Virus record (IMG/VR): IMGVR_UViG_2734482540_000003
Origin: a virus
Taxonomy: Duplodnaviria; Heunggongvirae; Uroviricota; Caudoviricetes
DNA length: 17,956 bases
Reading direction: 5' to 3' (one strand)
In this document: piece after piece, positions 1 through 17,956 of the stretch
Numbering within the stretch: the first letter of the stretch is position 1
Layout: each line of letters starts with the position of its first letter
The notes under the pieces: model-generated
What the model saw: the letters and a program-made list of their open reading frames with translations, nothing else
Told to the model about the DNA's origin: nothing
The model's database searches: none
Translations under genes and position numbers: made by a program

Positions 1-1228
1 AGCCGTTATCCGGGTCAATCCAGTTCACCTCAACGGCATTATGGCGGTCTTTCAGGGCGCTGAAACTGTAGCGGAACGGCGCGCCATCATCCGGCATCAC
101 CACATTACTGCGGTTATAGGCCCACACCTTATCCGACTGTCGGTCCTGCACGAACGTCAGCGTCTGCCCGTTCCATACCGGCATACAGCGCATCGCCGAG
201 CAGAAATCACTGAGCACATCCCACGCCTTGCGCTGTGTGGTCAGCCAGGCATTACAGGTGATGCGCGGCTCCGTGCTGCCAAAGCCGTCCGGCACCGACT
301 GGTCACAGTACTGGCCGATGACATACAGCGCCCATTTATCCACATCTGCCGCACCAAGACGTTTCCCCATGCCATAGCGCGGATGGGTCAGCATATCCCA
401 CAGACACCAGGCCATGTTGTTGCTGTATGCCGGTTTTAACGTTCCGTCCCAGATACCGCTGTATTGCCGCGTCTGCGGATTATAGTTCGACGGCACCTGC
501 AGAATGCGCCCGCGAAGATGATAATTACGGCTCACCTGCTGGCTGCCGAACTGCTCCGAATCCACCTGTACGCCGACCAGTGCCGTGTTCGGGTAGCACT
601 GTTTCACATCGATGATTTCGGTGTATGACGACCAGAGCGTTTTGTTCTGCAGCTGGTCTGTGGTGCTGTCCGGCGTCATTCTGCGCATCCGGATATTAAA
701 CGGGCGCGGCGGCAGGTTATCCACCACCACCGAGGCCAGATACTGCGAGGTGGTTTTGCCCTTAATGGTGATGTCTTTTTCCGTCACCCAGCCACCGTTA
801 CGCTGTATCTGAACCAGCAGGCGAACTTCAGACGGATTCCTGTCTCCCTTTGAGGTGGTTTCCACCAGTGCCTGTACACCGAAGGTAAAACGCAGTCGGT
901 CAATGTTTGCCGACGTGATGGTCCGGGTGATCGGCGTGTCATATTTCACTTCCGTACCCAGCACCGTCTCGGAGCCGGAGGATTCAAATCCCTCCGGCGG
1001 TGACTGCTCCTGCTCACCTGCCCGGAACACCACCGTGACGCCGGAGATGTTGGTATTCCCCTCACTGTCCAGCACCGGCGTACTGTTCAGCAGCACGCTT
1101 TTTAATCCATCCACCGGACCTTCAACCGGCCCTTCACTGATGGCATCGATCACACTCAGCAGCTGCGTGGACTTCAGGTTGTCCTTCGCTTCGCGCGGGG
1201 TATGCCCCTTACTGCTGCCTTTACCCAT
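1..1228 (-). CDS. J: Tail tip / host-specificity protein J, N-terminal 409 codons only (gene continues past the left edge of the window)
   Basis: Minus-strand reading from ATG at 1226-1228 gives MGKGSSKGHTPREAKDNLK..., the lambda gpJ N-terminus. The frame stays open to position 1. It is absent from the ORF track because no stop codon lies in the window. GGAG Shine-Dalgarno about 9 nt upstream. Follows I in lambda gene order. Confidence 0.9.
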   Translation of the reverse strand, partial: MGKGSSKGHTPREAKDNLKSTQLLSVIDAISEGPVEGPVDGLKSVLLNSTPVLDSEGNTNISGVTVVFRAGEQEQSPPEGFESSGSETVLGTEVKYDTPITRTITSANIDRLRFTFGVQALVETTSKGDRNPSEVRLLVQIQRNGGWVTEKDITIKGKTTSQYLASVVVDNLPPRPFNIRMRRMTPDSTTDQLQNKTLWSSYTEIIDVKQCYPNTALVGVQVDSEQFGSQQVSRNYHLRGRILQVPSNYNPQTRQYSGIWDGTLKPAYSNNMAWCLWDMLTHPRYGMGKRLGAADVDKWALYVIGQYCDQSVPDGFGSTEPRITCNAWLTTQRKAWDVLSDFCSAMRCMPVWNGQTLTFVQDRQSDKVWAYNRSNVVMPDDGAPFRYSFSALKDRHNAVEVNWIDPDNG

Positions 1229-1288
1229 TCGTCATGCTCCATAAACGATAAAACCGCCCGGAGGCGATTTCACATAAAACATTTTGCA

Positions 1289-1960
1289 TCAGCGACCAAT
1301 CACCACAACCTGACCACCGTCCCCTTCGTCTGCCGTGCTGATCTCCTGAGATACCACACGTGACCCCACGCGCATTTCACCATACAGAACAGGCATAACA
1401 TTGCCCTGGGCAACCATGTTATCCAGTGAGGAGAAATAGGTGTTCTGCTTACCGTTATCCGTTGTCTGTGTGCGGGGAGTTCTGGCTTTCGGTGCCAGCA
1501 TCTGAGCCACACCGCCGAGCACCATACTGGCACCGAGAGAAAACAGAATGCCGGTCATACCACCGGCACCAATGGCAGCCCCCCATGCTGCAAGGGTGGC
1601 TCCGGCGGTAAAGAATGATCCGGCAATGGCGGCTGCTCCCAGGACAATCTGGAATACACCACCTGACTTGGCCCCGGCGACTCTGGGAACAATATGAATC
1701 ACAGCGCCGTCAGGCAGAGCCTCATGTAACTGTGCCGTTAATCCGGACGTGCTAACATCCTGCCCGGCAATACGCACCTGATACCAGCCGTCGCTCAGCT
1801 TCTGACGAAACGCAGGGAGCTGTGTGGCCATCGCCCGGATGGCTTCGGCACCCGTTTTCACACGAAGGTCGATGCGGCGGCCAAATCGTTGCAAATCCCC
1901 GTAAAGGCAGATGCGTGCCATGCCCGGTGACGCCAGAGGGAGTGTGTGCGTCGCTGCCAT
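1289..1960 (-). CDS. I: Tail assembly protein I
   Basis: 223-aa ORF (MAATHTLPLASPGMARICLYGDLQRFGRRIDLRVKTGAEAIRA...) matches lambda gpI over its full length. Overlaps the 3' end of K by about 100 nt in another frame, as in lambda. Confidence 0.93.
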   Translation of the reverse strand: MAATHTLPLASPGMARICLYGDLQRFGRRIDLRVKTGAEAIRAMATQLPAFRQKLSDGWYQVRIAGQDVSTSGLTAQLHEALPDGAVIHIVPRVAGAKSGGVFQIVLGAAAIAGSFFTAGATLAAWGAAIGAGGMTGILFSLGASMVLGGVAQMLAPKARTPRTQTTDNGKQNTYFSSLDNMVAQGNVMPVLYGEMRVGSRVVSQEISTADEGDGGQVVVIGR

Positions 1961-2457
1961 TTGTCGGTATACCTCTCTCGTTTGCTCAGTTGTTCAGGAA
2001 TATGGTGCAGCAGCTCGCCGTCACCACAGTAAATGGCGGCATGATTCGGCACCGATGAACCAAAACAGCACAGCAGCACATCGCCCGGCTGCGCCGCTGA
2101 CAACGGCACCTGATACAGCCCTGTGGCCTCCAGATTATCCAGATAGAGATTCTGACCGTGACGCCACCAGTCATCCTCACGATGAAAATCCGGCATCTCA
2201 ATCCCCGCCAGATGGTAAGCATCCCGGAACAGCGTGTAACAGTCCGTCACCCCGTGCTCAAAGCGCCGCCCGGTAAGATGTGGCACACAGCGGAACTTGT
2301 GAATCGCCCCCCGGCAGACCAGCCACCACGGCAAATCACTCTGCACCTGCAGCCGCCGGTCGGCCTCACTCAGCCAGGGCAGACCACCGGGGTGGCTGTG
2401 GACCAGTGCCACAATCTCACCCTGCATCTCTGCCTGCAGCCAGTCTTCCGGCGACAT
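1858..2457 (-). CDS. K: Tail tip assembly protein K (JAB/MPN-type metallopeptidase motif plus NlpC/P60-like Cys/His region)
   Basis: Last 199 codons of track ORF 1858..2895 (MSPEDWLQAEMQGEIVALVHSHPGGLPWLSEADRRLQ...HIPEQLSKRERYTDKWQ...) correspond to lambda gpK. ATG at 2455-2457 with GGAGG about 11 nt upstream. JAMM-like E..HxH..S..D motif is visible. The frame remains open upstream to the N-run (see findings). Confidence 0.88.
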   Translation of the reverse strand: MSPEDWLQAEMQGEIVALVHSHPGGLPWLSEADRRLQVQSDLPWWLVCRGAIHKFRCVPHLTGRRFEHGVTDCYTLFRDAYHLAGIEMPDFHREDDWWRHGQNLYLDNLEATGLYQVPLSAAQPGDVLLCCFGSSVPNHAAIYCGDGELLHHIPEQLSKRERYTDKWQRRTHSLWRHRAWHASAFTGICNDLAAASTFV

Positions 2458-2789
2458 ACGGAAATACGCCTCCGGCTCACCGGAGATATTCACGCAGGGG
2501 AAATATCTTTCCCCCTCCGGCGTTCTTACCACGAAGCCGNNNNNNNNNNNNNNNNNNNNNNNNNNNNNNNNNNNNNNNNNNNNNNNNNNNNNNNNNNNNN
2601 NNNNNNNNNNNNNNNNNNNNNNNNNNNNNNNNNNNNNNNNNNNNNNNNNNNNNNNNNNNNNNNNNNNNNNNNNNNNNNNNNNNNNNNNNNNNNNNNNNNN
2701 NNNNNNNNNNNNNNNNNNNNNNNNNNNNNNNNNNNNNNNNNNNNNNNNNNNNNNNNNNNNNNNNNNNNNNNNNNNNNNNNNNNNNNNNN

Positions 2790-3311
2790 GGTGCAGGTGT
2801 TGGCCAGCATGATACGTCCCGGAAAAACAGCGCCATCTGTTTCCGTCGGCGTGGACAGTACAAAAGAGGCACTCACCGCGCTCAGTTCGCTGCACTGCTC
2901 AATGCGCCAGCGGCTGATCACCTCCTGCTCCGGATCGGCGTCACTGTTTCCGTTGACGAAGTTCACCGCATCCAGAAAACGGGCGTAAACCTTACGCCGG
3001 ACCACCGTTCCGCCGACCAGACTCTGTAGATCTTCCGCCATCCCGGTGACCATACCGTACAGGTTAGAAACCATCAGCGTGGGGCGCGTACTGGTGCCTT
3101 TGCCATTCAGTTCAAAACCACTCCCCTGAATGGGATACGGCTGATACTGTCGCCCCTGCCAGGTGACCGGCTCACCTTTTTCGTTCTGCTCATTACAGAA
3201 AAAATAACGTTCTCCACCGACCTCTGTCAGATCGATTTCCCAGAGCACCACGCTGGCCGACTGCTCCGCACGGGTGCATTCATTCAGTGTTTCCTGCCGG
3301 ATATCCTGCAT
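2790..3311 (-). CDS. L: Tail tip protein L (visible N-terminal about 174 codons; 3' end lies in the N-masked stretch)
   Basis: Translation from ATG at 3311 (MQDIRQETLNECTRAEQSASVVLWEIDLTEVGGERYFFCNEQNEKGEPVTWQGRQYQPYPIQGSGFELNGKG...) matches lambda gpL. Lambda L is 232 aa, so the stop is expected near 2613 inside the N-run (extrapolated, not observed). Start overlaps the M stop by 1 nt. Confidence 0.9.
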
Positions 3312-3640
3312 CAGTTCACCACCTGTTCAAACTCTGCGCTGAACTCAACACGCAGCATACTGACCCGCGACGACCATTTTGCGCAGGTCACCTTTATCTG
3401 CCGCCACTCATAAGGCGGCGTCCACAGAAAGGCTTTCCAGCCCCCGTGCTCTTCCAGAAACGACTCCAGTACCATGGCCTCCTCACGGGGGACAGAAAGC
3501 GTCACGCTGTACGTTTTCAGGTTGGCATTCAGCCCGGCAGGCGCTCGCTGGGAATAGCCATCACCAAAGCGCACCTTTCTTACAGAAGGGGCCGAAGCCA
3601 CATCCATACCGGGTTTCACTTTCCAGCGGAAGGTTTTCAT
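3311..3640 (-). CDS. M: Tail tip assembly protein M
   Basis: 109-aa ORF (MKTFRWKVKPGMDVASAPSVRKVRFGDGYSQRAPAGLNANLKTYSVTLSVPREEAMVLESFLEEHGGWKAFLW...) matches lambda gpM. ATGA-type overlap with the H stop. Confidence 0.93.
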   Translation of the reverse strand: MKTFRWKVKPGMDVASAPSVRKVRFGDGYSQRAPAGLNANLKTYSVTLSVPREEAMVLESFLEEHGGWKAFLWTPPYEWRQIKVTCAKWSSRVSMLRVEFSAEFEQVVN

Positions 3641-6198
3641 CGTCCACCTCCGGAGAACAGGCCACCATCACGCATCTGTGTCTGAATTTCATCACGGGCA
3701 CCCTTGCGGGCCATGTCATACACGGCCTTCATCATCTGTGGACCTGGCAGACCATTCGTACCGTCGTTCTGAATCACCACGTGATTGTTCTGATTAAAAT
3801 TAATGCCTTCAGCCCGCCGCATCTGCGCCGGACTTCCGGCACCGCCCACATAACCACCTTCCGCATAGCCGCGCATCAGCCGGTAGAGATTCCCCACGCC
3901 AATCCGGCTGGTTGCCTCCTTCGTGAAGACAAATTCACCACGGTGAACAATCCCCGCTGGCTCATATTTGCCGCCGGTTCCCGTAAATCCCCCGGTTGCA
4001 AAATGGAATTTCACCGCAGCGGCCTGAATGGCTGTACCACCTGACGCGGATGCGCCGCCACCAACAGCCCCGCCAATGGCGCTGCCGATACTCCCGACAA
4101 TCCCCACCATTGCCTGCTTAAGCAGAATTTCTGTCATCATGGACAGCACGGAGCGGGTGAAGCTGCGCCAGTTCTGTTCACTGCCGGTCAGCATCGCCGC
4201 CATATTCTGTGCAATACCATCAAAGGTCTGCGTGGCTGCACTTTTAACCTGTGACATACTGTCCGTGGCGCTCTCTTCCCACTCACTCCAGCCGGACTTC
4301 AGGCCTGCCATCCAGCTCCCGCGAAGCTGGTCTTCAGCCGCCCAGGTCTTTTTCTGCTCTGACATGACGTTATTCAGCGCCAGAGGATTATCGCCATACT
4401 GTTCCTTCAGGCGCTGTTCCGTGGCTTCCCGCGCTGCCTGCCGGTCAGTCAGCCCCCGGTTTTTCGCATCAATGGCTGCCCGTTTTGCCCGTTGCTGCTG
4501 TGCGAATTTATCCGCCTGCTGCGCCAGCGCATTCAGGTGCTCCTGATACGTAACCTTGTCACCAAGTGCAGCCAGCTGGCGTTTGTACTCCAGCGTCTCG
4601 TCTTTATGCGCCAGCAGGGATTTCTCCTGTGCGGACAGCTGGCGACGTTGTGCCGCCTCCTCCAGTACCGCGAACTGACTTTCTGCCTTCCACAAATCCC
4701 GGCGCTGCTGGCTGATTTTCTCATTCGCTCCGGCATGCTTCTCCAGCGTCCGGAGTTCTGCCTGAAGCGTCAGCAGGGCCGCATGAGCACTGTCTTCCTG
4801 ACGATCGCCCGCATACACCTTCACGCCGGACTGTTTCGGCTTTTTCAGCGTCGCTTCATAATCCTTTTTCGCCGCCGCCATCAGCGTGTTGTAATCTGCC
4901 TGCAGGATTTTTCCGTCTTTCAGTGCCTTGTTCAGTTCTTCCTGACGGGCGGTATATTTCTCCAGCGGCGTCTGCAGCCGTTCGTAAGCCTTCTGCGCCT
5001 CTTCGGTATATTTCAGCCGTGACGCTTCGGTATCGCTCTGCTGCTGCGCATTTTTGTCCTGTTGACGCTGTTGATCTACCCTCTTTTGGGCTGCATCCCG
5101 CTCCAGGCGTTTTTTTTCACGATCATCCCAGTAACGCGCCCGTGCTTCATCGTTAACGAAATAATCATCCTTGCGCAGATTCCAGATGTCGTCTGCTTTC
5201 TTAAACGCAGCCTCTGCCTTAATCAGCATCTCCTGCGCGGTATCAGGACGACCAATATCCAGCACCGCATCCCACATGGATTTGAATGCACGTGCAGTCC
5301 TGTCTGCCCAGGTCTCCAGCGTGCCCATGTTCTCTTTCAGGCGGCGGGTCTGGTCATCAAACCCTTTCGTTGCGGCCTCGTTCGCCGCCTGCAATGCCCC
5401 GGCTTCATCGCCGGAACGCTGCAACTGAGCAACATACGCAATCTGCTCCGCCGTCACGTTATGGAACTGGCGTGCCATCGCCGTCAGCCCCGACGTCGGG
5501 TCTGTGGTCAGCTTCCCGAAGGCTTCAGCGACCTTGTCCACCTCCACGCCGGATGCATAGGAGAAACGCGCCACACTCTGGCTGATGGACGCAATCTGAG
5601 CCTCACCGCTTACCCCCGCCTTAACCAGTGCGCTGAGTGACTCGCTGGTCTGGTTAAACGTCAGCCCTGCCGCCTGCCCGGCTCTGGACAGGACCAGCAT
5701 ACGATCTGCCGTCAGTCCCGCCTGATTACCGGAAAGGACCAGCGTTTTGTTGAAATCGGACAGGGTTGAGTTGCCCTGATACCAGGCATACGCCAGCGCA
5801 CCGGTCGCCACCGCCAGCGAGGTGGCCCCCACCATCGGCAGGGTGATCGCGCCGGCAAGCCCCCTGAACATGGGGATCATCCCGCCGAAGGAGTCCTTAA
5901 CCTGACCACCCTGTTGCAGCAGGATCAGCCAGGGATTCTGCCCCCCTGCAAGCTGCGTGGCCACGTCGGTGAACTGTGCAGGCAGCATACGCATGGCGGC
6001 TTTATACTGCCCGACGGAAATCCCCGCTTTCTGTGCAGCCAGCGCCTGTCGGCTCAGCGACTGTTCAACGACTGCCGCTGTTTTTTTCGCATCACTTTCC
6101 GTACCGGAAAAATGACGCCTGACTCTGGCCATCTGCTCGTCAAATCTGGCCGCATCCAGACTCAAATCAACGACCAGATCGCCTACCGGTTCAGCCAT
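3637..6198 (-). CDS. H: Tail tape measure protein H
   Basis: 853-aa ORF (MAEPVGDLVVDLSLDAARFDEQMARVRRHFSGTESDAKKTAAVVEQSL...RDGGLFSGGGR), same length as lambda gpH and recognisable throughout. Coiled-coil-rich middle and glycine-rich C-terminal region. Start overlaps the end of the T frame by 8 nt. Confidence 0.95.
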   Translation of the reverse strand: MAEPVGDLVVDLSLDAARFDEQMARVRRHFSGTESDAKKTAAVVEQSLSRQALAAQKAGISVGQYKAAMRMLPAQFTDVATQLAGGQNPWLILLQQGGQVKDSFGGMIPMFRGLAGAITLPMVGATSLAVATGALAYAWYQGNSTLSDFNKTLVLSGNQAGLTADRMLVLSRAGQAAGLTFNQTSESLSALVKAGVSGEAQIASISQSVARFSYASGVEVDKVAEAFGKLTTDPTSGLTAMARQFHNVTAEQIAYVAQLQRSGDEAGALQAANEAATKGFDDQTRRLKENMGTLETWADRTARAFKSMWDAVLDIGRPDTAQEMLIKAEAAFKKADDIWNLRKDDYFVNDEARARYWDDREKKRLERDAAQKRVDQQRQQDKNAQQQSDTEASRLKYTEEAQKAYERLQTPLEKYTARQEELNKALKDGKILQADYNTLMAAAKKDYEATLKKPKQSGVKVYAGDRQEDSAHAALLTLQAELRTLEKHAGANEKISQQRRDLWKAESQFAVLEEAAQRRQLSAQEKSLLAHKDETLEYKRQLAALGDKVTYQEHLNALAQQADKFAQQQRAKRAAIDAKNRGLTDRQAAREATEQRLKEQYGDNPLALNNVMSEQKKTWAAEDQLRGSWMAGLKSGWSEWEESATDSMSQVKSAATQTFDGIAQNMAAMLTGSEQNWRSFTRSVLSMMTEILLKQAMVGIVGSIGSAIGGAVGGGASASGGTAIQAAAVKFHFATGGFTGTGGKYEPAGIVHRGEFVFTKEATSRIGVGNLYRLMRGYAEGGYVGGAGSPAQMRRAEGINFNQNNHVVIQNDGTNGLPGPQMMKAVYDMARKGARDEIQTQMRDGGLFSGGGR

Positions 6199-7029
6199 AC
6201 CGGACTCCTCCTGCGATCCCTTCTGATACTGTCATCAGCATTACGTCATCCTCCGTCATGTCCGCCACATCCGGGGAAGCGGGGATAACTTCATTCCCGT
6301 CCGGGCCAAAGCGGACACCTCCGGCAAGCCCTGCCGCTTTCTGCATCAGCACATCATCTTCAGGCTCTTCGTCAGCCTCGCGCCGGTTCAGCAGACTGAA
6401 ATCCAGCGGATGCATCTCCGGATCGCTGAAAAACAGGCTGAGCACGGTGTACGTCAGCCCGGAAAAGTGCATATCCAGCAGAACATCATGAAAATAATGG
6501 GTACTGTAAAAGCGGTGCCAGTCGGCATACTCCGTGGATGACATCCCGGCAAGCATGGCGCGCCAGTCGGGTCGCCCCATCTCACGCGCCAGTTTCAGGG
6601 CAAAACTCAGCTCACCGTCGAACACTTTCCCGCAGAAACAGGCTCTGCAGGCCCGGCGTCCTCTGCCTGTTCAGGAGCATCATTCACCACAAACTCATAC
6701 ATACCGGACAGCCGGTACACCACGTTTTCAGCATGAGAAATTGCCTCTGTGGGCCAGGTGGTAAGCACTTCCTGCTCAATCTGTTTAACGGCTTCATTCA
6801 TGGACGGCATCTGCGTCTTCTTCGGATGGTTATGCCACAGGGACATCGCAACCACAAAAGCGCCGGTTCTGATGGCGTCTTCCACAGTAAACTTCCGGTT
6901 GCTGTCTGACTCCGCCTGTTCTGCCTGCCGTTTCATCAGGTCGAGATGCTCAATACGCTGCAGGGCTGACAGTTCAGAAAGCGTGACGGTCACACCGTTA
7001 TGTTCAAATGATTCGGTTTTCAGGAACAT
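6191..7029 (-). CDS. T: Tail assembly chaperone G-T fusion, made by programmed -1 ribosomal frameshift from G into the T frame
   Basis: The -1 frame downstream of the G slippery site is open from about 6625 to the stop at 6191 (...FDGELSFALKLAREMGRPDWRAMLAGMSSTEYADWHRFYS...), matching the T part of lambda gpGT. It has no start codon of its own (the first in-frame codon reads GTG), consistent with expression only by frameshifting. Confidence 0.85.
6607..7029 (-). CDS. G: Tail assembly chaperone G
   Basis: 140-aa ORF (MFLKTESFEHNGVTVTLSELSALQRIEHLDLMKRQAEQAESDSNRKFTVEDAIRTGAFVVAMSLWHNHPKK...) matches lambda gpG. Contains the slippery heptamer near its 3' end. Confidence 0.93.
   Translation of the reverse strand: MFLKTESFEHNGVTVTLSELSALQRIEHLDLMKRQAEQAESDSNRKFTVEDAIRTGAFVVAMSLWHNHPKKTQMPSMNEAVKQIEQEVLTTWPTEAISHAENVVYRLSGMYEFVVNDAPEQAEDAGPAEPVSAGKCSTVS
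6625..6631 (-). other. Slippery heptamer G GGA AAG for the G to G-T -1 programmed frameshift
   Basis: Plus strand reads CTTTCCC, i.e. GGGAAAG on the minus strand, positioned as G GGA AAG in the G frame (…A G K C S T V S*). Shifting -1 here reads GGG AAA GTG TTC... = GKVFDGELS, which joins the T frame exactly. Confidence 0.85.
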
Positions 7030-7044
7030 CGCTGACTCTCCGGA

Positions 7045-7785
7045 TTAACTGGCGGTGACGTTGATTTCTGCAACCGCAGCAAACTCACCATTACCAGATA
7101 CGACCGGAATGTTGACCTTGCCTGCAGCAACACCTTTCACGGTGATGGTCATACCACTGACCGACACGGTGGCTTTTGTTTTATCCGCAGACACCGCACG
7201 GAAGCTCTTGTCGGTTGCGCCATCCGGCTGGAATGCCACGGTCAGCGTGGTGCTCTGCCCTTTCACTACGGAAGCACTGGCGGGTGTCACCGTCATGCCG
7301 GTCGTCGCCGTCACCGTGCTGCGATCTTCTGCCATCGACGGACGTCCCACATTGGTGACCTTCACCGTGCGGGTAATCACCTCCTTCGCCGTCACCGCCT
7401 TACCGATACTGCTGACCCAGCCACGGAACACATCGACCGTGCCGTTCGGGAAGCGGATTTTATAGGCACGGGTATCACCTTCATTAAACCACGCCAGCAG
7501 CGCCTGCTGCCCCTGCTCTCCGGGCATCCACGCCAGCGTGAAGCTGGTATCTCCGGCAGATTTCTGCCCCTGCCCGGTCGCAGTCCAGTCTGCATCTTCA
7601 TCATCGAGATAGCTGTCGTCATAGGACTCAGCGGTCAGTTCGCCGGGCGTCAGGTCTTTAACTTTTGCCAGACGCGACCAGTCAACGTCTGAAAGCGGGT
7701 TCGCATAAGGGTCACCGCTCCCCTTATAAACCCACAGGGTGGTCCCGGCACCTTTCACCGGCATTGTAGGATTTGGTACAGGCAT
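7045..7785 (-). CDS. V: Major tail tube protein V (with C-terminal Ig-like domain)
   Basis: Track ORF 7045..7815 contains the lambda gpV sequence starting at its 11th codon ([45 protein letters not shown]...EINVTAS). That gives a 246-aa product from ATG at 7785, 7 nt downstream of the U stop as in lambda. Confidence 0.93.
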
Positions 7786-7792
7786 AGCGTCC

Positions 7793-8034
7793 TCACATTT
7801 CATAGATAATGACATAAGTCAGATCGGCTGAACTCCACAGGCCCGCATCATCGTCGCGCCGGTAGTCATAGCCGCTGGCCACCATACTGGTGATCAAATC
7901 TGACAGTGCCGGGATATCGCTCATCACAGGATAAATCCGGGACTCCATCCACGAATCCAGCTCTGAATCCGGCACCTGAGCAGGCAGGAAAACTTCAATA
8001 TGCAGCTCCGCCTGCCAGGTATCGCTGTCCAGCT
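7793..8034 (-). CDS. U: Tail tube terminator protein U (visible C-terminal about 80 codons; start lies in the N-masked stretch)
   Basis: In-frame translation from the N-run edge to the stop at 7793 reads ...[79 protein letters not shown], the C-terminal two-thirds of lambda gpU (131 aa). The track ORF begins at an internal GTG only because of the mask. Extrapolated start is near 8188. Confidence 0.9.
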
Positions 8035-8298
8035 NNNNNNNNNNNNNNNNNNNNNNNNNNNNNNNNNNNNNNNNNNNNNNNNNNNNNNNNNNNNNNNNNN
8101 NNNNNNNNNNNNNNNNNNNNNNNNNNNNNNNNNNNNNNNNNNNNNNNNNNNNNNNNNNNNNNNNNNNNNNNNNNNNNNNNNNNNNNNNNNNNNNNNNNNN
8201 NNNNNNNNNNNNNNNNNNNNNNNNNNNNNNNNNNNNNNNNNNNNNNNNNNNNNNNNNNNNNNNNNNNNNNNNNNNNNNNNNNNNNNNNNNNNNNNNNN

Positions 8299-8783
8299 AA
8301 CGCCGTGGTCAGCGGCACCGCCATCGGGATTTTCACCACATCAATGGGGTAACGGTTTTTCCCGGCCACACGCTGCATAACATGCCACCGGCCGTTTTTC
8401 AGTTGCTGAATAAACGCGCCGGGAATACGACGGTTACCCACCACAAGCACGCTGCCGCCACCTTTCAGGGATGAACGCTGCCCCTTTTTATGACGCCTGC
8501 GGCGGGACAGGACAACCCGCGCATTACCCAGCTTGATTACGGGCAAATCCCCCCGGTTAACTTTGATTCTGGCCTGCGGATTTTTGACCGTGGCCCTTTT
8601 CAGCCTGGCCCTTTCCTTTACCAGTTTCCGGCGTACCTTTGTCTCACGGGCAACCTGTGACGCAGACTGCGATATCGCGGATGAAGCAACGCGGTTAATG
8701 GCCATTGCGGCGGCACCGGGCACCGCCGTTTTGCTGATACGGCTGAGGTTTTCAACGGCCTGCTCAAGACCTTTTATGGCCAT
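8299..8783 (-). CDS. Z: Tail completion protein Z (visible N-terminal 161 codons; 3' end lies in the N-masked stretch)
   Basis: Track translation MAIKGLEQAVENLSRISKTAVPGAAAMAINRVASSAISQSASQVARETKVRRKLVKERARLKRATVKNPQARIKVNRGDLPVIKLGNARVV... matches lambda gpZ (192 aa). Expected stop is near 8205 inside the N-run (extrapolated). Confidence 0.9.
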
Positions 8784-8794
8784 ACATCCCCCTT

Positions 8795-9148
8795 TCAGCG
8801 GCGACGGTTAACGGCAGGCGGTACGCCCCGTCCAAGCCAGAGATGACAACTTCCGCCATCATCCGGCGAAACCCGATCTACCCAGAAATTTTCCTCACCG
8901 ATGGTCAGCGTGTCTCCACGCCGCAGCTGCCGCACCTCATCAGTCCGGACAAACAGGGACGGGCTGGAGCCTTCAACGCGCACGCCCTGTCCGGCATAGC
9001 TGATATTTTCAGGGTCATCAAAAACACCACGTATCACCGCACCTGACTGCTCACCGGATGTCATGGTGGCTGACGTTCCCATGTACCCGCGTATCGTTTC
9101 ATCGGCGCGGGCAATGGCAGCATCGAACAGGTTATCGAAATCAGCCAC
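8795..9148 (-). CDS. FII: Head-tail joining protein FII
   Basis: 117-aa ORF (MADFDNLFDAAIARADETIRGYMGTSATMTSGEQSGAVIRGVFDDPENISYAGQGVRVEGSSPSLFVRTDEVRQLRRGDTL...) matches lambda gpFII. By my reading the initiator is GTG, preceded by GGGAGG. Lies 11 nt after the FI stop. Confidence 0.93.
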   Translation of the reverse strand: MADFDNLFDAAIARADETIRGYMGTSATMTSGEQSGAVIRGVFDDPENISYAGQGVRVEGSSPSLFVRTDEVRQLRRGDTLTIGEENFWVDRVSPDDGGSCHLWLGRGVPPAVNRRR

Positions 9149-9159
9149 AGCGCCTCCCG

Positions 9160-9498
9160 TTATTGCATTCTGGCCAGGCCGCGCTCTGTCATTTCGGCTG
9201 CCACACCGGCAGAGACACGAAACGCCGTTCCCGGCAGCACAAATGCCACAGGTTTATCCCGCGTGGCGTGAAGTGCATCAGTATGCAGCGTCACCAGTGC
9301 CACGACCGTGACCAGTTCAGCCGTATCCTGAATCACGGTATCCGGCTGCGCTGATACCACCTCATTTTCATGCCCGGTCAGCACATTTTCCCGGCTGAGA
9401 GGGGTGTCCTGACCGGCAGTTTCATCCGTGTCATCAAGCTCTTCTTCCAGCTCTGCCACACGAAGCGCCAGTTCTTCTTTCGTTCCCGTCAAACTGAC
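9160..9498 (-). CDS. FI: DNA-packaging protein FI (visible C-terminal 112 codons; start lies in the N-masked stretch)
   Basis: Visible translation VSLTGTKEELALRVAELEEELDDTDETAGQDTPLSRENVLTGHENEVVSAQPDTVIQDTAELVTVVALVTLHTDALHATRDKPVAFVLPGTAFRVSAGVAAEMTERGLARMQ is the C-terminal part of lambda gpFI (132 aa). Extrapolated start is near 9558. The 510-aa track ORF is an artefact of E and FI being read in one frame across the N-run. Confidence 0.88.
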   Translation of the reverse strand, partial: VSLTGTKEELALRVAELEEELDDTDETAGQDTPLSRENVLTGHENEVVSAQPDTVIQDTAELVTVVALVTLHTDALHATRDKPVAFVLPGTAFRVSAGVAAEMTERGLARMQ

Positions 9499-9786
9499 NN
9501 NNNNNNNNNNNNNNNNNNNNNNNNNNNNNNNNNNNNNNNNNNNNNNNNNNNNNNNNNNNNNNNNNNNNNNNNNNNNNNNNNNNNNNNNNNNNNNNNNNNN
9601 NNNNNNNNNNNNNNNNNNNNNNNNNNNNNNNNNNNNNNNNNNNNNNNNNNNNNNNNNNNNNNNNNNNNNNNNNNNNNNNNNNNNNNNNNNNNNNNNNNNN
9701 NNNNNNNNNNNNNNNNNNNNNNNNNNNNNNNNNNNNNNNNNNNNNNNNNNNNNNNNNNNNNNNNNNNNNNNNNNNNNNNNNNNNNN

Positions 9787-10665
9787 TGCGTCCGCATCCT
9801 GAATGCAGCCATAGGTGCGCAGACCGCGAGCCTGAGTGTTCCCCAGCACCATCGTGTTGTCCGGCAGGAAGTTCTTTTTGACGCCGTTTTCCACGTACTG
9901 TCCGGAATACACGACGATGGCCACATCGCCATACATTCCCTTATAGGACACCGCTTTGCCCAGGTCTTTTACCGCTGTCTCCAGCTCGGAATGAGAGCCG
10001 CGACGGGTATCCAGCTTCTCCTTGACGGCTTTGAAGGAACGGAACAGCGCCCAGCCTTTCGGGTCAAACACGATGATATTCACCACACCGCTGGCGTTCA
10101 GCGCGTAGGCTTCGATATCGTCGGTCGGGTCATACGTGGACTTGTCACGCTTGCTCCACTCCGTGACGCCGGACTGTGTGATGTTGTTCGCCGCACTGCG
10201 GCCCATATCCACCTCAACCGGATCGAAGGCTTCACCGGTCATGGTGTATTTGCCCTTGAGCACGGCAGAAACTGCCTGCATCTCTTCGACCTGAGCAATG
10301 GCCAGCTCTTCGTCACGCATGTTCTGCATGATGATGCGACGGCGGCGGTAAGCCGGGTCCGCCAGATTCTGCGGATCTTCATCCGGCAGGCGACGCAGGG
10401 TCATCTGCGGATTCACCTCATGCTTGGGTTTGACATATCCCGGCGTAAATTCAGAGGTGGAGCCGCCACGGGAACGGATAACCTCACCGGAAACAATCGG
10501 CGAAACGTACAGCGCCATGTTTACCAGTCCCGGAATTTGTGAGAGATAGACTTTCTCCGTAGTGAAGGGATAGCTCTCACGGAAAAAGAGACGCAGAAAC
10601 AGCGGATCAAACTTAAATTTCTGCTCATTTGCCGCCAGCAGCTGGGCGGTTGTGTACATCGACAT
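9787..10665 (-). CDS. E: Major capsid protein E (visible N-terminal 293 codons; 3' end lies in the N-masked stretch)
   Basis: From ATG at 10663-10665: MSMYTTAQLLAANEQKFKFDPLFLRLFFRESYPFTTEKVYLSQIPGLVNMALYVSPIVSGEVIRSRGGSTSEFTPGYVKPKHEVNPQ..., matching lambda gpE (341 aa). Expected stop is near 9640 inside the N-run. The track's upstream extension to 10692 is not the real start. Confidence 0.93.
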
Positions 10666-10720
10666 AAAAAAATCCCGTAAAAAAAGCCACACAGGCGGCC
10701 TTTAGTGATGAAGGGTAAAG

Positions 10721-11053
10721 TTAAACGATGCTGATTGCCGTTCCGGCAAACACGGTCCGTTTTTTCGTCTCGTCGCTGGCAGCCTCCGGCCAGAGCACAT
10801 CCTCATAACGGAACGTGCCGGACTTGTAGAACGTCAGTGTGGTGCTGGTCTGGTCAGCAGCAACCGCAAGAATGCCAACGGCAGCACCGTCGGTGGTGCC
10901 ATCCCACGCAACCAGCTTACGGGTGGAGGTGTCCAGCATCAGCGGGGTCATTGCAGGCGCTTTCGCACTCAATCCGCCGGGCGCGGTTGCGGTATGAGCC
11001 GGGTCACTATTGCCCAGCGGCTGGTAATGGGTAAAGGTTTCTTTGCTCGTCAT
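10721..11053 (-). CDS. D: Capsid decoration protein D
   Basis: Track ORF 10721..11059; lambda gpD (110 aa, [43 protein letters not shown]...AGTAISIV) begins at the second ATG (11053). A 55-nt spacer separates it from E, as in lambda. Confidence 0.93.
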
Positions 11054-11062
11054 AAACATCCC

Positions 11063-11668
11063 TTACACTGGTGTGTTCAGCAAATCGTTAACGGCATCAG
11101 ATGCCGGGTTACCTGCAGCCAGCGGTGCCGGTGCCCCCTGCATCAGACGATCCAGCGCAGTGTCACTGCGCGTCTGTGCACTCTGTGGTGCTGCGGCCAG
11201 AATACGGCGGGCCGTTTCCACGGTCATACCGGGGGTTTCGGCCAGCACGCGTGCCTGTTCTTCGCGTCCGTGAGCCTCCTCACAGTTGAGGATCCCCATA
11301 ATGCGACTGTTTTCTGCCGCAACCGCTGCGGTGATCTGCGCGTTCACGTCCGGCTGCGCCGCGCTGGCGTTCTCGCCCTCCGTCGCTTGCACCACGCCAG
11401 TAACGTCAGCCTGCGAAGCAGTGGCTGAAACAGTTGTTGATTGAGTCTCTTTGGTCATTCGCCCTCCTGAGAGACGGGATTTACGTGCATCCAGTGCATC
11501 ACGCATGACGGTGATCGCATCGGTACTGTTAACAAGTTCATCAGCCAGTCCGGCATCAATGGCCTCCTGACCGCTGTACACTGCAGCCTCGGTATCCAGC
11601 ACAGCCTGCACGGACAGGCCGGTATATGCCGACACCTTCTGTGCAAACATCCGGCGGGTTGCATCCAT
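11063..11668 (-). CDS. nu3: Capsid scaffolding protein Nu3 (internal in-frame initiation within C; shares the C-terminal 201 codons of C)
   Basis: In-frame ATG at 11666-11668 begins MDATRRMFAQKVSAYTGLSVQ..., the position of lambda nu3 within C. No strong Shine-Dalgarno, so the call rests on the known lambda arrangement. Confidence 0.72.
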   Translation of the reverse strand: MDATRRMFAQKVSAYTGLSVQAVLDTEAAVYSGQEAIDAGLADELVNSTDAITVMRDALDARKSRLSGGRMTKETQSTTVSATASQADVTGVVQATEGENASAAQPDVNAQITAAVAAENSRIMGILNCEEAHGREEQARVLAETPGMTVETARRILAAAPQSAQTRSDTALDRLMQGAPAPLAAGNPASDAVNDLLNTPV

Positions 11669-12362
11669 CCGGGACTGCAATGTTTCCCGGACATCATCCG
11701 GTAGATGGCTGTAGGGGTTGCCATCCACCTTATGGCTGCCGCTGTAAATCAGCGTGATTTCCACGCCCTGTTTCTCCAGTGCAGCGCCGTAATTACTGTG
11801 AGCCATCATGACGCCGATGGAGCCTGTCCGGGCGGTCTGCGTGACCAGACGCCGGGAGGCGGCACTGGCAAGCAGCTGACCTGCGCTGCAGTTCATGTCA
11901 TTGGCCAGCGCCCATACCGGCTTTATGTCACGCACACGGGCGATGATGTCAGCGCAGTCAAATGCTCCCGCCACCATTCCGCCCGGTGTGTCCATATCGA
12001 GCAGAATGCCGTCCACCATCGGGTCGCTGGCAGCCTGTTGCAGACGGGCGATAATGCCGTTGTAACCGGTCATCCCCGAGTACGGCTGCAGCGCCCGCGT
12101 CCGGCTGACCAGCGTGCCGGACACCGGCAGCACGGCGATGCCGTTCATTACCTGATAACTGCGGGCCTGTCGTGGTCCGTCATCATCACCGGATAACGCC
12201 AGCGCCGCGGGTGCCTCTCCGGCAGTCAGGCTGTCGCCGGATACTGCATCCGTCAGGCAGCTGATCCCAAGCTGGCCTGCAAGCGCACAAAAGAAAACCC
12301 GCGCATAGGCGGGTTCAAGCATCAGCGGCTCATTAAAAGCCATGCTGGCAATATGCGGGAGA

Positions 12363-12382
<20 letters not shown>
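11063..12382 (-). CDS. C: Capsid assembly protease C (ClpP/S49-like serine protease), 439 aa
   Basis: Track ORF 11063..12517 contains the lambda gpC sequence from residue 46 onward (V/M-TAELRNLPHIASMAFNEPLMLEPAYARVFFCALAGQLGIS...LLNTPV). The initiator at 12380-12382 reads GTG. Overlaps the B stop by about 20 nt. The longer 484-aa frame is not accepted. Confidence 0.9.
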
Positions 12383-16063
<3,681 letters not shown>

Positions 16064-16089
<26 letters not shown>

Positions 16090-16609
16090 TCAGCAACCCC
16101 GGTATCAGTTCATCCAGCGCGGCTGCTTTGTTCATGGCTTTGATGATATCCCGTTTCAGGAAATCAACATGTCGGTTTTCCAGTTCCGGAAAACGCCGCT
16201 GCACCGACAGGGGGATCCCGTCGAGAATACTGGCAATTTCACCTGCGATCCGCGACAGCACGAAAGTACAGAATGCGGTTTCCACCACTTCAGCGGAGTC
16301 TCTGGCATTTTTCAGCTCCTGTGCGTCGGCCTGCGCACGCGTAAGTCGATGGCGTTCGTACTCAATAGTCCCTGGCTGGAGATCTGTCTCGCTGGCCTGC
16401 CGCAGTTCTTCAACTTCCCGGCGCAGCTTTTCGTTCTCAATTTCAGCATCCCTTTCGGCATACCATCTTATAACGGCGGCAGAGTCATAAAGCACCTCAT
16501 TACCCTTGCCACCGCCTCGCAGAACGGGCATTCCCTGTTCCTGCCAGTTCTGAATGGTACGGATACTCGCACCGAAAATGTCAGCCAGCTGCTTTTTGTT
16601 GACTTCCAT
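16064..16609 (-). CDS. nu1: Terminase small subunit Nu1
   Basis: 181-aa ORF MEVNKKQLADIFGASIRTIQNWQEQGMPVLRGGGKGNEVLYDSAAVIRWYAERDAEIENEKLRREVEELRQ... matches lambda gpNu1. ATG at 16607-16609, directly downstream of the cosB-like repeats. Confidence 0.95.
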
Positions 16610-16629
16610 TGTTCATTCCACGGACAAAA

Positions 16630-16750
16630 ACAGAGAAAGGAAACGACAGAGGCCAAAAAGCCCGTTTTCAGCACCTGTCGTTTCCTTTCTTTTCAGGGGG
16701 TGTTTTAAATAAAAACATTAGGTTACGGCGAAGAAGAACGGAAACGCCTT
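16630..16750. promoter_or_regulatory. cosB-like terminase-binding region (R1, R2, R3 repeats flanking an AT-rich IHF-site-like segment)
   Basis: Seen directly: agagaaaggaaacgacag (about 16633-16650) and its near-perfect inverted copy ctgtcgtttcctttct (about 16676-16691), plus a third related copy gaagaagaacggaaacg (about 16729-16745), with an AT-rich tract (ttttaaataaaaacatta) between. This layout matches the R1-R2-I1-R3 organisation of lambda cosB just upstream of Nu1. Confidence 0.65.
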
Positions 16751-16780
16751 AAACCGGAAAATTGTCATAAATAGCGAAAA

Positions 16781-16805
16781 CCCGCGCGCCTTCCGCCCCG
16801 TAACC
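16781..16805. promoter_or_regulatory. cosN-like region (terminase nicking site) with a non-canonical core
   Basis: Flanking sequence (gcgaaaacccgcg ... cgtaacctgtcgg) is what surrounds lambda cosN, but the 12 nt between read CGCCTTCCGCCC rather than the reverse complement of the lambda cohesive end (AGGTCGCCGCCC). Position relative to cosB and Nu1 is as expected. Confidence 0.5.
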
Positions 16806-16834
16806 TGTCGGATCGCCGGAAAGGACCCGCAAAA

Positions 16835-16849
16835 TGATAATAATTATCA
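16835..16849. promoter_or_regulatory. Perfect 7-1-7 inverted repeat TGATAATAATTATCA (Fur-box-like), in the region where cosQ maps
   Basis: Read directly from the sequence; matches the TGATAATnATTATCA Fur-box consensus. Lies about 40 nt from the cosN-like core and about 150 nt upstream of the YlcI-like ORF. Confidence 0.4.
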
Positions 16850-16997
16850 TCTACATGTCACAACGTGCATCTACGCCATCAAACCACGTCAAATAATCAA
16901 TTATGACGCAGGTATCGTATTAATTGATCTGCATCAACTTAACGTAAAAACAACTTCAGACAATACAAATCAGCGACACTGAATACAGGGCAACCTC

Positions 16998-17231
16998 ATG
17001 TCAACGAAGAACAGAACCCGCAGAACAACAACCCGCAACATCCGCTTTCCTAACCAAATGATTGAACAAATTAACATCGCTCTTGTTCAAAAAGGGTCCG
17101 GGAATTTCTCAGCCTGGGTCATTGAAGCCTGCCGCCGGAGACTGTGCTCAGAAAAAAGAGTTTCGCCTGAAGCAAACAAAGAAAAGAGTGACATTACTGA
17201 ATTGCTCAGAAAACAGGTTAGACCAGATTGA
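16998..17231 (+). CDS. Small basic protein, YlcI/DUF3950-like (homolog of the unnamed small ORF next to cos in lambda); function unknown
   Basis: 77-aa ORF MSTKNRTRRTTTRNIRFPNQMIEQINIALVQKGSGNFSAWVIEACRRRL... The N-terminal 50 or so residues match the small lambda right-end ORF and the DLP12 YlcI family as I recall them; the C-terminal tail differs. Basic N-terminus and a ribbon-helix-helix-like core suggest nucleic-acid binding. Weak Shine-Dalgarno. Confidence 0.6.
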   Translation: MSTKNRTRRTTTRNIRFPNQMIEQINIALVQKGSGNFSAWVIEACRRRLCSEKRVSPEANKEKSDITELLRKQVRPD

Positions 17232-17288
17232 AGCAATTTAGATAATCGTGCAGACTACGCCCCCTCATATCACATGGAAGGTACTACA

Positions 17289-17699
17289 ATGGCTCAGGTT
17301 GCCATTTTTAAACAAATATTCGATAAAGTGCGAAATAATTTAAACTATCACTGGTTTTATTCTGAACTAAAACGTCACAATGTCTCACATTACATTTACT
17401 ATTTAGCCACAGAGAATATTCATCTTGTTCTTGAAAACGATAATACGGTTTTAATAAAAGGACAGGGTAAGGTTGTAAATGTAAGATTTTCAAAAAATAA
17501 ATGCCTTATAGAAGCCACCTTAAAAGGATTCAAATCAGGAGAGTTATCATTTTACGAATACAGGAAAAATCTTGCTACAGCAGGGGTTTTCAGATGGATT
17601 ACAAATATCCACGAAAACAAAAGGTATTACTATACCTTTGATAATTCATTACTCTTTACTGAGAACATACAGAACACTACACAAATATTTCCGCACTAA
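17289..17699 (+). CDS. DUF1398-family protein, YbcV-like (homolog of the lambda right-end ORF lambdap78); function unknown
   Basis: Track ORF 17274..17699. The likely start is the second ATG at 17289 ([67 protein letters not shown]...[35 protein letters not shown]), preceded by GGAAGG at a 7-nt spacing. AT-rich codon usage unlike the structural genes. Resembles YbcV/lambdap78 at roughly 75-80% identity by recollection. Confidence 0.75.
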
Positions 17700-17707
17700 A
17701 TCATAAC

Positions 17708-17736
17708 GTCCGGTTTCTTCCGTGCCAGAACCGGAC
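17708..17736 (+). other. 8-bp perfect inverted repeat (GTCCGGTT ... AACCGGAC) with a 13-nt loop just downstream of the YbcV-like stop; possible transcript 3' stem-loop
   Basis: Read directly. No U-tract follows, so it is not a classical intrinsic terminator. Confidence 0.3.
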
Positions 17737-17956
17737 TCGCTGGCATGATGAAATATGTGTACCCGGTAACCCCGGTGTGCATCGTTTTTGATTATTCCCG
17801 CACACTCGCGCAGAAGGAGTTCCCCGTCGGGCTACGGTCTCTGTTAATACGGGAATACGGCGACGATTGGATTTGCCCCTATATTTCCAGACATCTGTTA
17901 TCACTTAACCCATTACAAGCCCGCTGCCGCAGATATTCCCGTGGCGAGCGATAACC

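Follow-up and report, generated by a model that had tools for sequence, protein, structure and literature searches.

A natural alternative right half of cosN in a probably functional lambda-type cos site of a lambdoid prophage

Differences from lambda at bp 7–12 of cosN are common among lambda-like phages, with N15 and phiD326 departing from lambda at bp 9 and 12 and Gifsy-1 at bp 8, 9, and 11 (Feiss et al. 2015, PMC4669245). Changes in this right half gave minimal phenotypes and no measurable effect on cos cleavage, and whereas the left-half mutation G2C cuts the yield about 10-fold, the symmetric change C11G is harmless (PMC4669245). The asymmetry is put down to the right half lying close to cosB, where TerS anchors TerL, and neither the lambda- nor the N15-specific terminase discriminates between cosN sites (PMC4669245). 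Conservation extends to cosQ and to the CG pairs beside the nicks, and a mismatch of two bases between the ends costs about fourfold in yield (PMC4669245), while the spacing from cosN to R3 is important (PMC9026076). The published tolerance data span one to three substitutions. Among the natural variants, the N15 end, which we checked, is GGGCGGCGTCCG, and the mEp213/LLS end is GGGCGGCGCGCT (PMC12315714).

The site described here lies in a viral DNA stretch of 17,956 nt (IMGVR_UViG_2734482540_000003; hereafter the window), which gives an 18-kb view of a prophage, three N runs included. Its cosN core, the 12 bp enclosed by the two nicks (16787–16798, minus strand), aligned column for column with the annotated cos site of DE3 and reads CGCCTTCCGCCC, where the lambda equivalent is AGGTCGCCGCCC; in context, the window shows gcgaaaacccgcg-CGCCTTCCGCCC-cgtaacctgtcgg. 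In lambda orientation, the corresponding cohesive end is GGGCGGAAGGCG (GGGCGG-AAGGCG), which differs at 5 of 12 bases from the canonical GGGCGGCGACCT (GGGCGG-CGACCT) of lambda, 21, phi80, and 434. To place these differences, positions 16700–16880 were aligned with five lambda-like phages. DE3, 2H10, Turner, and the Stx1a-converting phage all carried AGGTCGCCGCCC and PhiR70_1 carried AGGTCTCCGCCC, so that among these six sequences CGCCTTCCGCCC occurred in the window only. All changes relative to lambda fell at bp 7, 8, 9, 10, and 12 of the right half (16787–16792, lambda bp 12 to 7; CGCCTT vs AGGTCG), that is, five of its six bases with C11 kept, and the left half (16793–16798, lambda bp 6 to 1; CCGCCC, or GGGCGG in lambda orientation) was identical in every sequence compared. 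The alignment thereby confirmed a sequence-only reading of this DNA, which had proposed that AGGTCG is replaced by CGCCTT between conserved flanks and next to a conserved CCGCCC half, and the lambda sequence that it had used for comparison was right.

Over a longer stretch (16620–16990, 371 nt), the window and lambda differed in 23 columns without a single indel, and five of these columns lie in the hexamer 16787–16792. This clustering is beyond chance: five differences within any 6 nt were seen in 27 of 20,000 permutations of the differences. Both the GC content of the core (10 of 12) and its predicted duplex stability match those of lambda. Rotational symmetry of the 16-bp site holds at 8 positions in the window versus 10 in lambda, as the flanking CGs and the pair G2:C11 are kept, G3:C10 and G6:C7 are lost, and C4:G9 is gained. 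A templated origin of CGCCTT from a copy 38 nt upstream in R3 (..AACGCCTTAAA..) was considered and dropped, since a 6-mer match there is within chance.

Around the core, the window holds the further parts of a lambda-type cos. The heptamer AGGACCC (GGGTCCT in lambda orientation; 16822–16828, minus strand), which we take to be cosQ, stands at the lambda spacing from cosN; its identity is said to have been worked out by Wieczorek and Feiss in 2001. A CG flanks the bottom-strand nick on the cosB side (16785–16786) and another the top-strand nick on the cosQ side (16799–16800), in line with the reported conservation of these pairs (PMC4669245). By motif position, cosB comprises R3 (16733–16748), a binding site for TerS (Nu1) from which TerL is anchored for the nick close by, according to PMC4669245 and PMC9026076, together with the R2 core (16675–16685) and the R1 core (16639–16649), all on the minus strand. 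The adjacent open reading frames for Nu1 (TerS, 181 aa; 16064–16609, minus strand) and A (TerL, 641 aa; 14164–16089, minus strand) are full length. No indels relative to lambda were found between cosN and Nu1, the distance from cosN to R3 is that of lambda, and gpA differs from that of lambda DE3 at 4 of 641 residues. The earlier description of Nu1, A, and cosB as lambda-type was thus borne out.

We consider it probable (roughly 0.8) that this is a functional lambda-type cos site, in which cosN carries a natural alternative allele of its right half (bp 7–12). Nu1 would bind cosB as in lambda and, with R3 at unchanged spacing, position gpA, which would then introduce the bottom-strand nick between bp 12 and 13 with little dependence on the sequence there. 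The top strand would be cut by a second TerL in the conserved left half (..ACG^GGGCGG), giving a predicted 12-nt 5′ overhang GGGCGGAAGGCG in place of GGGCGGCGACCT in lambda. Because both chromosome ends would stem from identical cosN copies in one concatemer, they would be complementary, and normal cyclisation would be possible. Cleavage at the homologous positions and the viability of this prophage are our inferences, while the sequence, its recurrence, the intact subsites with their spacing, and the unchanged terminase were observed directly. The kind of variation is already well known, which limits its novelty: the window fits the class of right-half variants, with differences at bp 7, 8, 9, 10, and 12 only and the other cos determinants conserved. 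The sequence-only reading had called a changed nicking site unexpected, which was largely wrong given that bp 7–12 vary naturally and that cleavage is insensitive there (PMC4669245). Its surprise arose because it took the whole 12-mer as the recognition sequence, whereas genetics assigns this role to the left half and the nick-flanking bases only.

Compared with the described systems, the window is closest to lambda itself, with which it shares the cos architecture, spacing, left half, CGs, cosQ heptamer, R3/R2/R1, and near-identical Nu1 and A, and from which it departs by AAGGCG instead of CGACCT at bp 7–12 and by a symmetry of 8/16 instead of 10/16. N15 and phiD326 (GGGCGGCGTCCG) are likewise right-half-only variants with a conserved left half and, as in the window, a G at bp 12, and their cosN is cut by lambda TerL as efficiently as lambda's own (PMC4669245). 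In contrast to the window, in which five changes are set in a lambda-type cosB/Nu1/A context, N15 has two changes, its own simple cosB, and a TerL of 64.9% identity (PMC4669245). Gifsy-1 and mEp213/LLS (GGGCGGCGCGCT) share the variation at bp 7–12 (PMC4669245, PMC12315714) but carry other bases, fewer changes, and diverged head or terminase modules. On these comparisons, the window allele appears to be the most divergent natural example found, with five changes versus two to three reported elsewhere, and as a natural test of the model of Feiss and colleagues, in which anchoring by TerS leads to a sequence-insensitive bottom-strand nick, it would be more divergent than any before.

The variant core recurs widely. 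A 34-nt query that seeded only across the variant hexamer was run against 5,426 complete E. coli genomes and matched 85 places in about 80 of them, 70 chromosomal and 15 on plasmids, in addition to two phage records. Many of the plasmid records are about 46 kb long, and one that was inspected is an N15-like phage-plasmid. We read the identical core directly in APEC E14033, strain 582, Z1323CEC0019, ETEC1721, NCCP 15734, PhiR46_1, and YDC107_1, which together display two cosQ-side haplotypes (CGTAACCTGTCGG and CGTAGCCTGCCGG). A 111-nt cos query, run for comparison, hit 6,996 places in 4,158 E. coli genomes, so that the variant makes up roughly 1–2% of the lambda-type cos sites in complete E. 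coli genomes. Cos finders that rely on the canonical 12-mer miss about this share, including an N15-like phage-plasmid lineage. Both cosN alleles also occur inside single genomes, e.g. in strain 582. When the pattern CCCGCGNNNNNNCCGCCCCGTA was instead run over genome contigs, chance matches in high-GC genomes (e.g. Streptomyces) swamped all others among the matches listed. In the accessible literature, which does not include a dedicated survey on cosN variants in nature (Vahanian et al. 2017), a search with the 12-mer in both orientations gave nothing beyond unrelated papers on plants and Streptomyces.

In IMG/VR, variants were collected with a fixed Nu1-side flank (GAAAACCCGCG) and left half plus CGTA, using IUPAC codes that excluded the canonical base, one hexamer position after another. 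This survey yielded 51 contigs with CGCCTT, compared to at least 118 contigs with the lambda-type AGGTCG, the latter drawn with a longer right flank. Fifty of the CGCCTT contigs had enough flank for haplotyping and fell into 22 distinct 30-nt cosQ-side haplotypes and 4 left-flank haplotypes; the range of backgrounds carrying the allele indicates that it is not recent. Ten further contigs carried nine rare alleles, namely AGGTCA in two contigs and AGGTCT, AGGTTG, CGGTCG, CGTCTG, CGTCAG, CGCCTG, AGCCTT, and ACGCTT in one each. AAGGCG/CGCCTT is therefore the second-most-common natural cosN allele in this context. Two of the rare alleles, CGCCTG and AGCCTT, lie a single step away from the window allele, and CAGACG, CAGGCG, and AAGGCG (in lambda orientation) form an observed chain of single steps. 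Bp 11 (window 16788) was non-canonical in one contig only, which makes it the most conserved of the six right-half positions in nature; the laboratory mutation C11G at this position had no effect (PMC4669245). One metagenomic viral contig of 56,122 bp, IMGVR_UViG_3300045988_113976, contains two copies of the variant cos and could represent tandem prophages or more than one genome length.

This recurrence bears directly on whether the sequence is real. An artefact of assembly or circularisation at the genome ends had been raised before, and this or an effect of masking in a draft might be suspected from the three N runs, which mark the window as gapped or masked sequence, and from the error-proneness of some assemblies at genome ends. 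However, the same 12-mer with the same flanks occurs in independent chromosomes that are finished and stem from several countries and hosts, and the window cos lies inside an integrated prophage, away from a contig end. The artefact is thus refuted for practical purposes, with next to no probability left to it, while the proposal of a genuine variant cos, made in the same sequence-only reading, is now backed by about 80 complete genomes, 51 viral contigs, and one isolated phage.

A second proposal from that reading was a packaging-defective cryptic prophage. On this view, decay would have altered cosN so that nicking is abolished or misdirected. In its favour, five of the six bases beside the bottom-strand nick differ from lambda, two symmetric base pairs are lost, and some carriers of the allele are visibly degraded prophages. 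Yet decay would not recreate an identical hexamer in about 80 genomes and 51 contigs with 22 flank haplotypes, nor would it spare every adjacent functional element: the CGs, the left half, cosQ, and R3/R2/R1 with their spacing are all intact. The terminase and all other visible genes are intact as well. In the stretch from J to Nu1, all 20 genes keep the order found in PhiR46_1 and contain no stops or frameshifts outside the N runs (2540–2789, 250 nt; 8035–8298, 264 nt; 9499–9786, 288 nt), each of which replaces about 245–249 nt of real sequence when compared to PhiR46_1. At the protein level, 19 of the 20 structural proteins are 93–100% identical to those of PhiR46_1 and G is 81% identical. 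Together with the experimental tolerance of right-half changes (PMC4669245) and the presence of the allele in a phage recorded as propagated on a foreign host and in complete phage-plasmids, these data make a defective element quite unlikely, and the cos of lambda-type prophages with GGGCGGAAGGCG ends should not be annotated as defective.

Apparent signs of decay in the gene complement, namely a 510-aa E-FI fusion and over-long Z (262 aa) and L (261 aa) reading frames, were rejected as artefacts of the N runs; such N-run reading frames are easily mistaken for pseudogenes or gene fusions. The tail assembly chaperone gene G (6610–7029), 81% identical to its PhiR46_1 counterpart between neighbours at 94–100%, is a local mosaic segment.

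To relate the allele to the terminase, 87 full-length Nu1 and 53 full-length gpA sequences were extracted beside typed cos sites. If the allele marked a distinct packaging specificity, with a co-evolved terminase recognising a different nicking site, the two discrete major alleles with few intermediates would be accounted for. However, no residue was fixed between the allele classes in these 87 Nu1 and 53 gpA sequences, and the strongest association with the allele amounted to a frequency difference of about 0.5. We also looked at gpA R504, N509, and E515, positions that we take to be those of suppressors of cosN mutations (such suppressors at 504, 509, and 515 were reportedly described by Arens and colleagues in 1999), and found no co-variation there. 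The gpA of the window is identical to that of two other variant loci, and it is only 2 residues away from several canonical-cos loci, besides the 4 of 641 that separate it from lambda DE3; residues 504, 509, and 515 do not change in any of these. All 14 variant-linked gpA genes that lay wholly inside the fetched DNA were full length.

The closest complete-genome relative of the window, PSS-07 (99.4% over 3,968 nt), likewise carries the canonical allele. With the lack of cosN specificity of the lambda and N15 terminases (PMC4669245), these comparisons render a co-evolved terminase very unlikely. The occurrence of the canonical allele in PSS-07 shows that the allele has been exchanged between backgrounds that are otherwise near-identical. 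The window and PSS-07 differ at 25 positions, 5 of them from the hexamer. Eleven of the 25 fall within 91 nt (16702–16792), which start in the I1/R3 part of cosB and reach the variant hexamer, and the differences stop at the hexamer, with 16793–16841 identical. Positions 16702–16792 resemble a short tract acquired by recombination, one of its ends falling within the cohesive-end sequence.

Natural sites show two sharp alleles with few intermediates, where a diffuse cloud would be expected if the positions were unconstrained. Within the variant class (50 contigs), cosQ and the surrounding CCGGAAAGGACCC were invariant, whereas the eight bases after CGTA in the cosN-cosQ spacer (window 16799–16821) had a per-site diversity of 0.3–0.5 and formed the 22 haplotypes, so that the variant hexamer is more conserved than the adjacent spacer. 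The bimodal pattern could stem from linkage and the sampling design, or from selection on cohesive-end compatibility. In the latter case, which is compatible with a working variant cos, the alleles would be compatibility groups kept discrete by selection: the terminase would cut both equally, but ends that differ at 5 of 12 bases cannot anneal, and cross-class chromosomes or hybrids would fail to cyclise. At least 118 lambda-type and 51 variant contigs against 10 contigs with nine rare alleles, the invariance of the hexamer beside a diverse spacer, the co-occurrence of both alleles in genomes such as strain 582, and a fourfold yield cost already for a two-base end mismatch (PMC4669245) would all fit. 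On the other hand, the two ends of one phage always match, which requires no selection acting on their sequence; the low diversity of the hexamer may come from linkage to the conserved left-arm flank, which the search pattern held fixed; and a different pattern served to collect the canonical sample, so that the two classes are not strictly comparable. Overall, we regard such compatibility groups as unlikely.

The broader suggestion that natural lambda-type cos sites form two sharply conserved end classes (CGACCT and AAGGCG), and that end identity is under selection, is doubtful at present, although the two-allele pattern hints that cohesive-end identity may be selected in nature. If true, it would stand out because laboratory genetics leaves bp 7–12 free to vary, and the classes may gate cos-mediated joining or hybrid formation among co-resident lambdoid phages, phage-plasmids, and cos-bearing satellites.

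Carriers of the variant allele include integrated lambdoid prophages, some of which look intact over the regions seen and some of which are degraded: in Z1323CEC0019, A abuts a truncated L, and in APEC E14033, an island interrupts gene E. The allele is also present in N15-like elements. PhiR46_1, an N15-like phage, encodes a primase-type replication protein and has a telL site in its annotation, YDC107_1 is assigned to Ravinvirus, and pEC21Z151-46K encodes a protelomerase and a CyRepA1 replication protein. The PhiR46_1 record names a propagation host, ECOR13, that is different from its source. PhiR46_1 is part of the PhiR panel of temperate phages (Brenes & Laub 2025), which was used in plaque assays (PMC13190303), although the accessible text does not mention PhiR46.1 by name. 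Record metadata and panel use together suggest that a phage with the variant cosN, PhiR46_1, is infectious.

PhiR46_1, YDC107_1, and pEC21Z151-46K share with the window the exact cosN allele and a lambda-type cosB, Nu1, and A, but unlike the window they are linear plasmid-prophages (telL, protelomerase, RepA). Their cosQ-side flank is CGTAGCCTGCCGG, a haplotype other than that of the window, in which YnfO/YdfO-type genes come after cos, just as they do in lambdoid prophages integrated into the chromosome. These three E. coli phage-plasmids lack the simple cos and diverged terminase of N15, and their lambda-type cosB/Nu1/A with the head and tail module is about 95–97% identical at the DNA level to the window prophage. 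Evidently, integrative lambdoid phages and telomere phage-plasmids have swapped whole modules comprising the morphogenesis genes and cos.

On the cosQ side of cos, the window encodes a YlcI/YnfO-family gene (DUF3950; 16998–17231) and a YdfO-like DUF1398 gene (17274–17699), an arrangement known from the annotation of Qin-type prophages. In other variant carriers, this position is taken by iss/bor, gnsB/cspI, or KilA-N genes, so that it constitutes a variable cargo site. An island of about 11 kb interrupts the major capsid gene E of the variant-cos lambdoid prophage in APEC E14033 (NZ_CP126948.1, about 2,419–13,686). It carries genes for a tyrosine integrase, a DNA primase, an SSB, an Icd-like protein, a DUF4222 protein, and major capsid and head-decoration proteins of its own, and looks like a satellite-type (PICI-like) element in the capsid gene of a potential helper.

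Follow-up and report, generated by a model that had tools for sequence, protein, structure and literature searches.

The promoter of stx1 is regulated by Fur, and its operator matches the Fur consensus and overlaps a -10-like hexamer. In E. coli K-12, Fur sites were described by Chen et al. 2007 (PMC2189734) at nohB, which with 25.3 bits at coordinate 579824 forms the third-strongest predicted Fur cluster in the genome, and at nohA, which scores 22.3 bits at 1634624 and is accompanied by a second site of 12.6 bits at 1634630, 6 bp off. A nohA oligonucleotide, whose 15-mer differs from the one studied here at the centre base only, is shifted by 150 nM purified Fur in a gel shift assay (PMC2189734), a nohA fragment had previously been recovered by the in vivo Fur-site selection of Vassinova and Kozyrev 2000 (as given in PMC2189734), and nohB is named among the Fur targets in reviews. 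Baichoo and Helmann took the 7-1-7 unit TGATAATnATTATCA as the minimum that Fur recognises (discussed in PMC2189734), and Chen et al. argue that the minimal unit in E. coli is 9-1-9 (PMC2189734). Furthermore, Gao et al. 2023 (PMC10164565) reported a Fur ChIP-exo peak, P53, at 1424699-1424711 of strain CFT073 under iron-replete conditions. On the phage side, work from the Feiss laboratory presents cosQ as a site of 7 bp with high conservation (PMC4669245). As a Fur site, the box analysed in the present study is textbook material, being the nohA/nohB box known from Fur-titration-type selections and the gel shift; what has seemingly gone undiscussed is its fixed place beside cosQ in lambda, 21, phi80, N15, HK225 and many uncultured relatives. 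Among the papers open to our search, none names both 'cosQ' and 'Fur'.

The window, that is the whole stretch of 17,956 nucleotides analysed here, derives from a lambda-type phage or prophage whose morphogenesis genes lie on the minus strand in the order Nu1-gpA-portal-head-tail. Its cos region and the end of its right arm share 94-98% identity with lambda-like coliphages and occur in 4427 of 5426 complete E. coli genomes. Read on the minus strand, as in the orientation of lambda, the locus runs from the YbcV-like and YlcI-like genes, which are transcribed away from cos, through the FNR box and GTGACA-ATGTAGA-TGATAATTATTATCA-TTTTGC-GGGTCCT (the last element being cosQ), to 23 nt of sequence, the cohesive end GGGCGGAAGGCG, cosB and Nu1. 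The features are as follows.

14164-16089, minus strand: terminase large subunit gpA, 641 aa (ORF list).
16064-16609, minus strand: terminase small subunit Nu1 (Pfam Phage_Nu1, E = 2e-101).
16610-16786, minus strand: cosB/I2 region, from cosN to the Nu1 start codon (window 16600-17160 is 94.5% identical to lambda).
16787-16798, minus strand: cosN cohesive end GGGCGGAAGGCG, 12 nt (direct reading and alignment with lambda-type cos).
16822-16828, minus strand: cosQ, GGGTCCT, the packaging-termination signal (aligned with lambda 48473-48479).
16833-16851, no strand: putative 9-1-9 single-dimer Fur site of 19 bp enclosing the 15-mer; the minus strand reads GATGATAAT-T-ATTATCATT.
16834-16861, minus strand: sigma-70 promoter-like element directed toward cos and Nu1, with -35 GTGACA (16861-16856), a 16-nt spacer and -10 TATCAT (16839-16834).
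16835-16849, no strand: Fur-type palindrome TGATAATAATTATCA, or TGATAAT-A-ATTATCA, 7-1-7 (direct reading).
16850-16855, minus strand: flank distal to cosQ, with T(-6), G(-5), A(-3) and A/G(-2) of a putative second Fur hexamer at a 6-bp shift (logo of 38 families).
16924-16937, no strand: perfect FNR box TTGAT-CTGC-ATCAA; the YlcI-like ORF starts about 60 nt further on (direct reading).
16998-17231, plus strand: YlcI/YnfO-like ORF, DUF3950 (Pfam E = 2e-20).
17274-17699, plus strand: YbcV/YdfO-like ORF, DUF1398 (Pfam E = 3e-43).

An earlier annotation of this DNA, made from the letters and their open reading frames and referred to below as the sequence-only reading, had named the two plus-strand ORFs YlcI-like and YbcV-like, and the Pfam assignments to DUF3950 (YlcI/YnfO) and DUF1398 (YbcV/YdfO), together with that of Nu1, bear these identities out. 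The cohesive end of the window, compared with lambda GGGCGGCGACCT, differs at all of bp 7-12, a variation that is tolerated (PMC4669245); the same variant was found again in several IMG/VR loci beside an otherwise lambda-like cosQ and terminase. A 26-nt inverted repeat occurs within the cosB/I2 region (16634-16690). An Rfam scan of 16550-17350 returned sub-threshold matches to miRNA models only, on the inverted repeat of cosB, and thus gives no RNA element in that interval.

The analysis of the palindrome confirms its description as a perfect 7-1-7 inverted repeat, the arms TGATAAT and ATTATCA being exact reverse complements around a central A. The cohesive end at 16787-16798 places the start of the virion right end at 16799, so that the palindrome begins 36 nt from the cos nick; it lies 6 nt from cosQ and 149 nt from the start of the YlcI-like ORF, in agreement with the distances of about 40 nt to cosN and about 150 nt to the plus-strand ORFs that had been given before. 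The near-identical lambda palindrome, for which a centre G instead of A had been given, is found at 48452-48466 of NC_001416, which reads TGATAATCATTATCA; its central C on the l strand corresponds to G in the orientation of the window plus strand. In the window the palindrome is the sole match at up to two mismatches, with both strands registering the same site, and the chance expectation at that threshold is 0.01 matches per window (200 dinucleotide-preserving shuffles). It matches all 14 specified positions of the 7-1-7 Fur consensus, and thereby the unit TGATAATnATTATCA perfectly, and 17 of the 18 specified positions of AATGATAAT-N-ATTATCATT, a consensus that we derived ourselves from the classic 19-bp box (direct reading). 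The reading of the palindrome as an IHF site was dropped, as by inspection the consensus WATCAR-N4-TTR has no match in it on either strand.

The counterparts in K-12 MG1655 connect the window to the published Fur sites. In prophage DLP12 the identical 15-mer stands between ylcI and nohD (formerly nohB), and in Qin the lambda version TGATAATGATTATCA, which differs from the window 15-mer at the centre only, stands between nohA and ynfO. The coordinates of Chen et al., transferred from U00096.2 to U00096.3, match the central base of each palindrome, with no deviation at nohA and to within 1 bp at nohB. The weight-matrix scores that we use are those published by Chen et al. for the K-12 copies (24-site model), and on this matrix the DLP12 site identical to that of the window reaches 25.3 bits and the Qin version 22.3 bits. 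In CFT073, inspection of the DNA under peak P53 places it on TGATAATTATTCTCG in a phage-21-type prophage, whose GGGTCCT is 5 nt away. The Fur-box label is thus strongly supported, the DLP12 15-mer and the lambda/Qin variant being published Fur sites and the 21-type variant carrying a ChIP-exo peak. Judged by its letters and its place, the window palindrome and the nohB/nohA Fur box of DLP12 and Qin are one element, already known as a Fur site, and the window copy very probably binds Fur.

Two of the top-scoring predicted K-12 sites (25.3 and 22.3 bits; NC_000913.3 580601 and 1636600; centres at 2602 of locus L001 and 3101 of locus L002) are missing from the MG1655 ChIP-exo data, none of whose 137 Fur peaks lies at the DLP12 or the Qin site. 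Multi-mapping reads were ruled out as the cause: around the box, DLP12 and Qin differ at 10 of 135 positions and the identical runs adjoining it are 14 nt long or shorter, so that the copies are distinct enough nearby for multi-mapping not to explain the missing peaks. Chromosomal occlusion and the peak-calling threshold are possibilities.

Cos loci were gathered independently of the box, from loci of Nu1 relatives and from an IMG/VR scan that used the cosQ...cosN pattern only. The 222 loci anchored in this way group by upstream flank into 58 families that are unrelated to one another. The box, defined by at most 3 mismatches to the 7-1-7 unit, is present in 38 of the 58 flank families with its end 3-7 nt, mostly 5 nt, from cosQ, and lambda, 21, phi80, N15 and HK225 all bear it. 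In control zones further upstream (ten per family) even 4 mismatches are reached in only 4 of 580. The mismatch distribution across the families is bimodal, with values of 0-4 or 7-11, and 19 of the 58 families hold nothing box-like (at least 7 mismatches). In the logo of the 38 families the arms T-G-A-T-A-A-T and A-T-T-A-T-C-(A/G) carry 1.2-2.0 bits, with two positions at 0.98 and 0.75, the centre is free (C or T), and T, G, A and A at -6, -5, -3 and -2 carry 0.7-1.2 bits, after which the information drops to noise further upstream, where homology among the families stops. By their spacing, these last four positions correspond to the 6-bp-shifted second Fur site predicted by Chen et al. at nohA. 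Within the lambda family (36 distinct sequences) variation is seen at one of the 14 arm positions, at 3 of the 6 in the spacer and at 13 of the 60 in the left flank, as well as at the centre. The neighbours upstream of the box change between contexts, both in sequence and in the orientation of the nearest ORF. On this comparison the box is a component of the cos-proximal module in lambda-type phages, where it flanks cosQ on the side opposite to cosN, and the selection that acts on it has the pattern of Fur recognition. Its recurrence 3-7 nt from cosQ in 38 of 58 contexts is new here. At the place of the Fur box, 22-25 nt left of cosQ, the box-less families L168, L195, L049, L073 and L235 carry another motif, approximately GAAnnAnACCnGAAnG (for example GCGAATAAACCAGAACGC and ACGAAGTAGACCAGAACGGC), which may reflect either common descent or an alternative protein site.

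These conservation statistics already contradict the view that the palindrome arose by chance as AT-rich sequence, or is carried along with cos as a neutral passenger without function, a view with which the lack of any known phenotype, the missing K-12 ChIP-exo peak and the unchanged expression in MG1655 (see below) would agree. A match is not expected by chance in the window even at two mismatches, the arms vary as little as cosQ does, in contrast to the spacer that separates them from it, the fixed place recurs beside 38 unrelated flanks against 4 of 580 control positions, and the variants retain the Fur-critical bases, which makes this explanation very improbable. We give hardly more than nominal credence to the proposal, one of two put forward in the sequence-only reading, that the palindrome is a part of the termination signal cosQ, in which case terminase would recognise it. 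The box does lie only 3-7 nt from cosQ, and the two are passed on together in lambda, 21, phi80, N15 and HK225; the 55-bp 'cosQ aka R4 region' of the phi80 GenBank record takes it in. However, cosQ has 7 bp both in the description of PMC4669245 and in the annotation of phage 434, and the palindrome of the window stands outside GGGTCCT (16822-16828), starting 6 nt beyond it, as the lambda box (48452-48466) stands 6 nt to the left of lambda cosQ (48473-48479); the 7-bp extent is taken from the later Feiss papers and the GenBank annotation. The spacing between box and cosQ is variable, and conservation falls exactly on the positions of the Fur consensus, leaving the centre free. Furthermore, cosQ occurs in every cos site examined, whereas the box is absent from about a third of the contexts (19 of the 58 families), and several of the box-less cos sites adjoin Nu1 and full-length gpA that are 98-99% identical to those of the window. 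One box-less flank occurs in the isolated phages 4A7, Lambda_4C10, 1W, 3W and IdasGreatGrand; a second one, searched against isolated phages, gave no match. Both cos sites of the island EcCICFT073 are without a Fur box (locus L282 7529 = NC_004431 1387528, plus strand; L282 8339 = 1388338, minus strand), yet this island is packaged by lambda and phi80, and each cloned cos permits plasmid transfer by these phages, less efficiently than the phages' own cos. Box and cosQ are thus separate elements, both in position and in function, and DNA packaging by terminase can proceed without the box.

Some observations on these records stand by themselves. In the phi80 record (L279 576-630) the box follows directly after orf66, the homologue of gene 59, inside the 55-bp feature, and in N15 (L280 581-595) a Fur-like box shares bases with the stop codon of gene 59, which runs in the same direction; set against the 7 bp given elsewhere, the phi80 feature indicates that database annotations of cosQ are inconsistent in extent. 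At cos1 of EcCICFT073 a rho-independent terminator, GGCCGGAGAAATCCGGCTTTTTTT, abuts cosQ, and this flank is shared with the IMG/VR loci L165, L167 and L219. The island also encodes a DUF3950 protein of the YlcI/YnfO family (L282 474-653; NC_004431 1380473-1380652), which indicates that the family travels with lambda-type phages and their satellites.

The other proposal of the sequence-only reading made the box an iron-responsive operator of the plus-strand YlcI-like and YbcV-like genes in the lysogen, for which its place 149 nt upstream of the YlcI-like ORF speaks. The fur deletion data do not carry this: in iron-replete RNA-seq of MG1655, deletion against wild type (PMC10164565), the log2 changes are -0.14 for nohD, -0.29 for nohA/nohQ and -0.05 for ydfO, and ybcV is essentially unexpressed, compared with +6 log2 for entC, while in the W3110 fur deletion (PMC10164565) ylcI, ybcV, ynfO, ydfO and nohD go down by 2-5 log2 along with hyb and appY. 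The K-12 homologues of the downstream ORFs are therefore unchanged or lower, and in neither strain derepressed. A perfect FNR box, TTGAT-CTGC-ATCAA, which in K-12 is an FNR target by ChIP-chip and EMSA at nohA/ydfO and nohB, separates the Fur box, about 90 nt further upstream, from the ORF; if the putative promoter is at the FNR box, the Fur box would lie about 130 nt upstream of the start. Moreover, the box is kept in phi80, N15, HK225, 21 and dozens of contexts that lack these genes, and a co-directional ORF often ends right at it. Taken together, the deletion data, the FNR box and the presence of the box in phages without the genes make the operator an unlikely explanation, and we rate it as decidedly so. 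The FNR box and the fall in W3110 together with the anaerobic genes hyb and appY suggest that oxygen, rather than iron, may control these cargo genes. Fur control of prophage genes in general has one supporting case in CFT073, where the fur deletion raises genes to the left and right of the equivalent box 2.5- to 8-fold, and is not supported for the YlcI/YbcV genes; the leftward genes C_RS07340 and C_RS26755, up 5- to 8-fold, suggest that Fur control of cargo divergent from cos may occur in one context. A further reading, in which Fur would serve cos as a non-essential host accessory factor, as IHF does at I1 in cosB, is in our opinion unlikely. The bound protein, standing before cosQ, would slow the motor and so aid recognition of cosQ and cosN, or else would give cos an iron-sensitive function. 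The box indeed always comes just ahead of cosQ on the path of the incoming motor, cos is the common neighbour in all contexts, and there is selection for Fur binding without a conserved promoter; termination would be rate-sensitive, as slower packaging reportedly suppresses cosQ mutations in the genetics of the Feiss laboratory. Against it, the box is dispensable, box-less phage and PICI cos sites being functional, the paper on the Keio screen for lambda host factors does not name fur in its main text, the CFT073 derepression is left unexplained, and none of the papers searched joins Fur with cosQ.

Two further results concern transcription near the box. A leftward promoter with its -10 in the box was rejected on direct reading, as its -35 would land inside cosQ, which also speaks against the operator of the YlcI/YbcV-like genes. 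In the phage 434 record, two matches to the CII-binding sequence TTGYN6TTGY (L156 152-165 and 227-240) lie on the strand opposite to the DUF3950 gene, one upstream of it and one inside.

We thus favour the explanation that the palindrome is a high-affinity Fe2+-Fur site of the lambda-type cos module with a local silencing or insulating effect, which as a whole we consider rather probable; the part of it that assigns Fur-dependent transcriptional silencing to the boundary between cos and terminase is proposed tentatively. In this mechanism an Fe2+-Fur dimer would occupy the 19-bp 9-1-9 site, and a second, weaker dimer would bind 6 bp further from cosQ. In the lysogen, the bound Fur would silence or insulate transcription between the variable accessory-gene region and cos with the terminase genes. 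The box covers the spacer and the -10 of the promoter-like element directed across cos into Nu1 and A, and this element would be shut as long as iron-loaded Fur is present. In the window the element GTGACA/TATCAT, which scores 10/12 in the consensus scan, has its spacer and -10 covered by the Fur box. The CFT073 fur deletion is consistent with silencing on both sides, the log2 changes being +1.34 for terL and +2.13 for C_RS07370, and +2.33 for C_RS07340 and +2.95 for C_RS26755 leftward, all counted as Fur regulon. EcCICFT073, which has no terminase genes after its cos, carries at the place of the box a terminator (cos1) or nothing (cos2), as silencing of terminase would suggest. Several results argue against silencing. 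The fur deletion does not derepress nohD, nohA/nohQ, ydfO or ybcV of K-12 in MG1655, and a nohA/B::lacZ fusion has low activity. None of the 137 MG1655 ChIP-exo peaks falls at the DLP12 or Qin sites, and about a third of the lambda-type cos contexts are without the box. The derepression in CFT073 could be indirect through prophage induction, as fur mutants can induce prophages via SOS, reported for Yersinia ruckeri. The hypothesis of a conserved promoter was dropped: across the 38 box-bearing families only 6 reach 4 of 6 matches to the -35, the same rate as at control positions, the GTGACA hexamer being specific to the lambda family and not conserved in the others.

The box is under selection for Fur recognition and yet is dispensable to terminase. 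If Fur acts at the box, the much-studied cos holds an overlooked host-factor site that ties iron status to terminase expression or to packaging. That the Fur site is built into the lambda-type cos, either as an iron-gated guard on terminase in the lysogen or as an accessory or speed bump of packaging termination, is doubtful; if true, phage DNA maturation or the safety of the prophage would be coupled to the iron of the host. If the box does nothing measurable, a top-ranked motif with proven in vitro binding need not imply regulation.

Compared with the known systems, the window is closest to the boxes of DLP12 nohB/nohD and Qin nohA, which stand at the same place, between the Nu1 homologue and ylcI or ynfO and 6 nt from GGGTCCT. 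The K-12 copies, however, are parts of decayed prophages with truncated head genes, whereas in the window the Nu1-A-portal-head-tail block is intact and the cohesive end is of a variant type. Lambda (48452-48466), 434, 21, phi80, N15 and HK225 present the same 7-1-7 repeat 5-6 nt left of cosQ; these lambda-type boxes differ from that of the window at the centre base and at 0-3 arm positions, and their upstream neighbours are unrelated (N15 gene 59, phi80 orf66). Like the classic Fur promoters of fepA-fes, entC, fhuA and ryhB, the window shows a Fur-consensus operator over a -10-like hexamer, but the classic operators overlap demonstrable promoters and are derepressed 30- to 1000-fold when fur is deleted, compared with no derepression of the K-12 homologues and 2.5- to 8-fold in CFT073. 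The adjoining cosQ is co-inherited with the box and similarly invariant, but it is a distinct 7-bp sequence. Finally, the IHF site I1 in cosB (PMC4669245) provides a precedent for a host-protein site embedded in cos; IHF at I1 has a demonstrated role in the initiation of packaging, whereas the Fur box is a candidate for such a host-factor site.

Follow-up and report, generated by a model that had tools for sequence, protein, structure and literature searches.

The AT-rich gene pair beside cos of a lambda-like prophage has the widespread Qin-type form of an exchangeable mosaic cassette

Results

Organization of the region beside cos

The window, that is the whole stretch of 17,956 nt analysed here (IMG/VR record IMGVR_UViG_2734482540_000003), corresponds to the late region of a lambda-like prophage, with the late genes on the minus strand. 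Beyond the terminase genes and the cohesive-end position, two small genes of the DUF3950 (YlcI/YnfO) and DUF1398 (YdfO/YbcV) families lie on the plus strand, facing away from the late operon, and are followed by a spacer and by the terminal part of an insertion sequence (Table 1). The position of cosN was fixed by alignment to the lambda termini, lambda 48502 aligning with window position 16799 and lambda position 13 with 16786.

The initial annotation of this DNA had recognized both ORFs, their families and their orientation away from the late operon, and had described them as more AT-rich than the structural genes; all of this was borne out. The GC content is 0.368 over 16998-17699 against 0.571 over 1-16609, where the lowest N-free 702-nt window still reaches 0.526, indicating that the pair, like a moron, has a base composition unlike that of its flanking genes. 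The same annotation had called the structural genes near-identical to lambda. They are very similar, with 95.6-98.3% identity wherever sequence is present, but not near-identical. Three AT-rich islands within the structural genes were discarded as N runs, masked sequence with no biology behind it. The runs lie at 2540-2789 (250 nt, L/K), 8035-8298 (264 nt, Z/U) and 9499-9786 (288 nt, E/FI), and they create false low-GC dips as well as false long 'fused' ORFs, such as that at 9160-10692 (510 aa).

Downstream of the pair, the window ceases to match lambda or any phage record at 17867/17868. The last part of the window shares 92.8% identity with one end of a transposase element of E. coli LR-71-1 annotated as IS3-family, and we take it to resemble the IS2 terminus. 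The insertion sequence interrupts the prophage between the DUF1398 gene and the next gene, which in relatives is bor or KilA-N. The similar element of LR-71-1 sits about 460 nt further along.

Table 1 Features of the window at and around the gene pair
Feature	Position	Strand	Basis
Terminase A	14164-16089	-	ORF list
Nu1	16064-16609	-	ORF list
cosN cohesive-end position	16788-16799		Alignment to lambda termini
DUF3950 (YlcI/YnfO family) gene (ORF1), 77 aa, YnfO-type long C-terminal tail	16998-17231	+	ORF, Pfam, NCBIfam
54-nt allele-specific segment, ORF1 codons 55-72	17161-17214	+	blastn breakpoints versus lambda
PdhR-box-like palindrome AACAGGTTAGACCAGAT	17212-17228	+	Single match in window
Predicted sigma-70 promoter TAGACC-16 nt-GATAAT	17219-17246	+	Consensus scan, 9/12 matches
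DUF1398 (YdfO/YbcV family) gene (ORF2), 136 aa	17289-17699	+	Pfam, PDB 2HH8, start motif
Spacer downstream of the DUF1398 gene	17700-17868	+	Homologous to lambda 47041-46875
IS3-family insertion sequence, terminal part	17860-17956		Similarity to E. coli LR-71-1 element

The DUF3950 gene

The product of ORF1 matches the Pfam DUF3950 profile (PF13132) with 72.8 bits (cut-off 25, E = 2e-20) and the NCBIfam profile YlcI_YnfO_N (NF041551) with 35.2 bits (cut-off 30). It is identical to YnfO of the K-12 prophage Qin at 75 of 77 positions, and to the YlcI proteins of lambda and DLP12 at 52 of 64. The C-terminal tail differs from that of lambda, as had been noticed from the sequence: it reads CSEKRVSPEANKEKSDITELLRKQVRPD in the window and TSEKRAYTSIKSDEE in lambda, and the switch falls exactly at the alignment breakpoint. 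The core motif of the family, IRF(P)...NFSxWVxxAC, is present in ORF1 and invariant in the family alignment; across the 54 aligned sequences from Enterobacterales, residues I15, R16, F17, F37, S38, W40, A44 and C45 do not vary, and the tails after residue ~50 are variable.

The family is a small one: a search of 1.84 billion sequences returned 114 representatives at E <= 0.001, and the named members all come from Enterobacterales. DUF3950 genes also occur without DUF1398, in phages with HNH, Terminase_2 or TerL_ATPase packaging genes (DUF1398 being absent at the loci with HNH and Terminase_2 genes), and there they occupy the same slot as in the window, between lysis and packaging genes and on the opposite strand. 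Distant homologues are found in int-alpA-primase islands, and the family has been reported in Enterobacter cf-PICIs (PMC13612085).

Two side observations concern these relatives. In the int-alpA-primase islands, the distant DUF3950 homologue is overlapped by an opposite-strand ORF of 315-430 aa that has no Pfam match; in the K. pneumoniae ATCC 13883 island, the overlapping ORFs lie at 4634-5608 (minus) and 5001-5174 (plus). Separately, a 129-aa protein carries a DUF3950 domain followed by a match to the N terminus of Terminase_2 (small terminase, E = 1.7e-6). This protein could be either a genuine fusion or an artefact of gene calling; it fits the constant position of the family beside packaging genes.

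The possibility that DUF3950 is a ribbon-helix-helix protein was approached by phmmer and profile searches against PDB and Pfam, by hhalign, by AlphaFold2 and by Foldseek, and none of them gave a significant similarity of ORF1 to a ribbon-helix-helix family. The best ribbon-helix-helix match among PDB profiles is CdbA (E = 0.69), one of 23 diverse DUF3950 members matches Pfam RHH_6 (E = 0.092), and hhalign, run against Arc, Mnt, CopG, NikR and others, gives probabilities of 4-7% for NikR and Arc. AlphaFold2 reached a pLDDT of 55 with one sequence and of 71 with 54 sequences, the latter model consisting of an extended arm and helices 19-32, 37-54 and 57-72. Foldseek searches of PDB and BFVD with this model returned no match below E = 1 and no ribbon-helix-helix protein on top, a weak test for a monomer model of an obligate dimer. 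The fold assignment thus remains a guess, as does, at low confidence, our suggestion that DUF3950 proteins are small DNA-binding regulators.

The DUF1398 gene

The open frame of ORF2 runs from an ATG at 17274 and encodes 141 aa. Its true start is likely the ATG at 17289, since a GGAAGG motif precedes it by 7 nt and the RefSeq ydfO and ybcV products are both 136 aa long. The 42-nt gap given for the gene pair in the initial annotation is correct as the distance from the ORF1 stop to the ATG at 17274, but becomes 57 nt with the likely start. ORF1 and the ATG at 17274 share a frame, in which one TGA is the only stop that separates them (17229-17273). A DUF3950-DUF1398 fusion or read-through product was considered and rejected: the 233-aa 'fusions' in databases carry W at the TGA, which reflects gene calling with an alternative code, and the spacer measures 56-59 nt in relatives, so that the frame relation is not conserved.

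The ORF2 product covers the whole Pfam DUF1398 profile (PF07166, positions 1-119 of 119) with 147 bits (cut-off 22, E = 3.3e-43), matches the YdfO structure (PDB 2HH8, residues 1-140) with E = 1.4e-69, and shares 102-105 of 136 residues (~75%) with YdfO, YbcV and lambdap78. Overall dN/dS values of 0.18-0.35 point to purifying selection, more relaxed in the central third of the gene, where the window allele gives 0.34-0.62. Conservation by purifying selection applies to both ORFs, and their K-12 homologues are transcribed (PMC7660256, PMC4077768). Lack of conservation or of expression, which would have spoken against the initial annotation, was therefore not what we found, and its statement that both proteins are of unknown function still holds. 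No support was found for the labels 'head protein' and 'envelope protein' attached to DUF1398 (PHROG 413, RefSeq), which we treat as propagated annotation.

RefSeq lists lambdap78 (lambda 47042..47575) as a 177-aa 'head protein' or 'putative envelope protein'. The start given there lies 41 codons ahead of that of the conserved DUF1398 protein, which has 136 aa.

Identity between the window and Qin is 95-100% over ynfO and the spacer and falls to 63-87% inside the DUF1398 gene. The product shares 102 of 136 residues with YdfO, the divergence being greatest in codons 55-100, and the window DUF1398 gene represents a third allele or lineage. The allele recurs unchanged in E. albertii and in an additional Escherichia species, where other terminases lie next to it. 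There is mosaicism at more than one point of the region. DUF1398 is also found alone as ycgX, beside bluR (PMC3509220). We venture, with low confidence, that DUF1398 is a host-regulated lysogenic-conversion protein.

The junction with lambda

The initial annotation had proposed a mosaic junction or moron indel beside cos, to be abandoned if the segment proved collinear with lambda. It is not collinear. In blastn alignments, a left arm (window 16799-17160, lambda 48502-48141, 95% identity) and a right arm (window 17215-17868, lambda 47527-46875, 83%) enclose 54 nt in the window and 613 nt (47528-48140) in lambda, a net difference of 559 nt. The 613 nt of lambda hold the last ten codons of its 64-aa YlcI homologue together with lambdap79/ybcW on the late-operon strand. 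No ybcW/lambdap79 homologue (PHROG 657) was detected by tblastn over the whole window, the best hit having E = 3.7. The absence of the cassette, together with a DUF3950 tail that changes precisely at the breakpoint, supports a mosaic junction. The spacing of about 0.7 kb given for the two homologues in lambda was close, the measured distance in lambda and DLP12 being about 0.64-0.66 kb, and the small opposite-strand ORF placed between them does exist. As for the absence of a lambda moron, lambdap79 is indeed missing, but it is not a classic self-contained moron since its orientation is that of the late operon.

The 64-aa YlcI homologue of lambda (complement 48109..48303) carries no annotation in NC_001416.

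The 54-nt segment shows no homology to the lambda cassette, its ends included, beyond that of shuffled controls. Because the segment resembles the lambda cassette no more than chance allows, the difference is a replacement rather than a clean deletion. An attempt to read the direction of the event, insertion or deletion, from homology between the 54 nt and the ends of the lambda cassette stayed within the same controls, and no direction was assigned.

A PdhR-box-like site at the right breakpoint

The right homology arm begins at a palindrome resembling a PdhR box, which occurs once in the window, where chance alone would give 0.03 matches. The palindrome overlaps the last codons of ORF1 (...QVRPD, then stop), and homology to lambda resumes at AGGTTAGACCAGATTGA, which comprises the end of ORF1 and the palindrome. 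The homologous site of Qin reads AAcaGGTcagACCAgaT, and the window site differs from the K-12 sites by one base in the spacer. In K-12, the homologous Qin and DLP12 sites are among 35 PdhR genomic SELEX peaks, and in a pdhR mutant the mRNA levels of ybcV and ybcW are lowered 10-fold and 8.9-fold, respectively (PMC7660256).

The -35 element of the predicted sigma-70 promoter overlaps the PdhR-like box. This promoter is the only promoter-like site on the plus strand of 16600-17956; the scan shows no enrichment over shuffled sequences (4 found, 3.2 expected). The consensus scan found no promoter-like site upstream of ORF1, and no plus-strand intrinsic terminator was found after ORF2. In K-12, ydfO is induced 116-fold (qPCR) after ionic-liquid shock, and a separate ydfO promoter has been used as a reporter (PMC4077768); ydfO and ybcV are regulated there independently of any phage cycle (PMC7660256, PMC4077768). 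By analogy with these homologues, we infer that the DUF1398 gene probably forms a separate, host-regulated transcription unit and that the cassette ends shortly before its control region. The reported protection against oxidative stress by YdfO overexpression (PMC4077768) was left unused, the main text of the cited source (PMC3105296) containing no ydfO.

Distribution of the Qin-type allele

The window aligns with Qin ynfO-ydfO collinearly and in one piece, at 89.6% identity over 1139 nt, whereas its alignments to DLP12 and lambda are interrupted. The two breakpoints between lambda and the window recur between lambda and Qin, whose arms include runs of perfect identity of 336 nt and 44 nt. Both forms are found in E. 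coli K-12, in Qin and DLP12.

A 76-nt probe detected the YnfO-type junction in 2174 of 5426 complete E. coli genomes and in 8 phage records. The 613-nt ybcW cassette is present in 1362 of the 5426 genomes at a coverage of at least 80% (1947 with any match) and in 40 phage records, which are mostly lambda and its laboratory derivatives. Among the best 80 IMG/VR loci with this N-terminal domain, a sample biased to close relatives of the query, all 80 encode the 77-aa form with DUF1398 56-59 nt downstream. We conclude that the window shows the widespread Qin-type form, which is no rarer than that of lambda. The ybcW cassette is present or absent at the same position depending on the relative, a variability characteristic of morons.

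The K-12 Qin pair (b4533/b1549) agrees with the window in gene order, in orientation relative to nohA/cos, in the 57-nt spacer, in the 77-aa YnfO with the same tail and in the PdhR-box sequence at the 3' end of ynfO. The two differ in their DUF1398 genes, as described above, and in setting: unlike in the decayed Qin, the window pair lies beside full-length lambda-like head and tail genes, albeit with an insertion sequence 170 nt downstream. The ylcI-ybcW-ybcV region of DLP12 and the right end of lambda share with the window the position beside cos, DUF3950 codons 1-54 at 95% DNA identity, and a homologous DUF1398 gene with its upstream palindrome. By contrast, they have 613 nt in place of 54, a DUF3950 protein of 64 aa with another tail, and ybcW/lambdap79 (68 aa) on the late-operon strand. 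The lambda morons bor and lom resemble the window pair in being AT-rich relative to the late genes, variably present among relatives and dispensable for plaque formation (lambdap78 scores as non-essential by CRISPRi). Unlike them, the window pair has no known surface or virulence function and no detected terminator. The feature is hence already known and annotated, as an exchangeable mosaic cassette.

Discussion

We consider it highly probable, taken as a whole, that the window carries the Qin-type (ynfO-ydfO) allele of an accessory segment that lambdoid phages exchange. In this reading, the segment occupies the interval from the lysis genes to cos, is encoded on the strand opposite to the late operon, and circulates in E. 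coli as two alleles with common left and right arms. The left arm consists of cos and DUF3950 codons 1-54 (95-98% identical), and the right arm of the promoter/PdhR-box region and the DUF1398 gene (about 83% identical). The middle is either the 54 nt that complete the 77-aa YnfO, or the 613 nt that end DUF3950 at 64 aa and add ybcW/lambdap79. Homologous recombination in the arms between co-resident lambdoid phages or prophages would swap the alleles; this step is drawn here from the alignments, and a preprint reports it from experiments with lambda-vir and Qin. Expression of both genes probably relies on promoters of the host type and does not depend on late transcription. For the DUF1398 gene a dedicated promoter that overlaps a PdhR operator is likely, and this arrangement, if the window behaves as K-12 does, would couple the gene to host pyruvate sensing.

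A different emphasis, which we regard as doubtful, would make the DUF3950 gene the fixed element. It would be positionally constant in enterobacterial cos phages and their satellites and encode a small DNA-binding protein, with codon ~54, the end of the conserved domain, as a recombination boundary. Irrespective of the type of terminase, the gene would always be found immediately upstream of the packaging genes and oriented against the late operon, and its product may act on late read-through, on packaging or on neighbouring cargo. Cargo such as ybcW would be gained or lost behind codon ~54, under selection by defence systems that sense the cargo.

The notion that the two genes work together, in the manner of a toxin-antitoxin system in which a ribbon-helix-helix DUF3950 antitoxin or repressor neutralizes or regulates the DUF1398 protein through its tail, is quite improbable. 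The genes are adjacent and co-oriented across a 57-nt spacer, an arrangement conserved at all of the best 80 IMG/VR loci; the DUF3950 pattern (basic arm, IRFP, helix, G-x-NFS, helix) resembles ribbon-helix-helix proteins, the weak matches to CdbA, NikR and Arc are in register, and the ORF1 tail is predicted to be helical. However, in lambda and DLP12 the two genes are separated by an opposite-strand gene and the tail is replaced. DUF3950 occurs without DUF1398 elsewhere, and DUF1398 stands alone as ycgX, which argues against the obligate adjacent pair that defines type II toxin-antitoxin systems. The reading frames are not coupled, with gaps of 56-59 nt, neither protein matches a PADLOC defence model, and Foldseek offered no ribbon-helix-helix match (all E > 1).

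Still less can be said for a simple private deletion, in which a lambda-type ancestor would have lost ~0.6 kb beside cos, ybcW included. It would account for the net difference of 559 nt and for the absence of lambdap79, but the site holds 54 nt that have no lambda counterpart and encode a conserved tail, in a protein 75/77 identical to Qin YnfO, and the same junction recurs in 2174 genomes. Such a conserved tail and so widespread a junction argue for an old alternative allele. It is just as hard to credit that the two ORFs are functionless remains of a prophage in decay, as the nearby IS3-family end (~17860-17956, 170 nt downstream) and the cryptic prophages that house the K-12 homologues might suggest, given that both ORFs are intact, that dN/dS is 0.18-0.35, that near-identical copies exist in E. 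coli phages deposited as complete (PhiR49_1, Kati, Chlobot, ev099 and PhiR70_1) and that the identical DUF1398 allele recurs beside different terminases in E. albertii and another Escherichia species.

The exchange of a Qin-type for a lambda-type segment acquires a possible consequence from a September 2026 preprint (10.64898/2026.09.04.749371). It describes Vulcan as a NIR-domain NADase acting by abortive infection. According to the preprint, lambdap79 had been lost from each of seven lambda-vir escapers, 'likely through recombination with Qin', co-expression of lambdap79 and Vulcan is toxic, and other phages trigger Vulcan, and are blocked by it, without lambdap79. As described there, the escapers resemble the window in having lost lambdap79 and gained Qin-type sequence, the window allele. 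They arose as recombinants in the laboratory, under selection by Vulcan; the window, by contrast, represents a natural prophage. Judging from the lambda-Qin alignment, the escaper breakpoints would be the same as those of the window. The laboratory event yields the window allele. The window phage naturally lacks the reported Vulcan trigger lambdap79, and we predict that it should not trigger Vulcan via this gene.

A CRISPRi screen scored lambdap78 as non-essential and lambdap79 as essential, while earlier literature lists lambdap79 as non-essential (PMC10695390). In our reading, the essential score stems from polarity on the late transcript.

The right end of lambda is only one of two common alleles, and the Qin-type allele is without lambdap79, the one gene reported so far to trigger Vulcan. 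Natural phages with the Qin-type allele are predicted to evade lambdap79-based sensing, and prophage-to-phage recombination in this short segment may offer a ready escape route. The loss of a defence trigger is the most interesting aspect of the locus, and has already been described in the preprint (10.64898/2026.09.04.749371). DUF3950, restricted to Enterobacterales, and DUF1398, whose structure has been solved since 2006, are very widespread phage genes without an assigned function, and one of the two appears to be wired to the host pyruvate regulator PdhR. Current understanding is left unchallenged, and the importance of the locus is modest.

Additional observations

Lambda right-end sequence turned up in unrelated assemblies (Streptomyces, Cohnella, Pedobacter, Pseudomonas, MAGs and others) on contigs of 3.5 kb or ~48.5 kb, and many ENA contigs of about 3.5 kb likewise match it. 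Such contigs in unrelated assemblies very likely represent contamination by lambda control DNA or spike-in, and many odd YlcI/YbcV database variants with frameshifted tails probably stem from error-rich reads of the lambda control.

The cosN 12-mer of the window is a variant, GGGCGGAAGGCG on the minus strand as opposed to the canonical GGGCGGCGACCT of lambda (CGCCTTCCGCCC and AGGTCGCCGCCC, respectively, on the plus strand), despite Nu1 and A being about 98-99% lambda-like. Among the IMG/VR loci compared, the variant occurs in 6 and the canonical 12-mer in 71, and only ~85 of 3471 records from complete E. coli genomes match the variant cosN region at 95% identity or more. The cosN of the window is thus a minority natural allele.
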